From an uncultured Haloferula sp. (lineage in GTDB: Bacteria > Verrucomicrobiota > Verrucomicrobiia > Verrucomicrobiales > Akkermansiaceae), in NCBI GenBank assembly GCA_965652295.1, contig CBFGTS010000002.1:160001-224000 (forward strand): a stretch of DNA of 64,000 nt, in the 5' to 3' direction. A program made the position numbers and the translations under genes. This document shows positions 1-64,000 of this stretch, piece by piece; the first letter of the stretch is position 1; each line of letters starts with the position of its first letter. The notes under the pieces are model-generated. The model saw only the letters and a list, made by a program, of their open reading frames with translations, was not told the DNA's origin and ran no database searches.

Positions 1-772
1 CCTCGATGATCGGCTGCGGCGCACAGGCGTAGCCGAGTCGGAAGCCGGTCATCGCGAAAGCCTTGGAAAAGCCATGCAACAGCACCGTGCGCTCGCGCAT
101 CCCTGGCAGCGAGGCGATCGAAATGTGGGGCTCGTCGAGGTCGTAGCGAAGTTCCGAATAAATCTCATCGGTCAGGACGATCAGGTCGTGCTCGATGCAC
201 AACTTCGCGATCCCCTCCAAGTCCTCGCGGGACGCCGTCGCACCGGTCGGATTGGTCGGGAAATTCAGCATCAGTACCCGGCTCTGCGGGGTGATCGCCG
301 CGGCCAGCGCTTCGGGTTTTAGCGAAAAACCATCGTGCTTCCGGGTCTTGACGCCCACTGCCTTGCCGTAGGCCATGACGATACTCGGCGAGTAGGAAAC
401 GTAGCAGGGCTCGTGGTAAATGACTTCTTCGCCCGGGTTGATCAGCGCCCGCAGTGCGAGGTCGATCGCCTCCGACACACCGACGGTCACGAGCACCTCG
501 CCGATGTCGTATTTCACTCCGAAAAAGCTGTCCACGTATCCGACGATCGATTTCCGCAACGCCGGCAGACCGAGGTTTGAAGTGTAGCTCGTCTGACCTT
601 TCTCCAGCGAATAGATGGCGGCCTCGCGGATGTTCCATGGAGTCACGAAATCCGGCTCGCCCACGCCGAGCGAGATGATGCCCTCGCGGCCTTGGACGAG
701 TTCGAAGAAATCACGGATGCCCGAGCGCGGCACGGCGGCCACCTGGCGGGCGATTTTCTGGGAGTAATCCAT
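1..772 (-). CDS. PLP-dependent aminotransferase class I/II (3' end runs off window)
   Basis: Manual translation from ATG at 772: MDYSQKIARQVAAVPRSGIRDFFELVQGREGIISLGVGEPDFVTPW...SDEIYSEL...LHGFSKAFAMTGFRLGY (PLP-lysine motif). Missing from the ORF track because there is no stop in the window. Confidence 0.9.
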   Translation of the reverse strand, partial: MDYSQKIARQVAAVPRSGIRDFFELVQGREGIISLGVGEPDFVTPWNIREAAIYSLEKGQTSYTSNLGLPALRKSIVGYVDSFFGVKYDIGEVLVTVGVSEAIDLALRALINPGEEVIYHEPCYVSYSPSIVMAYGKAVGVKTRKHDGFSLKPEALAAAITPQSRVLMLNFPTNPTGATASREDLEGIAKLCIEHDLIVLTDEIYSELRYDLDEPHISIASLPGMRERTVLLHGFSKAFAMTGFRLGYACAPQPIIE

Positions 773-834
773 GGGAAGTTAGCCCTTTCGCACGGGCGCG
801 GCCTTTCTAGTCCCCCGCCCGTTTCCTGCAATCC

Positions 835-1752
835 TCAATCCTCCATACTTAGGAACTCGCGCACCTCCCGCGCCAGCTCACGTGGCGCTTCCTCGGGTGC
901 CACATGGCCGACGTTTTCCAGCACCACCACGGAAATGCCGAGCCTCCCGGCAGGCAAGGTCTCCGGCGGCGTGATCGCATCGCCCGCACCCGCCACCATC
1001 AAGACCGGCTGGTGGATCTCATCCAGCTCCACCCGCCCGTCGCGAATCCGCTCGATCGATGACCCGAACCCCCGATAAGCCCGGTGCAGGCCCTCGACGA
1101 GAAGCTGCCGGTGATACTCCGCCATCGTCTCCTCAGAGAGATGATCCGGCTGAAAATAAGCGCGCTCGTAGAGCCCACGGAGCCTTGAGCGATCGCATAC
1201 CAACCCGCGTGCGAAAGGATAGAGCAACTCGCGGGCGACGGCACTGCGCAGGATCGAGTCCGGTGGGATGTCCATATTCAGCGCCGGGCTGACGAGTATC
1301 AGCCGACGGATCTTTTCCGGATGCGCGGCCGCCAGGCGCAACGCCAGCTCGCAGCCGTAGGAATGCGCCACGACGTCCACCGGGCCGCGCGTCTTCATTT
1401 CGAGAAACTTCGTCAGCATCGCCGCCTGTCCTGCCGGGTGATAGAGGGCCGCCCCGCGCGGCCGCTCGCTGTAGCCGAAGCCCCGCAAATCCGGCGCGAG
1501 CACCCGGCGCTTTCCCGCCAGCAGCGGCCCGAGGTCGTGGAACACGTGGCTCGATTGACCGAAGCCGTGGATCAGCAGGATCGATCGTTCACCGTGTCCC
1601 CATTCTTTGAAATGCACGGCAGCCCCGTCGATCTCCACGAACTCTCGCTGCGGCAGAGCCGCCCGGATGTCCGCAAACGGCGTCAAGGGACAGCAGCCCC
1701 CCGCCAGCAGTCCCAGCACGAGCGCAACTCCACGCCATCCGTCCGGTTTCAC
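835..1752 (-). CDS. alpha/beta-fold hydrolase, possibly a lipoprotein
   Basis: LIHGFG oxyanion motif, PDLRGFGYS, AHSYG nucleophile elbow, C-terminal GH..PEE. LLAGGC signal near the N-terminus. GTG at 1752 is preferred over the ORF start at 1965, which overlaps the RND gene. Confidence 0.85.
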   Translation of the reverse strand: MKPDGWRGVALVLGLLAGGCCPLTPFADIRAALPQREFVEIDGAAVHFKEWGHGERSILLIHGFGQSSHVFHDLGPLLAGKRRVLAPDLRGFGYSERPRGAALYHPAGQAAMLTKFLEMKTRGPVDVVAHSYGCELALRLAAAHPEKIRRLILVSPALNMDIPPDSILRSAVARELLYPFARGLVCDRSRLRGLYERAYFQPDHLSEETMAEYHRQLLVEGLHRAYRGFGSSIERIRDGRVELDEIHQPVLMVAGAGDAITPPETLPAGRLGISVVVLENVGHVAPEEAPRELAREVREFLSMED

Positions 1753-1853
1753 ACCCCACTCCCTCGGCCAACCGCCGCCCTGCGGCAAGGTTTTGCGCGT
1801 AACGGAGGCATCCACCGCTAGACCCCCTACCCAACCGACCGTAGAAGCCCGAC

Positions 1854-4800
1854 ATGATTCGCTGGTTCGCGCGCAACGACATCGCGGCAAACTTCCTGAT
1901 GATCGCCATCCTCCTCCTCGGGGTCTGGACGGCGAAAACCCGCGTGCCGCTGGAGGTCCAGCCAAGCATGAAGTTCAACGAGGTGCTCGTTCACGTCGAT
2001 TACCGCGGCGGTGCCCCGGAAGACGTGGAGCGCGGCGTGATCGTCCCGATCGAACTCGCACTCGAAGGTTTGACCGGGGTCAAGCGGATCGAATCCCGAG
2101 CCCGCGCGAATTTCGGCGAGGTGAAAATCATCGGCCAGGATCACATCGATCCCGTCGAGCTGATGGATGAGGTCCAGCTCCGGGTCGACGCCATCGTCAC
2201 GCTGCCCCAGGAAATCGAGCCGCCGCGGGTCTTCGTGCCGGATACGGCGAAATGGATGGACGTCATCAAGGTCGCCATCACCGGCGACATGGAGATCGAG
2301 GATCTGATCAAGGCCGCCCGCCGGGTGCGCGATGATTTGCAGGAACTTTCCGGTATTTCCCAAGCGGCCATTCAGGGCGAAGCACGGCAGGAAATCGCCA
2401 TCGAAGCCGACCTCGCCCGCCTGCGCGACTACGATCTCAGCTTCACCGACCTCGCGGACGCGATCCGCCGTTCGTCGATCGATCAGCCCGCCGGGCGGAT
2501 CCAAACCGATGAAGGGGCGATGATCATCCGCTCCAAAGGCCAGGCCTTCAGCAAGGACGAGTTCGAGAACATCGTCATCTCCAACAACGAAGGCTCCAAC
2601 GTGAAGCTGGAGGAGGTCGCCAAGGTGACTGACGGCTTCGAAGAAGGCGGCAAAATCATGCGCTTCAACGGCCGCCCCGCCCTGCTCGTCGAAGTCCTGC
2701 GCCTCAACGAGGAAAACGCGCTCGATATCGCCGACAAGGTGAAGGGCTACGTCGATACCCAACGCGAGCGCTTTCCCGACGGCATCGAGCTCTACATCTG
2801 GGACGACAGCTCGGTGGAGCTTCGCGGCCGTCTCGGCACGCTCTTCAACAGCATGCTGCAGGGAGGTCTCCTGGTCCTGGTAGTGCTCGGGCTGTTTCTC
2901 CGCCCCCGGCTGGCACTGTGGGTCGTGATCGGCATTCCGGTCGCCTTCGCCGGCGGACTACTCATGATGCCGTACTTCGGCATGACGCTGAACTCGATGA
3001 GCGTCTTCGGTTTCATCATCGTCATCGGGCTGGTGGTCGATGACGCCATCGTCACCGCGGAGAACGTCTACACCAAGCTCCGCAACGGCGAGGACCCCGT
3101 GACCGCCGCGGTCGATGGGGCCAAGGAAGTCGCCGTGCCGGTGACCTTCGGCGCACTCACCACCATCGTCGCCTTCCTGCCCCTGCTCGGGTTCGACGGC
3201 TTCTACGGGAACTACACCAAGCAGATTCCTCCGATCGTCGCCGCGGTTCTGGTTTTCTCCCTGATCGAGACCAAGCTCGCCCTGCCCTGCCACCTCAAGC
3301 ACATCCCGGTCGGACGCACGAACCTCGGCCCCTTCGCCCGTTTTCAGAAAGCCATCGCCGACGGTCTTGAGTCGTTCATCGAGCGCTTCTACCGCCCGTC
3401 ACTGGAATCCGCCACCCGGCACCGCTACACCACCATCGCCGTGTTCATCGCCATCGCGATGTGCTCGTTCGGTCTCGTGAAAAGCGGCCGTCTCGGATTC
3501 GTGAACATGCCCTCGATGGACCGCAACCGCATCTTTGCCCGTGTGCAGATGCCTCGCGATACGCCGATCGAAGTCACCGATGAGCGCGTGAAACGGGTCG
3601 TCGCCGCGGTGGATCAACTCAAGGGCGAGTTCATCGATCCCGGGACCGGCAAGTCGCTCATCGAGGACGTGCTGACGAGCTCCGGCGGCCACCCCGGCCG
3701 GCCGTGGGCCGACCCGCGCGAAGGTTTCGTGATCCTTTCGGTCGTCGATCCCGGCATGCGCAGCGAGCCCGGACCGAAGAACAGCGACATCGCCAAGCGC
3801 TGGCTGGAACTGGTCGGCGAGATCCCCGACGCCCAGTCATTCTGGATTTCCGGTGAACGCGGCGGAGGCGGCGGCGACGACGACATGGAGGAACTCCGGC
3901 TCGAACTCCGCGGCCCCGAAGGCGAACTCAAGGCCGATCTGGCCGACCTCATCGTCGAGGAAATCGAAGCCTACGAAGGCATCGCCGACTCATGGAGCGA
4001 TCAGGGTCGGGTGAGGCCGGAAATCCACGTCAGCCTCAAGCCGGAGGGCGAATCGCTGGGCCTCGCGCAACGCGACATCGGTGCCCAGATCCGTTCCGCC
4101 TTCTTCGGCGAGCAGGCGCAGCGCGTCCAGCGCGGGCGCGACGACGTCCGGGTGATGGTCCGGCTGCCGTTGGAGCAGCGCCAGTCCCTGCATACGCTCG
4201 AGGACCTGCGGATCCGCACCCCCGATGGCGGCAACGCACCGCTCAAGACCGTGGCCACCGTTTCCCTGCAAAATGCCAGATCCGACATCTACCGCGTCGA
4301 TGGCGCGCAGGTCACCGGCATCGGCGCGAAGCCGGTCGATGAGAACGTCGACATCATCGCAATCGCCCGTGACGTCGGCCCGCGGCTCGACGCGTTGCTC
4401 AACAAACACCCCGAGTATTCCTGGCGCTACACCGGCTACGTCCAGGAGCATGAGGAAACCGGCCACCGCGTTTATCTCGCGGGCATCGCGCTCTTCCTCG
4501 CGCTCTACGCCCTGCTGGCCGTCCCCTTCAAATCGCTCATCCAACCCTTCGTCGTCCTGCTCGCCGTACCGTTCGGCATCATCGGAGCCCTCGCCGGCCA
4601 CCTGATCCTCGATCTCACTCCTTCCTACCTCTCGATCTTCGGCATGCTCGCCCTGGCCGGAGTCGTGGTGAACGATTCGCTGGTCATGGTCGACTTCGCC
4701 AACCAACGACGTCGGTCCGGAGACATGAGCATCCAAGCGGTCACCGATGCCGGCAGCCGCCGCTTCCGGCCAATTCTGCTCACCTCGCTTACCACCTTCG

Positions 4801-5039
4801 TCGGACTTCTGCCCCTGATGCTCGATCCTTCCTTGCAGGCCCAATTCCTTATTCCGATGGCGGTCTCGCTGGGCTTCGGCATCCTGTTCGCGACTTTCAT
4901 CACCCTCTACCTCATCCCCTCCGGCTACCTCGTGGCGGAGGACATCGTGAACCTCTTCCAACGCGGCTGGAGCTGGTACCGCCGGCCGTTCCAGAGTGAG
5001 GATAAGCCTCCGAGCAAGAGCGTTCCGGACCCAGGTTGA
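1854..5039 (+). CDS. RND efflux transporter permease (AcrB/AcrD/AcrF family)
   Basis: 1061 aa; GLVVDDAIV, GVVVNDS and RFRPILLTSLTT motifs; 12-TM pattern with two large periplasmic loops. Confidence 0.95.
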   Translation: MIRWFARNDIAANFLMIAILLLGVWTAKTRVPLEVQPSMKFNEVLVHVDYRGGAPEDVERGVIVPIELALEGLTGVKRIESRARANFGEVKIIGQDHIDPVELMDEVQLRVDAIVTLPQEIEPPRVFVPDTAKWMDVIKVAITGDMEIEDLIKAARRVRDDLQELSGISQAAIQGEARQEIAIEADLARLRDYDLSFTDLADAIRRSSIDQPAGRIQTDEGAMIIRSKGQAFSKDEFENIVISNNEGSNVKLEEVAKVTDGFEEGGKIMRFNGRPALLVEVLRLNEENALDIADKVKGYVDTQRERFPDGIELYIWDDSSVELRGRLGTLFNSMLQGGLLVLVVLGLFLRPRLALWVVIGIPVAFAGGLLMMPYFGMTLNSMSVFGFIIVIGLVVDDAIVTAENVYTKLRNGEDPVTAAVDGAKEVAVPVTFGALTTIVAFLPLLGFDGFYGNYTKQIPPIVAAVLVFSLIETKLALPCHLKHIPVGRTNLGPFARFQKAIADGLESFIERFYRPSLESATRHRYTTIAVFIAIAMCSFGLVKSGRLGFVNMPSMDRNRIFARVQMPRDTPIEVTDERVKRVVAAVDQLKGEFIDPGTGKSLIEDVLTSSGGHPGRPWADPREGFVILSVVDPGMRSEPGPKNSDIAKRWLELVGEIPDAQSFWISGERGGGGGDDDMEELRLELRGPEGELKADLADLIVEEIEAYEGIADSWSDQGRVRPEIHVSLKPEGESLGLAQRDIGAQIRSAFFGEQAQRVQRGRDDVRVMVRLPLEQRQSLHTLEDLRIRTPDGGNAPLKTVATVSLQNARSDIYRVDGAQVTGIGAKPVDENVDIIAIARDVGPRLDALLNKHPEYSWRYTGYVQEHEETGHRVYLAGIALFLALYALLAVPFKSLIQPFVVLLAVPFGIIGALAGHLILDLTPSYLSIFGMLALAGVVVNDSLVMVDFANQRRRSGDMSIQAVTDAGSRRFRPILLTSLTTFVGLLPLMLDPSLQAQFLIPMAVSLGFGILFATFITLYLIPSGYLVAEDIVNLFQRGWSWYRRPFQSEDKPPSKSVPDPG

Positions 5040-5058
5040 ATCTCAAAGCCCGCTCGCT

Positions 5059-5092
5059 TTCGGAGTGCTCCGACATGTCGGAACACTCCGAA
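5059..5092. terminator. near-perfect palindrome between convergent genes (terminator or REP-like)
   Basis: TTCGGAGTG-C-TCCGACATGTCGGA-A-CACTCCGAA, between the RND stop (5039) and the sanA-like stop (5102). Confidence 0.6.
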
Positions 5093-5101
5093 GCCCTTCC
5101 G

Positions 5102-5773
5102 CTACATCGGCAGGTTTTCCCTTTCACCCAGATGCCGCGGACGCGTCTTCAGGACGCGCACGTCGAGCCACATCTTGACCCGCGCCCCCACCTCACGCAG
5201 CCGCGTTTTCAATCCGCCATGACCCTCCACATCCGGCGCGTTGAATCCGACGCAGTCCATCCCGTTCGCACGCCCCAGATAGATCGCCCGCTCGTTCTGG
5301 AACTGCTGGGAAATGAAAGTCACCTTTGCCGCTCCAAAGACCTCCTTGGCGCGTACTACGGAGTCCAAAGTACGAAGCCCGGCGTAGTCGCAGACGACCT
5401 TGTCCGCCGGCACGCCTGCTTTCACCAATGCCCGCATCATCCGCAGCGGCTCGTTGTAGTGCTTCGTCCGATTGTCTCCGGAGACAATCACGCAGGACAG
5501 TTTGCCCGCCTTCCAGAGGTCGGCGGCGGCATTGATGCGGTAGCGGAAATACAGATTCTCGCGGCCCTCGATCCGGTCATCGCAACCGAAAACCAACCCC
5601 ACCCGCCCCGCAGGCACCTCCGACGGATCGTCGTGAATGCGGCCCATGCTGGCGAAGACCGCCGCGAGGTTGGTCCATGCGATCCATATCAACACGAGCC
5701 CGACGCCCGCCAACGCGAAGAGCAACAGCCGCTTCCACCACGGCTGCTTTCCACCCGGCACGCCCGCTTTCAC
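5102..5773 (-). CDS. sanA: SanA/YdcF (DUF218) family envelope protein
   Basis: N-terminal TM, GLVFG, NLYFRYRI, VSGDN...YNEP, DYAGLRTLDSVVRAKEVFG, RE..ARVK, P..LG motifs. Confidence 0.85.
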   Translation of the reverse strand: MKAGVPGGKQPWWKRLLLFALAGVGLVLIWIAWTNLAAVFASMGRIHDDPSEVPAGRVGLVFGCDDRIEGRENLYFRYRINAAADLWKAGKLSCVIVSGDNRTKHYNEPLRMMRALVKAGVPADKVVCDYAGLRTLDSVVRAKEVFGAAKVTFISQQFQNERAIYLGRANGMDCVGFNAPDVEGHGGLKTRLREVGARVKMWLDVRVLKTRPRHLGERENLPM

Positions 5774-6732
5774 GGCTCAGGCACCCCCACGGTTTTGCGG
5801 ATCGAGCCGATGAAAAGCTTCATCGCCTCCTCGAAGCGGGTTCCGATCGGCCGCTTGGGTGCCAGCACCCGCAAGCGCTCCGGTTGGTCATCGCCGAAGA
5901 CGACCCGTTTGGTCCGTCCGACCAACTCGCCATCGACCTCAAGCGGCACCTCACGGTCGCACTCGACCACCAGGGATTCCGTCTGAAAATACACCACGGT
6001 CGATTCGTCAAATGCCACGCCGCGCGATGCGATCCCACGCAACGAATCGAGAACCAGCCGGTAACCCGCCTCTTTGAAGACGAGTACATCCAGCTTGCTG
6101 TCCTGATTGTCGGCGAGATGGAAAAGCCGGATCTGACCGCCATACAACGAGCCGTTTCCCGCCAGCACCGCGATGCCCTCGGTCACGCGGCCGTCTCCCG
6201 TCACGACCCGCATCACCGGCGGGTCCTCGCCGAGAACCTTCACCGCCGAGATCAGATAGGCCAGCGGCCCGAGCACCTTCTTGCTCTCCCAGGTCGTCTC
6301 CTCGATCACCGCGGCGTCGAATCCCACTCCCGCCATCTGCACAAAAGGCGTCCCGTTGGCTTCGAACAGGTCGACCTCCCGCACGTTGCCCTCCAGGATC
6401 ACCTCGAACGCACGGTCGAGATTGTCATAGGGAATGCCCAGCTCACGGGCGAACACGTTCATCGTCCCGGTCGGCAGCACGCCGAGCGCCGTGCGCGTCC
6501 CGGCCAGACCTTGAACTACGGCATTCAGCGTACCATCACCGCCTGCGGCGATCACCAGAGGCTCGCCCTCGGCCGCGAACTTCGAGGCAAGCGCATGCGC
6601 CTCCGCCGCCGAGCGGGTCGCGTAAAGCGCCAGTCCGGCCGCATTATCCATCAGAAACTCCAATGCCCGCCGTCCCCGTTGGCTGCGCGCCTTCGGATTG
6701 AAAAGCACCGGATATCGCGGCGGCAAAATCAC
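5770..6732 (-). CDS. diacylglycerol/lipid kinase family protein (YegS/BmrU-like)
   Basis: NPKA, AAGGDGT, LPTGTMNVFA, AGVGFDA, N..LYGG, VDGE motifs. Confidence 0.9.
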   Translation of the reverse strand: MILPPRYPVLFNPKARSQRGRRALEFLMDNAAGLALYATRSAAEAHALASKFAAEGEPLVIAAGGDGTLNAVVQGLAGTRTALGVLPTGTMNVFARELGIPYDNLDRAFEVILEGNVREVDLFEANGTPFVQMAGVGFDAAVIEETTWESKKVLGPLAYLISAVKVLGEDPPVMRVVTGDGRVTEGIAVLAGNGSLYGGQIRLFHLADNQDSKLDVLVFKEAGYRLVLDSLRGIASRGVAFDESTVVYFQTESLVVECDREVPLEVDGELVGRTKRVVFGDDQPERLRVLAPKRPIGTRFEEAMKLFIGSIRKTVGVPEP

Positions 6733-6744
6733 GTCCCCATGAAA

Positions 6745-7308
6745 TCACGCCCGCAACGCGCCGCAAGCCTTCAACCGCTGCATCAGCTCCGCCATCGGCA
6801 GCCCCATCACATTGTCGAAATCGCCCTCGATCCCTTCCACGATCATCTCCCCATGCTCCTGGATGCCGTAGGCCCCCGCCTTGTCCAATGGGTTCACCCG
6901 GGCGAAATAGGCGGAAATGGCGGCCTCATCGAGTTCCCGAAATCGCACCGTCGTCGCCACACAGAAGGTTTCCCGCACACCCATGGCCGAGCGCAGGCAG
7001 ACGCCGGTCCGCACCTCATGCTCCCGGCCGGACAGCCGCCGCAACATCCGCCGCGCCTCATCCATGTCCGCGGGCTTGCCCAGCACCTCCCCATCCACCT
7101 GCACCAGGGTGTCCGCCGCAATCACCCAACCATCGCCGGGATCCACCGCATCCGCCTTCAGCCCGGCATTCGCCTGGCACAGCCGGTCCCACGGCAAGGC
7201 ATCCGCCTCCAGCTCCTCGGCGGAGGAAGGTCTTACTTCAAAAACCAACCCCTCCCGTTCCATCAATTCCCGTCGTCGCGGCGAGCCCGAGGCCAAAATC
7301 AAATTCAC
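6745..7308 (-). CDS. maf: Maf family nucleotide pyrophosphatase
   Basis: LILASGSPRRRELM, AADT.V, LGKP, DKAGAYGIQ, NVMGLP. Confidence 0.95.
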   Translation of the reverse strand: MNLILASGSPRRRELMEREGLVFEVRPSSAEELEADALPWDRLCQANAGLKADAVDPGDGWVIAADTLVQVDGEVLGKPADMDEARRMLRRLSGREHEVRTGVCLRSAMGVRETFCVATTVRFRELDEAAISAYFARVNPLDKAGAYGIQEHGEMIVEGIEGDFDNVMGLPMAELMQRLKACGALRA

Positions 7309-7401
7309 CCGGCCACCGAAACCCGTCCGATCCTCCCTGCCAAGTTTCGCGCATTAACGCAAAGTATTTGCGTTTCGCTCGTTTTCAAGTATCGCCCCTC
7401 T

Positions 7402-8268
7402 GTGACGCGCACGTTTCTGCTGTTCTCCCTGACCTGTCTGAGCGCCTTCGCCGAGCTGCGAGTGGCGGTGCTTCATCCCCTGCTCGGGGATCTCGCCCGC
7501 GAGGTGGGCGGTCCCGAGGTCGAGGTGATCGATCTTCTGGGCGCGGACCGTGACCCGCACCATTTCGCACCCACGCCCGCCCAACTCCGGGATGCAGGCA
7601 AGCTCGACCTCGTGCTCGCCTGTGGCCTCGGCCTGGAAGCCGACCTCGCCACGCTGCGCGAACTTCTGCCAGCCCCTTTGATCGAGATCGGCGCGGAGTT
7701 GCCGACCCTCGCCGGCGGCTGCGATCACCCGGAGCACCAACACGCGCCCGACGAGCGGGATCCCCACTGGTGGCATTCGGTCGATCGTTTCCGCCGCGCA
7801 GTCACGGTCGTGGAGAAGCACTTCACTGAATCCGATCCCGACCACGCCGCCGACTACGCCTCCCGCGCCCAAGGCTACCGCCAGCAGCTCGACGAGCTCG
7901 GCCGCTGGGTCCGCCGGGAAGTAGCCCGCATCCCCCGCTCGAAGCGGGTGCTCGCCACCTCCCACGCCGCCTTCGGCTACTTCTGCCACGACCACGGCTT
8001 CGAGGCCGTATCCGTCCAGGGACTCACCCGCGAGCAGATGCCGGACGCCGCCAGCCTCGCCCGCACCTTCGCCGAGCTCCGCGAGCAGCGGGTGACCGTC
8101 GTGTTCCCCGAAAAGGGAGCGAACCCGGCGACCCTGCGCGCCCTCGTCCACGACGGCGGTCTGCGGCTGGCCCAGCCCCTTGATGCCGATGGCACCTATT
8201 CCTCCAGCTATGTGGAAATGATGCGCTCGAATGTCGACACCATCCACGCCGGCCTCACCGGCTCCTGA
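7402..8268 (+). CDS. metal (Zn/Mn) ABC transporter substrate-binding protein, cluster A-I
   Basis: Signal peptide after GTG 7402; DPH..P, His-containing loop, DPHWW, TSHAAFGYF, LD. This is the C-terminal part of the over-long ORF 5677-8268. Confidence 0.88.
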   Translation: MTRTFLLFSLTCLSAFAELRVAVLHPLLGDLAREVGGPEVEVIDLLGADRDPHHFAPTPAQLRDAGKLDLVLACGLGLEADLATLRELLPAPLIEIGAELPTLAGGCDHPEHQHAPDERDPHWWHSVDRFRRAVTVVEKHFTESDPDHAADYASRAQGYRQQLDELGRWVRREVARIPRSKRVLATSHAAFGYFCHDHGFEAVSVQGLTREQMPDAASLARTFAELREQRVTVVFPEKGANPATLRALVHDGGLRLAQPLDADGTYSSSYVEMMRSNVDTIHAGLTGS

Positions 8269-8289
8269 GCCTCGCCGGCTTTCCGGCAC

Positions 8290-8745
8290 CTACGCCGCCT
8301 CCGTCAACGAAACGTCCTTCACCCGGTTGACCCGCGGTTTTTCGCCCTCGATCAGCAGCACCTCGATCACGTCGTAACGCCATGGCAGGTCACGCCGACC
8401 GAGCAGCCGCAGCCACTCGTTCGCCCCGCGCCGGATCAGCTTCCGTTTCTCACGTCCCACGGCGTCGAGCGGTCGGCCGTAGTCGTCCCGGGTGCGGGTC
8501 TTGACCTCGACGAAAAGCAACTGCCGACCCTCCCTCGCGACCAGGTCCACCTCGCCTCCACCCGGTGCCCGGAAGTTCCGGTAGAGCAGCTTTCCTCCCC
8601 GGGCCCGCAGCCACGCGGCGGCGATGCGTTCGCCACGGCGACCGACCTCCGCCGGTTCGATCTTCGCCCCGTCACGCCCCCTCAAGCGGCAGCGGCAGTT
8701 GAGCCACGGGCTGAAACGAGCGACGATGAATGCGGCAAGGCCCAT
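8290..8745 (-). CDS. yraN: YraN family (UPF0102) nuclease-fold protein
   Basis: GRRGE.IA..WL, RNFR...GEVDLV, FVEVKTR, R.DVI. Start is ATG 8745 or TTG 8685; both overlap the 3' end of rnhB. Confidence 0.88.
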   Translation of the reverse strand: MGLAAFIVARFSPWLNCRCRLRGRDGAKIEPAEVGRRGERIAAAWLRARGGKLLYRNFRAPGGGEVDLVAREGRQLLFVEVKTRTRDDYGRPLDAVGREKRKLIRRGANEWLRLLGRRDLPWRYDVIEVLLIEGEKPRVNRVKDVSLTEAA

Positions 8746-9295
8746 GCAGACGGAGAGCTTCGAGATGCTCCCTCGTACCATACCCTTTGTGTCGCTCAAA
8801 GCCGTATTGCGGAAACTCCTCGGCCATCTCGCGCATCCGGCGGTCCCGCAGCACCTTCGCCACAATGCTCGCCGCGGCGATCGAAAGCGAAAGCCCGTCC
8901 CCCTTCACCACACCATCGTGACCATAGGGAAATCGCGGCACCGGCAGGCCATCGATCAGACAGTGATCGACCGCCCGCTTCAATCCCTTGACCGCCATCG
9001 CCATGGCCCGATGGGTCGCGCGCAGGATGTTGATCCGATCGATTTCCTCCGGCTCCACGAAGGCCACCGCCCAAACGATCGCGGCGTCTCCGGTCAAACG
9101 CGAAAAAAGCTGCTCGCGGCATGCCGCGGACAGCTTTTTGGAATCGTCGAGAAAGTCGCAGGCGAACGAATCCGGCAGGATCACCGCCGCCGCCGCCACC
9201 GGGCCGGCCAAGGGACCTCTTCCGGCTTCATCGACACCCGCGATCACTCGGTGACCGCGGGCGCGACACGCAACTTCCAGACTGAAATCGGGCAT
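8672..9295 (-). CDS. rnhB: ribonuclease HII
   Basis: AGVDEAGRGPLAGPV, DSKKLS, LIDG, KGD...SIAAASIVAKV.RD, HKGYGT, HRRSF. Confidence 0.97.
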   Translation of the reverse strand: MPDFSLEVACRARGHRVIAGVDEAGRGPLAGPVAAAAVILPDSFACDFLDDSKKLSAACREQLFSRLTGDAAIVWAVAFVEPEEIDRINILRATHRAMAMAVKGLKRAVDHCLIDGLPVPRFPYGHDGVVKGDGLSLSIAAASIVAKVLRDRRMREMAEEFPQYGFERHKGYGTREHLEALRLHGPCRIHRRSFQPVAQLPLPLEGA

Positions 9296-9302
9296 GACGC
9301 CC

Positions 9303-9872
9303 TCAGAACTGCCTCATCCGATCAGTCAATGTCATCGAGGAAATGTCCTTGGTGGCGAAAATCTGCGTCGCGTAAACCATACCGTCGTCGGTCACGTGGA
9401 CGCCGATCCCGCTGCAATCCCAGTTCTGCTTGAGATTGTAGACGTGCTTATTGGACTTCGTCCATGCCGTGGTGAGCTGGCCGGCGATGTCGCCGGTCAC
9501 CTTGCCGCCGGCCACGTTTTCCGCGATCGAGAGCATCCCGTAGCCACGCTGGGCGGCGAGCACGCGGGTCTCGAACCCGTAGTGGCTGATGTTTTCCGAC
9601 CCGAGCGTGAACTTGCCACGGTTCTTGGCCATGAACTCGCAGTGCTGTTGGGCGAGGCGATCCAGTCCCGCATGAGCAGGCAACTGGGAGCGGCCGATCG
9701 AGCTGCGGTATTGGTTGATGGAGCTGTGCAGCTGTTTTTTGAGGCTGCCGGATTTCCCGCTTTGGGCGTGGTTGGACGACATCGCAACGCGGGTCGTGTC
9801 CAAGTCGTTGGCACAGGAGGCCAAGAGCATGAGCGCTACCGCGCCCATGGCTTTCAGGGTGTTGTGGGACAT
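9303..9872 (-). CDS. CAP/SCP-domain lipoprotein
   Basis: Lipobox LLASC; INQYR...L, LAQQHCEFMA, SH, ENVA, W..S..H..NL, GIGV, YATQIF. Confidence 0.85.
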   Translation of the reverse strand: MSHNTLKAMGAVALMLLASCANDLDTTRVAMSSNHAQSGKSGSLKKQLHSSINQYRSSIGRSQLPAHAGLDRLAQQHCEFMAKNRGKFTLGSENISHYGFETRVLAAQRGYGMLSIAENVAGGKVTGDIAGQLTTAWTKSNKHVYNLKQNWDCSGIGVHVTDDGMVYATQIFATKDISSMTLTDRMRQF

Positions 9873-9880
9873 GCTTGTGT

Positions 9881-9896
9881 TGTGTGTGTGTGTGTG
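9881..9896 (-). repeat. (CA)8 dinucleotide microsatellite in the 5' leader of the CAP gene
   Basis: + strand reads (TG)8, ending 8 nt from the start codon at 9872. Confidence 0.9.
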
Positions 9897-10088
9897 AAAC
9901 TGGCAAGCCAGCCGAACGTGGGTTCTACAGATCCAATCGGCTTTGCGCTCACCCTATTTCGCCAAATGGACACACGAGAACGCGTAGTTCCTCGCAGCTC
10001 AGTGAGTTCCGCGCTCACCTCCGGATCGCGGGCTTGGACTGCACCCTTGCCGAAACCCTTCAAGATGGTTTCTGGCGGAATTCCGCGC

Positions 10089-10163
10089 TGGAGCCGCTGG
10101 TCGGATTTGAACCGACGACCTGCTCATTACGAATGAGCTGCTCTACCCCTGAGCTACAGCGGC
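10089..10163 (-). tRNA. tRNA-Thr(CGT)
   Basis: GCCGCTGTAGCTCAGGGGTAGAGCAGCTCATTCGTAATGAGCAGGTCGTCGGTTCAAATCCGACCAGCGGCTCCA: cloverleaf, anticodon loop TT-CGT-AA, encoded CCA. Confidence 0.97.
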
Positions 10164-10218
10164 ACTTTCCCGGCGGGAGGCGCGGACTGAACCAGACCCC
10201 CGCACCGTCGGCAAGCAA

Positions 10219-10638
10219 TTACTCGCCGGTCACCGCGACCACGATCTGGCGCTCATGCCCTGCGCGACGGTGCTCGAAAAGGAAGATGCCCTGCCACGTC
10301 CCCAACGTCATCCGCCCGCCGACCACGGGGATCACCTCGCTGGTCCGCGTGAGCGCCATCCGGATGTGACTCGGCATGTCGTCGGCTCCCTCGTAGGTGT
10401 GGACGAAATACGGCGTGTCCTCCGGCACCAGATGGTCGAAGAACGCCTCCAGGTCGCGACGCGCGCTCGGATCGGCGTTTTCCATGATCACCAGACTCGC
10501 CGAGGTGTGCCGGACGAAGACCGTCACCGTGCCGGTGGAGATGCCGCTTTCCTGCACGATGGAGGCAACCTCCGAACTGATCTCATAGGTCCCCTTCCCC
10601 CGGGTGCGGACGGAAAAACTGGCTGCATGCGCGCTCAT
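10219..10638 (-). CDS. yjbQ: YjbQ family (secondary thiamine-phosphate synthase-like, UPF0047)
   Basis: HTSASL...ENADP, H..EG.DDMPSHI, LGTWQGIFLFEHR. Confidence 0.93.
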   Translation of the reverse strand: MSAHAASFSVRTRGKGTYEISSEVASIVQESGISTGTVTVFVRHTSASLVIMENADPSARRDLEAFFDHLVPEDTPYFVHTYEGADDMPSHIRMALTRTSEVIPVVGGRMTLGTWQGIFLFEHRRAGHERQIVVAVTGE

Positions 10639-10689
10639 GAGCCGGTTTGGTAGCGGCGGAACCCTCGAACGTCCACCCCGCCCTCGCCC

Positions 10690-10827
10690 TAAAAAGACGA
10701 GGCGCGCGGCTCCCCCCGGAACCGCGCGCCACTCGTAGCATCCCCATCGGAATCGGTCTTTCGACCTGCTGAGAACCCGTCCCCCCGGAATGGTTCAGTC
10801 AGCTATCCCTCTCGGGCTTGCTTATAC
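10690..10827 (-). ncRNA. candidate structured small RNA (or cis leader of yjbQ) with repeated G-rich loops
   Basis: ORF-free gap. On the - strand: CCC-GAGA-GGG hairpin; GCTGA..GAACC..TTCCGGGGGGA..GGTTC.TCAGC stem-loop; GGTC-GAAA-GACC hairpin; TTCCGATGGGGA; then a GC-rich hairpin containing TTCCGGGGGGA followed by CTTTTT. Confidence 0.6.
10691..10736 (-). terminator. Rho-independent terminator
   Basis: ACGAG-T-GGCGCGCGGTTCC-GGGG-GGAGCCGCGCGCC-TCGT followed by CTTTTT on the - strand. Confidence 0.8.
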
Positions 10828-10833
10828 TTCAAC

Positions 10834-10875
10834 TATCGTGACCTTCCGGGCGATTTTCCAAAATTCGTGAATTTT
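10834..10875 (-). promoter_or_regulatory. putative alternative-sigma promoter with palindromic operator
   Basis: AAAATTC-N2-GAATTTT perfect inverted repeat (10860-10875) abutting GGAAAA-N15-CGATA on the - strand; AT-rich patch in a GC-rich genome. Confidence 0.4.
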
Positions 10876-10920
10876 TTTACAGGCCGATCCGCCTGCCACC
10901 ACCCGATCAGCGGTGAGAGC

Positions 10921-11520
10921 CTACTCCGGCCCGCGGATGGCCTCGGAAATTGAAGAAATCAGCCCGTTGTCGAGACGGTAGATCCAACTGTGGACGTCCA
11001 CCTGCTGCCCCCTATCCCAGGCATCCTGGACGATGGTCGTGCGCGAGACGTTTTCCGCATTCGCGACCACGTTCAGCTCGCACAACCGATCCACCTTCTG
11101 CGCGGGATCCAGCCCTTCCAACTCGTCTTCCCGCCGCCGCGCGACGTTCTGGATGTGCCGCAGCCAGTTATCGATGATCCCGTGCCGCTGGTTCTCCAGC
11201 GCTGCCTTCACTCCGCCGCAGCCGTAGTGACCGCAAACGATCACGTGTTTGACCTTCAGCACATCCACGGCGAACTGCAGCACCGAGAGGAAATTGAAGT
11301 CCGTCTGCACCACCACGTTGGCGACGTTGCGGTGCACGAACACCTCGCCGGGCGCGAGACCGGTGATCTGATTGGCCGGTACGCGGCTGTCGGAACAGCC
11401 GATCCACAGGTATTCCGGGGCCTGTTGTTTCGCCAGACGGGCGAAAAACTCAGGATCTTCGGCAACCTTCTCTGCCGCCCACGCCTTGTTTTTGTCCAGT
11501 AGCACCTTGAGGCTCTCCAT
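10921..11520 (-). CDS. can: beta-class carbonic anhydrase
   Basis: Q.PEYLWIGCSDSRVP, GEVFVHRNVAN, CGHYGCGG zinc ligands. Confidence 0.97.
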   Translation of the reverse strand: MESLKVLLDKNKAWAAEKVAEDPEFFARLAKQQAPEYLWIGCSDSRVPANQITGLAPGEVFVHRNVANVVVQTDFNFLSVLQFAVDVLKVKHVIVCGHYGCGGVKAALENQRHGIIDNWLRHIQNVARRREDELEGLDPAQKVDRLCELNVVANAENVSRTTIVQDAWDRGQQVDVHSWIYRLDNGLISSISEAIRGPE

Positions 11521-11530
11521 GCCCCTAGCT

Positions 11531-11565
11531 GAAATCCGAAATCGTCAACCCGCAATCCCCAATCT
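11531..11565. repeat. degenerate heptamer tandem repeat (5 units) in the divergent can/rarA intergenic region
   Basis: GAAATCC GAAATCG TCAACCC GCAATCC CCAATCT. Confidence 0.55.
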
Positions 11566-11576
11566 TCACTCGCGCC

Positions 11577-12926
11577 GTGGCCGATCTCTTCGTCAGCGAC
11601 CCATCTCCCGAATCCCGCCCCGAGCTTCCGGCCGAAGGTCCTCTCGCGGCACGCATGCGGCCGCGAACGCTCGATGAGATCGCGGGCCAGCAGCATATCC
11701 TCGCCGAAGGCAAGCTGCTCCGGCGGGCGATTGAGTCGGACCGCTTCACCTCGCTCATTTTCTACGGTCCGCCCGGAACGGGGAAAACCACCCTCGCCAA
11801 CGTCATCGCCCGTTCGACCGGATCGCGCTTCGAGTCGCTCAACGGCGTCGAGTCGAACGTGGGCGAAATCCGCGCCAAGATCGACCAAGCCCGCACCTGG
11901 CGCGACCTGCGTGGTCAGACGACGATTCTCTTCATCGACGAAATCCACCGTTTCAACAAAGCGCAGCAGGACGTGCTGCTCCCTCACATCGAGCGGGGAA
12001 CGGTGCGCTTCATCGGAGCCACGACCCACAACCCCTACTTCTACGTCAACTCGCCGCTCGTTTCGCGCTCGCAGATTTTCCAGCTCGAATCGGTCTCCAC
12101 CGAGGACCTGATTCCGGTGCTTGAGCGCGCGCTCTCCGACGCCGACCGCGGCCTCGGCGGACACGCGGTCGAGGCCGATCCCGCCGCGCTCCGGCACCTC
12201 GCGGAAATGTCCGATGGCGACGTCCGGAAAGCCCTGACCGCGCTTGAGCTGGCGGTGCTCACCACTCCCGAGGACAACAGCACCATTCGCCTCACCCTCG
12301 CCGTCGCGGAAGAAAGCATCCAGCGCAAGGCGATCGCCTACGATGCCGATGGCGACGCCCACTACGATACCGCCTCCGCTTTCATCAAGTCCATCCGCGG
12401 CTCCGACCCTGACGCCGCGCTCTACTGGCTGGCCAAGATGCTGCACGCCGGCGAGGACCCGCGATTCATCGCCCGCCGACTTGTCATTTCCGCCAGCGAG
12501 GACATCGGCCTCGCCGACTCGAACGCACTGCGCGTCGCCATGGACGCCCACCAGGCCTTCGAATTCATCGGCATGCCCGAGGGGCGCATCCCTCTCGCCC
12601 ACGCCACGGTGTATCTCGCCACCGCTCCCAAATCCAACAGCGCCTACGCCGCCCTCGGGGCCGCCATGCAGGACATCGAAAAAGGCCGCACCTTGGCCGT
12701 GCCCGAGCATCTGCGCACCACCACCCGTAAAAAGCTCGCCGCCGCTAGTGGCGCGAACGACGCCAAACTGCAATACCTCTACTCGCACGACTACGAGGGC
12801 GGATACGTTCCGCAGGCCTACCTGCCGGAGGGGCGGAAATACTACACTCCCACGGAAAACGGCCTCGAGAAGCGGATCAAAGAACGGCTCGATTTTTGGC
12901 GCAGCCAGCTTGAGCCGCCTCATTGA
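11577..12926 (+). CDS. rarA: replication-associated recombination protein A (RarA/MgsA AAA+ ATPase)
   Basis: PLAARMRP, GPPGTGKT, FIDEIHRFNKAQQD.LLP, SAFIKSIRGSDPDAALYWLA.M, ASEDIG.AD, APKSNS.Y. Confidence 0.96.
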   Translation: MADLFVSDPSPESRPELPAEGPLAARMRPRTLDEIAGQQHILAEGKLLRRAIESDRFTSLIFYGPPGTGKTTLANVIARSTGSRFESLNGVESNVGEIRAKIDQARTWRDLRGQTTILFIDEIHRFNKAQQDVLLPHIERGTVRFIGATTHNPYFYVNSPLVSRSQIFQLESVSTEDLIPVLERALSDADRGLGGHAVEADPAALRHLAEMSDGDVRKALTALELAVLTTPEDNSTIRLTLAVAEESIQRKAIAYDADGDAHYDTASAFIKSIRGSDPDAALYWLAKMLHAGEDPRFIARRLVISASEDIGLADSNALRVAMDAHQAFEFIGMPEGRIPLAHATVYLATAPKSNSAYAALGAAMQDIEKGRTLAVPEHLRTTTRKKLAAASGANDAKLQYLYSHDYEGGYVPQAYLPEGRKYYTPTENGLEKRIKERLDFWRSQLEPPH

Positions 12927-12961
12927 CTCGCTGGCTGTTTCCCGCTAGTCCCCGAGACACG

Positions 12962-14125
12962 ATGTTGGGAAAATGGCCTGCCTCACTCTGGATTCACCTC
13001 TCGCTCCTCCTACTTGCCGTGACCGGCTGGTCTTGGGCGCTCGTGCAGCGGTTTGAGGCAAATGACTCCGACACCGCCGCGGTGCCTGCGAGTGCGCCGA
13101 AAGCCACCCAGCGCCATCGACGCCCGGAGGCAGCCTCCCTCTCGTCGGTCATGACCAATCCCCGCACGGCGGACCTCCTCGCCCGCTTTGACGAAATCCT
13201 CGCCGAGGCCCAGCCCGGCGAGCCTAACCAAGCGTTGATCGACGCCTGTGAAGCCGCGCTCATCGACCGCGATTTCGAGAGCCGCATCCGCGACCTCGCC
13301 TTCCTGATCGAAGCCCTGCGGCCTGAGGACGCCCCCGCCCTGCACGAGTTGTTCCTGAAGCTCCACCGGGAGGAGGGTCGTGGATTTCCCCTCGAGTATG
13401 AAGTCTTCGCGAGGTGCTGGGGCCAGATCGATCCCGAAGGAGCCCTGGACTACCTCGCCCAGGAAGAACCCCTCCGCATGCCCCCTCAGGACGTCCGCAA
13501 CATCCTCAACGGTTGGGCCGAGCGCGATCCCGGCGCGGCCTTGCAGTGGCTCACCGAGCACCCGGAACAGTCCGGTGCCCTACCCGGCGTCATCAGCGGA
13601 TGGTTCCGCTACGATCAGGACGCCGCCACCACCTATCTCACTTCGGAGCAATTGGGCTCCCGGCAAGTCCACGAATGCATCCGAGAGTGCGCCAATGCCA
13701 TCCTCTACGACCGGGGAGCCACCTCCTCGGTGGAGTGGCTCGCCTCGCTTCCCGAAGAAAGCCCCTATGGCGACGCTGCTTCATTGGCGTGGAATCTCAC
13801 GTCGTTCAACTACAATGAACTGACGAGCGACAAGGCCGCTGAGGTCTGGCAACAGGTCGGCAACAAACCCTGGATCACGCCCGAACAGTTCTACCGGTTC
13901 ACCCATTCGGTTGGCAACGCCCGGGCGAATCCCGAGGGGATGCAGGGCGTCGTCGAATCGCTGTCGCAGACCTGGCCGGTGGAGCAAGCCGTCCAGCAAT
14001 TCCAGCGGTGGAGCCACGAGGATCCCGACCTCATCCAGAGATGGCTGGCAGGCGCGCCGGAGACCGAGTGGGTGGCACAAATCCGCGAAGCAGTCCCAGT
14101 TCCCTCCCCCATGCCCACCGAGTAG
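12962..14125 (+). CDS. hypothetical membrane-anchored protein with W-x-x-x-D-P helical repeats
   Basis: N-terminal TM; repeats WGQIDPEGALDYL, WAERDPGAALQWL, WFRYDQDAATTYL, WSHEDPDLIQRWL. ATG 12962 follows TTGACT-N17-TAGTCC. Confidence 0.75.
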   Translation: MLGKWPASLWIHLSLLLLAVTGWSWALVQRFEANDSDTAAVPASAPKATQRHRRPEAASLSSVMTNPRTADLLARFDEILAEAQPGEPNQALIDACEAALIDRDFESRIRDLAFLIEALRPEDAPALHELFLKLHREEGRGFPLEYEVFARCWGQIDPEGALDYLAQEEPLRMPPQDVRNILNGWAERDPGAALQWLTEHPEQSGALPGVISGWFRYDQDAATTYLTSEQLGSRQVHECIRECANAILYDRGATSSVEWLASLPEESPYGDAASLAWNLTSFNYNELTSDKAAEVWQQVGNKPWITPEQFYRFTHSVGNARANPEGMQGVVESLSQTWPVEQAVQQFQRWSHEDPDLIQRWLAGAPETEWVAQIREAVPVPSPMPTE

Positions 14126-14134
14126 AAGGGATAA

Positions 14135-14189
14135 TTTTGGTTTGTATTTTACCCAAAACCGCCTGAATATGCCTTCGTGGACAAAATAC
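14135..14189 (+). promoter_or_regulatory. putative sigma70 promoter and operator of the TA module (leaderless)
   Basis: TTGTAT(14142)-N17-GAATAT(14165), with GTG 6 nt later; imperfect inverted repeats TTTTGG..CCAAAA and GTATTTT..AAAATAC. Confidence 0.5.
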
Positions 14190-14485
14190 CACCCTTTCAG
14201 CTCCGGAATCCGACTCACCTGACCAAACAAATCGGGCAGCGGATTCGGACGCACCGCAAGGCTCGCGGCTGGACCCAGGCGGAGCTGGCCGAGCGCTCCG
14301 GCGTCTCGCTTTCCACCCTCAAGCTCCTGGAGCGCGAAGGCAAAGGCTCGATCCAACGGCTGGCCAAGGTCGCCGTGATCCTCAATCTCGACGGCGAGCT
14401 GCGCGAGCTCTTCGCCACCACCCCGGCCTATGCCAGCCTCGATGAGGTGGAAGCCACCCACCGCCGGACCAGCAGGAAACCATGA
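14177..14485 (+). CDS. XRE/HTH_3 transcriptional regulator, HipB-like antitoxin
   Basis: IGQRIRTHRKARGWTQAELAERSGVSLSTLKLLE.G HTH; ATGA overlap with the hipA-like gene. Confidence 0.88.
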   Translation: MDKIPPFQLRNPTHLTKQIGQRIRTHRKARGWTQAELAERSGVSLSTLKLLEREGKGSIQRLAKVAVILNLDGELRELFATTPAYASLDEVEATHRRTSRKP

Positions 14486-15711
14486 AACTCGATGTCCGTT
14501 TCCTGGGTCTTTCGGACGCTCCTCGGATCGGAGGTTTGGCCGATGACGCCCGGGGCCGGATCTTCTTTCAATACGATCCCGCCTGGCTGGCGCTCGGGAT
14601 CGAGCTATCTCCCCTTCACCTCCCGCGATCCCTGACGGGCCCGGTGACCACGCCGACGCCGGAGTTCAGCCCGCTGTTCGGCGTGTTCGATGATTCCATG
14701 CCCGATTGGTGGGGCCAGCGGATCATGCGTCACCACTTCGCGAGCATGAACGTGCCGTGGAATGAAGTCCGCCCGCTGGAGAAACTCGCTTGTCAGGGAG
14801 CGTTCAGTCTCGGAGCGCTGGCCTACGAGCCGGATCTTTCTCCGGGATCATTCCGCGAAACGCTGGCAACCGAGGTGACCGAACTGGTGACCGCCGCGCG
14901 TCAGCTTCTGGAAGGAGACCCTCATGAACTGCTGCCCGCCCTCGTCCGCGGCGGACTTTCGCCCGGCGGTGCCCAGCCGAAGGCACTGGTCGCCTTCGAT
15001 GCCGATTTCACCCACGCCATGGCCGGAGGCGGCAGCGCGCCGGATGGCTTCACCTCGTGGCTGGTGAAATTCCAGCTCGACCCGGACGACCCCGTCGGCC
15101 GCGAAGAGCAAGCGGTGACCCTGATGGCGGCGGCCGCAGGCATCCGGACCCCGGAAACCCGCCTGTTCTGCACGCCCGACGGGTTGGCCCACTTCGTCAC
15201 AAAACGCTTCGATCGCCAGCCCGGCGAGCTGCCGCGGCATCTCCACACCTTCGCCGGCCTCACTCACACGCCGGTGCGCGATACGATCGATTACGACGAC
15301 TTTCTCAGCCTCACCCGCGATTTGACGCTTCATGAAGTCGAAGTGGAGCAAGCCTTCCTACGGGCCGCGTTCAACATCGCCATCGCCAACGACGACGACC
15401 ATTCCCGCAATCACGCCTTCCTGCTCGATCTTGAGCAGGGCTGGAAACTCTCCCCGGCCTACGACCTCACTCGCACCTCCTATCCACTCGGTTCGGGCTT
15501 CCGCGCCGGGGGAATCGGCGGGCGCTTTTCCGGGCTCAACGCCTCCGATCTCCGCCAACTCGCCAGGAACCAGGCCATTCGTCATCCCGATGAGAAAATC
15601 GGCCGGGTCGTGGATGCCGTCCGCCGGTGGCCGGAGTTCGCCGCCGCCGCCGGATTACGGGAAAGCCACGCCGTGATGCTCGCGACGGAAATGCCCGCCC
15701 AGCGTTGGTGA
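14482..15711 (+). CDS. hipA: HipA-family serine/threonine kinase toxin
   Basis: N-terminal HipA domain (FQYD..W..LSP..LP, F.DS.PD.WG), SPGGAQPKA P-loop, KRFDR, N.DDH.RN, LSPAYDL. Confidence 0.92.
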   Translation: MKLDVRFLGLSDAPRIGGLADDARGRIFFQYDPAWLALGIELSPLHLPRSLTGPVTTPTPEFSPLFGVFDDSMPDWWGQRIMRHHFASMNVPWNEVRPLEKLACQGAFSLGALAYEPDLSPGSFRETLATEVTELVTAARQLLEGDPHELLPALVRGGLSPGGAQPKALVAFDADFTHAMAGGGSAPDGFTSWLVKFQLDPDDPVGREEQAVTLMAAAAGIRTPETRLFCTPDGLAHFVTKRFDRQPGELPRHLHTFAGLTHTPVRDTIDYDDFLSLTRDLTLHEVEVEQAFLRAAFNIAIANDDDHSRNHAFLLDLEQGWKLSPAYDLTRTSYPLGSGFRAGGIGGRFSGLNASDLRQLARNQAIRHPDEKIGRVVDAVRRWPEFAAAAGLRESHAVMLATEMPAQRW

Positions 15712-15759
15712 CCCCCTCATTTGACACATCCCCGCCGCCCCCTAACTTCCCCGCAGCAC

Positions 15760-16947
15760 ATGTCCGCCTCCCCTTTCTCCGACTTCGTTTCCCACGCCCC
15801 CGGTCACTGGCCGGACGATGCCTCTGCCGAGTGGGACGACTACAAGTGGCAGCTCAAGAACCGCGTCAACACGCTCGCGGATCTGGAGGCCCGCATGCAG
15901 CTGACCGATACCGAACGCGCCGGCGTGCTGCTCGCCGGGTCGAAGCTCGCGATGTCGATCACGCCCCACTTCTTCAACCTCATTGATCCCGACGATCCAG
16001 ACTGCCCGATCCGCCGCCAAGTCATCCCGCGGCTGGAGGAAGGCTGGACCGCCCCCGAGGAAATGGCCGACCCCTGCGGCGAGGATTCGCACATGCCCGT
16101 CCCCGGGCTCGTCCACCGCTATCCGGACCGCGTGCTGTTTCTCGTCACCGACCGCTGCGCCTCCTACTGCCGCTACTGCACCCGCTCCCGGGTCGTCTCC
16201 GGCGTGGGCGAGCAGCACCTCGAGACCCAGTGGGAGGCCGCCTTCCAGTATCTCGAAAGAACTCCGCAAATCCGGGATGTTCTTCTCTCCGGCGGCGATC
16301 CCTTGCTTTTTTCCGACGCGAAATTGGAGAAAATCCTCACCCGCCTGCGCGCCATCCCGCACATCGAGTTCGTCCGCATCGGCTCGCGCATTCCCATCTT
16401 CCTGCCGCAACGGATCACGCCCGAGCTGTGCGCCATGCTGCGCAAGTTCCACCCGCTCTTCATTTCGATCCACAGCAACCACCCGAAAGAACTCACCACC
16501 GAGGTCCGCGACGCGCTCGGTCGGCTCGCCGACGCGGGCATCCCGATGGGAAACCAGAGTGTCCTTCTCAACGGCGTGAACGATTCCGTGGAGGTCCAGC
16601 GCACCCTGGTGCACAAGCTCCTGCGCTGCCGTGTCCGGCCCTACTACCTTTATCAGTGTGATCTCATCAACGGCTCCTCGCACCTCCGCACCAGCGTGTC
16701 GAAGGGCCTGGAGATTATCGAAGGCCTGCGGGGACATACCACCGGCTACGCCATTCCGCAGTTCGTGATCGATGGTCCCGGCGGCGGCGGCAAGATCCCG
16801 CTCAACCCCGATTACGTCCTCGACCGCAATGACGGTCGCACCCTGCTCCGCAACTACGAAGGCGAGACCTTCGAATACCCCGAACCCACCCCGGCCCCGG
16901 CCGAGGCCCTAGGCCTGCTCAAGGAACGCGCCACCTGCTGCCCATGA
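15760..16947 (+). CDS. kamA: KamA-family radical SAM lysine 2,3-aminomutase
   Basis: WQLKN, GLVHRYPDRVLF, CASYCRYCTR, LLSGGDPL, NQSVLL.GVND, PYYLYQCD, RGHTTGYA.P...D.PGGGGKIP. Confidence 0.92.
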   Translation: MSASPFSDFVSHAPGHWPDDASAEWDDYKWQLKNRVNTLADLEARMQLTDTERAGVLLAGSKLAMSITPHFFNLIDPDDPDCPIRRQVIPRLEEGWTAPEEMADPCGEDSHMPVPGLVHRYPDRVLFLVTDRCASYCRYCTRSRVVSGVGEQHLETQWEAAFQYLERTPQIRDVLLSGGDPLLFSDAKLEKILTRLRAIPHIEFVRIGSRIPIFLPQRITPELCAMLRKFHPLFISIHSNHPKELTTEVRDALGRLADAGIPMGNQSVLLNGVNDSVEVQRTLVHKLLRCRVRPYYLYQCDLINGSSHLRTSVSKGLEIIEGLRGHTTGYAIPQFVIDGPGGGGKIPLNPDYVLDRNDGRTLLRNYEGETFEYPEPTPAPAEALGLLKERATCCP

Positions 16948-17642
16948 AAATCCCGCTCTTTTTGACCGCCCTCCTGTCGGTCTTCTCGCCTGCCGCCGAA
17001 CTCGTGCTCGCCACCTTCGAGGAAAAGTCCACCCGAACCCTCGGCTATGATTATCTCATCGCCCGGCCGGACGGCGACGCTCCGGAAAAAGGCTGGCCGC
17101 TCGTTGTCTTCCTCCATGGAGCCGGAGAGCGGGGAAGTAATCTTGAGAATCTCAAGCGCCACGGCCCGCCCAAGCTGATCACCGCGGGTGAGGACATCCC
17201 CGCCATCGTCATCGCCCCCCAGTGCCCGCAGAACCGCGTCTGGGATCCCCACATCGTGAAAGCCCTGGCCGACAAGGTCGCCGCCGAAGAGCGGACCGAT
17301 CCAGGCCGCACCTATCTCACCGGCCTCAGCATGGGAGGTTTCGGCACCTGGGAGACTGCGTCGGAATACCCTGACACCTGGGCCGCGATCGCACCGATCT
17401 GCGGCGGCGCCGGCATCCGGATCCTGACGCTCGAAAGGCTCGCCAAGATGCCCTGCTGGATCTTCCACGGCGCGGACGATCCGGTGGTGCCGGTGAAGTT
17501 CAGCGAAGACGCCCACGCCGCCCTCACCCGCCTCGGCGCGCCGGTGAAAATTAGCGTCTACCCAGGGGTTGGTCATGACTCGTGGACCCGCACCTACGAG
17601 GACGAGGGTTTCTGGAAATGGTTGCTCGCCCAGCACCGTTGA
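16944..17642 (+). CDS. secreted alpha/beta hydrolase (phospholipase/carboxylesterase or peptidase S9-like)
   Basis: Signal peptide; PLVVFLHGAGERG, APQCP, TGLSMGG, FHG..D..VP, GHDSW. Confidence 0.88.
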   Translation: MKIPLFLTALLSVFSPAAELVLATFEEKSTRTLGYDYLIARPDGDAPEKGWPLVVFLHGAGERGSNLENLKRHGPPKLITAGEDIPAIVIAPQCPQNRVWDPHIVKALADKVAAEERTDPGRTYLTGLSMGGFGTWETASEYPDTWAAIAPICGGAGIRILTLERLAKMPCWIFHGADDPVVPVKFSEDAHAALTRLGAPVKISVYPGVGHDSWTRTYEDEGFWKWLLAQHR

Positions 17643-17662
17643 ATCACGCAGAACCCCAACAC

Positions 17663-18169
17663 ATGCATTGGAACGACTATTTCCTCGATCTCTTCTCCCG
17701 CTGCGTCACCCGCTACCGCCGCGGCGACAAACATTTCGAAAGCTACTACGAAGATGAAGATCTCGAATTCCTGAGGTCGATCGGCTGCCGCAAGCGCGAA
17801 TTCTTCGATTTCGTCGAGGACTTTTGCGATGAGGACACTCCCTCCCCTACCACCGCCCTGCTGGTCGCCGCAGTGCGCCGCGACTACTTCCAGACCGTGA
17901 TGGATGGCCAGATGTCCCAGCCCACCGTCAATGCGGACAACATCCCCACCTTCGGCGACGAGTTTGACGGCATCTACTACCTCCCTAGGATTCTCGCCAA
18001 AGCCCGCGCCAAGCTCCGCGGTGAACTCGATCCCGATCTGATGTACGGCTGCGGTGGCGACCGGAAATTTCTCCGCGAAAACGGCGACGTCCACCCCGCC
18101 GATTTTCTTCGCCAGGTCTGGGCCGCAGGTGATGATGATTCCCGGGTCGTTGCTTGGCTGCGCTCCTGA
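17663..18169 (+). CDS. DUF5069-like hypothetical protein
   Basis: LPRILAKARAKLRGEL....YGCGGDRKFL motif recalled as typical of DUF5069; good codon bias. Confidence 0.65.
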   Translation: MHWNDYFLDLFSRCVTRYRRGDKHFESYYEDEDLEFLRSIGCRKREFFDFVEDFCDEDTPSPTTALLVAAVRRDYFQTVMDGQMSQPTVNADNIPTFGDEFDGIYYLPRILAKARAKLRGELDPDLMYGCGGDRKFLRENGDVHPADFLRQVWAAGDDDSRVVAWLRS

Positions 18170-18303
18170 TTTCGCGCAAAACCTCGCCCTCTACACGATC
18201 CGCCAGACAAGGCCAATGCCACTGCGCCGCTGCAAGGGAACCATCCCGCATTCCCACTGGCGCTAACAGAAACCGGTGCCATGCTGCGCCTTAACAATCG
18301 ATC

Positions 18304-19287
18304 ATGACCACGGAAGAACTTCAGGAACAGATCGCCGCGAGCAGCGGCTGGGTCCACGACGTCAAAAGCGAGATGGGCAAGGTGCTCGTCGGCCAGGAAG
18401 AACTCGTCGACCGCCTCATCGTCGGCCTCATCTGCAACGGCCACATTCTTCTCGAAGGCGTGCCCGGCCTCGCCAAAACCCTCGCCGTCAAGGCCTTGTC
18501 CGGCTCGCTCCACGCCAGCTTCGCGCGCTTCCAGTTCACGCCCGACCTGTTGCCGGCCGACCTCATCGGCACCATGGTCTACAACCCCCAGTCGGTCTCC
18601 TTTTCCGCCAAGCTGGGCCCGATCTTCAACAACCTGATCCTCGCGGACGAAATCAACCGCGCCCCCGCCAAAGTGCAGTCCGCTCTGCTGGAAGCGATGC
18701 AGGAACGCCAGGTCACGCTAGGCGACACCACCCACCGCCTTCCCGAGCCCTTCCTCGTGCTTGCCACGCAGAACCCGATCGATCAGGAAGGCACCTACCA
18801 GCTTCCCGAGGCACAGCTCGACCGCTTCCTGCTGAAAGTCAGCGTCGGCTACCCCTCGAAAGACGAGGAGCTGACCGTGCTCGATCGCATGGCCACCTCG
18901 GCTCCGGTTTACCAGACCCAGACCGTCGCCACTCCCGAGCAGGTCGCCTACTCGCGGAAAATGGTCAACGAGGTCTACATCGATCCCGCCGTGCGCGAGT
19001 ACATCGTCGACCTGATCCGCGCGACCCGCCAACCCGCCAAGATCGATCCCGGCCTCAAGCATCTCATCCGCGCCGGTGCCTCGCCGCGGGGCACCATCAA
19101 CCTCGCGCTCACCGCCCGCGCCCGCGCCTTCAGCGCCGGACGCGCCTTCGTCACGCCCCAGGATGTGAAGGACATGGCCCACGACGTCCTCCGCCACCGG
19201 ATCCTCCTCAGCTATGAAGCCGAGGCCGAGGAAATCACCACCGACCACATCCTCGACCGCATCCTCAGCAAGGTCCCGGTGCCCTGA
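18304..19287 (+). CDS. moxR: MoxR family AAA+ ATPase
   Basis: HILLEGVPGLAKT, RFQFTPDLLPADLIG, LADEINRAPAKVQSALLEAMQE, ATQNPIDQEGTY.LPEAQLDRF, GASPR. Confidence 0.96.
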   Translation: MTTEELQEQIAASSGWVHDVKSEMGKVLVGQEELVDRLIVGLICNGHILLEGVPGLAKTLAVKALSGSLHASFARFQFTPDLLPADLIGTMVYNPQSVSFSAKLGPIFNNLILADEINRAPAKVQSALLEAMQERQVTLGDTTHRLPEPFLVLATQNPIDQEGTYQLPEAQLDRFLLKVSVGYPSKDEELTVLDRMATSAPVYQTQTVATPEQVAYSRKMVNEVYIDPAVREYIVDLIRATRQPAKIDPGLKHLIRAGASPRGTINLALTARARAFSAGRAFVTPQDVKDMAHDVLRHRILLSYEAEAEEITTDHILDRILSKVPVP

Positions 19288-19343
19288 CTGGAGCGCCGGT
19301 CTTGCTCCCCCGACTCGTCGGCGCCCGACCGACATCGAGACCC

Positions 19344-20243
19344 ATGATTCACCCTACGGAAAAGGAAATCGAGGAAGTCCTTGAGCGCGTGCGCAAGCTG
19401 GAGCTCAAGGCCCGGCGGCTCGTGCGCGAGTCGTTCGCCGGCGAATACCAATCGTCCTTCCGCGGCCAAGGGCTCGATTTCGACGACTTCCGCGAGTACC
19501 AGCACGGCGACGAGATCCGCTTCATCGATTGGAACGTCACCGCCCGGATGAACCAGCCCTTCATCCGCAAGTTCCGCGAGGAGCGGGAGCTTTCGGTGAT
19601 CCTCGCCGTCGATGTCTCCGGCTCGGCCGACTACGGCAGCGTGCATTTCAGCAAACGCGAGGCCGCCGCCGAAGCCGCCGCCATCCTCGGCTTCAGCGCC
19701 CTGGGCAATGGCGACAAGGTCGGCTGCCTGGTCTTCGCCGACAAACCCCTGGTCTTCGTCCCGCCCGCCAAAGGCAACCGCCACCTGCTGCGGATGGTCC
19801 GCGAAATCCTCATCGCCCGCCCCGAAAACCCAGGCACCTCGGTCACCGCCGCCTGCGACTTTCTCATCCGCACCCTGCGCCGCCGCGCGGTGGTGTTCCT
19901 GATGTCCGACTTCTTTTCCGACGGTCTCGACAAGCCGCTCGGCAAGCTTGCCCGCAAACACGAAACGCTCGCCCTCCAAATTCTCGACCCCATTGAGGAA
20001 AAGCTCCCGCGCGCCGGCAAAGTCGTGCTGCTCGATTCCGAAACCGGGGGCGAAGTCCGGGTGAACACCCACAACGCCAACCTCCGCATGGGTTACGAAA
20101 AACTCATGCGCCGCCACCGCGAGGGCATCGCCCGTCTCTGCCGCAGGCACGGCATCGACCAGGCCGTGCTCACCACCGATCGCGACCGCCTCCGCGACCT
20201 CCACCACCTTTTGAAAAAGCGCGCCCGCAAACGCACGCGCTGA
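19344..20243 (+). CDS. DUF58 domain protein
   Basis: G.Y.S.FRGQGLDFDDFREYQ.GD..R.IDWNVTAR, EEREL, DVSGS, SDF. Confidence 0.93.
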   Translation: MIHPTEKEIEEVLERVRKLELKARRLVRESFAGEYQSSFRGQGLDFDDFREYQHGDEIRFIDWNVTARMNQPFIRKFREERELSVILAVDVSGSADYGSVHFSKREAAAEAAAILGFSALGNGDKVGCLVFADKPLVFVPPAKGNRHLLRMVREILIARPENPGTSVTAACDFLIRTLRRRAVVFLMSDFFSDGLDKPLGKLARKHETLALQILDPIEEKLPRAGKVVLLDSETGGEVRVNTHNANLRMGYEKLMRRHREGIARLCRRHGIDQAVLTTDRDRLRDLHHLLKKRARKRTR

Positions 20244-20248
20244 TCCCG

Positions 20249-20749
20249 ATGGAAAACGACGACCTCCAGCTCCGCGACCTCGCGCCGGTGGACCCGTTCC
20301 TGCCGGACTGGGTGCTGCCGTGGTGGATCTGGCTGGCTGTCGCCTTGATCGCCGCAGGGCTCATCCTGCTTGCCATTGCGATCGCTCGCCGGCCGAAAAA
20401 AGAGATCGCCGGCGAATCCGTAGCCAACCTCGCCTACCGCCGCGCTCTCGCACGGCTGGAAGCTCTCTCCGCAGACTTCCATGACGCCGTGATCGACGCT
20501 TCGTCCGCCCTCCGCGCCTATCTGTCCGAAGCCGCGGGCGATCCCTCGCTTTACGAAACCCAGGAGGAATTCAACTCCCGCGACGAAGCCCTGCGCGAGC
20601 TACCCGAAGATCTGCGTCCGAAGGTCGCCTCCTACCTCACCCAGCTCTCCGCCCTGAAATACGACAAACCCCGTAACGGGTCCGCGGCCGAGATCGCCGC
20701 GTCCGCGAGGGCGATGCTCGAGGAAATTCACCGCGCCCGCCCGGCATGA
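20249..20749 (+). CDS. membrane protein of the Bat operon (DUF4381-like)
   Basis: LRDL.P..P...WW then a TM helix, then AL..L..L; operon position between DUF58 and batA. Confidence 0.7.
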   Translation: MENDDLQLRDLAPVDPFLPDWVLPWWIWLAVALIAAGLILLAIAIARRPKKEIAGESVANLAYRRALARLEALSADFHDAVIDASSALRAYLSEAAGDPSLYETQEEFNSRDEALRELPEDLRPKVASYLTQLSALKYDKPRNGSAAEIAASARAMLEEIHRARPA

Positions 20750-21744
20750 ACGAACTCCTCACCCATTTCCGCCTCGCCCAGCCGCAATGGTTGCTGCTTT
20801 TCCTGCCTTGCATCCTGCTGCTGCTCCTGCGCCGCGGCCGCGGGTCGGAAGCGGCGGTCCGCTTCTCTTACCTCGGCGCGCTCATCAGCCTGGGTGCCAA
20901 GGTCCGCAAGACCGCCCTTTCGATCGGTCTGCCGTGGTTCTTCGTTGCGTTGGTTCCCGCCATCGTGGCCATGGCCCGACCGGTCTGGCGGAACACGCTC
21001 CAGTCGAAGTCCGCCAGCGGCATCGACATCGTCGTCGCCCTCGATGTCTCGCTTTCGATGTCCATCGACGACTTCTACTTCCAAGGCATGCCCTACCAAC
21101 GGTTGGAGGCGGCCAAAGACGTCGTCCGCGATTTCATCAAAGGGCGGCCCGACGATCGCATCGGCCTCGTGATCTATTCCGGCCAACCCTACATCTCCGG
21201 GCCGATCACCCTCGACCACGAGTGGCTTCTGAACAAGCTCTCCGAAGTCCGCCTCGAAATCCTCGAAGAGCAGGGCACCGCCATCGGCTCCGCCATCGCT
21301 GCTTCCGCTTCCAAGCTCAACGCCCGCGACGCCAAATCGAAAATCATCGTCCTGATCACCGACGGGGCTTCGAACTCCGGCAAGCTCTCGCCGCTCGAAG
21401 CCGCCGATCATGCCAAGACACTCGGCATCAAGATCTACACCGTCGCGATCGGCACCAAGGACGGCCGGGTGTCAGGCCAGATCCAACGGTTTCCCCGGCA
21501 GGAGTTCGATCTGCCTACGCTCAAGGAAATCGCTGCCCGAACCGGCGGCGAGCACTATTGGGCGCAGAACCTCGCCGAGCTGGCCGACACGTTCCAGACC
21601 ATCGACCGCCTTGAAAAATCCGAGGCGAAATCGCACACCATCGTCGAAGATACCGAGCTCTACGCCTGGTTCGCCGGGGCGGCCTGCGCGCTGACCCTCG
21701 GCGGCCTTCTCGCCATGGCCTTCCGACCTCCACCCACTCCCTGA
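20746..21744 (+). CDS. batA: VWA domain protein BatA
   Basis: F..P.WL, ARP, DVSLSM MIDAS motif, DRIGLV, P.TLDH, GTAIG, LITDG, IYTVAIG, IA..TGG. Confidence 0.9.
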   Translation: MNELLTHFRLAQPQWLLLFLPCILLLLLRRGRGSEAAVRFSYLGALISLGAKVRKTALSIGLPWFFVALVPAIVAMARPVWRNTLQSKSASGIDIVVALDVSLSMSIDDFYFQGMPYQRLEAAKDVVRDFIKGRPDDRIGLVIYSGQPYISGPITLDHEWLLNKLSEVRLEILEEQGTAIGSAIAASASKLNARDAKSKIIVLITDGASNSGKLSPLEAADHAKTLGIKIYTVAIGTKDGRVSGQIQRFPRQEFDLPTLKEIAARTGGEHYWAQNLAELADTFQTIDRLEKSEAKSHTIVEDTELYAWFAGAACALTLGGLLAMAFRPPPTP

Positions 21745-23786
21745 TGCATTTCGCGCAACCCTACTGGCTGCTTCTGATCCTGCTGGTGCCCGCCCTGGTC
21801 ACGCTGGCAGTGGTCGTCGCGCGCCTCCGTGGAAAGCAGTGGGCTCCCTTTCTTGCCTCACGTCTCCGCCAACGCCTGCTGCTGCGCGGGAATCCGATTC
21901 CGCGCTGGCTCGCCTTCTCGCTCGCACTCGCCGCACTCGTCTGCCTCGTCATCGCGCTCGCCCGGCCACAGAGCGAAGCCGGCACCCGCACCGAGTCGGT
22001 CCTCGGCCGGAACATCCTCATCGCGCTCGATCTTTCGCGCAGCATGAAGACGCCCGACCTCAAGCCGGATCGGCTGACCCAGGCGAAGGCGATGTGCTAC
22101 GAACTCCTTGAGGCACTGCCGAACGACCGCATCGGCCTCGTCGGCTTTGCGGGCACGCCCTATCTTTTCGCCCCGCTCACCGTCGATCACGCCGCCGTCC
22201 GGGAAACCGTCAGCGAGCTGGAGATCGACTGGATCCCCACCGGCGGCTCGAACCTCGCCGGAGGCTTGGAACTGGCCATCGAAACCCTCAAGAAGACCGG
22301 AACCCGTCAGAACGCGTTGATCCTCATGACTGATGGGGAGGAGCACATCGGCCGGATCGCCGACCTCGCCGCCGATGCCAAAGCGGCCGGCATCCAAGTC
22401 ATCACGATCGGCTTCGGCACGACCCCCGGCGATTTCGTGCCGGATAGCTCGAGTGCCGACGGCTATTTCCGCAACCGCCAGGGCGAGCGGATCATCAGCA
22501 AACTCGAAACCGGACCGCTCAAGCGCGTCGCCACCGTGACCGGCGGCCGTTTCGCCATCGCCACCTCCGGCTCCGATATCCCGAACATGGTCCAGGCCGC
22601 GGTGAGCGATCTCGATCAAGTCGAGCTGGAAGGACGGCGCACCACGGTCGTGGCCGATTATTTCCAGTGGGCCCTGCTGCCCGCGATCCTCGCGCTGATG
22701 GCCGCCGTCTTCGCGGGCACCCGCTGGCGCGGACTCGCCAAGACCAGCGTTCTCCCCGCCGCCTGCTGGCTTTTCTTCTCTCCCCAGCAGGTCGAAGCGC
22801 TCACCTTCTCCGAGGCTCGCGATGCTCTCGAGGCCGGCCGTTTCAGCGAAGCGGCGCAGGCCTTTGCCGGGCTCGCCGATGAAGATCCGGATACCGAAGC
22901 GGCGTATTCCTACCGTCTCGCGCAAGGCACCGCCGCCTATCGTGCCGGGGACTGGGCAACCGCCCGCCACGGCTTCAGCGAAGCTCTCCGCTCGCGCGAC
23001 GTCGCCATCCGCTCCGCCGCCCACCACGGCCTCGCCAACACCCTGTTCGAGATCGGCTGGGCACGGCTTTCCGAAGGGCCGCGTTACCCCGACCTCCCGG
23101 AAGAGCCCGAGGAAGAAGCCAAACCGCCGACCGGCTTCGAGCGCCTCTCCGATGCGATCATCGATCCACCGGCCGATGACGATGTGGGCGAAATGATCGG
23201 CTTTGAAAAAATGGTCAAACAGCGGCTCGCCGAGTGGATGGCCGAACCAACCGAGCCCGAAGTGGAATCCAATGGCTCCCGCAAATTCAACGAACTCTTG
23301 AGCGACTGGATCGATGCCGTGAAACACTACGGGGCTTCGGACTTGGAGGACGCCGCGCACAACCGTGAACTCACATTGACCTATCTGCGGAAGCTCCAGG
23401 AAATCCTCAAACAGGTGGAGGAGAACGCCCAGCAGATCCAGGCCCTGCCGATGCCCGGCCAAGGTGAGCCCCAGGAAGGTGAGGGCCAGGGCGAGGGAAG
23501 TGAAGGTGAGGGGAAAGGCGGAAAGGGCCAGGGAAACGGAAAGGGAAACCGGGATCGCGAAGACGACGGCGGTGGGGGCGAGGAAAAGCAGGACGAGCAA
23601 GGTCCCGGCGAGGAAGAGCGTGAGGAATCGACTGGCGAAAAGGACGACAAGGGCGACACTGAGCCTCGTCCGGGCGAGACCCCGGAAGAAGCCGCCGAGC
23701 GCCTGCTGCGTGAAAACGCCGATCTCCAGAAGGGTGCCCTCTCTCCCGGGCGCCGGCATTTCTCCCGACCGGAAAAAGACTGGTAA
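21744..23786 (+). CDS. batB: VWA + TPR protein (BatB-BatC-like fusion)
   Basis: DLSRSM MIDAS, P.RL..AK, DRIGLV.FAG, PLT.D, TDGE; then TPR-like helices, a G/E/K/Q-rich linker and C-terminal KDW. Confidence 0.85.
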   Translation: MHFAQPYWLLLILLVPALVTLAVVVARLRGKQWAPFLASRLRQRLLLRGNPIPRWLAFSLALAALVCLVIALARPQSEAGTRTESVLGRNILIALDLSRSMKTPDLKPDRLTQAKAMCYELLEALPNDRIGLVGFAGTPYLFAPLTVDHAAVRETVSELEIDWIPTGGSNLAGGLELAIETLKKTGTRQNALILMTDGEEHIGRIADLAADAKAAGIQVITIGFGTTPGDFVPDSSSADGYFRNRQGERIISKLETGPLKRVATVTGGRFAIATSGSDIPNMVQAAVSDLDQVELEGRRTTVVADYFQWALLPAILALMAAVFAGTRWRGLAKTSVLPAACWLFFSPQQVEALTFSEARDALEAGRFSEAAQAFAGLADEDPDTEAAYSYRLAQGTAAYRAGDWATARHGFSEALRSRDVAIRSAAHHGLANTLFEIGWARLSEGPRYPDLPEEPEEEAKPPTGFERLSDAIIDPPADDDVGEMIGFEKMVKQRLAEWMAEPTEPEVESNGSRKFNELLSDWIDAVKHYGASDLEDAAHNRELTLTYLRKLQEILKQVEENAQQIQALPMPGQGEPQEGEGQGEGSEGEGKGGKGQGNGKGNRDREDDGGGGEEKQDEQGPGEEEREESTGEKDDKGDTEPRPGETPEEAAERLLRENADLQKGALSPGRRHFSRPEKDW

Positions 23787-23793
23787 AAGACCT

Positions 23794-26244
23794 ATGACGA
23801 GATTCCTCATCCGCCTGCTGTGCCTCTGGACCGCCTCGCTCGCCGTGCTTCACGCCGAGCCGGTCAGCGCCCGGCTGAGCAGCCATTTCCTCGTTCGCGG
23901 CGAAGAAGCATGGCTCGAATACCGCCTGCCGCCGGGCGTCAGCCCCCAGTCGGCGATCACTCCGCCCTCCATCAACGGGATCAACATCCGCCAGGAAGGT
24001 CCTTTTGCCATGCGCATCCGTGGCTACGGCCGGCGGAATGATTATGCCTTCCAGTTCCGGGTTTCCAGCTATCAGCCGGGCGACTACACCATCCCCCCCG
24101 CCCGGATCGAAACCGAAAACGGCGTGATCAGCACCGAATCGGTGAATCTCCGGGTCATCCACGAAACGGAACTCGAGTGGAAAACCGCCCAGGTTGGGAA
24201 CACCACTTTCCGCTACTCCGCGGCCTTCCGCACCACGGATGCCTCGCCATTCGTCAACGAGGTGATTCCGGTGGAAATGAAGATCTACGTACCGGCCACC
24301 CAGCGCATCGAGGATTGGGGCGTGCCGGAGTTCGAGCGGGAGGGCGTCGCAGCTTGGCGTTTCGAGCCTCGTCCGGGCATCGGCCGCGCCGAGTTGCCGG
24401 GGGGAAGCTCGGGTGGGACCTACTACGCGGTCAGCTATCCCAGCACTCTCTCACCGCTCCGCGAGGGCACCGTTTCCATCGGCCCTGCCACGCTTCGTCT
24501 CATCACCATCCAAACCTCCCTCAACCGTTTCTCGATGGCCGAGTACCGGCCGGTGAATCTCGACGTGACCGGGATCGAGCTCAATGCCCGCCCGCTGCCG
24601 GAAGGCGCGCCGGAGGGTTTCGACAACGCCGTGGGACAGTTCGAGCTGTCCGTGGCGGCGGAAGAAACCGAGATCCGCGAGGGCGACCCGGTCACGCTCT
24701 CCATCATGGTCGCCGGCAGCGGCAATCTCGACTCGATCGAGCCGCCTTCCCTGAGCGACCCCGATGGCTGGAAGATCTACCCCGCCAGCCGGATCGAGAG
24801 CCCCGACCGTCGCGAGATCTCCGGCCTCACGGTGTTCCGACAATTCCTCCGACCGGAGCGGCTGATCGATCGCGTCCCTCCCTACCGCTTCGTCTATTTC
24901 GATCCCGAAGCCGAGGACTACCGCACCCTCACCAGCGAGGCGATCCCGCTGCAAGTGATGCCTTCCACCCAATCCCCGCTTCAGGGAGCGACCGTCCCTC
25001 CGGAACAGCCGGTGCCGCTTGAGGAGATGACCGACATCCTCGGCATTATTCCGTCGGCCGACCGCTTAGGTGCCGCTCGGGAAAGCTTCAACCGCCCGTG
25101 GTGGCATCTCATCCCGCTGGCGCTGGCCCTCGTCCTGCTGGCGAGAATCGTGCAACTCCACTTCGTGCCCAAGGTCCGGCCGGACCCGGACCGGGTGGCC
25201 CGCCGACGCGATCTGCGGGATCTCTCCGCGGCCTCCACAGGCGACCCGCGCACGTTCTACCGCCGGGCCGGTGCCTTCATTGAAAAATGGCTGGGCGAAA
25301 GCGATGCGCCACTCGCCCGCGAAGTCCTCGTCAGGCGCGATGAAATCTGTTTCACCAAGGAAGTGCCCGAATCCTCCATCCCCACCCGCGAGCGCCATCG
25401 CATCATCCGCGGCCTACGCAAGCTCGCCCTGCCGGTTGCCGTCATTCTGGCCGGCCTTGGCATGACCGATGGAGCCCGCGCCGAGGATCAGCAGCCTACC
25501 GCGGAGGGCGGTGCCGAGGCCGCCTACCACGAATCTCGTTTTGCCGAAGCCGCCGACCTGTGGCTTGAGTCCGCGCCTTGGGAGCGGCTTTCCGCCGACG
25601 TGCTCTACAATATCGGCAATGCCGCCTACCGGCTCGGTTCACCCGGCGAAGCCGCCCTGTTCTGGCGACGCGCCATTTTGAAGGACGGCACCCACCCGGA
25701 GGCCCAGCAGAACCTCCGCTTCCTCGAACGGAAGTTCGGGTCGATCACCGTCCGTCGCCCCGACTACCAATACGCTCTCACCAAGGTTCCGGCCCGGGCA
25801 TGGGAAAATGCCATTTGGGTCGGCACGTGGCTCGCCGGCCTCGGCCTGCTGGTTTTCCCTGCCACCCGCACCGGTGCCAGACTTCGGATCGCCGCCGTTG
25901 CCTCGCTCGTTACCGCGCCGCTCGTCGCCGCCATCGGCTGGCTGGGGCTTCACTACTATCCCGACGACGCCCGCTTCGCCAGCGCCCGCGAACAAGGCGT
26001 CATCCTGGCCGATCGCGCCGACGTCCGCACCGACGCCGCGCGCAACGCACCACTGGTGATCGAGGCTCCGGCCGGATCGCTGTGCCGCATCCTCCACACC
26101 TCCGGGGACTGGACCTACGTCGCCTTCACCAACGACACCCGCGGCTGGGTCCCGGCCGATCAGGTCGCACCGGTGATCGTGAACCAGCGTCCGCAACCGC
26201 CGAGCCGCCCGCAGTCCTCGGAAAACAACGGCAAGAATGCCTGA
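23794..26244 (+). CDS. batD: BatD family protein with C-terminal TPR/SH3 (BatE-like) region
   Basis: Signal peptide; PLP...P..F..AVGQF.L, G.GNL, F.YFDP...Y; YN.GNA.Y.LG, A..NL, GWVP SH3-like end. Confidence 0.8.
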   Translation: MTRFLIRLLCLWTASLAVLHAEPVSARLSSHFLVRGEEAWLEYRLPPGVSPQSAITPPSINGINIRQEGPFAMRIRGYGRRNDYAFQFRVSSYQPGDYTIPPARIETENGVISTESVNLRVIHETELEWKTAQVGNTTFRYSAAFRTTDASPFVNEVIPVEMKIYVPATQRIEDWGVPEFEREGVAAWRFEPRPGIGRAELPGGSSGGTYYAVSYPSTLSPLREGTVSIGPATLRLITIQTSLNRFSMAEYRPVNLDVTGIELNARPLPEGAPEGFDNAVGQFELSVAAEETEIREGDPVTLSIMVAGSGNLDSIEPPSLSDPDGWKIYPASRIESPDRREISGLTVFRQFLRPERLIDRVPPYRFVYFDPEAEDYRTLTSEAIPLQVMPSTQSPLQGATVPPEQPVPLEEMTDILGIIPSADRLGAARESFNRPWWHLIPLALALVLLARIVQLHFVPKVRPDPDRVARRRDLRDLSAASTGDPRTFYRRAGAFIEKWLGESDAPLAREVLVRRDEICFTKEVPESSIPTRERHRIIRGLRKLALPVAVILAGLGMTDGARAEDQQPTAEGGAEAAYHESRFAEAADLWLESAPWERLSADVLYNIGNAAYRLGSPGEAALFWRRAILKDGTHPEAQQNLRFLERKFGSITVRRPDYQYALTKVPARAWENAIWVGTWLAGLGLLVFPATRTGARLRIAAVASLVTAPLVAAIGWLGLHYYPDDARFASAREQGVILADRADVRTDAARNAPLVIEAPAGSLCRILHTSGDWTYVAFTNDTRGWVPADQVAPVIVNQRPQPPSRPQSSENNGKNA

Positions 26245-26286
26245 GCCGGAGTTTGCCGACTTCCCCTTCCTGAAAATCATCCGACC

Positions 26287-26877
<591 letters not shown>

Positions 26878-26924
26878 ACCAGCGTCCGCCGTTCAGTCTC
26901 CGCCTTCCGGATCCCGACCGTCTC

Positions 26925-27179
26925 ATGAAACTTCTCTTTACCCTACCCGCGGCCGCCCTGGTCCTCTCCTCCTGCCAGCCACTGGGAGGTACGGACCCGC
27001 TCGACAGCGGCGAGCTCGCCAGGGAGGCGTCCGACATTTCCACCTCCATGGAGCGTCGCGACGAAAGCCGGCTCCAGGACGAACGCTTCGACCGCTACGA
27101 TGTCAACGGCCTGCAAGTCGTCGATCCGGACCCGGAGCTGCGCGCCTTTGGCGGTGCGGACGCGCGCTCCGACTTCTGA
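26925..27179 (+). CDS. small hypothetical lipoprotein
   Basis: MKLLFTLPAAALVLSSC lipobox; 84 aa. Confidence 0.6.
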   Translation: MKLLFTLPAAALVLSSCQPLGGTDPLDSGELAREASDISTSMERRDESRLQDERFDRYDVNGLQVVDPDPELRAFGGADARSDF

Positions 27180-27182
27180 CGC

Positions 27183-27638
27183 TCACATCCCCTGCTCGCG
27201 CAGGATCTCGCTGAGCTTTTTCTGAAAATCCGCGATGTCCTTCTCGGTCGGGCGATAGCCCGGCGTGTCCGGGTCGAGCGCGGGGCGGCCATATTGGTCG
27301 ATCATCCAAATCGCCGTCCCGCCATCGGAAAAGCTCACCTTGCCGCTCACCAGCGCGCCGGGCACCGCCACGCTGTCGACGGTGACGCTGACTTCACCGG
27401 TCGGCACCGCGGCGTCAGCCGGTGCGGCTTCTTCAGCAGGTTTCACCTCCGGTTCGTCCTTCTCCTCGATGATCTCGATGTTCAGATCGAGCACCAGGAA
27501 CCGGGCATCCATGTAGGTGATCTTGATGCCATGCTCCTCATGAAGCCGCTTCTGCAAGTCGGCGATCGTCGCTCCTTCCGAAGCCCACTGGCGGAGATCG
27601 GTCTTCTGTTGATCGGTCAATTTGCTGGCGCTGAACAC
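27183..27638 (-). CDS. conserved-type hypothetical protein
   Basis: LTDQQK..L.QW..EGA....LQ.RL..E....TYMDARFLV.DL N-domain, acidic linker, beta-rich C-domain (PGALVSG.V.FSDG...W.IDQ.GR). Start uncertain. Confidence 0.7.
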   Translation of the reverse strand: MFSASKLTDQQKTDLRQWASEGATIADLQKRLHEEHGIKITYMDARFLVLDLNIEIIEEKDEPEVKPAEEAAPADAAVPTGEVSVTVDSVAVPGALVSGKVSFSDGGTAIWMIDQYGRPALDPDTPGYRPTEKDIADFQKKLSEILREQGM

Positions 27639-27690
27639 ATGCCGATTGAGGACGTTCGGCGGAGCAAGCCAAGCCCAAAGCAGCGGTAAT

Positions 27691-28128
27691 TCAGCCGTTG
27701 CCAATTCCGCGGAGGCGCGCTTCCACCGCCAAACGGAAGGCCTGACGATCGCCATGCCGTTTCACCGAGAACTTCACGCAACGCCGCTGCCCCGGCTCAG
27801 GCGACCAAGTGGCCTGCCAGAACAGGTAGGTCTCGCCGTTCGAGCTGCTGACGGAAATCCGGGACACGCCGACCACACCTGAGGAATTCCGCACCGAACG
27901 CTGGCAAATGCGGGCCACCGGCTGCGGGCCGCTGTCGAGCTTCTCCAGCATCGCATCCCGCCAGTCCAGTGCCCGGCGATACGAGCCGCGGGGTCCGCCG
28001 CAGGGACGATCTCCGAAATACTTCGCATACTTGCTGCCGCGGCGCTGCAAGCGGACCTGCCAGCCGTGGGTACTGGCATCCGGCAGGTCGATCCGGGCGA
28101 TCGCATACGTGTCCTCGGGCGTCCACAT
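27691..28128 (-). CDS. tandem AP2-domain putative DNA-binding protein
   Basis: Two repeats: I.RID....HGWQVR..R.G....KYF.D...GG......A..WRD and SGVVGVS...W.ATW......KFSV..HG...AF.LA..AR. Confidence 0.75.
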   Translation of the reverse strand: MWTPEDTYAIARIDLPDASTHGWQVRLQRRGSKYAKYFGDRPCGGPRGSYRRALDWRDAMLEKLDSGPQPVARICQRSVRNSSGVVGVSRISVSSSNGETYLFWQATWSPEPGQRRCVKFSVKRHGDRQAFRLAVEARLRGIGNG

Positions 28129-28169
28129 CGGGAAATGCTCCGGGACGTTTCCCCGAGGCCCGGGCCTTG

Positions 28170-29462
28170 TCAACGATCCTCGACCCGCACCGCCACCGAG
28201 CGGCCGTGGGCGTCGAGACCCTCAACGCGGGCGAATTCCTCCACGTGCGGCAACGATCGCGCGACCGATTTGGCGTCGAGTTTCACGATGCTGGTGCGAC
28301 GCTGGAATTGGTCGGCACGAAGGCCCGAAAACGACCTTCCGCCGCCGCCGGTGGGAAGCGTGTGGCTGGGGCCGGCGAGGAAATCCCCGACCGCCACCGG
28401 CGAGAGGTTGCCGAGGTAGATGGCACCCGCGGTGCGGATCTCCTTCAAGCGCTTCCGTTCCTTGGCGACGATCAACGAAAGGTGCTCGGGCGCGAAATCA
28501 TTCGCGATCGCAATTCCCTCATTGAGGTTCTTCACCAGCAGCGCGAACGACGATTTGTCTAGTACTTCGCGGATGATCGCTCCGCGGGAAAGCGTGACGG
28601 CCTGTTTGTCGATCTCCTTCTCCACCTGCTTGAGCAGGGATTTCGAGTCGGTGAGAAAGCCGATCACGCTGTCGCCGCCGTGCTCGGCCTGCGCGAGCAG
28701 GTCGGCCGCGATGCACTTGGCGTCACCGGTCTTGTCGGCCAGCACCAGCACTTCGCTCGGGCCGGGCAGAAGGTCGATGGAAACCGCCCCGACGAGCTGG
28801 CGTTTCGCTTCGACCACAAACTTGTTTCCCGGGCCGAAAATCCGATCCACCGGTCGGATCGACGGGGTGCCGAGCGCCATCGCCGCAATCGCCTGGGCAC
28901 CGCCGAATTTGATTACCTCGGTCACCCCGGCGGCCTTGAGAGCATAAAGCAGCGCGTCGTTCACCTTGCCATCCGGCCCGCACGGAGTGGCGGCAAGCAC
29001 CTGAGGAACCTTGGCGGCTTTGGCGAAACCGGCGGTCATCAGCGCCGTGGAAACGAGCGGGGCCTTGCCGCCCGGAACGTACACGCCCACGCGATCGAAC
29101 GGCACGAAACGCTCACCGACCCGCGCGCCTTCGGCATTCCGATACGACCAATCCTTGCGCAGGCTGCGCTTGGCGAACTCGGTGATGTTTTTGAGGCTCG
29201 CCTTGATCGCTTTCTTGGTAGCCGGGCTGACAGCCTTGGTGGCAGCCGCAAACTCAGCTTGGGTGACCTTCCATTCGTTTTCGCCGAACTCCACCTGGTC
29301 GAAGCGCTTTGCGTAATCCACGAGCGCCGCGTCCCCACGCCGGGCCACATCGGAAATGATGCCGGAGACCAGCTCGCGGACGTCATCCGAGGGGATCGCC
29401 CGGCGATTGAGCGTGGCAACGAATTCAGGATAGCCGGGGTCGCGAAAAGTCAACGTTTTCAT
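28170..29462 (-). CDS. hisD: histidinol dehydrogenase
   Basis: VGVYVPGG, GGAQAIAA, GPGN.FV..AK, GPSEV, DLLAQAEH, APEHL, GD..AGPSH.LPT, EGL.AH. Confidence 0.97.
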   Translation of the reverse strand: MKTLTFRDPGYPEFVATLNRRAIPSDDVRELVSGIISDVARRGDAALVDYAKRFDQVEFGENEWKVTQAEFAAATKAVSPATKKAIKASLKNITEFAKRSLRKDWSYRNAEGARVGERFVPFDRVGVYVPGGKAPLVSTALMTAGFAKAAKVPQVLAATPCGPDGKVNDALLYALKAAGVTEVIKFGGAQAIAAMALGTPSIRPVDRIFGPGNKFVVEAKRQLVGAVSIDLLPGPSEVLVLADKTGDAKCIAADLLAQAEHGGDSVIGFLTDSKSLLKQVEKEIDKQAVTLSRGAIIREVLDKSSFALLVKNLNEGIAIANDFAPEHLSLIVAKERKRLKEIRTAGAIYLGNLSPVAVGDFLAGPSHTLPTGGGGRSFSGLRADQFQRRTSIVKLDAKSVARSLPHVEEFARVEGLDAHGRSVAVRVEDR

Positions 29463-29540
29463 AGCGCGGCGGCACTCTGGGGAGATCGGCGATGCCGGAC
29501 AAGTGAAGATGAGCCGCAGGAGCCGAAAGCAGCGGCAAGA

Positions 29541-30278
29541 TCAGGCCTCCAACCACTCGCGGAGCACCCGGACCATTTTGTCGGCGGCAGCGCGGCCGGT
29601 CTCTACCACATCACCATGATCGAGCTTCGCTCCGGGCATCCCGGCGGCGAAATTCGTGAGGCAGGAGAGCCCCACGACCTTGAGGCCCCGGCGCTTGGCT
29701 TCCATGGCCTCCAGTACCGTGCTCATGCCCACGGCATCAGCTCCCATGGCGCGCAGCATGCGGATCTCCGCAGGGGTTTCGTACTGCGGTCCTCGTAGTC
29801 CGGCATAGACCCCCGCCCCCATATGCCAGCCGTGCCCGGCGGCGACGGCACGGAGTTTTTCGCCGATGGCGGCGTCATAGATCGCGCTCATATCGACGAA
29901 ATTCGGCCCGCCCTCCAGCGGTGACGTGCCGGTGAGATTGAGGTGATCGGAAATCACCATCCAGCTTCCCGGCGGCTGATCCTCGCGCAGGCTGCCGGCG
30001 GCATTGGTCAGGACGATCGTGCCCACCCCCTTCTCCGTCATCCAGCGGACGCCAGCGGTCACCGTGCCGGCATCGTACCCTTCATAAAGATGAACCCGCC
30101 CCGCCATCGCGATGACCGGATGTCCGGAAAGCCGGCCCAAGAGAAATGCACCCTTATGCCCCGCCACACCCGTGGTCGGAAGACCTGCTTCGGCGAATGG
30201 CACGCGCTCGCCGATTTCCATCTTTTCGACGATCGAGCCCAGGCCCGAACCCAACACGACGCCGATGCAGCTTCCCAT
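29541..30278 (-). CDS. purine-nucleoside phosphorylase (trimeric type)
   Basis: VLGSGLG, GH.G, GR.HLYEG, TNAAG, DH.N, GP.YETPAE, GMSTV.E, TN.AAG. Confidence 0.94.
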   Translation of the reverse strand: MGSCIGVVLGSGLGSIVEKMEIGERVPFAEAGLPTTGVAGHKGAFLLGRLSGHPVIAMAGRVHLYEGYDAGTVTAGVRWMTEKGVGTIVLTNAAGSLREDQPPGSWMVISDHLNLTGTSPLEGGPNFVDMSAIYDAAIGEKLRAVAAGHGWHMGAGVYAGLRGPQYETPAEIRMLRAMGADAVGMSTVLEAMEAKRRGLKVVGLSCLTNFAAGMPGAKLDHGDVVETGRAAADKMVRVLREWLEA

Positions 30279-30318
30279 TGCTCACGCCTATCAGGCACCC
30301 CCGTGACCGGCAATGAAT

Positions 30319-31254
30319 TCAACCTTCCTCCTCGGGCCCGGCACCGGGCTTGAGCCAATAGAGCACCGACATCCGGACGGCGATGCCGTTCTCGACCTGC
30401 CGGTTGATCAGGCTACGGCTGTAATCCATGGCCTCGTCACAGAGCTCGACGCCGCGGTTCACGGGGCCGGGGTGCATCAGGTAGATCCCCTTGTCGTCGA
30501 GCTCGCGGAGACGTTCGGTGGTGATCCCGTAGACGCGGTGATACTCGCGCAGGCTGGGGAAAAACTGGGCGTCCTGGCGCTCCATCTGGACCCGCAGGAG
30601 ATAAACCGTGTCCGGCCCCCAGGCCATGGCTTCGGTGTAGTTGGTGAAACGCCGCACCCCCTCGGCCCCGTGCTTCGGCAGCAGTGACCCGGGGCCCAGA
30701 AAGGCCACCTCCACCCCGAGACGGCGGAAGATTGAAGTGGTCGAGCGCGCGACCCGGCTGTGCAGCACATCGCCGACGATAAGCACCTTTTTGCCCGCCG
30801 GATCCGGGAAGACCTCCTTCAGCGTGAAGGCATCCAGCAGTCCCTGCGTCGGGTGGGCATGGGCTCCGTCGCCGGCATTGATGACGCTGGCGTGGGTTTG
30901 GCGGGCGATCATTTCCGGCAGGCCGCTGCGTCCGTGGCGGACCACGATGTAGTCGGTGCGCATCGCCTGCAGGGTCTCGACGGTTTCGCGGACCGACTCG
31001 CCTTTGACCACCGAGGAATGCGCCACGTCGAAGCTCGTGACATCCGCCGACAAGCGCTTGGCAGCGACCTCGAAGGAAGAGTGGGTGCGGGTCGAGGGCT
31101 CGTAGAAGAGCATCAGGACCGACTTGCCCTTGAGCGCCGGGACCTTTTTGACCGAGCGGGTGAAAAGCTCCTTGAAGGGCACCGCCTGGTCGAGGATGCG
31201 GTCGATTTCCTCGCGATCGAGGCGGGCCAGTTCGAGCAAGTCCTTACGAGCCAT
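30319..31254 (-). CDS. pyrB: aspartate carbamoyltransferase catalytic subunit
   Basis: FYEPSTRT, KGES, NAGDG.HAHPTQ.LLD, GD..HSRVARS, R.Q.ER, HPGP.NRG.E. Confidence 0.97.
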   Translation of the reverse strand: MARKDLLELARLDREEIDRILDQAVPFKELFTRSVKKVPALKGKSVLMLFYEPSTRTHSSFEVAAKRLSADVTSFDVAHSSVVKGESVRETVETLQAMRTDYIVVRHGRSGLPEMIARQTHASVINAGDGAHAHPTQGLLDAFTLKEVFPDPAGKKVLIVGDVLHSRVARSTTSIFRRLGVEVAFLGPGSLLPKHGAEGVRRFTNYTEAMAWGPDTVYLLRVQMERQDAQFFPSLREYHRVYGITTERLRELDDKGIYLMHPGPVNRGVELCDEAMDYSRSLINRQVENGIAVRMSVLYWLKPGAGPEEEG

Positions 31255-31927
31255 GCAGATTGGGGAAGAAGTGAAGGATTCCGAAGGTCAGTAGCAAGAT
31301 GGAAAGAATCACCAGAAAGCCGGCATGGTGGGCGGAGCGTTTCCGCCGCCAAGCGAGCCAGCCGGCACCGAGGAGCATGATCACCGCGCCAGCGGCGAGG
31401 GCACCGAAAAACACGACATGAGCGTCGGGGCGGGCCGCCATCCGGGAAAGCAAGCCGGAGGTCGAGCCGCCGGAGCTCTCACCGTAGAGCCCGAAGGCGA
31501 GTCCCGCGAATCCAGCGAGGTAAAGCAGGGCGAGCGTCCACCAGCGCGCCGTCAGATGGGCCAGATGCTCGGCAGGGATCTGGGCGTTGCCCGCGCCGGT
31601 GATGGCCATGCGCTTGAGTTCGTCGGAGGTGTGGCGGCGCGACGGGAGCGGGCTGTTGGGATCGGGCGGCTTCGGAGGTGCGACCGGGCCGCGCTCGGAA
31701 CGTTTCAATGACTTCACCACCGGCAGCTTGCGCTCGACCGGCTCCGGCTCGGCGGGCGGTGGCTCCGGTGCAGGCGGAGGCTCCGCCGCCTTCTTGGGTT
31801 TCACCGGAACCGGCGGCGACTCGTGGGCGAGATCCGGCGGTGGCGGGGCATCGTCCGGAATACCGAGCGCCGCCCGGAGCTCAGCGAGCTCTTCGGCGGA
31901 TTTACGGCGTTCCGGAAGCGGGCTCAT
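31244..31927 (-). CDS. hypothetical membrane protein (Pro-rich N-terminus, ~3 TM helices)
   Basis: ATG 31927 overlaps the pyrR stop; the stop overlaps the pyrB start; C-terminal RS.HHAGF motif. Confidence 0.7.
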   Translation of the reverse strand: MSPLPERRKSAEELAELRAALGIPDDAPPPPDLAHESPPVPVKPKKAAEPPPAPEPPPAEPEPVERKLPVVKSLKRSERGPVAPPKPPDPNSPLPSRRHTSDELKRMAITGAGNAQIPAEHLAHLTARWWTLALLYLAGFAGLAFGLYGESSGGSTSGLLSRMAARPDAHVVFFGALAAGAVIMLLGAGWLAWRRKRSAHHAGFLVILSILLLTFGILHFFPNLHGS

Positions 31928-32445
31928 GCGTTCTTCACTTCGACGTTTTCTTTCCCGTCGGTGCCCTCCAGCGAAACGTAGACGTGGTCGCGGCGATCGG
32001 TCTTGAGGTCGATTCCGACATAGTCCGGTTGGATCGGCATCTCGCGATGGCCGCGATCGATCAACACCGCCAGCTCGATCTTCGCCGGGCGCCCGTAGTC
32101 GCACAGTGCATCGAGCGCCGCGCGGATGGTGCGGCCGGTGAAAAGCACGTCATCGACGAGGATGATGTGCGTGCCCTCGATTTCGAAATCGATCTCGCTG
32201 CCCTGGAGCTGCGGGTTTTGGTGTAGGTGCTCGTAGTCATCGCGGTAAAGCGAGATATCGAGCGTGCCATAGAGCAATTCGCGGTCGTCTTCGGCAAGCA
32301 CCCGACACACCCTTTCGGCAACCTCGTCGCCCCGGCTGCGGATGCCCACCAGGGCGATCGGCTGATCTCCCACCCGCTCGCGGATGGCCTTGGCGAGAGC
32401 TTGCACTCCCTCCTCGATGGCTTCGGCGTCCAGGGTTCGGCTCAT
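31924..32445 (-). CDS. pyrR: bifunctional pyr regulator / uracil phosphoribosyltransferase PyrR
   Basis: GI..RG, LDISLYRDD, LVDDVLFTGRTIRAALDA...GRP, DRGHRE.PI.PDYVG. Confidence 0.95.
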   Translation of the reverse strand: MSRTLDAEAIEEGVQALAKAIRERVGDQPIALVGIRSRGDEVAERVCRVLAEDDRELLYGTLDISLYRDDYEHLHQNPQLQGSEIDFEIEGTHIILVDDVLFTGRTIRAALDALCDYGRPAKIELAVLIDRGHREMPIQPDYVGIDLKTDRRDHVYVSLEGTDGKENVEVKNA

Positions 32446-33707
32446 GCGGTTGCGCTTTCCTTTTCGAAATGGAGAATTCCGATGTCGCGGCGTCGCTGCA
32501 AGCCATCGAAGTGAATTTTATCGGCCTCGGCATGCGCTGCTTCCACCGCCGACTCGCGGTCCGGCCCACCGGCTACCGCGGCCAGGACGCGGCCGCCGTT
32601 CGTTTCCCAATGCCCCTCGGCATTGAAGCGGGTCCCGGCGTGATCGACGCGCAAGGCATCCTCGATTCCCCGGATCACGTCGCCGGAGCGCGAGCTTTCC
32701 GGATAGCCGGCGGATGCGAGGACGACGCAGACACTCCAGCCTTCGTCGAAGCGCAGCAGCGCAGGTTCGAATTCCCCCTTCGCCCCTGCGAGACAGAAGT
32801 CTGCGAGGTCGCCGCCGACCAGCGGCATCACCGCCTGGCATTCGGGGTCACCGAAACGGCAGTTGTATTCGATGACCTTCGGGCCGTCGGGTGTGAGCAT
32901 CAGGCCGAAATAAAGGAAACCCCGGTATGGGAGGCCGTCGCGGTTCAGCCCGGCGACGGTGGGCGCGACGATTTCCTTCTCGATCCGCTCCATCATCTCC
33001 GGTTCCACGAGTTTTCGCGAAGCGACCGCCCCCATGCCGCCGGTGTTCGGGCCGAGGTCGCCCTCGCCGAGGCGTTTGTAGTCGCGGGCTGGGGTGAAGA
33101 CGAGGTAGCGGTCGTCGACGATTGCGGCGAAAACCGAAACCTCGGGGCCGGTCAGACACTCCTCCACCAACAGCGCCCCCGCCCCGAAACGGCGGCGGAC
33201 CAACACTTCGTCGAGAAACTCCTCAGCCATGGCCTCGTCGGTGCAGACCGCGACGCCTTTTCCCGCGGCCAGTCCGTCGAACTTCAGGACAACCGGGTAG
33301 GCGCCATCGATCGCCGCGCGCGCTTCGTCCGCCGTTTCGACCAGCTTCGCCTTGCCGGTCGGAATGGCGTGGCGTTCGAGAAACTCCTTGGCGAAAGCCT
33401 TCGAGGCCTCGAGTTGGGCGGATTCCTTCGGCGGCCCCCAGCAAGGGATGCCGGCCTTGTTGCAAAGGTTGGCGAGGCCCTCGCCGGTGACGAGATAGCT
33501 TTCCTCGCCAGCGACGCAGAGATCGATGGACTCGCGCTTCATCCACTCGATGAGCGACTCAAGCCCGTCGGCCTCGACCGGCTTGGCCATCTTGAAAATG
33601 GCGTCGCTTCCTGGAAAACAGAACACCTCCGGCGCCCCCGGGCTTTCCCTGAGAGCCCTCACCAACGCGTGCTCGCGTCCACCCTTCCCTACCACGAGAA
33701 TCTTCAT
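32442..33707 (-). CDS. purD: phosphoribosylamine-glycine ligase
   Basis: MKILVVG.GGREHAL, LE.SK.FAK, K.DGLAAGKGV, GPNTGGMGA, EYNCRFGDPE, T.GGRVL. Confidence 0.97.
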   Translation of the reverse strand: MKILVVGKGGREHALVRALRESPGAPEVFCFPGSDAIFKMAKPVEADGLESLIEWMKRESIDLCVAGEESYLVTGEGLANLCNKAGIPCWGPPKESAQLEASKAFAKEFLERHAIPTGKAKLVETADEARAAIDGAYPVVLKFDGLAAGKGVAVCTDEAMAEEFLDEVLVRRRFGAGALLVEECLTGPEVSVFAAIVDDRYLVFTPARDYKRLGEGDLGPNTGGMGAVASRKLVEPEMMERIEKEIVAPTVAGLNRDGLPYRGFLYFGLMLTPDGPKVIEYNCRFGDPECQAVMPLVGGDLADFCLAGAKGEFEPALLRFDEGWSVCVVLASAGYPESSRSGDVIRGIEDALRVDHAGTRFNAEGHWETNGGRVLAAVAGGPDRESAVEAAHAEADKIHFDGLQRRRDIGILHFEKESATA

Positions 33708-33785
33708 TGCCGGGCCGTTGTCGGGCATCCCCCCCGCGCCATCAACTCCGAAAAGGATCGAAGGATGAGGTGGAGTGTTCGGACC

Positions 33786-35024
33786 TCAGGACGCGCGTTT
33801 CCGCAGATCGAGATTCGGAAGACGGAATCCAGAACGCCCCAAGGTCGGCTGCAGGAGTTGGATCGGCTTGGGTTTCCCGAACTCAAGCCGCAACCGCCAT
33901 GCCCAGAAAACCATCGTGATGGTCCAGAAGGCGGCGGCGTAGATGTAGTGGGAAACCCGGATTTTCGGCACGAACTCGGGGGTGATCCGCGTGGCCGCGA
34001 CCAACAACAACAAAACCCAGACGGCGTGAAACCACCGGAGCGGCGATTGCAACCGATCGTGACGACCGCCGTGTCCGAGGGTCACGCGGGTCGCGACGCC
34101 GATCATGATGAGGCCGGTCGCGCCGATGAACATCCCGTGTAGCAGCCCGATCCGCAGCGGTGTGAACCAACCCGCCGCCACCCATCCGGCCAGAGCGCAG
34201 GGAACAACCCAACGCAGGCCGCGACCGACCGCATTGACACCGCCCCACCCAATCCAGCCAGGAACGGAAAAGGCGATCGACGCACCAACCACGGCCGCCC
34301 GCAGCCACATCCCGGGCCGCAACAGGCCCCGCGCCTCGATTTCGAAACTGTAAACGATCAGCAGCCCGGCGAAGAGTGAGATCATGAACGGCCGCCACCA
34401 GCGTTTCGGAATGGCTTGGCTCTCATCGAACGAATGCGGTGAGGATCTTCCAAAAAACCTCGGCAGCAGGTACGGTGCGACGCCGAGAATCGGCAGCCAG
34501 AGGAAGCCTTGGAAGAGCATCAGCCTCCAGAAGGCGAACCAGAACGGCGACAACCGCACCACGGAATGGATGGCCAACGCGAACGAGGCGATGCAGGCAC
34601 CGACGATTCCAAGCAAGGCCACCGGAAACCCCGGGGGCGGGACGTCCTTGCGGCCAATCAGCATTCGCGCGATCAGGCTGCACAGCACGCCGGCGAGCCA
34701 GAAGCCGGTGATTGTGTCGGCCGCCGGAATTTGGCCCAGCATCAGCAGCGTGATGGCCACCAGGACCAGCGTGGTGTGCGTGATGACTTCGAACCGTGTC
34801 CAGGGAAAGGATCCCACGACCCGAGGTCCGGCGGTGCCCAGGAAACCGACCACGAAACAGCCACCGAAGCCCATAACCATCAACCGCGCGTGCGCTTCCA
34901 GCGGCCAGGTGCTGATGACGCCTCCGTAGAACAGCGGCCACAGTGCCACGCCGAGGATCGACGCCAAAATCCCGAGCGGGAAGAAAACGCGGTAGGGTTC
35001 GGAGGCGAGGCGGTCGAGATTCAT
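33786..35024 (-). CDS. nnrS: NnrS family membrane protein
   Basis: PYRVFFPLG, HA..M..GF....GFL.TA.P, H...IG......GVATRV.LGH.G; many TM segments. Confidence 0.8.
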   Translation of the reverse strand: MNLDRLASEPYRVFFPLGILASILGVALWPLFYGGVISTWPLEAHARLMVMGFGGCFVVGFLGTAGPRVVGSFPWTRFEVITHTTLVLVAITLLMLGQIPAADTITGFWLAGVLCSLIARMLIGRKDVPPPGFPVALLGIVGACIASFALAIHSVVRLSPFWFAFWRLMLFQGFLWLPILGVAPYLLPRFFGRSSPHSFDESQAIPKRWWRPFMISLFAGLLIVYSFEIEARGLLRPGMWLRAAVVGASIAFSVPGWIGWGGVNAVGRGLRWVVPCALAGWVAAGWFTPLRIGLLHGMFIGATGLIMIGVATRVTLGHGGRHDRLQSPLRWFHAVWVLLLLVAATRITPEFVPKIRVSHYIYAAAFWTITMVFWAWRLRLEFGKPKPIQLLQPTLGRSGFRLPNLDLRKRAS

Positions 35025-35032
35025 GGGCGGGT

Positions 35033-35121
35033 TTGGAACGCGAGCTTCAGCTCGCCCGAGCAATTCTTGAGAACGCGGCCCCATCTGAAGAGGAAGAGGC
35101 GAGCTGAAGCTCGCGTTCCAA
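35033..35121. repeat. REP doublet (REPIN-like): perfect 24-bp inverted repeat with 41-bp spacer
   Basis: TTGGAACGCGAGCTTCAGCTCGCC (35033-35056) and its exact reverse complement (35098-35121); each arm holds an internal hairpin GCGAGCT-TC-AGCTCGC preceded by GGAA. Confidence 0.8.
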
Positions 35122-35144
35122 TACGTGAGGCCGGGCCGCATGGG

Positions 35145-36362
35145 TCAGACGGTCGCTTCGAGTTCCGGCGCAATTTCCTCGTCGCTCAGGTAGCACGCTG
35201 GATCACTGCCAAAGTAGTCGTCGTTGGCAAAGGCCGCACGGGTGCGGAATCCGCCGCCGCAAAGGTCGAACCAGCGGCAGCCCCCGCAGCGTCCGTGCAT
35301 GCGGACTTTCCGCTCCGCAGGGCCGAGTGCACCGAGGGAACGGATCTCCTCCAGCACGGCCGCCGAGGGTTCGTGGCGGGCATCCCAGATCTGGGAAAAC
35401 GGCACCTTCTTGACATTGCCCAACTGCACCTCCTGCCAAAACTGGTCGGGGTGGACGTTGCCCTGGGTGTCGATGTTGGCGATTCCCCGGCCGGAGCTGT
35501 TCGCACCACCCCCATTCCACCCCAGGAGCCTCTCGGCCTGTGAGAGGTTGGGATGATTTTCGCGCTTCATGCGAACAAGGAGATATGCACCATCGGCCGG
35601 TTGTGTGACGGTGAGCACCTCACGGTTCTGACCCCGGAGATTCCAGTCCTCGACCTTGGCGATGAGCGTGTCGATGGCCCTGCGGGACTCGATCGCATCA
35701 AGGAGCTGCATTTTCCCGCCGCGACCGGCCGGAACCAAATGGTAAAAGCAAACCCGCTGGATCTCCTCCTGCTCGATGAAGTCGAGGATGGCCTCGATGT
35801 TCTGGACGTTGTGGCGGGTCAGAGTGAGGCGCAGGCCGGTCTTCTGACCGACCTCATGACAATTGCGGAACCCCCGGACGGCGGCCTTGAAAGCCCCTTC
35901 CTTGCCGCGGAACTGATCGTGGACCTCACCGATGCCATCAAGCGAGATGCCGACGTAGGCGACGTTCGCGGCCTTCAGCGCGGTGGCCTTTTCCGGGGTG
36001 ATCAGGGTGCCGTTGGTGGAAATCGTGAGCTTCAGCCCGGAGTCGGACGCGAGGTTGACGAGGTCGAGAAAACGCGGGTGGATCGTCGGCTCGCCGCCGG
36101 AGAGCAGCAGCGACGGGATCTGATAGGCGGCGAGGTCGGCGACGACGGCTTTCATCTGCTCCCAATCCAGCTCACCCGGATACTGGGTGGCCATGGAGTC
36201 GGAGTAGCAATGAATGCAGCGCAGGTTGCAGGTGCGGGTGATGTTCCAGACCACGATCGGCTTGCGCTCGCGTGCCGCGCCGGGAGCTTGGTGGCCGTGA
36301 CCGTAGCGGAGGTTGTCGGCAGGCTGCTCCTGTCCGGTCCAGAGTCGGGTGAGGTTGATCAT
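35145..36362 (-). CDS. radical SAM/SPASM protein, AhbC/NirJ1-like
   Basis: N-terminus ..LRYG..KPIVVWN.TR.CNL.C.HCY, SGGEP, YVGISLDG, R.CFYHLV..GRG, GGA.SSG.GIANID..G.VHPDQFW, CxxCxxxxxCGGGFR.RA...DPACY. Confidence 0.8.
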   Translation of the reverse strand: MINLTRLWTGQEQPADNLRYGHGHQAPGAARERKPIVVWNITRTCNLRCIHCYSDSMATQYPGELDWEQMKAVVADLAAYQIPSLLLSGGEPTIHPRFLDLVNLASDSGLKLTISTNGTLITPEKATALKAANVAYVGISLDGIGEVHDQFRGKEGAFKAAVRGFRNCHEVGQKTGLRLTLTRHNVQNIEAILDFIEQEEIQRVCFYHLVPAGRGGKMQLLDAIESRRAIDTLIAKVEDWNLRGQNREVLTVTQPADGAYLLVRMKRENHPNLSQAERLLGWNGGGANSSGRGIANIDTQGNVHPDQFWQEVQLGNVKKVPFSQIWDARHEPSAAVLEEIRSLGALGPAERKVRMHGRCGGCRWFDLCGGGFRTRAAFANDDYFGSDPACYLSDEEIAPELEATV

Positions 36363-37426
36363 GGTTGGGCGGTAGGTTGGTAGATACAGGAAGGATCCTC
36401 GGCGAAGGCATCGCCATAGACGCCATAGGCGCGGGCGCGGGAGCCGCCACAAATCCGACGGAATTCGCAGCGCCCGCATTTGCCCCCGAGCGCGTCGTTG
36501 TCGCGAAGACTGACAAAGAGCGGATGCTGGCGGTAGATTTCGGCCGGATGGCGGTCGCGCACGTTGCCGCAGACCATCGGTAGGAAGCCGCTCGGGCTCA
36601 CCTCGCCGGTGTGGGAAATGAACATCACCCCGCGACCATCGCGGATCCCAAGGGGCGAACGCATGCCCTGACGACCCTTCGTGCCTCCCTTTCCACGCTG
36701 CGCCAACACTCGGCGGAAGTGATGCCCTTCGGTCGTTTTGATGGCGAAGGGCGCGGTGCCGACGAGATCGGCCATCTGCTCGAAAATCCGCTCGATGTCC
36801 TCAGGCGAGGCCATTTCCTTCACCCCGGCGCGGCCGGTCGGGACCAGCAGGAAGACGCTCCACATCGCCGGCTTCAGCTCGAACATCAGGTCGCGGAAGG
36901 CGTCGAACTCGCGCAGGTTCGAGCCGGTCAGCGTGGTGTTGATCTGGACCGAGAGCCCGGCTTCGTGAGCCCGAGCGACGGCTTGGATGGTTCGATCGAA
37001 GGTGCCGGCAATGCCGCGGAAGGCGTCGTGCGTTTCCGCCGTGGCTCCATCGAGACTCAGCGAGATCCGTTCGATCCCCGCCTCGCGGATTTTATGGAAA
37101 TCGCTGTTCAGCAGCCGCGGCGTGCCGGACGGGCTGAGGCCGACCCGCAGGCCGAGATCGGAGCCGAGGCGGGCGAGTTCCAGAACGTCGCGGCGCATCA
37201 GCGGGTCGCCGCCGGTCAGGATCAGCATCGGCGGGCGCAGTTCGGCAAGTTGCCGCATCAGCCGCCATGCCTCGTCACGATCGAGTTCGTCCGGATGCCG
37301 CTGGGGCTGGGCCTCGGCGCGGCAGTGCCGGCAGGCCAGGGCGCAGGCCCGCGTCACTTCCCAAAACACCAGAAACGGACGTTCGGCGAAGGGATCGACA
37401 GAGGCGGCGGGGCTGAAAGCAACCAT
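36359..37426 (-). CDS. radical SAM/SPASM protein, AhbD-like (TIGR04053-type)
   Basis: PFLVFWEVTRACALACRHCRAEA, TGGDPL, WSVF.LVPTGR, IKTTE..H.RRV, FISH.G.V.PSGFLP, GKC..C.....CGGSR.RAY...D....DP.C. Confidence 0.8.
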   Translation of the reverse strand: MVAFSPAASVDPFAERPFLVFWEVTRACALACRHCRAEAQPQRHPDELDRDEAWRLMRQLAELRPPMLILTGGDPLMRRDVLELARLGSDLGLRVGLSPSGTPRLLNSDFHKIREAGIERISLSLDGATAETHDAFRGIAGTFDRTIQAVARAHEAGLSVQINTTLTGSNLREFDAFRDLMFELKPAMWSVFLLVPTGRAGVKEMASPEDIERIFEQMADLVGTAPFAIKTTEGHHFRRVLAQRGKGGTKGRQGMRSPLGIRDGRGVMFISHTGEVSPSGFLPMVCGNVRDRHPAEIYRQHPLFVSLRDNDALGGKCGRCEFRRICGGSRARAYGVYGDAFAEDPSCIYQPTAQP

Positions 37427-37516
37427 GGCGCAGGAACGATGCCCCCGCGCCATGCTGACCGACCACGCCCGGAGCGCGATCTACCGCGCATATCCTGCGC
37501 GGTGATGAGCGAAAAA

Positions 37517-38176
37517 TCAGAAGTTCTTCACGTCGTCCGAAGTCGAGAAGATCTCGCCCTTTTCACCGTCCTTGCCATAGGACCAGATGACGTAGGATTG
37601 GTAACGGGGCTTCACGTCCTCCCATTCGGCGAAACCGTCCGTGTTGAGGATCTTGTCATTCACCCCGCCGGTATCTTCCTCCTCAAAGGGCGGCGTATTC
37701 ACGGCGATCATCAGCTCGCGGCCCCAGATGTCGTAGATCTTGCCGTCCACCCGATAGATGCCCGCCTTCGGGTTCTCCTCGTAGGCGGCCTGGATATAGG
37801 AGTTGTCTTTGTAGTTCAGCTCACGCCCGGCGATGAAATCGCTGCTCGGGTCCTCGGGTTCGGCGTCCTCATCGTGCCCCAACAGTGCGCCGAAGAGCAT
37901 TTCCGTCCCGTTATCGCCATCCGGGACGCCGTAAAGGACATCGCGCCCGGAGTTCTTATTCCGTTCGGGAATCGGCGGCGTGCGGTAGTCCACCTCGAAC
38001 ATCTCGATGCTGACGGCGAGGTCCCTCATCTGTTGGAGCGCCGTGGCTTTCTGCGCCTTGGAAATGCCGCGCTTGGCGATGACGAAAGAGAGTGACGCGA
38101 GAGCGGCAATGATCACGATCACGACGAGAAGCTCCACCAGGGTGAAGCCGCGATGGCGGGACGAGGAGTTTTTCAT
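37517..38176 (-). CDS. prepilin-type N-terminal cleavage/methylation domain protein (T2SS/T4P pseudopilin-like)
   Basis: RG-FTLVELLVVIVIIAALASL; D.WG and C-terminal IWSYGKDG...SDDVKNF (GspG-like tail). Confidence 0.88.
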   Translation of the reverse strand: MKNSSSRHRGFTLVELLVVIVIIAALASLSFVIAKRGISKAQKATALQQMRDLAVSIEMFEVDYRTPPIPERNKNSGRDVLYGVPDGDNGTEMLFGALLGHDEDAEPEDPSSDFIAGRELNYKDNSYIQAAYEENPKAGIYRVDGKIYDIWGRELMIAVNTPPFEEEDTGGVNDKILNTDGFAEWEDVKPRYQSYVIWSYGKDGEKGEIFSTSDDVKNF

Positions 38177-38402
38177 GGGGTCTTTGGGCCTATTCACAGG
38201 AGCCGGAGCCGAAGCTACACGCCGCCGCGATGGCGTCCAGCCCCCATTATTCCTTGTCACGCGGCGCATGTTTTCCCCCAAGATCCCGGCGCTTCAGCAC
38301 GTTTCGGAACTGCGAGCGATGCCGCGTTTTTCGGCTGGCCACGCACCACCCCCGATCTACCTTTCCCCGCACACGCCATCTCACCGCCACGCCTTCCCAC
38401 CC

Positions 38403-39890
38403 ATGAGCCTGCATGCCCAACTGAGCCCCGAAGCTGAGGCCAGACTTCACGCCCAGAAGCGGAATTCGACGATTTCCTCGATCTTCATCTCGCTGCTCGT
38501 GGTCGTCCTCCTCGGATTGATTCTCGCCTTCATTTTCCTCCCGCCGCTCCTCAAGGAGGTGCCGGTGATCGTCAGCTATCAGACGAACTCGAACGCCGAA
38601 GAGAAGCTCGAGACCAAGAAGCTCACCAACAGCGTCGAGCGTAGACCCTCGGCCCCGTCCTCCGCCATGTCGAAGGTGATCGCCGCCAACACCGCCTCTC
38701 CGACAGCCGTGCCGGTGCCGGAGATCGACATTCCGGAGCCATCCCTTGATTTCGGAAACGGCGATGACTTCGGCGACGGCTGGGGCTCGGGAGGCGATGG
38801 AGGCGGCGGCGGATTCGGCGCCATCCCGGCGACGATGCAGAAACGCTGCTCACCCCAGGACCGCATGAAGCGGCTCCAGGAAAGCGGCGGCACCCCGGCC
38901 TGCGAAGATGCGGTCGTCAAAGGTCTCGACTGGCTCAAGAACACCCAGAAGCCCGATGGATCCTGGGGCGGAAAGTTCCGCTCGTCGGATACCGGCTTCG
39001 CCATCCTCGCCTTTCTCGGTCACTGCGAGACTCCCCTTTCCGAAAAATACGGCGAGACCGTCCTCAAGGGAATCACCTGGCTGGTGGACCTCGGGATGAA
39101 GCAGAACGGCAGACTCAACATCAGTGGTGAGGTCAATCCCCACCCCTACGAGCATGCCATCGCAACCTACGCGCTCGGCGAGTCGGCGACCTTCTGCAGC
39201 CAGCTCGGCATCAACGTCCCGAACCTCATGGATGTGACCCAGAAAGCCGGGCAATACATCATCGACCACCAACACGACTCCGGCGGCTGGGACTACGGCT
39301 ACAAGGTGGATGGCGACCGCGGCGGTGATCTTTCCGTTTCGGCCTGGCAGGTTCAGGCCCTCAAAGCCTGCAAACACACCGGCATGGATTTCAAGAACCT
39401 GGATCGCTCCGTCCGCAAAGCGCTCGATTACATCGCCGACTGCAAGATCGGTTCCGGTGGTTTCGGATACCGGCCGACTGAGCAGCACTTGACGAGGTCG
39501 GGTTACGCGACTCTCACCGGAGCCGGCATGCTGGCTTTCCAGATGTGGGGGAAATCCGCCGTTTCGGAGGTGCGCAATGGCGCGAAGTACATCCGCGAGA
39601 ACTCGAAGTTCGACTACGATTCAGCCCACGCCGACCTCTACGCCCACTACTATGAAAGCCAGGCGATGATCGCCCGCGGTGGCGAGGACTGGAAACATTA
39701 CAACAAACTGTTCCGCGACGAGGTGCTGAACGGTCAGGAAGGCGATGGTTCGTGGAAGGAGCCCGGCGGCGGCAAGAATGAAGCCCACGCTTCAGAACAC
39801 TACCGCGACCGCCACTACCGCACCTGCCTCTGCATCCTGATGCTCGAGTCCTATTACCGGTTCCTGCCCGCCACCGGCGAAGGCCACTGA
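38403..39890 (+). CDS. membrane-anchored prenyltransferase/squalene-cyclase-repeat (QW-motif) protein
   Basis: TM, Gly-rich linker; GL.WL...Q..DGSW, Y.HAIATYAL.E, Q...GGW.Y, D.SV..WQ..AL, Q..DGSW, L.LE.YYR.LP. Confidence 0.82.
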   Translation: MSLHAQLSPEAEARLHAQKRNSTISSIFISLLVVVLLGLILAFIFLPPLLKEVPVIVSYQTNSNAEEKLETKKLTNSVERRPSAPSSAMSKVIAANTASPTAVPVPEIDIPEPSLDFGNGDDFGDGWGSGGDGGGGGFGAIPATMQKRCSPQDRMKRLQESGGTPACEDAVVKGLDWLKNTQKPDGSWGGKFRSSDTGFAILAFLGHCETPLSEKYGETVLKGITWLVDLGMKQNGRLNISGEVNPHPYEHAIATYALGESATFCSQLGINVPNLMDVTQKAGQYIIDHQHDSGGWDYGYKVDGDRGGDLSVSAWQVQALKACKHTGMDFKNLDRSVRKALDYIADCKIGSGGFGYRPTEQHLTRSGYATLTGAGMLAFQMWGKSAVSEVRNGAKYIRENSKFDYDSAHADLYAHYYESQAMIARGGEDWKHYNKLFRDEVLNGQEGDGSWKEPGGGKNEAHASEHYRDRHYRTCLCILMLESYYRFLPATGEGH

Positions 39891-39912
39891 TCGCCGCGTT
39901 CACCTGCTTTTT

Positions 39913-39946
39913 TGAAGCCGGTCCGTCGATGACGGAACCGGCTTCA
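39913..39946. terminator. stem-loop, probable terminator
   Basis: TGAAGCCGGT-CCGTC-GAT-GACGG-A-ACCGGCTTCA just after the stop at 39890. Confidence 0.55.
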
Positions 39947-40051
39947 TCGTTTCCGCGCACGAAATGATTCATACCGGGCAGGAGGGCATTTCATCCACCT
40001 CCGGGATTTCCCCTAGCCATATCGGAATTTTCCACCTACCTCGGCGCCGAC

Positions 40052-41011
40052 ATGAGCGACAGCCAACTCGACCAACTCAAGAAGTTCACGACCGTCGTCG
40101 CCGACACCGGCGACTTCGCCTCCATGAAGGCCTACCAGCCGCAGGACGCCACCACCAACCCGTCCCTCATCCTGCAGGCCGCCGAAAAGTCCGACTACCG
40201 CCACCTCGTCGAGCAGGCCGTTTCCGAGGTGAAGGACTCGGGGCTGTCCGGTGACGCGCTTGTCGAGGCCATCATCGACCGCATTCTCATCCTCTTCGGT
40301 CTGGAGATTCTCAAAATCGTCCCCGGCCGTGTTTCGACCGAAACCGACGCCCGCCTTTCCTTCGACACCGAGGGCACCATCGCCAAGGCCCGCCAGCTCA
40401 TCGAAGGCTACGAAAAGGAAGGAATCTCCCGCGACCGCGTGCTGATCAAGATCGCCTCCACCTGGGAAGGCATCAAGGCGGCCGAGGTGCTCGAAAAGGA
40501 GGGCATCCACTGCAACCTCACCCTGCTCTTCTCCTTCTGCCAGGCCGTCGCCTGCGCCGAAGCCGGTGTTCAGCTCATCTCGCCCTTCGTCGGCCGCATC
40601 CTCGACTGGTACAAGGCCTCCACCGGCAAAGATTACCAAGGCGCGGAAGATCCCGGTGTCCAGTCGGTCCGTGAGATCTACACCTACTACAAGAAGTTCG
40701 GCTACAACACCGAAGTCATGGGTGCCTCCTTCCGCAACACCGGCGAAATCATCTGCCTGGCCGGTTGCGACCTGCTCACCATCAGCCCCAAGCTCCTTCA
40801 GGAGCTGGCCGATTCCAGCGAGCCGGTCGAACGCGTGCTCTCGCCGGAAGCCGCGGCGGATGCCGATCTCGACAAGGTCAGCTTCGATGAGAAATCGTTC
40901 CGCCTCGCGCTCAACGAAGACGCCATGGCCACCGAGAAGCTCGCCCAGGGCATCCGCGCTTTCGCCGCGGACATCGTCAAGCTCGAGGACCTCGTGAAAT
41001 CGATGCTTTGA
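40052..41011 (+). CDS. tal: transaldolase
   Basis: [41 protein letters not shown] (Schiff-base Lys), [26 protein letters not shown]. Confidence 0.98.
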
Positions 41012-41036
41012 TTCCCGGTCCGACCGGATTTTCGCG

Positions 41037-41066
41037 AAAGCCGTCGCCTCACCGCGACGGCTTTTT
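41037..41066 (+). terminator. Rho-independent terminator of tal
   Basis: AAAGCCGTCGC-CTCACC-GCGACGGCTTTTT. Confidence 0.85.
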
Positions 41067-41103
41067 GCATTCCAATCCAGCCTCATCCCGGCACAGTCCC
41101 GCC

Positions 41104-41589
41104 ATGCGATTCCTCCTGCTGGTCCTGCCCCTGCTCCTGGCCATGGTGCTGCCGTCCACCGCCGGCGGCCGGCGCGGTCAAGAAACCTCGATCGTTTTCC
41201 ACCTGGAAACAAATCCCGGCGAGAACCCGAAGATGATCTTCACCCAATTCGTCGCCGGAGAGGAACGGACATTCTGGCGCGTGCCGGAAATCGGCACCAA
41301 GGACATCGCCGCCTTCAACCCTTTCCCATCCCAGGATGGCGCCGGCTACGGGGTGCTGCTGAAGCTCAAAGCCGGCTCGAAGAACCGCTTCTCCGCCATC
41401 ACCGCCGCCAACCAGAACCGCTGGCTGGTCGCCCGGGTCAACGGCCGCGTGGTGGATGGGGTGCTCATCGACCGCCAGATCGACGACGGCGAGCTCGTCA
41501 TCTGGAAAGGCCTTTCCACCACCGAAATCAAGCTGCTCGACAAGGAATTCCCGCGCCTCGGCACAAAGAAGCCCCGCGGCTCCGAATGA
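41104..41589 (+). CDS. exported hypothetical protein, weakly SecD/SecF P1-head-like
   Basis: Signal peptide; DI..F....YGV...L...G..RF..IT..N..R.L...VNG.VV...I...I..G.L.I pattern. Confidence 0.6.
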   Translation: MRFLLLVLPLLLAMVLPSTAGGRRGQETSIVFHLETNPGENPKMIFTQFVAGEERTFWRVPEIGTKDIAAFNPFPSQDGAGYGVLLKLKAGSKNRFSAITAANQNRWLVARVNGRVVDGVLIDRQIDDGELVIWKGLSTTEIKLLDKEFPRLGTKKPRGSE

Positions 41590-42626
41590 TCCCCATGTTC
41601 CGACGATTCACACTCTTCCTGCACGCGCTGGCATCGTTCGCCGCCGCGCAAACGCACTACGACCTGCCGACGGCCAACGATCACCTTTTCCGTAACCAGC
41701 CGGACAAGTTCTACATGTGGGTCGACCGCACCTTCGAGGGTGAGGTCACCCGGCCGTGGGAAGGCGGTGCCTGGGGCATGGTCCGCAGCCCGGTGCGTGT
41801 CGAAGGCCAGGTGCAGATGCTCCGCTTTCACGAGGGCATCGACATCGCCCCGGTGAAGCGCGACAAGGCCGGCAACCCGCTCGATCTGGTGATGGCCATC
41901 GCCGAAGGCACCGTGGTTCACGTCAGCGACGTCCCCGGCCATTCCAACTACGGTCGCTACATCGTCGTCGGCCACCCGCTCACCCCCCGGGGCCACGCCG
42001 TTTACAGCCTCTACGCCCACCTCGCCAAGGCCACCGTCAAGCCGGGCGACCCGGTCGCAAAGGGCGGCGTGCTCGGCCAGATGGGCTACACCGGGGCGGG
42101 CATCAATCGCACCCGCGCCCACGTCCACCTCGAACTCGGGCTGATGATGAGCGACCAGTTCGAAGGCTGGTTCCGCCGCTACTGCGGAGGCAATAATTTC
42201 CATGGAAACTACAACGGCATGAACCTCATCGGTCTCGACGTCGCCAGGTTCCTCACCGCCCACCGCGCCGATCCCTCGCTGACGGTGCCCGCGTTCGTCC
42301 GCAGCGAGCCCGCCTATTTCAAGGTCACCGTGCCGCGCAAGGGCACCCTGGATTTCGCCGAGCGCCATCCATGGCTGGCCTACGGAAACCTGGCCGACGA
42401 AAGCCCCTCGTGGGAAATCTCCTTCACCGCCACCGGTCTGCCCACCGGCATCGCCACCAGCCAGCGCAAGGTATCCAAACCGGTGGTCACCGCCGTGAAG
42501 AACTCCGAGACGCCCCACCGCTACCCGACCCGCGGATTGCTCACCGGAAAAGGTAGTTCCGCCCAGCTTACCAGCAGCGGCAGTAAATTCGTCGCACTCG
42601 TCACCGGCGATTTCCCCGCACCCTGA
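41586..42626 (+). CDS. M23 family metallopeptidase
   Basis: FHEGIDI, V.AIAEG.V, NYG.YI...H, SLYAHL, G.MG.TG, HVHLE. Confidence 0.92.
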   Translation: MIPMFRRFTLFLHALASFAAAQTHYDLPTANDHLFRNQPDKFYMWVDRTFEGEVTRPWEGGAWGMVRSPVRVEGQVQMLRFHEGIDIAPVKRDKAGNPLDLVMAIAEGTVVHVSDVPGHSNYGRYIVVGHPLTPRGHAVYSLYAHLAKATVKPGDPVAKGGVLGQMGYTGAGINRTRAHVHLELGLMMSDQFEGWFRRYCGGNNFHGNYNGMNLIGLDVARFLTAHRADPSLTVPAFVRSEPAYFKVTVPRKGTLDFAERHPWLAYGNLADESPSWEISFTATGLPTGIATSQRKVSKPVVTAVKNSETPHRYPTRGLLTGKGSSAQLTSSGSKFVALVTGDFPAP

Positions 42627-42635
42627 TTTCATCCC

Positions 42636-43094
42636 ATGGACCAGACCCTCGCCCGACTCGAATCCCTCGGCTACCAACTCCCCGACGTCCCCGCCCCCGT
42701 CGCCGCCTACGTCAACTGCGTGCGCACCGGAAACCTGCTCTTCCTCTCCGGCGGCCTGCCGATCGAAGGGGAACGCAAAATCATCGGCAAAGTGCCTACC
42801 GATGTCTCCCCGGAGGAAGCTGCCGAAGGCGCACGCATGATCATGCTCAACCGCCTCGCCGTGATCCGCGGGGAAATAGGCTCGCTCGACAAGGTCACCC
42901 GCATCGTCGCCCTGAATGGCTTCGTGAATTCCGAACCGGACTTCTACGGCCATCCGCAGGTGGTCAATGGAGCCTCCGAGTTCCTGCTCGAAGTCTTCGG
43001 CGAGCGCGGCAAGCACAGCCGCACCGCCCTCGGCGCCGCCGCCCTGCCGCTCAATGTCGCCGTCGAGATCAACATGATCGTCGAGGTCGAGTGA
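42636..43094 (+). CDS. RidA/YjgF family protein
   Basis: LP..P.PVAAYV, GNLLFLSG, P.V.NGASE...VFGE.G.H.RTA.G...LP....VEI. Confidence 0.92.
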   Translation: MDQTLARLESLGYQLPDVPAPVAAYVNCVRTGNLLFLSGGLPIEGERKIIGKVPTDVSPEEAAEGARMIMLNRLAVIRGEIGSLDKVTRIVALNGFVNSEPDFYGHPQVVNGASEFLLEVFGERGKHSRTALGAAALPLNVAVEINMIVEVE

Positions 43095-43876
43095 CTTTGT
43101 TCGACGCCCACAACCACCTCCAGCAGTTCGACCGGCCCGGCGAAGTCATCGCCGCGATGAAACAGGCCGGCATCGCTGGCTGCGTGGTCAACGGCACCTC
43201 GGAGGACGATTGGCATCAGGTCGCCGATCTCGCCCGCGCGCATCCGGATTTCGTGTTTCCCGCCTTCGGGCTGCACCCGTGGTACGCCGCACGCCGTAGC
43301 CGGCGATGGCTCGATACGCTGCGGGACCTTCTCGACCAGCATCCGCACGCTTCGATCGGCGAATGCGGCGTCGATGGATGGATCGACGACGTGCCGATGG
43401 ACGAGCAAATGCAGGTGTTCCTGCCTCAACTCGCCCTTGCCCGTGAACGCGACCTCCCCATCACCATCCACGCCCTCAAAGCCTGGGAGGAGCTCCATCA
43501 TGCCCTGAAATCCGAACCGCCACCGACTCGTGGTTTTCTCCTCCACTCCTTCGGAGGTTCAGCCCAGCAGGCCCGACAGTTCGCGGAAGCGGGTGCGTTC
43601 TTCTCCTTCTCCGGCTACTTCCTCCAACCGAAGAAATCGAAAACGCTGGGGGCCTATCGCGAGGTTCCCGCCGATCGCCTTCTACTGGAAACCGACGCAC
43701 CCTCCATGGCTCCCCCGCCCGAATTCCGCCTCCATCCCCTCCCGGACGACCGCAACCATCCCGCGAATCTCCCCGAAATCGCCCGCGGCCTCGCCGACGC
43801 CCTTGATCATCCCCGCGACGCCCTCGCCACCCGTTGCTCCGGGAACGCCAGAGGCTTCTTCCAGTTGAAAGGCTGA
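43091..43876 (+). CDS. TatD family metal-dependent hydrolase
   Basis: FDAHNHL, GLHPW, IGECG.D, P..IH, HSF.G, LLETDAP, N.P.NL. Confidence 0.93.
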   Translation: MTLFDAHNHLQQFDRPGEVIAAMKQAGIAGCVVNGTSEDDWHQVADLARAHPDFVFPAFGLHPWYAARRSRRWLDTLRDLLDQHPHASIGECGVDGWIDDVPMDEQMQVFLPQLALARERDLPITIHALKAWEELHHALKSEPPPTRGFLLHSFGGSAQQARQFAEAGAFFSFSGYFLQPKKSKTLGAYREVPADRLLLETDAPSMAPPPEFRLHPLPDDRNHPANLPEIARGLADALDHPRDALATRCSGNARGFFQLKG

Positions 43877-44027
43877 CCCGCTTCCTGCTCGAAGCGCTCG
43901 ACAGGAAGGGAGGCCGCCATTTCCGTCCCGCCTTTCCGATTGACCACGCTCAAAGCCGGTGATGATTGAGGCCTGCGGCACCACGCCGTCCAACTCCCAT
44001 CATCGTCAGCCCACGCCACCCGCGAAC

Positions 44028-45227
44028 ATGCGCATCGCCATCCTTTCCCGCGCCTCCCAATGCTACTCCACCCAGCGCTTCCACGAAGCCGCGCTGTCGC
44101 GGGGACACGAGGTCGAAGTGCTCGATCCCAGCCGGCTCGTCATCGACCTCAACCACGGTGAACCCGATCTGATTTACCGGGGAGAGCCGGTCGCGATTCC
44201 CGACGCCATCCTGCCGCGAATCGGCTCGTCCATCACCCGCTACGGCACCTCCGTCGTCCGCCAGTTCGAGCAGATGGATGTTTTCACTCCCAACACCGCC
44301 GCCGGCATCGGCAACTCCCGCGACAAACTTCGCAGCCTTCAGATTCTTTCCCGTCACGACGTCGGCATCCCCACCACCGCCTACGTCTATGACAAGCGCG
44401 ACGTGCAGGACGCCCTCGAACGCGTCGGCGGCGCGCCGGTCATCATCAAGCTCATCGAAGGCACCCAGGGCGTGGGCGTCATTTTGGCCGACAAGATTGA
44501 GATCGCGAAGGCCATCATCGAAACACTCCACTCGACCCAGCAGAACGTGCTGCTCCAGAAATTCGTGGCGGAGAGCAAGGGCAAGGACGTCCGTGCTTTC
44601 GTCATCGGAGACCGCGTCGTGGCCGCCATCCGCCGCACCGCACAGGGGCAGGAATTCCGCAGCAACGTCCACCGCGGCGGCGTGGCGGAAAGCATCAAGC
44701 TGGAGCCCGCCTATGAAGAGGCCGCCGTGCGCGCCGCCCAGATTCTCGGCCTGCACGTCTGCGGCGTCGATATGCTGGAAAGCGCCAGCGGTCCCCAGAT
44801 CATGGAAGTCAATTCGTCGCCCGGGCTCGAAGGCATTGAGGGTGCCACCGGCCTCGACATCGCCGGCGCGGTCATCGAATACATCGGCGATCAGGTGAAA
44901 TTCCCCGAAATCGACATCCGGCAGCGTCTCACCGTCAGCCGCGGCTACGGCGTCGCCGACATCCACATCCCGGAGGGCAGCCAGTTCGTCGGCAAGACGA
45001 TCGACGAGACCGGCCTGCGTGATCAGGACGTGGTGGTGCTGACCCTGCGCCGCGGCGGAACGGTGATTTCCAACCCCAAGGGCAAGCGGGTGCTGCAAGC
45101 GGACGACACCTTGCTCTGCTATGGCAAATCCGGCCACATGAAGGATCTCATCGGCGAGCGGCCGAAGCGCCAGCGGCGGATCAAGCCGCTGCCCAGCACC
45201 CCGGTGACCGAGGGGACCACGACGTAA
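44028..45227 (+). CDS. rimK: RimK-family alpha-L-glutamate ligase with C-terminal TrkA-C (RCK_C) domain
   Basis: MRIAILSR...YST.R, PRIG.SIT.YG..V.RQFE, RDKLRSLQ, KL.EGTQG.GV, FRSN.HRGG, EVNSSPGLEGIE; tail IPEGS.FVGKTI....LR.....VL...R....I.NP....L...D.LL.YG. Confidence 0.93.
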   Translation: MRIAILSRASQCYSTQRFHEAALSRGHEVEVLDPSRLVIDLNHGEPDLIYRGEPVAIPDAILPRIGSSITRYGTSVVRQFEQMDVFTPNTAAGIGNSRDKLRSLQILSRHDVGIPTTAYVYDKRDVQDALERVGGAPVIIKLIEGTQGVGVILADKIEIAKAIIETLHSTQQNVLLQKFVAESKGKDVRAFVIGDRVVAAIRRTAQGQEFRSNVHRGGVAESIKLEPAYEEAAVRAAQILGLHVCGVDMLESASGPQIMEVNSSPGLEGIEGATGLDIAGAVIEYIGDQVKFPEIDIRQRLTVSRGYGVADIHIPEGSQFVGKTIDETGLRDQDVVVLTLRRGGTVISNPKGKRVLQADDTLLCYGKSGHMKDLIGERPKRQRRIKPLPSTPVTEGTTT

Positions 45228-45231
45228 GATC

Positions 45232-45714
45232 ATGAAAACCCCGAAAGTCATCGGCTGGCGCGAGTGGGTGGAGTTGCCGGATTGGGGCCTGCTTCTGCGG
45301 GCGAAGGCCGACACCGGTGCCCGCTCAAGCGCGATCGACTGCGCGGAGATCACGCGTCTGCCCGGCGACCGCGTGCGTTTCACCCTGCGGCTCGATCGCA
45401 AGGGCCGACGCGTGGTCACTCTCGAGGAGCCCATCGCCGGGACAAAGGTGGTACGCAGCAGCACGGGCGAAGGTGTGGAGAGGTACTTCGTCGAGACCAC
45501 TCTCAGCCTCGCCGGTCGGCAGAAGCGAATCCTGGTGAGCCTCGTCTGCCGCAAGCGCATGATCCACCGCATGCTGCTCGGCCGCACCTCATTGGGGCCC
45601 GAGTTTCTCGTCGATAGTTCCGTCGATCACTGGGCCACCCCGAAACGCAAGGCTGCCCGGCCCTCGAAAAGGCCCGCCAAGCCTTCCGAGCCTGCAGAAA
45701 AGGGGCACGGATGA
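45232..45714 (+). CDS. RimK-associated retropepsin-like protease (RimB/ATP-dependent Zn protease family)
   Basis: IGWREWV.LP, AK.DTGA.SSA, VRSS.G..E.R, R..M...MLLGR. Confidence 0.88.
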   Translation: MKTPKVIGWREWVELPDWGLLLRAKADTGARSSAIDCAEITRLPGDRVRFTLRLDRKGRRVVTLEEPIAGTKVVRSSTGEGVERYFVETTLSLAGRQKRILVSLVCRKRMIHRMLLGRTSLGPEFLVDSSVDHWATPKRKAARPSKRPAKPSEPAEKGHG

Positions 45715-45799
45715 CGGCTTTGTTTTTGAACCACGGATTTACGGGAATTGGGGATTCTCAGATTCCAGAGCGGAAGCTTCAAATAACCTCCTCCGCACC

Positions 45800-46873
45800 T
45801 CACTCGTTCAGCACCGCATCCGCCGTGACTTCCGCGAAGGTCCCCACCGCACCGATATAGTGGATCTTGCGATCCGGCCCGAGCACGTAAGCGAGCGGCC
45901 AGTTGCCGACCCGGTAAACCTTGCCGAGATCGTTGGCGGGATCGGAGAAATTCGGCCAATCCACCTGCCCTTCGGCCTGCATTTCGCGGAGCCGTGAGCG
46001 CGGGTCGCTGTTCACACCGACGACCTCGAACGGCTTGTCCTTGAAACGCTCGTCGCGCCGCAGTGCGGACACCCATTTCAAAAGCGCGCCCTCGCCCCCC
46101 ATCTTCGAGTTCCAGAAAACCAGCATCACCACCTTTCCCTCGTAGTCGGAAAGCTTCATCGGGCGCTCGCCGGAATCCATTCCCACGAGGTCCGGAGCCT
46201 TGGTGCCCTTGCTGAGGTTCATGATGATATACAGCTCCTCATCCGCCAGTTCGGCCACCGTGGTTTTGTCGAGCTCAACGTCCGCCGCGTCGATGATCGC
46301 CCGACGTAGCATCGTCAGCCGCTCGCGCATCACGTGGCCCTCGTCGCCCAGCGCCTTGGCCACCATGGCCACGCCGAGCGCGGCCACGCCGGCGACTTTC
46401 TTGTCCGGGTTCTCCTGCTGGATCCGGCGCAGCAGGTTCAGCGCCTGTTGGTCACCCGCCGCCACCAGCGCCATGCACATCGGCGCGAGTTTCGGGCTCT
46501 TCACATGATGCTCTGCCACCGCTTTCTCCACCGCGGCGATTTCCTTGGTGAAACGCGGCTTCGCCGTCCCCACCTCGTCGACCTCGATCAAAGGTGCCGC
46601 CAGACGCACGAACCAGGCGGCGGGCTCGATCGCCCACTCCTGCGCCAGGTCCCCCTGGATCACCGACCACATCCGGCCCGCGGCTTCCGCTGGAGACGGC
46701 CGCTCCAGCGCCTGACGTTCGGCGTCGGTCTTCGCGAGCTGGAGCTTCAAACCCCACGCCTCCATCGATTTTTCGTAGGCGGTGCGTACGCTGGCAGCCT
46801 GCTGGGGCGTCCCGGCGATGGCCGGACCGAGGGAATTCAGGAGAACAAAGGCAAGGATCGAGCGCATCCGCAT
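45800..46873 (-). CDS. exported helical + TlpA/redoxin thioredoxin-fold protein lacking CxxC
   Basis: Signal peptide; G..APDL.G.D......KLSDY.GKVV.LVFW(NSKMGGE), F.VVGVNSD, W.NF.D, Y.V..WP..YVL. Confidence 0.8.
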   Translation of the reverse strand: MRMRSILAFVLLNSLGPAIAGTPQQAASVRTAYEKSMEAWGLKLQLAKTDAERQALERPSPAEAAGRMWSVIQGDLAQEWAIEPAAWFVRLAAPLIEVDEVGTAKPRFTKEIAAVEKAVAEHHVKSPKLAPMCMALVAAGDQQALNLLRRIQQENPDKKVAGVAALGVAMVAKALGDEGHVMRERLTMLRRAIIDAADVELDKTTVAELADEELYIIMNLSKGTKAPDLVGMDSGERPMKLSDYEGKVVMLVFWNSKMGGEGALLKWVSALRRDERFKDKPFEVVGVNSDPRSRLREMQAEGQVDWPNFSDPANDLGKVYRVGNWPLAYVLGPDRKIHYIGAVGTFAEVTADAVLNE

Positions 46874-46964
46874 GGGCCCAGACCGTAGCCACCTGCCGCC
46901 GCGTGACAAGCCCCGGACCGCGGCGGCAATCGCAGGGGAGCACTAGCCCGAACTTCGAGCAACG

Positions 46965-47435
46965 TCACCGAAGGATCCCAATGATCGCTGCGGCGAATGC
47001 GGCCAAAGCGACGAACCACTTCACCGCCTGCAACCCGAGTGCTTGTCGGCTCCCGGTCCCGCCCCGAAGAAACACCGCCAACCGGGGGGCCATCCACGCA
47101 GCCATTGAAACGACCAGGACACCCGCGATGGCCCAGCGGAGCACCCACCTCGGATTCTCGATGATCATCGAAAGAACACTGATCCCGAGAACAAAAAGCC
47201 CGGTCACCGTCAAAACCACGATCCCGATTCGAAAAACCTGCAATCGCCGATCGTTTCTGATTTCCTCCGGCTCGTCACGGTGTTCTCCGAGAACCAGCAC
47301 CCTCACCCCGCCGACCGCAGCCGGGCCCCACAGGCTGGACACACAGCCATCCAGAACCACCGCATCGACGCCATCTTCCGCCTGTTCGGCCGCGAAAAGC
47401 GCAGCGTCCTCGTAAGTTGGAAAATGGAGAATCAT
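46965..47435 (-). CDS. hypothetical membrane protein
   Basis: Small soluble N-domain (F.TYE.A....GV.AVVLD...GGVRVLV) plus ~3 TM segments; weaker codon bias. Confidence 0.55.
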   Translation of the reverse strand: MILHFPTYEDAALFAAEQAEDGVDAVVLDGCVSSLWGPAAVGGVRVLVLGEHRDEPEEIRNDRRLQVFRIGIVVLTVTGLFVLGISVLSMIIENPRWVLRWAIAGVLVVSMAAWMAPRLAVFLRGGTGSRQALGLQAVKWFVALAAFAAAIIGILR

Positions 47436-47595
47436 CTGAGATCCGGGTATAGGAGCACCTTTTCGGGCATTGAGCACCTTCATTTCTCAACCCATCCCTG
47501 CCCAAGAGCAGCCAACAGGTGTCCGATCTGATCCAGATCTACCGACTGCGCCAAAGCCTTGCGGCCCGCCACCGGGGTCTCTTTACTCGCCGCCG

Positions 47596-47889
47596 ATGGC
47601 CACCGACCACATCGACGTCCGCTACGTCGCCGGGCTTGCCCGGCTCCATCTCACCGACGAGGAATGCGCGGTTTTCCAACCGCAGCTCGACGCGATCCTC
47701 AACCACGCCCGCAGCCTGCTTGATCTCGACGTCGAGGGCATCGAGCCCACCGCCCATGCCGTGCCCGTCTATGACGTGATGCGCGACGACACCCCCGGCG
47801 AGAGCCTGCCGGTGGAACGCGTGCTGGCCAACGCCCCGGAACAAGCCCAACAGCAAATCCGGGTGCCCAAGGTGATCGCCGACGCCTGA
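47596..47889 (+). CDS. gatC: Asp/Glu-tRNA amidotransferase subunit C
   Basis: IDVRYVA.LARL.L..EE, LDV.G.EPT.H, R.D, L.NAP, VPKVI; directly upstream of gatA. Confidence 0.93.
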   Translation: MATDHIDVRYVAGLARLHLTDEECAVFQPQLDAILNHARSLLDLDVEGIEPTAHAVPVYDVMRDDTPGESLPVERVLANAPEQAQQQIRVPKVIADA

Positions 47890-47915
47890 TCATCCCTGCC
47901 CTCCTTTTCCTTACC

Positions 47916-49331
47916 ATGTCTCTCTCGCAAGAATCCATCGCCGGCCTCCGCAGACGCCTCTCCGCCGGGGAAATCACCGCCGTCGATCTCATCGACGACC
48001 TCGTCACCGCCGTCGAGGCCCGCAATCCGGAAATCGGCGCCTACCTTTCCTACGATGTCGAGGATGCCCGCAAGGCCGCCGCGGCGGCCGACCTGTCGCT
48101 GCCGCTGGGCGGCATCCCGATCGGACTGAAGGACAACATGAACGTCCTCGGCCAACCGTGCACCTGCGGTTCCAAGTTCCTTCAAGGCGGATACATCGCG
48201 CCCTACGACGCCACCGTAACCAGTCGACTCCGCTCGGCGGGTGCGATCCCCTTCGGCCGGCTGAACATGGACGAATTCGCCATGGGTTCCTCCACGGAAA
48301 ACTCCGCTCTGGGAAAAACCGTCAACCCCCACTCGGCCCAACACATTCCCGGAGGTTCATCCGGCGGGTCCGCAGCGGCGGTCGCGGCCGGGCTGGCAGT
48401 CGCCACCCTCGGTTCCGACACCGGCGGATCGATCCGTCAGCCCGCCTCGCACTGCGGCGTGATCGGCCTCAAACCCTCCTACGGCCGCGTTTCCCGCTAC
48501 GGACTCGTGGCCTTCGCTTCGTCGCTCGACCAGATCGGTCCGCTGACCCGCACGGTCGAAGACGCGGCGCTGGTCCTTCAAGCCATTGCCGGGCACGACC
48601 CGCGCGATTCCACCTCGCTGGATGCACCAGTGCCCGACTACCTCGGCGGACTCGACGACGGTGTGACCGGTCTGAAACTGGGCCTGCCGAAGGAGTATTT
48701 CGGCGATGGCATCGACCCCTCGGTGCGCGAAACCGTGATGGCCGCCGTTTCGAAACTGGAAAAGGCCGGCGCGGAAATCGTGGAGATTTCCCTGCCGCAC
48801 ACCGAACATGCGGTCGCCACCTACTACATCATCGCGCCCGCCGAGGCGTCGTCCAACCTCTCCCGGTTCGACGGCATCCGCTACGGTGTCCGCAAGGGCG
48901 AGGGCGAGTTGCTTGAGGTGTATCGGGATTCCCGCGAGCACGGATTCGGGGCCGAGGTGAAGCGACGCATCCTGCTCGGTACCTACGTCCTCTCGTCCGG
49001 TTACTACGATGCCTATTACAACCGCGCCCAAAAGGTCCGCACCCTGATCCGCCGGGATTTCACGGAGGCTTTTGGAAAGGTCGATGCGATCCTCTCGCCG
49101 GTGGCACCCTCGGCGGCCCGGCGCATCGGGGTGAATGCCGACAATCCTCTCCAAGAGTATCTTTCCGACATCTTCACTATCGCCGCCAACCTCGCAGGGA
49201 TCTGCGGCATTTCCGTGCCGGTGGGTGCCGCAAACGACCACGGCACCTCGCTGCCAGTGGGTCTGCAAATCCTCGGTAAACATCTAGGCGAGGACACCCT
49301 GCTTCGGGTCGCACGCGCCGCCGAAGCCTGA
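47916..49331 (+). CDS. gatA: Asp/Glu-tRNA amidotransferase subunit A
   Basis: KDN, NMDEFAMGSSTENS, PGGSSGGSAAAVA, GSDTGGSIRQPA, SSNL.RFDG.RYG, EVKRRI.LGTYVLSSGYYDAYY. Confidence 0.97.
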   Translation: MSLSQESIAGLRRRLSAGEITAVDLIDDLVTAVEARNPEIGAYLSYDVEDARKAAAAADLSLPLGGIPIGLKDNMNVLGQPCTCGSKFLQGGYIAPYDATVTSRLRSAGAIPFGRLNMDEFAMGSSTENSALGKTVNPHSAQHIPGGSSGGSAAAVAAGLAVATLGSDTGGSIRQPASHCGVIGLKPSYGRVSRYGLVAFASSLDQIGPLTRTVEDAALVLQAIAGHDPRDSTSLDAPVPDYLGGLDDGVTGLKLGLPKEYFGDGIDPSVRETVMAAVSKLEKAGAEIVEISLPHTEHAVATYYIIAPAEASSNLSRFDGIRYGVRKGEGELLEVYRDSREHGFGAEVKRRILLGTYVLSSGYYDAYYNRAQKVRTLIRRDFTEAFGKVDAILSPVAPSAARRIGVNADNPLQEYLSDIFTIAANLAGICGISVPVGAANDHGTSLPVGLQILGKHLGEDTLLRVARAAEA

Positions 49332-49345
49332 CCCTTTCTCCATCC

Positions 49346-50233
49346 ATGCCCGAACCGCTGCCCACGACCGACATCGAAATCTTCGGCGCGGCTTCGCGGT
49401 TCCATGTCGTGAGGGCGGACGATAGCGATTCCCGCCCTTGGATGCTCGAAGGCGGTCTCTGCCCGCTGCTCGTTCAACACGACATCGCCCACGTCGGCAT
49501 CATGGAGGCCAGCCGGCCGTTCAAGATCGTCCGCGCCAATCAAGGGGGCACCTTCATGCTGGCCTGTTTCGCGGGCGAAGGACTGGTGCTCTCCGAAGGG
49601 CGATGGCTACGGGTCCGGGCAGGCGAGGCCTGCCTCCAGCCACCGTTCGTCACCAACGTGTTGCGCATCGAGGGTCCGGAACCGTGGAAATTCGCCTGGG
49701 TCCGCTACCACGAGGAGCGCGAGCGCGTGCCGATTCTCTCCTCGAACTCGCCCGTCAGCGGTCGTTTCGATCCCGAGCCGCTCCGCTCCGCCATCATCGG
49801 CCTGCACGCGGAATCCTGCGGCACCGGCTCGCCTTCCGCCATGCACCACTGGGTCGAGCTCATCCACCACTACGTGGTCAGCTTCGCCCAGCCACACATG
49901 AGCGACTCCCGGCTGTGGCGCGTGTGGCACGCCGTGGAGGCCGATCTGAAGCATGGTTGGAGCCTCACCGAGCTGGCCTCGATCGCCTGCGTGAGTGAGG
50001 AACACCTGCGCCGCATCTGTAAAAAGGAACTGGGACGCAGCCCGATGAAGCATCTCACCTACCTGCGTTTCCAGCGGGCGATGCGGCTGCTTTCGGACAC
50101 CGATGACAAGATCGAGGTGATCGCCCGGGAAGTGGGCTTCGAGAACCCGTTCACTTTCTCGAACACCTTCAAGCAGTGGTTCGGCTGGCGGCCTTCCGAG
50201 CACCGCAGTCGCAAAGGTGGCACCAGTCCGTGA
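49346..50233 (+). CDS. AraC family transcriptional regulator
   Basis: C-terminal double HTH: WSL.ELA..A..S..HL.R....LG.SP..L...R...A..LL......I..IA..VGF.....FS..FK...G..PS. Confidence 0.92.
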   Translation: MPEPLPTTDIEIFGAASRFHVVRADDSDSRPWMLEGGLCPLLVQHDIAHVGIMEASRPFKIVRANQGGTFMLACFAGEGLVLSEGRWLRVRAGEACLQPPFVTNVLRIEGPEPWKFAWVRYHEERERVPILSSNSPVSGRFDPEPLRSAIIGLHAESCGTGSPSAMHHWVELIHHYVVSFAQPHMSDSRLWRVWHAVEADLKHGWSLTELASIACVSEEHLRRICKKELGRSPMKHLTYLRFQRAMRLLSDTDDKIEVIAREVGFENPFTFSNTFKQWFGWRPSEHRSRKGGTSP

Positions 50234-50267
50234 AGCCGCCCGTTCTTCAACCGGACGATCCGCCGCG

Positions 50268-51965
50268 TCACATCTTGAAAAGTCCACCCTTCTTCCCGGC
50301 GAGGCATGTCGCGCCGACGATCGCCACGGCCAGGAAAACCATCGCCCACGTCCCGAGCGCCGCAGCCAGCTCCTGGCCATTGCCGAGGTTTCCCAGCAGG
50401 GTGTAGATCGCCTTGGTGATGGGATAGTGCCGGACCTGCTCGGCAAGGATCAGGCTGTCGCTCACTTCCAGCATGGCGAAGGCGAACGCCAGAATCGAGC
50501 CGGCGGCGACGTTGGCGCCGATCAGCGGGATGGAAACGCGGACCAGCGTCCGCCAAGGCCCCGCGCCTAACGAACGCGCGGCTTCCTCCATCGCCGGATT
50601 GCTCTGTTGCAAGCCCGCCACCGCCGCGCGCACGACATACGGCAAACGCCGTACTGCATACGCCGCAATCAATAGCAACCCCGGCCCGCCGGCCAGCCCG
50701 ACCATGAAATGGAGCGGCTTGCCCTCCTGCGAAAGCGCCAAGTAACCGAAGGCGAGCACCAGCCCCGGCACGGCCAGCGGCAGCATCACCAGCGCATCCA
50801 ACAATAGCCGTCCGCGGATGTCGCTGCGCACCACCACCCAGGCGATTGCCAACCCGAACACCGCCGCCACCAGCGTGGCCGCGGAAGCATACACCAGGCT
50901 GTTCTCGATCGAGGGCACCACCAGCGGGTCTCCCAGCGCCTCCCGGAAATGCTCGAACGTCCATTCGAGCGGCAGGATCGAATCATACCAATCCTCCGAC
51001 AACGCCAGTGCCACCACACCGGCGTGCGGGACCGAGGCCAGCAGGAAAACGCCGAGAAACAACGTCGCCGCCGCGAAGGATCGGAGCGGCGGCAGCTTCA
51101 CATCCCCACCCCTGCCCTTCGGCCGTGGCTGGGCTCCGCCCGTGGACCGGCCGAAAAACCATCTCGTGAGACCGAAGACCATCGCGGACACCACCAGCAT
51201 GACCGCCACCAAGGCATACGGTGCCGGATTTCCACTGAGATCCTTGATCCCCTGAAACACCTGTACCGGGGCGACGCGGGTGTAGTTGAAAACCAGCGGC
51301 ACCCCGAGCTCGGTGAACGACCAGATGAAAACGATCGAAGCCCCCGCGAAGATCCCCGGCATCGCCAGCGGCAACGTGATCCGCCACAGCCGCCGCCACG
51401 GCGGGCATCCGAGGTTCTGCGCCGCCTGCTCCATCGCCGGATCCAGGTTCGCCAGTGCCGCGGTGATGTTCATGTAAAGAATCGGATAAAGGTGCAGCGC
51501 GTTCATCAGCACCACGCCCCAGAACCGCCCCTCGGCCAGCCAGTCGAAACGCTGGTCGCCTTCCATCAACCCGAGGTCGATCAACAGCGAGTTCAATGAG
51601 CCCGTGACACTCAGCACCCGCGTCAGCCCGATCGCCCCGACGAACGGCGGCAGCACCAACGGGATCAGGATCAACACCCCCAGCAGCTTGCGGCCGAAGA
51701 AGTCATAGCGGTGCGCGATGAGCGCCAGTGGAAACGCCAACATGAACGAGGCGAGCGTGCTCACCATACCCAACAGCAACGCGTTCCACAGGCCTTCCAC
51801 GTAGACCGGACTCCGAAAGACCTCGATTACGAAGCTGGCCGTGAAGCCGCCGCCCGGATCCCGGAACGCTTCGGAAAGCACCGAGACGGAAGGGTAAATG
51901 AAAAACACCAGGAAGATCAGGCTGATCCCCGTCACGATCCCCACCGCATGGCTGCGCTTCATCAC
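50268..51965 (-). CDS. ABC transporter permease, fused duplicate (FbpB/AfuB/ThiP type)
   Basis: Two EAA loops (MEQAAQNLG, MEEAARSLGA); ~12 TM. Confidence 0.92.
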   Translation of the reverse strand: MMKRSHAVGIVTGISLIFLVFFIYPSVSVLSEAFRDPGGGFTASFVIEVFRSPVYVEGLWNALLLGMVSTLASFMLAFPLALIAHRYDFFGRKLLGVLILIPLVLPPFVGAIGLTRVLSVTGSLNSLLIDLGLMEGDQRFDWLAEGRFWGVVLMNALHLYPILYMNITAALANLDPAMEQAAQNLGCPPWRRLWRITLPLAMPGIFAGASIVFIWSFTELGVPLVFNYTRVAPVQVFQGIKDLSGNPAPYALVAVMLVVSAMVFGLTRWFFGRSTGGAQPRPKGRGGDVKLPPLRSFAAATLFLGVFLLASVPHAGVVALALSEDWYDSILPLEWTFEHFREALGDPLVVPSIENSLVYASAATLVAAVFGLAIAWVVVRSDIRGRLLLDALVMLPLAVPGLVLAFGYLALSQEGKPLHFMVGLAGGPGLLLIAAYAVRRLPYVVRAAVAGLQQSNPAMEEAARSLGAGPWRTLVRVSIPLIGANVAAGSILAFAFAMLEVSDSLILAEQVRHYPITKAIYTLLGNLGNGQELAAALGTWAMVFLAVAIVGATCLAGKKGGLFKM

Positions 51966-53422
51966 GGGCGCACCTCCTTTCCGGCGGCGATCGCCTCATA
52001 CTGCGCCTTGAAATGCCGCGAGAGATCGGTGCTGCGACGGCTTATCTCGATCTTGCTACCCTCCTTCACCAGCGGGACCCATTCATGCATCACCTTGTCA
52101 TAGGAAATCTCGCGCAGGTCGAAGAGCGTGGCCGGATCCGAGCCACCCTCGACCACCCGCTTTTCCCATGCCTCCTTCAGCTCGTCGTGGGAGGCGATGC
52201 ACATGGCCTTGATCAAGATCCGCAACGCGTTGAAAGCCGGGCCGGTAAGCTCCGAGCGGTAGATGAAGCGCCCGGAGTGCTCGAACGGCATGGCCTCGGG
52301 ATCGGTGAAATCCTTGAGATTCGCCGGCGTGTAGAGGTCCCGCCGCACCGGCAGACGCCGCAGCGGCTTCGATCCCGGCCCGCCCTCCGCACCCGGTCTC
52401 TTGTTCCACAAAAGCTGGCCCGCCTCGCTCAGGCAGAAGGTGACGAACTCCTGCGCGATGGAGTCGTTCGGCGCTCCGCGGAACACCGCCACCGGATCCA
52501 CGCTCACCGGAGTGCCTCCGATCGGGGCGATCCATTTGAGCCGCGAGTTCCCGCCGCGTGCGACCTGTTCCTCCATCGTCCGTCCATAGAAGTCGATCGC
52601 GGTGCCCGCCGCGGCGTCGCCCAGCGCGACATCGTGCGGAATCTTGCTGGACGAGTCCGAGAAGTAGCGCGCGTTCGCACCCAGGTTCAGAATCAACAAC
52701 ATGCCTTTTTCCCACCCTTCAGCGCGGGTCTCAGGGCGATCGCCCTTCTTGCGGAGCACCTCCTGCATCTGTTCCTGGATCATCATCTCGAACGACTGCA
52801 TCACCGAGCTGCTCATCGTCGGGTCCGCCAGCGCGAGCTTGCCGAAGTACGACGGAGCCGTGAGATCGTCCCAGCGGGTCGGCGGTCGCACGCCCATCCA
52901 CTCCAGCGCGTCGAGATTATAGAGGATCCCGAACTGCGAGACGCACACCCCGACCCAGCGGTGCTCCGGATCGTAGAACGTCTGGCCGGTGAATGAAGCA
53001 GGTATCCCCCCTTCCCCGAACCACTCCGGCCGATCCGCAAAAACATCCAGCGGCGCGAGCCGGCCGAGATCCGCCTGCTTGCGGAAATCCTTTTCCCCGC
53101 CACCGAAGAAAACATCGTATTCCGTTCCCTCCCTTCCCAGCTCCGCAGCCGAGGAAAACGCGGAGTCCAGCACCCGCAGGATTTCCCCCCCGCCCGGCGG
53201 TGATCGCCAGTCGATGAACAACGGTCTGCCCGACTTCGCTTTCCAATGAGCGGCGAAAGCCTCGCCGAACTCGCGGCGGATCGATTCGTTGTGCGGCGTG
53301 AGGATGACCAGTCGGTCGGCATCCCGGTCGGACATCGCCACCTCCGTGTCCCGGCGCAGCAACAACGGCGCGGCCACGATCACCGCCAGCAGGATCAGAA
53401 CCGGCAGCAGACGCTTGGTCAT
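51962..53422 (-). CDS. ABC transporter substrate-binding protein (Fbp/Afu-like)
   Basis: N-terminal anchor; L.I.TPH, D.FFGGG, P..W.DL..P.Y, LADP..SSS, IDFYG, A..FV.F.LS..GQ. Confidence 0.85.
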   Translation of the reverse strand: MTKRLLPVLILLAVIVAAPLLLRRDTEVAMSDRDADRLVILTPHNESIRREFGEAFAAHWKAKSGRPLFIDWRSPPGGGEILRVLDSAFSSAAELGREGTEYDVFFGGGEKDFRKQADLGRLAPLDVFADRPEWFGEGGIPASFTGQTFYDPEHRWVGVCVSQFGILYNLDALEWMGVRPPTRWDDLTAPSYFGKLALADPTMSSSVMQSFEMMIQEQMQEVLRKKGDRPETRAEGWEKGMLLILNLGANARYFSDSSSKIPHDVALGDAAAGTAIDFYGRTMEEQVARGGNSRLKWIAPIGGTPVSVDPVAVFRGAPNDSIAQEFVTFCLSEAGQLLWNKRPGAEGGPGSKPLRRLPVRRDLYTPANLKDFTDPEAMPFEHSGRFIYRSELTGPAFNALRILIKAMCIASHDELKEAWEKRVVEGGSDPATLFDLREISYDKVMHEWVPLVKEGSKIEISRRSTDLSRHFKAQYEAIAAGKEVRP

Positions 53423-54486
53423 GGTTTCATCACCACCACGTCGGCATGGCGGACCGAGAGTTTCACCGTCCCCTCACCCGGAACCCGGAGGACCTCCGGG
53501 TTCAGTTCCACCACCTGCTGCACGCCCGCCGCCATCTCCACCGTGTAGCGGATGGTCTTGCCCAAATAACTGCGATCCCGCACCACGCCCTCAATCGTGT
53601 TCCCCTCACCGTGGTTGATGGTCCACGACTCCGGGCGCACCGAAAGCATCACTTCGTCGGTCGTCTTCGCCGGCTCATCGTCCCATCCGATCAGACGGCC
53701 GACCAAATCGCCCGCCGCCGTCCGCACCCGCGCGAAATCTCCCCGCACCTCCTGCAGGTGCCCCTTGATCAGGTTCGTTTCCCCGATAAACCCCGCCACG
53801 AACGGCGTGCGGGGCGAACGGTAGATCTCCTCCGGTGTCCCCAGTTGCTCGATCCGTCCGCCGTTCAACACCGCGAGCCGGTCGGCCATCTCCAGAGCCT
53901 CCTCCTGATCGTGGGTCACGTAGATCGCGGTGAGTCCGCCTTCCTTCACGATCCGCCGGATTTCCCTCCGCATCTCGACCCGGAGCTTCGCGTCCAGGTT
54001 GGAAAGCGGTTCGTCGAGCAGCAGACAGCGCGGCCGCACGACCAACGCTCGGGCCAGAGCGACGCGTTGCTGCTGGCCGCCGGAAAGCTGATCCACGCTC
54101 CGATCGGCCATCGCCCCGAGGTGCACGAGCTGCAGGGCCTCGCTGACCCGCTCCTCGAGCTCCTTTTTCGGTATCTTCCGTTCCTCAAGGCCGAACGCCA
54201 CGTTTCTTCCCACCGTCAGGTGCGGCCACAGCGCGTAGCTTTGGAAAACCATCGCCGCCTCCCGCTTGTGCGGAGGGAGCCGGGTCACATCCCGCCCGCC
54301 GAAATGGATGGTCCCCGAAGTCGGCGTCTCCAGACCGGCGATCGATCGCAGCAGCGTGGTCTTTCCGCAGCCGGACGAGCCCAGAAGAAAGAAAAGCTCA
54401 CCGCCTTTGACCTCGAGCGACACCCCGTCAAGAGCGGTCACCGCTCCAAATTTTTTGACGATGTTCTCAGCGCGAATCGATTCCAT
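53419..54486 (-). CDS. ABC transporter ATP-binding protein (FbpC/PotA type)
   Basis: GSSGCGKTT, MVFQSYALWPHL, LSGGQQQRVALARA, LLDEPLSNLD, VTHDQEEA; SD-like GGAGG before ATG 54486. Confidence 0.95.
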   Translation of the reverse strand: MESIRAENIVKKFGAVTALDGVSLEVKGGELFFLLGSSGCGKTTLLRSIAGLETPTSGTIHFGGRDVTRLPPHKREAAMVFQSYALWPHLTVGRNVAFGLEERKIPKKELEERVSEALQLVHLGAMADRSVDQLSGGQQQRVALARALVVRPRCLLLDEPLSNLDAKLRVEMRREIRRIVKEGGLTAIYVTHDQEEALEMADRLAVLNGGRIEQLGTPEEIYRSPRTPFVAGFIGETNLIKGHLQEVRGDFARVRTAAGDLVGRLIGWDDEPAKTTDEVMLSVRPESWTINHGEGNTIEGVVRDRSYLGKTIRYTVEMAAGVQQVVELNPEVLRVPGEGTVKLSVRHADVVVMKP

Positions 54487-54624
54487 ACCTCCCCGGCATG
54501 CTTGCCTTCCGACCTGATCTGGCAAGCTCCGAGCCAAAGGTGGAGAAATCTTCACAAACTCGAAAAGATTCTCTTGCCATCACCCGCCGCCCCCCATAAA
54601 TCCGCGGCCCACCAATCACACAGT

Positions 54625-54709
<85 letters not shown>

Positions 54710-54724
54710 TCTTTTTTACTTTCG

Positions 54725-54760
54725 AAGCCCCCCAAGAGCCCTCCAGCCTTGGGGGTTTTT
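54725..54760 (+). terminator. Rho-independent terminator after tRNA-Leu
   Basis: CCCCCAAG...CTTGGGGG stem followed by TTTTT. Confidence 0.75.
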
Positions 54761-54999
54761 CACGCCCTCGCAGCGAGAGGGGGGACGAGAACCAAGCGGA
54801 GTGGGTCCTTGTGGCCCCGGAGCCTCCTGGTTCGAATGCTCCCAAGCAAACGCAACGCTCCGGCCGTCAGGCCGCAAGCCGGCATGGATGGAGCGAAGTG
54901 GAGGCTTCCTTCCGCTTTCCCTAGCTTGATCGCCCTGCGAGGGTCGATTTCTACCCGGACGGGTGGACCTCTGGGCTCACCGCATGCATCCGACAAGCC

Positions 55000-57345
<2,346 letters not shown>

Positions 57346-57346
57346 G

Positions 57347-60300
57347 TCAAGGGTCTGTCGGTGCCAAATTGAAGGAATGCGGAGCTTGCTGGGATGCCCG
57401 GAGGCGAATGAACCGGCTTTCGGGCGGGCCATCTAAGAACGTTTCCGCGGCGCGCACGCTTTCGGGATCGCTTCCAGGATTCAGCACCTCGAGGGAGACT
57501 TCGTCCCACGTCACGAGATCCTGCGAGCTTTCCGCAACATAGGCCACATCCGCCAAAAAGGCCGGACGCTCGAAGAGCAGCATCAGCTGGGCGTCCGTGA
57601 TCGCCATTTCCGGCAGCGGCGACGCCTCCATCGGATCGCTTCCGAGCGCATACTCCATGAAATTCTCCAATCCATCTTGGTCGGGATCCACCGACGGCGC
57701 CCCGAGGCCGGATTGAAGTCCCGATGCCGTGAACGCCGAAGCGATCCAGCTCCGGTAATCGCGTGGCAGGATCGTCAGCACACCCGTCGTCGAGGATTGG
57801 TAGTCGTCGTCGAGGATGGACGCGGCGACCGGATAAGCCCCCGGCACCACCGGCGGACTACTGGATCCATCGTAAGTAACCTCCACCCCCAGTCCCCGGG
57901 GATCGGTGACCACGGAGACGGATCGCGGAGAACCGGTGTAATTCACCGCCAGGTCGGTCAATTGGATTGAAGCCTGAGGCATCGATGCCAGCTCGGCGAT
58001 TTCCCCTGAAGACAAGGCAATAGCATAGATGCGGAAATCATCGACCCGTCCGTCGAGCGCGGGATCGGCATACTGCGATCTCCCGATGTAGTTCTGGGTC
58101 GTCGCGCCGAGTGCCGCCGGCGTCAGCGCCATTCCGGAGTTCGTTCCCACCGCCGCGCCATTGACGAAGAGCGTCCCCACCCCGCCCTGCAAGGTCACGG
58201 CGACATGCGTCCAGCTCTGCGTTGGCAGAGGTCCCGTTCCGTCGATCCGCTGCTCGCCGCCCGCTCCGCCGTTCGTGATGGCAAAGCGCACCAGGTTGCT
58301 GTTTCCGGTCATCGGGGTCAGGAACATGTTCGTCTGCGTCCCGGATCCGAAATCGAAAATCCGCGTCCAGCCACCCACCGAGTCCAAGTGGACCCACGTG
58401 GCAATGGTGAAATCGCTCAGCCCGGACATCACACCAGGCGCGAAAGTCACGTGGCTCCCGCCCCCGAGGCGGATCGCCCCCCTCACCCTGCCGTTCGGCT
58501 CAGGCTCCCACACCGGACCTGCGATGAGACTTCCCTCTCTGCCCCGCCCGCTCGCGTCCGCCGCCACCGTGCCAGCGCCGTCGTCGAAACGAAGATGAGC
58601 ATGAAGCGTTCCCGCCACCGCCATCACCTCATCGCTGTTAATACTTTCCCCCACTTCATGAGCCGCGCTGACCACGTAGTAGTAAGTCACTCCCTCCACG
58701 ACGTCAGGATCGACGAAGCGGGCATCGGTCAATCCGCTGGCGAGGATGACGTAAGGCCCGCCCGGCTGCAGGGAACGCTTCACCGAATAGCTCTCCGCCC
58801 GATGGGATGCCCGCCATTTCAAACCGACCGACGAACCGGACACCCGTGAAGCCACAAACTCGCTGGGAGGAAGAGGCGGCAAGGGCCCAACCGGCATCTG
58901 ACCCTCCAAGGCGGGCCGCACCGTAGGTGAGGAGGCATCGCGCGAATGATACCCCACGTAGATGCCCGAAGTCGTCGGATCCGTGATCCGGATGGAAAGC
59001 ACCCCGTCACCTGCGGCTTCACGACGGACGAGATCGGTCACATTCAGGGAAAACTCCTGCCCTACCGAGTAACTCGATCGCCGGGCAAAGATCTCGCCCG
59101 ATCCCGCAGGCTGATTGTTCCAGTTGAGCCCATACTCGCTCCAGGTGTCGTTTTCCACCCACTCATAGGCAAGGTTGGGCGAGCCATCCACCTGGTCGGG
59201 AGTGAGCTTGAGCACGACATTGTTCGCCTGTCCGAGTTTGCTGACATCGAACTTGAGGAAGGTGTTGCGATTGAAGATCGAACCTGATGTCCCGTCATTC
59301 TTCACCGCCAGCCGCGTGTCGTTTCCAAAATTGCTTCCCGCGTCGCCGCCATCCCGCGCGAAAGTATCGGCGATCGGTTCGACCCGATAGGTCGTCGGCG
59401 TCGTCGCCACGGCAGGTCCGGCATGCGCTCCCTCCCCATACAGATTGAACCCGGATACACGATAGTAGTAGGTCGTGCCGGCATCGACGCGGTCATCCTG
59501 GAAGGTCGTTCCACTGAGGCCCGCCGCCACCTCCATGAAAGGACCGCCCGCCGATTCGGCCCTGCGGACGATGTATGACTCGGCTCCGGGAGAAGCCGTC
59601 CATGAGAGATCGATTTGATCGAACGCTGCGGCCACCGCCATCAGACCGGTGGGAGCGACGGGAGGATGCGAACTTCCGGTTGTCGCGCTCGTCTCGCTGC
59701 TCGGCTCGCTGGGACCCGCCCCGTTGATCGCCCGCACCACCCAGTGGTAGGAGGTCAATTCTGCCAGGGCGGAGTCGGTGAAGGTCGTTCCACCGAGTCC
59801 GCTCGCCACGACCTGATAAGGCCCGCCCGAGGTGGACGAGCGGAGCATTTCGTAGGTCTCCGCGCCCGCCGCAGCCGACCATGACAGGTGAATGCTTCCG
59901 TCCATCAGGGGGGCCGCCGTCAGATTCAGGGGCTGGAACGGAACCTCGCCCGACTGCCAAATCTCTCCGCCCGTCACTTCCACGAAATCGATGTTCGGCA
60001 GCCCGGCAGCCGACACCGCCTCCAGGCGAATCTCGCGCACTCCGGATGGGACGCTGGCATACACGGTCAGAAGCTCCCAGCGATCCCATCCGCCCGTCGA
60101 TGGAAAGACGATGCCTGTTGTAAGAACCTGCCCATCGACCCGCAGCTCAGCCAACCGGTCGTCCGTTCCCGCGTAGCGGAAGGTAAACGCTTTCACCGGC
60201 GATGAATCGAAGTCGAGCGTGTAGCCCAACCCCGCACCACTGAAGTTGTCGGTATTGGCAAAGCCGGGACCGGTGTAGCCGGGATGAATATCTTCGACGA

Positions 60301-62548
60301 CTCCGTCCACACCATCGAAGCCGCTCTCGTTTTCCTGAATCACGAGACCCGATCCAGCAACGAGCGGCACCAGCATGATGTTGTCGAAATACACCGACGA
60401 AGCACTGCTTCCATTCGCCCGGAACTCTATTGTGTTGAAACCGGCGTTCAAAGTCACCAGCCGGGTATCGACCGCCCATTCGCTATTGGACCCGGTCTGG
60501 ACGAAAAGCAGGTCGGCCACCTTCGAGCCGTTCACATAAAGATCGATACTTCCGACGTTCGACCCTGCGAGAGAATACCTCGTCTCCAGGCGATAAGTCC
60601 CCGCGCTCAGCACCCGCACCTGGTCCCTGACCGCCGCCGAGCCGTTCGTTCCCAGGCGCAGAAATCCCTGCCCCGTGAAGCCCACAACGCTTCCAGGAGC
60701 CGCATTCCAGTCGATGCCATCGATACTTTTGAAATCAAAACACTCGCCCTCATACTGCGCCGGACCGGGATAGAGCATCGGCGGCTCGGGAGCCTCGATG
60801 GTTGCGGGAGTGAAGTCGCTCAGTCGATTCGTCTCCGTCCCGCTGCAATGCACCGTGAGGTCCAGAGGGCCGTTGTGCGCAACGGTGAGCGTCAGCACGC
60901 CGCCCGACCAGCTTTCCGTCACCGTCGATGCCTGACTCCCACGATCGACACGCGACCACGTCGGCTTCGATGTGCTTCCGAAAATCTTGATCGTATCGGT
61001 CCGCAGCGCCGGATTGTCGGCGTCGAAATTGGTGAGATAAAAGGTAACCCGATCCGCGAACTCCTTCACCACACCAGAGCTGTACTGCGAAAGGCTCAAC
61101 TCCATCGCATCACAGGTGTTGTATCGGAAAGGAATGTTGCCCGTCGCCATCTGGTTCGTCTTGTAGGGGTTGTAAACCACCCAGCCGTTCTCGTGACGGC
61201 CCGCGTAGATGTCGCCGGTGTAGTCGGAGGGGAACAGACTGTTGAATTCCGCCACCTTCGAGGCCTGCGTCGGCCACCGGCTTGAATATGCCGAGCGGTT
61301 CACCTGCACCGCAAAGCTCTGCGAAAAATCGTCATTCAGACGATACACCGTGGGAATCGTCGGATACCGGCCTGTCTTCTTGAAAAAGGTCTTGTTGTTC
61401 TCGTAGGAACCGGAGCCATCCATGAGATACAAGCCGTCGAAGAGCGTCTCGGGCGTGCTGTAAATGGTATCCGCATCGCCGACATCCACATCGTTCACGA
61501 TGACCACCTTGGTGCGCTCGATCACCTCTTCCCTCGTCGGGATCCGCACCGTTCCATCGAGGATCTTGCGGAAGAGGTCCACGCTCATGTTGTCAAACTG
61601 CGGATAGGTTCCCCACCGCCGCATGGTGTAGCCCCCCGTCGTCGGTCCGTCGGAGAGTCCGCGAAAGCACTCGGTCCAGATCAGCTCCGGACCGTCGATC
61701 ACCGTCTGGCCCGTCAGCATCACGTGCTCCAGGTGCGGCGCCCCGTTCGTCGCGGAAGAAAAGTTGGCCGCTTCGCCGTTGGCATCGGTCCAGCCGGTGT
61801 CGTCATAGCGGATCCCGTACTGGCCGCTGTAGCCCGAGAGATACGCCCCCAAGCACAGGCTTTCCATGTCGTGCTGGTAGCCCTGCTGGGTGTATTTTTC
61901 GCACAAGATGAAGTTCTTGGTGTAGAGCCGAGCCGCCTGCTCGAAGGCCGGGTTGCGCTTCAGCATCGCCATCGGATTGATCGACGGGCTCCATTGGTTG
62001 CCGCACCAGCTCACCACCAGGTAGCCGCCATACCGATCGCCCAGCTCCAGCAAATTTGCGAAGTGCGTGATCCGGTCGATCCACGGCGGCGACAACGGCG
62101 GATCGTTGAAGCCCCAGAATTGCTCGGCGTAGTTGAACCCGATGAAGTTCGGATAGCTCCGGTAGAACTCCTCGTAGACCCCGAGGTCATCATCGCCGAA
62201 GTGATTGTAGCCCCCGCTGGCCTGCTGGATCATCGCCCACATGCGGTTCTCCGCGCACACCCGCAGCCACGATTTCGCCGTTTCGTAGCCGTTGCCCAGC
62301 CGCAGGAACTTGTCGTTGTCGTCGTGGTTGATCGACAGCGAAATGTTCATCACCACGAAGGGACGAATGTCCTGAGGAACGAGGTCGATGATTTTCTGCG
62401 GGTCCGGATAGTTCCACGTGTCGATGTGCACCAGCCACATCGGCTGGTTCGGCCCGATCGGCCGACGTGGAGGAGTGGGGTCCGTTGCGGCAGCGGCAGA
62501 CAAGACGCCCAGAAGAAGCAGTGCGAAAAGACGGAGGGTTACAGACAT
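57347..62548 (-). CDS. multimodular GH98 glycoside hydrolase (GH98 - 2x CBM35/6-like - FN3 - FN3 - DNRLRE-like - FN3 - LamG - MBG-like - C-terminal domain)
   Basis: Signal peptide; RRPI.P.QPMWL.HIDTWNYPDPQKIIDL.P.DIRP.VV.NISLS, NF.G.NYAEQFWG, LG.YLSGY...YG.R.D..GW (GH98-like); GFTG.GF and GYTG.GFANT.N CBM motifs; LSW.A..GA..Y...RS...GGPY FN3 repeats; DFTIATWV...RIFDFG LamG. Confidence 0.85.
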   Translation of the reverse strand: MSVTLRLFALLLLGVLSAAAATDPTPPRRPIGPNQPMWLVHIDTWNYPDPQKIIDLVPQDIRPFVVMNISLSINHDDNDKFLRLGNGYETAKSWLRVCAENRMWAMIQQASGGYNHFGDDDLGVYEEFYRSYPNFIGFNYAEQFWGFNDPPLSPPWIDRITHFANLLELGDRYGGYLVVSWCGNQWSPSINPMAMLKRNPAFEQAARLYTKNFILCEKYTQQGYQHDMESLCLGAYLSGYSGQYGIRYDDTGWTDANGEAANFSSATNGAPHLEHVMLTGQTVIDGPELIWTECFRGLSDGPTTGGYTMRRWGTYPQFDNMSVDLFRKILDGTVRIPTREEVIERTKVVIVNDVDVGDADTIYSTPETLFDGLYLMDGSGSYENNKTFFKKTGRYPTIPTVYRLNDDFSQSFAVQVNRSAYSSRWPTQASKVAEFNSLFPSDYTGDIYAGRHENGWVVYNPYKTNQMATGNIPFRYNTCDAMELSLSQYSSGVVKEFADRVTFYLTNFDADNPALRTDTIKIFGSTSKPTWSRVDRGSQASTVTESWSGGVLTLTVAHNGPLDLTVHCSGTETNRLSDFTPATIEAPEPPMLYPGPAQYEGECFDFKSIDGIDWNAAPGSVVGFTGQGFLRLGTNGSAAVRDQVRVLSAGTYRLETRYSLAGSNVGSIDLYVNGSKVADLLFVQTGSNSEWAVDTRLVTLNAGFNTIEFRANGSSASSVYFDNIMLVPLVAGSGLVIQENESGFDGVDGVVEDIHPGYTGPGFANTDNFSGAGLGYTLDFDSSPVKAFTFRYAGTDDRLAELRVDGQVLTTGIVFPSTGGWDRWELLTVYASVPSGVREIRLEAVSAAGLPNIDFVEVTGGEIWQSGEVPFQPLNLTAAPLMDGSIHLSWSAAAGAETYEMLRSSTSGGPYQVVASGLGGTTFTDSALAELTSYHWVVRAINGAGPSEPSSETSATTGSSHPPVAPTGLMAVAAAFDQIDLSWTASPGAESYIVRRAESAGGPFMEVAAGLSGTTFQDDRVDAGTTYYYRVSGFNLYGEGAHAGPAVATTPTTYRVEPIADTFARDGGDAGSNFGNDTRLAVKNDGTSGSIFNRNTFLKFDVSKLGQANNVVLKLTPDQVDGSPNLAYEWVENDTWSEYGLNWNNQPAGSGEIFARRSSYSVGQEFSLNVTDLVRREAAGDGVLSIRITDPTTSGIYVGYHSRDASSPTVRPALEGQMPVGPLPPLPPSEFVASRVSGSSVGLKWRASHRAESYSVKRSLQPGGPYVILASGLTDARFVDPDVVEGVTYYYVVSAAHEVGESINSDEVMAVAGTLHAHLRFDDGAGTVAADASGRGREGSLIAGPVWEPEPNGRVRGAIRLGGGSHVTFAPGVMSGLSDFTIATWVHLDSVGGWTRIFDFGSGTQTNMFLTPMTGNSNLVRFAITNGGAGGEQRIDGTGPLPTQSWTHVAVTLQGGVGTLFVNGAAVGTNSGMALTPAALGATTQNYIGRSQYADPALDGRVDDFRIYAIALSSGEIAELASMPQASIQLTDLAVNYTGSPRSVSVVTDPRGLGVEVTYDGSSSPPVVPGAYPVAASILDDDYQSSTTGVLTILPRDYRSWIASAFTASGLQSGLGAPSVDPDQDGLENFMEYALGSDPMEASPLPEMAITDAQLMLLFERPAFLADVAYVAESSQDLVTWDEVSLEVLNPGSDPESVRAAETFLDGPPESRFIRLRASQQAPHSFNLAPTDP

Positions 62549-62798
62549 GAATGGATGGGGACCGAACCCCGATGGGGTGCGGGATGGGTTTGCGGAAGGT
62601 GCACGCAGAAAGCCCCGGTTTCGAGCCGGGCGGGTTTCGCGAACCCCCTTCCTCATGACTAAATCGTTTAATTTGAGGATTGTCATTCGCCAGCGGATTC
62701 TCCTTTGTCACGAAAAATCGGTCATTGATCGCCGATGCCGGCGTCCGTTCCCCCGAGTCTCTGGTGATACGGTGTCCGACTTCGAACGTATTTCTGCC

Positions 62799-64000
62799 AT
62801 GACGCCTATTCCCCGAAGGAAATTCCTCGCCACGACCGCCGCCACCGCCGCCGCTCTTTCCTCCTCCCGCTTGAGCGCCGAGGCACCCGCCTCCCCCCAG
62901 CCGCTCCGGATCGGCCTGCTTGGCTGCGGGTGGTGGGGCCTCCTTGATGCCAAAGCGGCCCTCCAAGCGGGAGGCTGTGAAATCGTCGCGATCTGCGATG
63001 TCGATCGCGAACATCTCGACCGCGCCGCCGAGGAGTTCGAGAAAGCCCAAGGATCTCGGCCGGCGACCTTTGCCGATGATGCCAAGCTGCTGGCGTTCGA
63101 AGGACTCGACATCCTCATCCTTGCCACCCCGCCGCACTGGCACGCCCTTCCTTTCATCGAGGCGTGTCGCCGCAAGCTCGACATCTATTGCGAGAAACCC
63201 CTCGCCTACGACATCCGCGAAGGCCAGGCGATGGTCGAAGCCGCAAAACAGGCCGGAAACATCGTGCAGATCGGTTTTCAACGACGCCAGTCCACCGGTT
63301 TCTCCGGGGCGCGCGAGTTCATCCGCAGTGGCAAAGCCGGCCGCATCGGGTCCGTCGAGGCGCAGATCAACGTTCCGCTCCAAACGGAGGATCGGACGCC
63401 GATCGAGCCGCCCGCATCACTCGATTGGGACCGCTGGTGCGGACCCGCCCCCCTGCTTCCCTACAGCAAGGCGGTCGGACATTTCCACTGGCGTCAGGAA
63501 AAGACCACCGGCAACGGGCACCTCGTCGATTGGGGAATCCATTTGATCGATGCCGCGAGATGGATCCTCAACGCCGGCACTCCGGTCCATGTGCAATCCA
63601 CCGGCGGCCTCTATCATCTCGGCAAGCACATCACCACGCCTGATCTTCTCACCTCCCATTTCGAGTTCGCCGATTTCCCCCTCACCTGGCGGCACCGCGC
63701 CTGGGGTGCCCGGGATTTCCATCGCGAAACTGCGAACGGTCTCTTCCTCTACGGCGAGGACGCGACCGTCTTCTGCACCGACGATCGCTGGATCCTCCAA
63801 CCGCGTGAACGAGGCGCGGAGGAGCAAGTCCACGAAGCGAAGAACGACTCGCTCGGTCTTCACATGGTCGAGTTCCTCAAGGCCGTGCGCTCGCGCGGAA
63901 CCGTGTCGTGCCCGATCGAAGATGGCCACGCCTCGACCGTGGCGGTGAACCTCGCGATGATTTCCTACGAGACCGCATCGAAGATCACCTGGGACCCAGC
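62799..64000 (+). CDS. Gfo/Idh/MocA oxidoreductase with TAT signal (3' end runs off window)
   Basis: Manual translation: MTPIPRRKFLATTAA...LRIGLLGCGWWG...AICDVD...LATPPHWH...YCEKP...QIGFQRR...LDWDRWCGPAP...DWGIHLID. Confidence 0.9.
   Translation, partial: MTPIPRRKFLATTAATAAALSSSRLSAEAPASPQPLRIGLLGCGWWGLLDAKAALQAGGCEIVAICDVDREHLDRAAEEFEKAQGSRPATFADDAKLLAFEGLDILILATPPHWHALPFIEACRRKLDIYCEKPLAYDIREGQAMVEAAKQAGNIVQIGFQRRQSTGFSGAREFIRSGKAGRIGSVEAQINVPLQTEDRTPIEPPASLDWDRWCGPAPLLPYSKAVGHFHWRQEKTTGNGHLVDWGIHLIDAARWILNAGTPVHVQSTGGLYHLGKHITTPDLLTSHFEFADFPLTWRHRAWGARDFHRETANGLFLYGEDATVFCTDDRWILQPRERGAEEQVHEAKNDSLGLHMVEFLKAVRSRGTVSCPIEDGHASTVAVNLAMISYETASKITWDP

Follow-up and report, generated by a model that had tools for sequence, protein, structure and literature searches.

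The intergenic region between can and yjbQ on the minus strand of the window (the whole stretch of 64,000 nucleotides that was analysed) encodes, as a gene standing by itself, a predicted small RNA without a Rfam match. This element belongs to an uncatalogued family of predicted small RNAs that occurs genus-wide and in multiple copies in Haloferula and whose conserved feature is a set of two GGGG tetraloops on covarying stems, one of which caps the terminator. A preliminary description of the locus had proposed a modular, independently promoted small RNA without a Rfam family, a proposal supported by the negative Rfam scans; the existence of a paralogous family lay beyond the view of a reading confined to a single window.

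A 141-nt stretch of the minus strand was predicted to fold with -72 kcal/mol (z -5.4), a value equaled by none of 200 shuffles. The 11-nt exact direct repeat within the element arose in 13 of 5000 dinucleotide shuffles, and TTCCGGGGGGA occurs six times in the 4.37-Mb genome (G000), including two copies within the element. The predicted fold consists of a three-way junction followed by an intrinsic terminator (Table 1), and the folds predicted for the homologs in the related genome G021 and on contig C21 of G000 resemble it. Each GGGG loop exposes four G, with one or two further G held in the short tip stem. The predicted cost of opening is about 6.6 kcal/mol for loop 1 and 7.8–14 kcal/mol for the terminator loop. 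The ensemble of the element contained no alternative anti-terminator fold. A scan of the whole window against Rfam 15 yielded no family at the gathering threshold for the element; at E<=10 the element had a single chance-level match, located on the opposite strand. Scans of 20 and 18 loci with members of the G-loop family and of the C-run family discussed below returned tRNAs only.

All motifs listed in the preliminary description are present at the coordinates it gave, and its terminator with U-tract was recovered by a terminator scan (10701-10730). Several of its structural assignments have to be revised. The G-rich motif, thought to be displayed three times, is displayed twice: the variant at 10741-10752 is predicted to lie within the basal stem, as part of its 3' arm, and is absent from the two closest homologs. 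The supposed CCC-GAGA-GGG hairpin lies outside the minimum-energy fold and is impossible in the C21 paralog. GGA, regarded as a displayed motif, is paired, since the loop itself is GGGG and TTCC/GGGA is mainly stem.

Table 1 Features of the predicted G-loop RNA gene and of the predicted C-run RNAs. Positions without a contig are those of the window; contigs are those of G000
Feature	Position	Strand	Remarks
can, carbonic anhydrase, upstream neighbor outside the RNA gene	10921..11520	-	NF007756 above cut-off
Seven-A tract, upstream of promoter	10872..10878	-	Overlaps palindrome 10860-10875
Predicted -35 TTGGAA	10856..10861	-	Subgroup consensus TTGAAA/TTGGAA
Predicted -10 CGATAG	10833..10838	-	17 nt from -35
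Predicted G-loop small RNA	10691..10827, ~137 nt	-	5' end placed from the promoter
Basal stem of three-way junction, 5' arm	10805..10822	-	Predicted fold
Hairpin 1	10768..10803	-	3-bp tip stem UCC/GGA, GGGG tetraloop 10783-10786
GAAA-capped small side hairpin of junction	10755..10766	-	Varies across family
Basal stem, 3' arm	10737..10753	-	Contains the supposed third motif, paired in fold
Intrinsic-terminator hairpin	10701..10730	-	Second GGGG tetraloop 10714-10717; terminator scan
Terminator U-tract	10691..10695	-	Sequence and terminator scan
yjbQ, downstream neighbor	10219..10638	-	Mostly unlinked to the RNA in congeners
Predicted C-run RNA	C22:12200-12375	+	Conserved across genus
Predicted C-run RNAs	C3:225130-225275, 59500-59600, 58890-59000	-	
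Predicted C-run RNA	C11:51100-51190	-	
Predicted C-run RNAs	C13:110-400, 1085-1150	-	
Predicted C-run RNA	C21:23975-24260	-	

Homologs of the element were found at first by sequence searches: BLAST detected matches in 3 of 61 genomes only, among them the ortholog in G021, and missed the paralog on C21, which was found with nhmmer. An exact 13-nt pattern taken from the 5' end was discarded as a probe, as it occurred in 29 of 121 genomes, yet only three sites, all already known, were members. A first covariance model was built from the element, the G021 ortholog and the C21 paralog, and the model R2 was refined on 20 sequences of nine genomes. R2 produced 119 matches, inspected in part and including some weak ones that are lone terminators, in 35 of 35 Haloferula genomes, 26 of which lay outside the training set. 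About nine copies were attributed to G000 and 11 to G021. Two GGGG tetraloops are present in the folds of 21 of the 24 best matches checked. In one sister genus, 15 of 40 genomes had a match, and all 15 copies checked have two GGGG tetraloops. A search of 38 genomes from 23 further genera of the bacterial family found none. In a sample of 150 genomes of the phylum, searched with stricter filters, the only match outside the genus (G274, E 8e-4) was a plain terminator. Out of 44 pattern matches in a genome collection, 22 reached at least 35 bits with the model, and all 22 were from Verrucomicrobia; none of 17 viral pattern matches passed 25 bits. Named records, cultured type strains among them, thus place the G-loop family in Haloferula and close relatives. 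No published small-RNA study of this lineage was found, and the main text of PMC11109978 does not mention the lineage. The family is undescribed in the literature searched, where an entry solely in a supplement or in a subscription paper is possible.

Besides the short copies, a long form of 450–480 nt with three to six loop motifs is conserved in four species. Its representative in G000 (C4:171100-171570, +, ~470 nt) has five G-loop motifs and the same promoter motif as the element, and is conserved in G021, G032 and G008. The neighbors of other copies are unrelated between subgroups and often encoded on the opposite strand. One widespread subgroup precedes an NAD synthase gene at fixed sites across species; in another, a mazG-like gene faces the RNA gene tail-to-tail, and a pilus ATPase gene is often found head-to-head with it. 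REP-like hairpin units were seen by eye between tRNA-Lys and the C21 copy. A further structured non-coding region of G000 (C1:172640-172815, +) combines a site of its own resembling a promoter with one terminator capped by GGGG; it looked SAH-riboswitch-like but had no real Rfam match.

A conserved covarying structure is supported by the covariance model, by two-sided changes and by raw tip sequences. In the alignment, which was fitted to the model and so leans towards structure, 92% of the cells are paired (35–54% in slid controls) and two-sided changes occur at 26 of 29 pairs; in the terminator helix (helix 6) they affect 12 of 14 pairs. In the raw sequences, the tip stem varies as UCC/GGA, UUC/GAA, GCU/GGC and GUC/GAC around a constant GGGG. 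Read over its closing bases, the loop motif is YY-G5/6-A, and among 59 loop motifs GGAGG never stands in place of GGGGG. Genome-wide loop censuses did not find GGGG-capped hairpins to be commoner than hairpins with other loops. The alignment contains 74 G-U/U-G cells against 10 A-C/C-A cells, and this ratio indicates that the G strand is the folded strand. A 6C-like reading of the C strand was rejected on the same wobble ratio, on the higher stability of the G-strand fold in 29 of 29 and on the orientation of promoter and terminator.

The predicted promoter of the element is shared within its subgroup. With a loose pattern, 18 of 20 loci of the element's own and related subgroups were found to have TGRAA-N17-CGATW at a distance of 141–197 or 449–465 nt ahead of the 3' end. 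In the non-coding DNA of G000, TGRAA and CGATW occur nine times at a spacing of 17 and two to five times at other spacings, and five of the nine sites head G-loop genes. The remaining four (C9:4519, C10:182705 and C23:39352 on the plus strand, C3:185041 on the minus strand) are possible members of the same sigma regulon. A scan with the sigma-70 consensus detected no promoter at the element. The motif is unlike the TTGC-N17-TAGNNT type, read by eye, ahead of tRNA genes, which points to an alternative sigma factor; a 285-aa RpoS-like sigma is a candidate for the element's subgroup. A sigma factor of the FliA type, considered because of the spacing, was discarded, as none was above cut-off in G000. 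The two most widespread subgroups have a different promoter that appears housekeeping-like by eye. The palindrome at 10860-10875, pointed out in the preliminary description, is unique in the genome; its suggested role as an operator was not upheld, because it is not conserved. The seven-A tract that overlaps it is kept at the same offset in four of six related copies shown, whereas the palindrome is found in this copy alone, and the tract is probably UP-element-like.

Support for expression consists of three short contigs from one run (X1), which was taken as RNA by guess. They are 99+% identical and cover 10633-10772, with nothing else of a 1.6-kb region represented. One contig stops at 10687 and ends in a tail absent from the genome and rich in A on the minus strand; another spans 10716 to 10633, through the terminator into yjbQ. 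Against the 7-kb C21 locus X1 returned no contigs, which neither proves absence nor supports expression of the G/C pair there. A second run (X2) was set aside, as it contained coding pieces of other organisms only.

G000 also contains a multi-copy set of predicted C-run RNAs with U-C5/6-RR motifs and C-loop terminators (Table 1), whose strand was assigned from layout and terminator position only. Rfam had no match in the C-run loci scanned. Some 'GGGG hairpins' at C21, C13 and C3 were considered as G-loop RNAs and are more likely the reverse strands of C-run RNAs. Reverse-complemented, U-C5/6-RR gives YY-G5/6-A, and the length range of five or six is shared. In 10 C-run RNAs, U precedes 31 of 35 C5+ runs (background 0.35–0.39) and RR follows 23 of 35 (background 0.35–0.36); in 16 homologs of one C-run RNA, 43 of 54 runs stand after U and 43 of 54 before RR, where the RR partly reflects stem pairing within the C-run RNA itself. 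BLAST with one C-run RNA gave strong matches in 16 of 35 congener genomes; across 201 genomes the C-run pattern was too noisy for a study of co-distribution.

Tail-to-tail or head-to-head arrangements of C-run and G-loop genes are frequent. When the G loci had been taken in advance from the R2 matches and seven reverse readings left out (five by script and two, in the long G RNA, by hand), 8 of 28 loose C-hairpin candidates in G000 were within 1 kb of a G locus, compared to a background of 0.9% of non-coding positions; for candidates with three or more further C runs the count was 5 of 7. The linked C loci are clustered (three at C13, two at C3) and hence not independent. In G021, all three clear C-run matches adjoin G genes, and in G032 one of two seen does. 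A crude neighbor count gave 20 of 54 G loci versus 12 of 74 control loci, the controls being more coding. The element's own copy has no C-run RNA within 500–600 nt, and almost every copy in the two most widespread subgroups likewise lacks one.

After correction for opening, loop 1 was predicted to pair with eight C-run RNAs at -7.4 to -10.7 kcal/mol. For mRNA start regions (260 sampled of 1822) the median was -4.2 and the 5th percentile -8.2 kcal/mol, so that six of the eight C-run RNAs are at or beyond this percentile. Some start regions pair with loop 1 as well as the C-run RNAs do, the best at -10 to -11.7 kcal/mol. Folding of whole-molecule duplexes was uninformative and was not used.

In 504 crudely called genes of G000, start regions are C-rich and G-poor (C at 50% of positions -2 and 69% of positions -1) and depleted in the SD-like GGAG/GAGG. 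A TANNNT peak at -12 in 20 of the 504 indicates a leaderless-looking share. Housekeeping -10 boxes in G000 are followed by C-rich stretches. This composition leaves few G-rich start sites for C-run RNAs and a small possible set of mRNAs for G-loop RNAs. TCCCCC at -40..0 was no commoner than same-composition permutations, and start codons showed no enrichment of YYGGGGGR in their vicinity. Of 1822 genes, 5 have at least four C runs around the start, where 0.4 are expected. One such gene, a kamA-like radical SAM gene in the window (15682-15775, +), has five C runs around its start codon, a number tied for the most in the genome, and is a candidate target of G-loop RNAs. The window also contains a HipB-like and HipA-like toxin-antitoxin pair (14177-15711, +), both below curated cut-offs. 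The preliminary description had named two C-rich leaders as possible partners. The one at 38394-38405 is indeed TTCCCACCCATG; the one at 42636 reads CATCCCATG, with three C, and not CATCCCCATG. As for RNA-binding proteins, the proposed search for csrA, hfq and proQ found neither CsrA (PF02599) nor Hfq nor ProQ in G000, which is 98% complete. The suggested titration of a protein through GGA motifs is not sustained, as GGA is paired and CsrA was not found. G000 encodes four RRM-1 proteins and one of the KhpA/B type. A 119-aa RRM-1 gene is divergent from the G-loop copy on C6; this arrangement does not recur in G021 or G032.

We consider it about evenly probable (0.5) that G-loop RNAs pair with and titrate the U-C5/6 tracts of the predicted C-run RNAs, an arrangement in which each family would titrate the other. 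The element's subgroup would be turned on by an alternative sigma factor, for which the 285-aa RpoS-like protein is a candidate. The GGGG loop would then kiss an exposed C run, the 2–3-bp tip stem would melt, and a G-C-rich duplex of 7–9 bp would form without Hfq or ProQ and neutralize the C-run RNA. G-loop RNAs may also block a minority of mRNAs with several C runs around the start codon. Our interpretation leans towards the C-run RNAs as decoys rather than regulators, because starts are G-poor and SD-less and because C-run motifs are more numerous and often unpaired. A protein-free switch, in which sigma-induced G-loop RNAs would repress mRNAs with C-run starts and C-run decoys, often encoded in the same cassette, would release them, is a more tentative possibility. 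Against pairing of RNAs speaks that part of the G tract is tied up in a tip stem kept by compensatory change, a conservation consistent with a protein that recognizes the tetraloop by its shape. Moreover, since a C-loop hairpin looks like a G-loop hairpin when read in reverse, a common origin by inversion could explain the G/C match without present-day pairing, and the adjacency may stem from large intergenic regions shared for other reasons.

The most substantial rival, possible yet on the doubtful side, is that the RNAs are sponges for a protein, e.g. an RRM protein, that reads a Y-G-closed GGGG tetraloop, following the logic of CsrB. Such a role would agree with compensatory tip changes that preserve the shape of a 4-nt loop, with a loop number that varies from two in short copies to three to six in the long form, with lone GGGG-capped terminators in G000 and with the presence of RRM-1 and KhpA/B-type genes, one RRM-1 gene being divergent from the C6 copy. 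According to PMC11697453, an RRM protein of Bacteroides binds the 14-member FopS family; the same source describes base pairing by the FopS RNAs themselves. A sponge would leave both the reverse-complement match to C-run RNAs and the adjacency unexplained. RRM adjacency occurred once in 73 neighbors and in neither G021 nor G032, and with YYGGGGGR not enriched at start codons, no sites for such a protein stand out in mRNAs. Unlikely, too, is the direct form of the inverse cuckoo RNA put forward in the preliminary description, i.e. G loops that repress mRNAs at C-rich starts with C-run RNAs uninvolved. The C-rich, G-poor starts with their depletion of SD-like motifs, the five genes with four or more C runs (including the kamA-like gene) and the energies of the best start regions are in its favor. 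However, TCCCCC is not above permutations at -40..0, leaderless-looking genes would not transcribe the C-rich bases upstream of them, the linked C-run RNAs find no explanation, and gene starts were crudely called. From that proposal, pairing of G-rich loops with C-rich RNA stays plausible, in an altered form: the C-run small RNAs fit better as partners than mRNA leaders in general, given that TCCCCC is not enriched at start regions.

A cis-acting attenuator or riboswitch of yjbQ, or a can 3' UTR released by processing, both raised as alternatives in the preliminary description, would account for a terminator that ends about 50 nt ahead of yjbQ in G000 as well as in G021, and for the X1 contig crossing it. 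Yet only 2 of 30 yjbQ loci (1 of 29 among congeners) carry the element, and the gene upstream of the G021 ortholog is trpS instead of can. The few yjbQ loci and the unrelated neighbors of other copies rule out either role for the family as a whole, and with a conserved promoter of its own and no anti-terminator fold we regard both as very improbable for this locus. Still less credit is given to a REP- or MITE-like mobile repeat or a lineage-typical style of terminator devoid of RNA function. Copies are numerous and vary in context, some weak matches are lone terminators, and GGGG-capped hairpins are not commoner genome-wide than others; against this stand a promoter at fixed distance, a wobble pattern that fits one strand, orthologous fixed sites across species and the lack of any transposase (with one integrase) among 73 neighbor genes scanned. 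Equally remote is mimicry of the Shine-Dalgarno sequence, whereby G loops would bind the 16S anti-SD tail and hold 30S subunits. The tail, CCUCC, is kept in three relatives although mRNAs barely use it (no 16S 3' end was found in the G000 assembly), but the predicted pairing amounts to -8.6 to -9.4 kcal/mol before the opening cost of 6.6, compared to -16.1 for a full SD, and a GGAGG substitution was absent from the 59 loop motifs.

The family was compared with known small RNAs on the basis of Rfam and of descriptions in the papers cited here. It affiliates with none of them; its mechanism would be like that of RsaI on RsaE. In Staphylococcus aureus, RsaI (RsaOG) uses two GGGG motifs to pair with the UCCCC motifs of RsaE, which inactivates RsaE (PMC9217828). 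The G-loop RNAs likewise have two GGGG motifs in one small RNA. They differ by their occurrence in another phylum, the missing Rfam match, the organization as a paralogous family of up to ~11 copies, G tetraloops on covarying stems with one on the terminator, adjacent C-run genes and a host that makes little use of the SD. In Bacillus subtilis, RosA is described as one processed RNA of ~229 nt with single-stranded G regions, which bind the C-rich stretches in RoxS and FsrA through essential G-C pairs (PMC8216469), in contrast to the hairpin-loop G tracts and the multi-copy family found here. In common with the RsaI/RosA type, at least two G tracts are complementary, in predicted duplexes, to C-rich motifs of small RNAs of the same cell; homology to RsaI or RosA was not indicated by any Rfam match.

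The cuckoo RNAs of Alphaproteobacteria present the anti-SD loop motif CCUCCUCCC in two to four adjacent hairpins and, similar to the G-loop RNAs, are modular and multi-copy with one fixed loop motif on compensatorily variable stems (PMC4615179). The G-loop RNAs have GGGG instead of CCUCCUCCC loops, a three-way junction or a long irregular stem, and a host without SD use. 6C RNA of Actinomycetota targets G-rich ribosome-binding sites with its C loops independently of Hfq and ProQ (PMC6486639). Pairing through homopolymer G-C loops is common to both systems, and it is the C-run RNAs that resemble 6C, whereas the G-loop RNA is its mirror image. FopS RNAs of Bacteroides have a 5' R1 seed in single-stranded form and, after it, a single terminator hairpin (PMC11697453). 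FopS with RbpB resembles the present case as a paralogous small-RNA family in a lineage without Hfq, ProQ and CsrA but with RRM proteins; the folded domain of the G-loop RNAs, which adds a second hairpin with a GGGG loop, and the lack of a sequence or Rfam match separate the two.

The G-loop RNAs invite one further comparison, with sponges of proteins. CsrB and RsmY display identical hairpin-loop motifs repeatedly and in variable number. CsrA prefers GGA loops in the description given by PMC13443453. In the G-loop family, GGGG occupies the loop; GGA lies in the stem, paired to UCC, and paralogs have GAA, GAC or GGC in its place.

Families of small RNAs with loop-displayed seeds, such as LhrC, are C-rich in these seeds, as their targets are SD sequences. 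For cuckoo and 6C RNAs, the available descriptions relate the C-rich loop seeds to SD sequences as targets (PMC4615179, PMC6486639). A G-loop family with adjacent C-run partners reverses this rule and offers a first handle on post-transcriptional control in bacteria without SD usage or detectable Hfq, ProQ and CsrA. Should the protein-free switch hold true, it would constitute a circuit in the style of CsrA/CsrB whose repressor is an RNA; if a protein binds instead, a reader of GGGG tetraloops would represent a new RNA-binding specificity.
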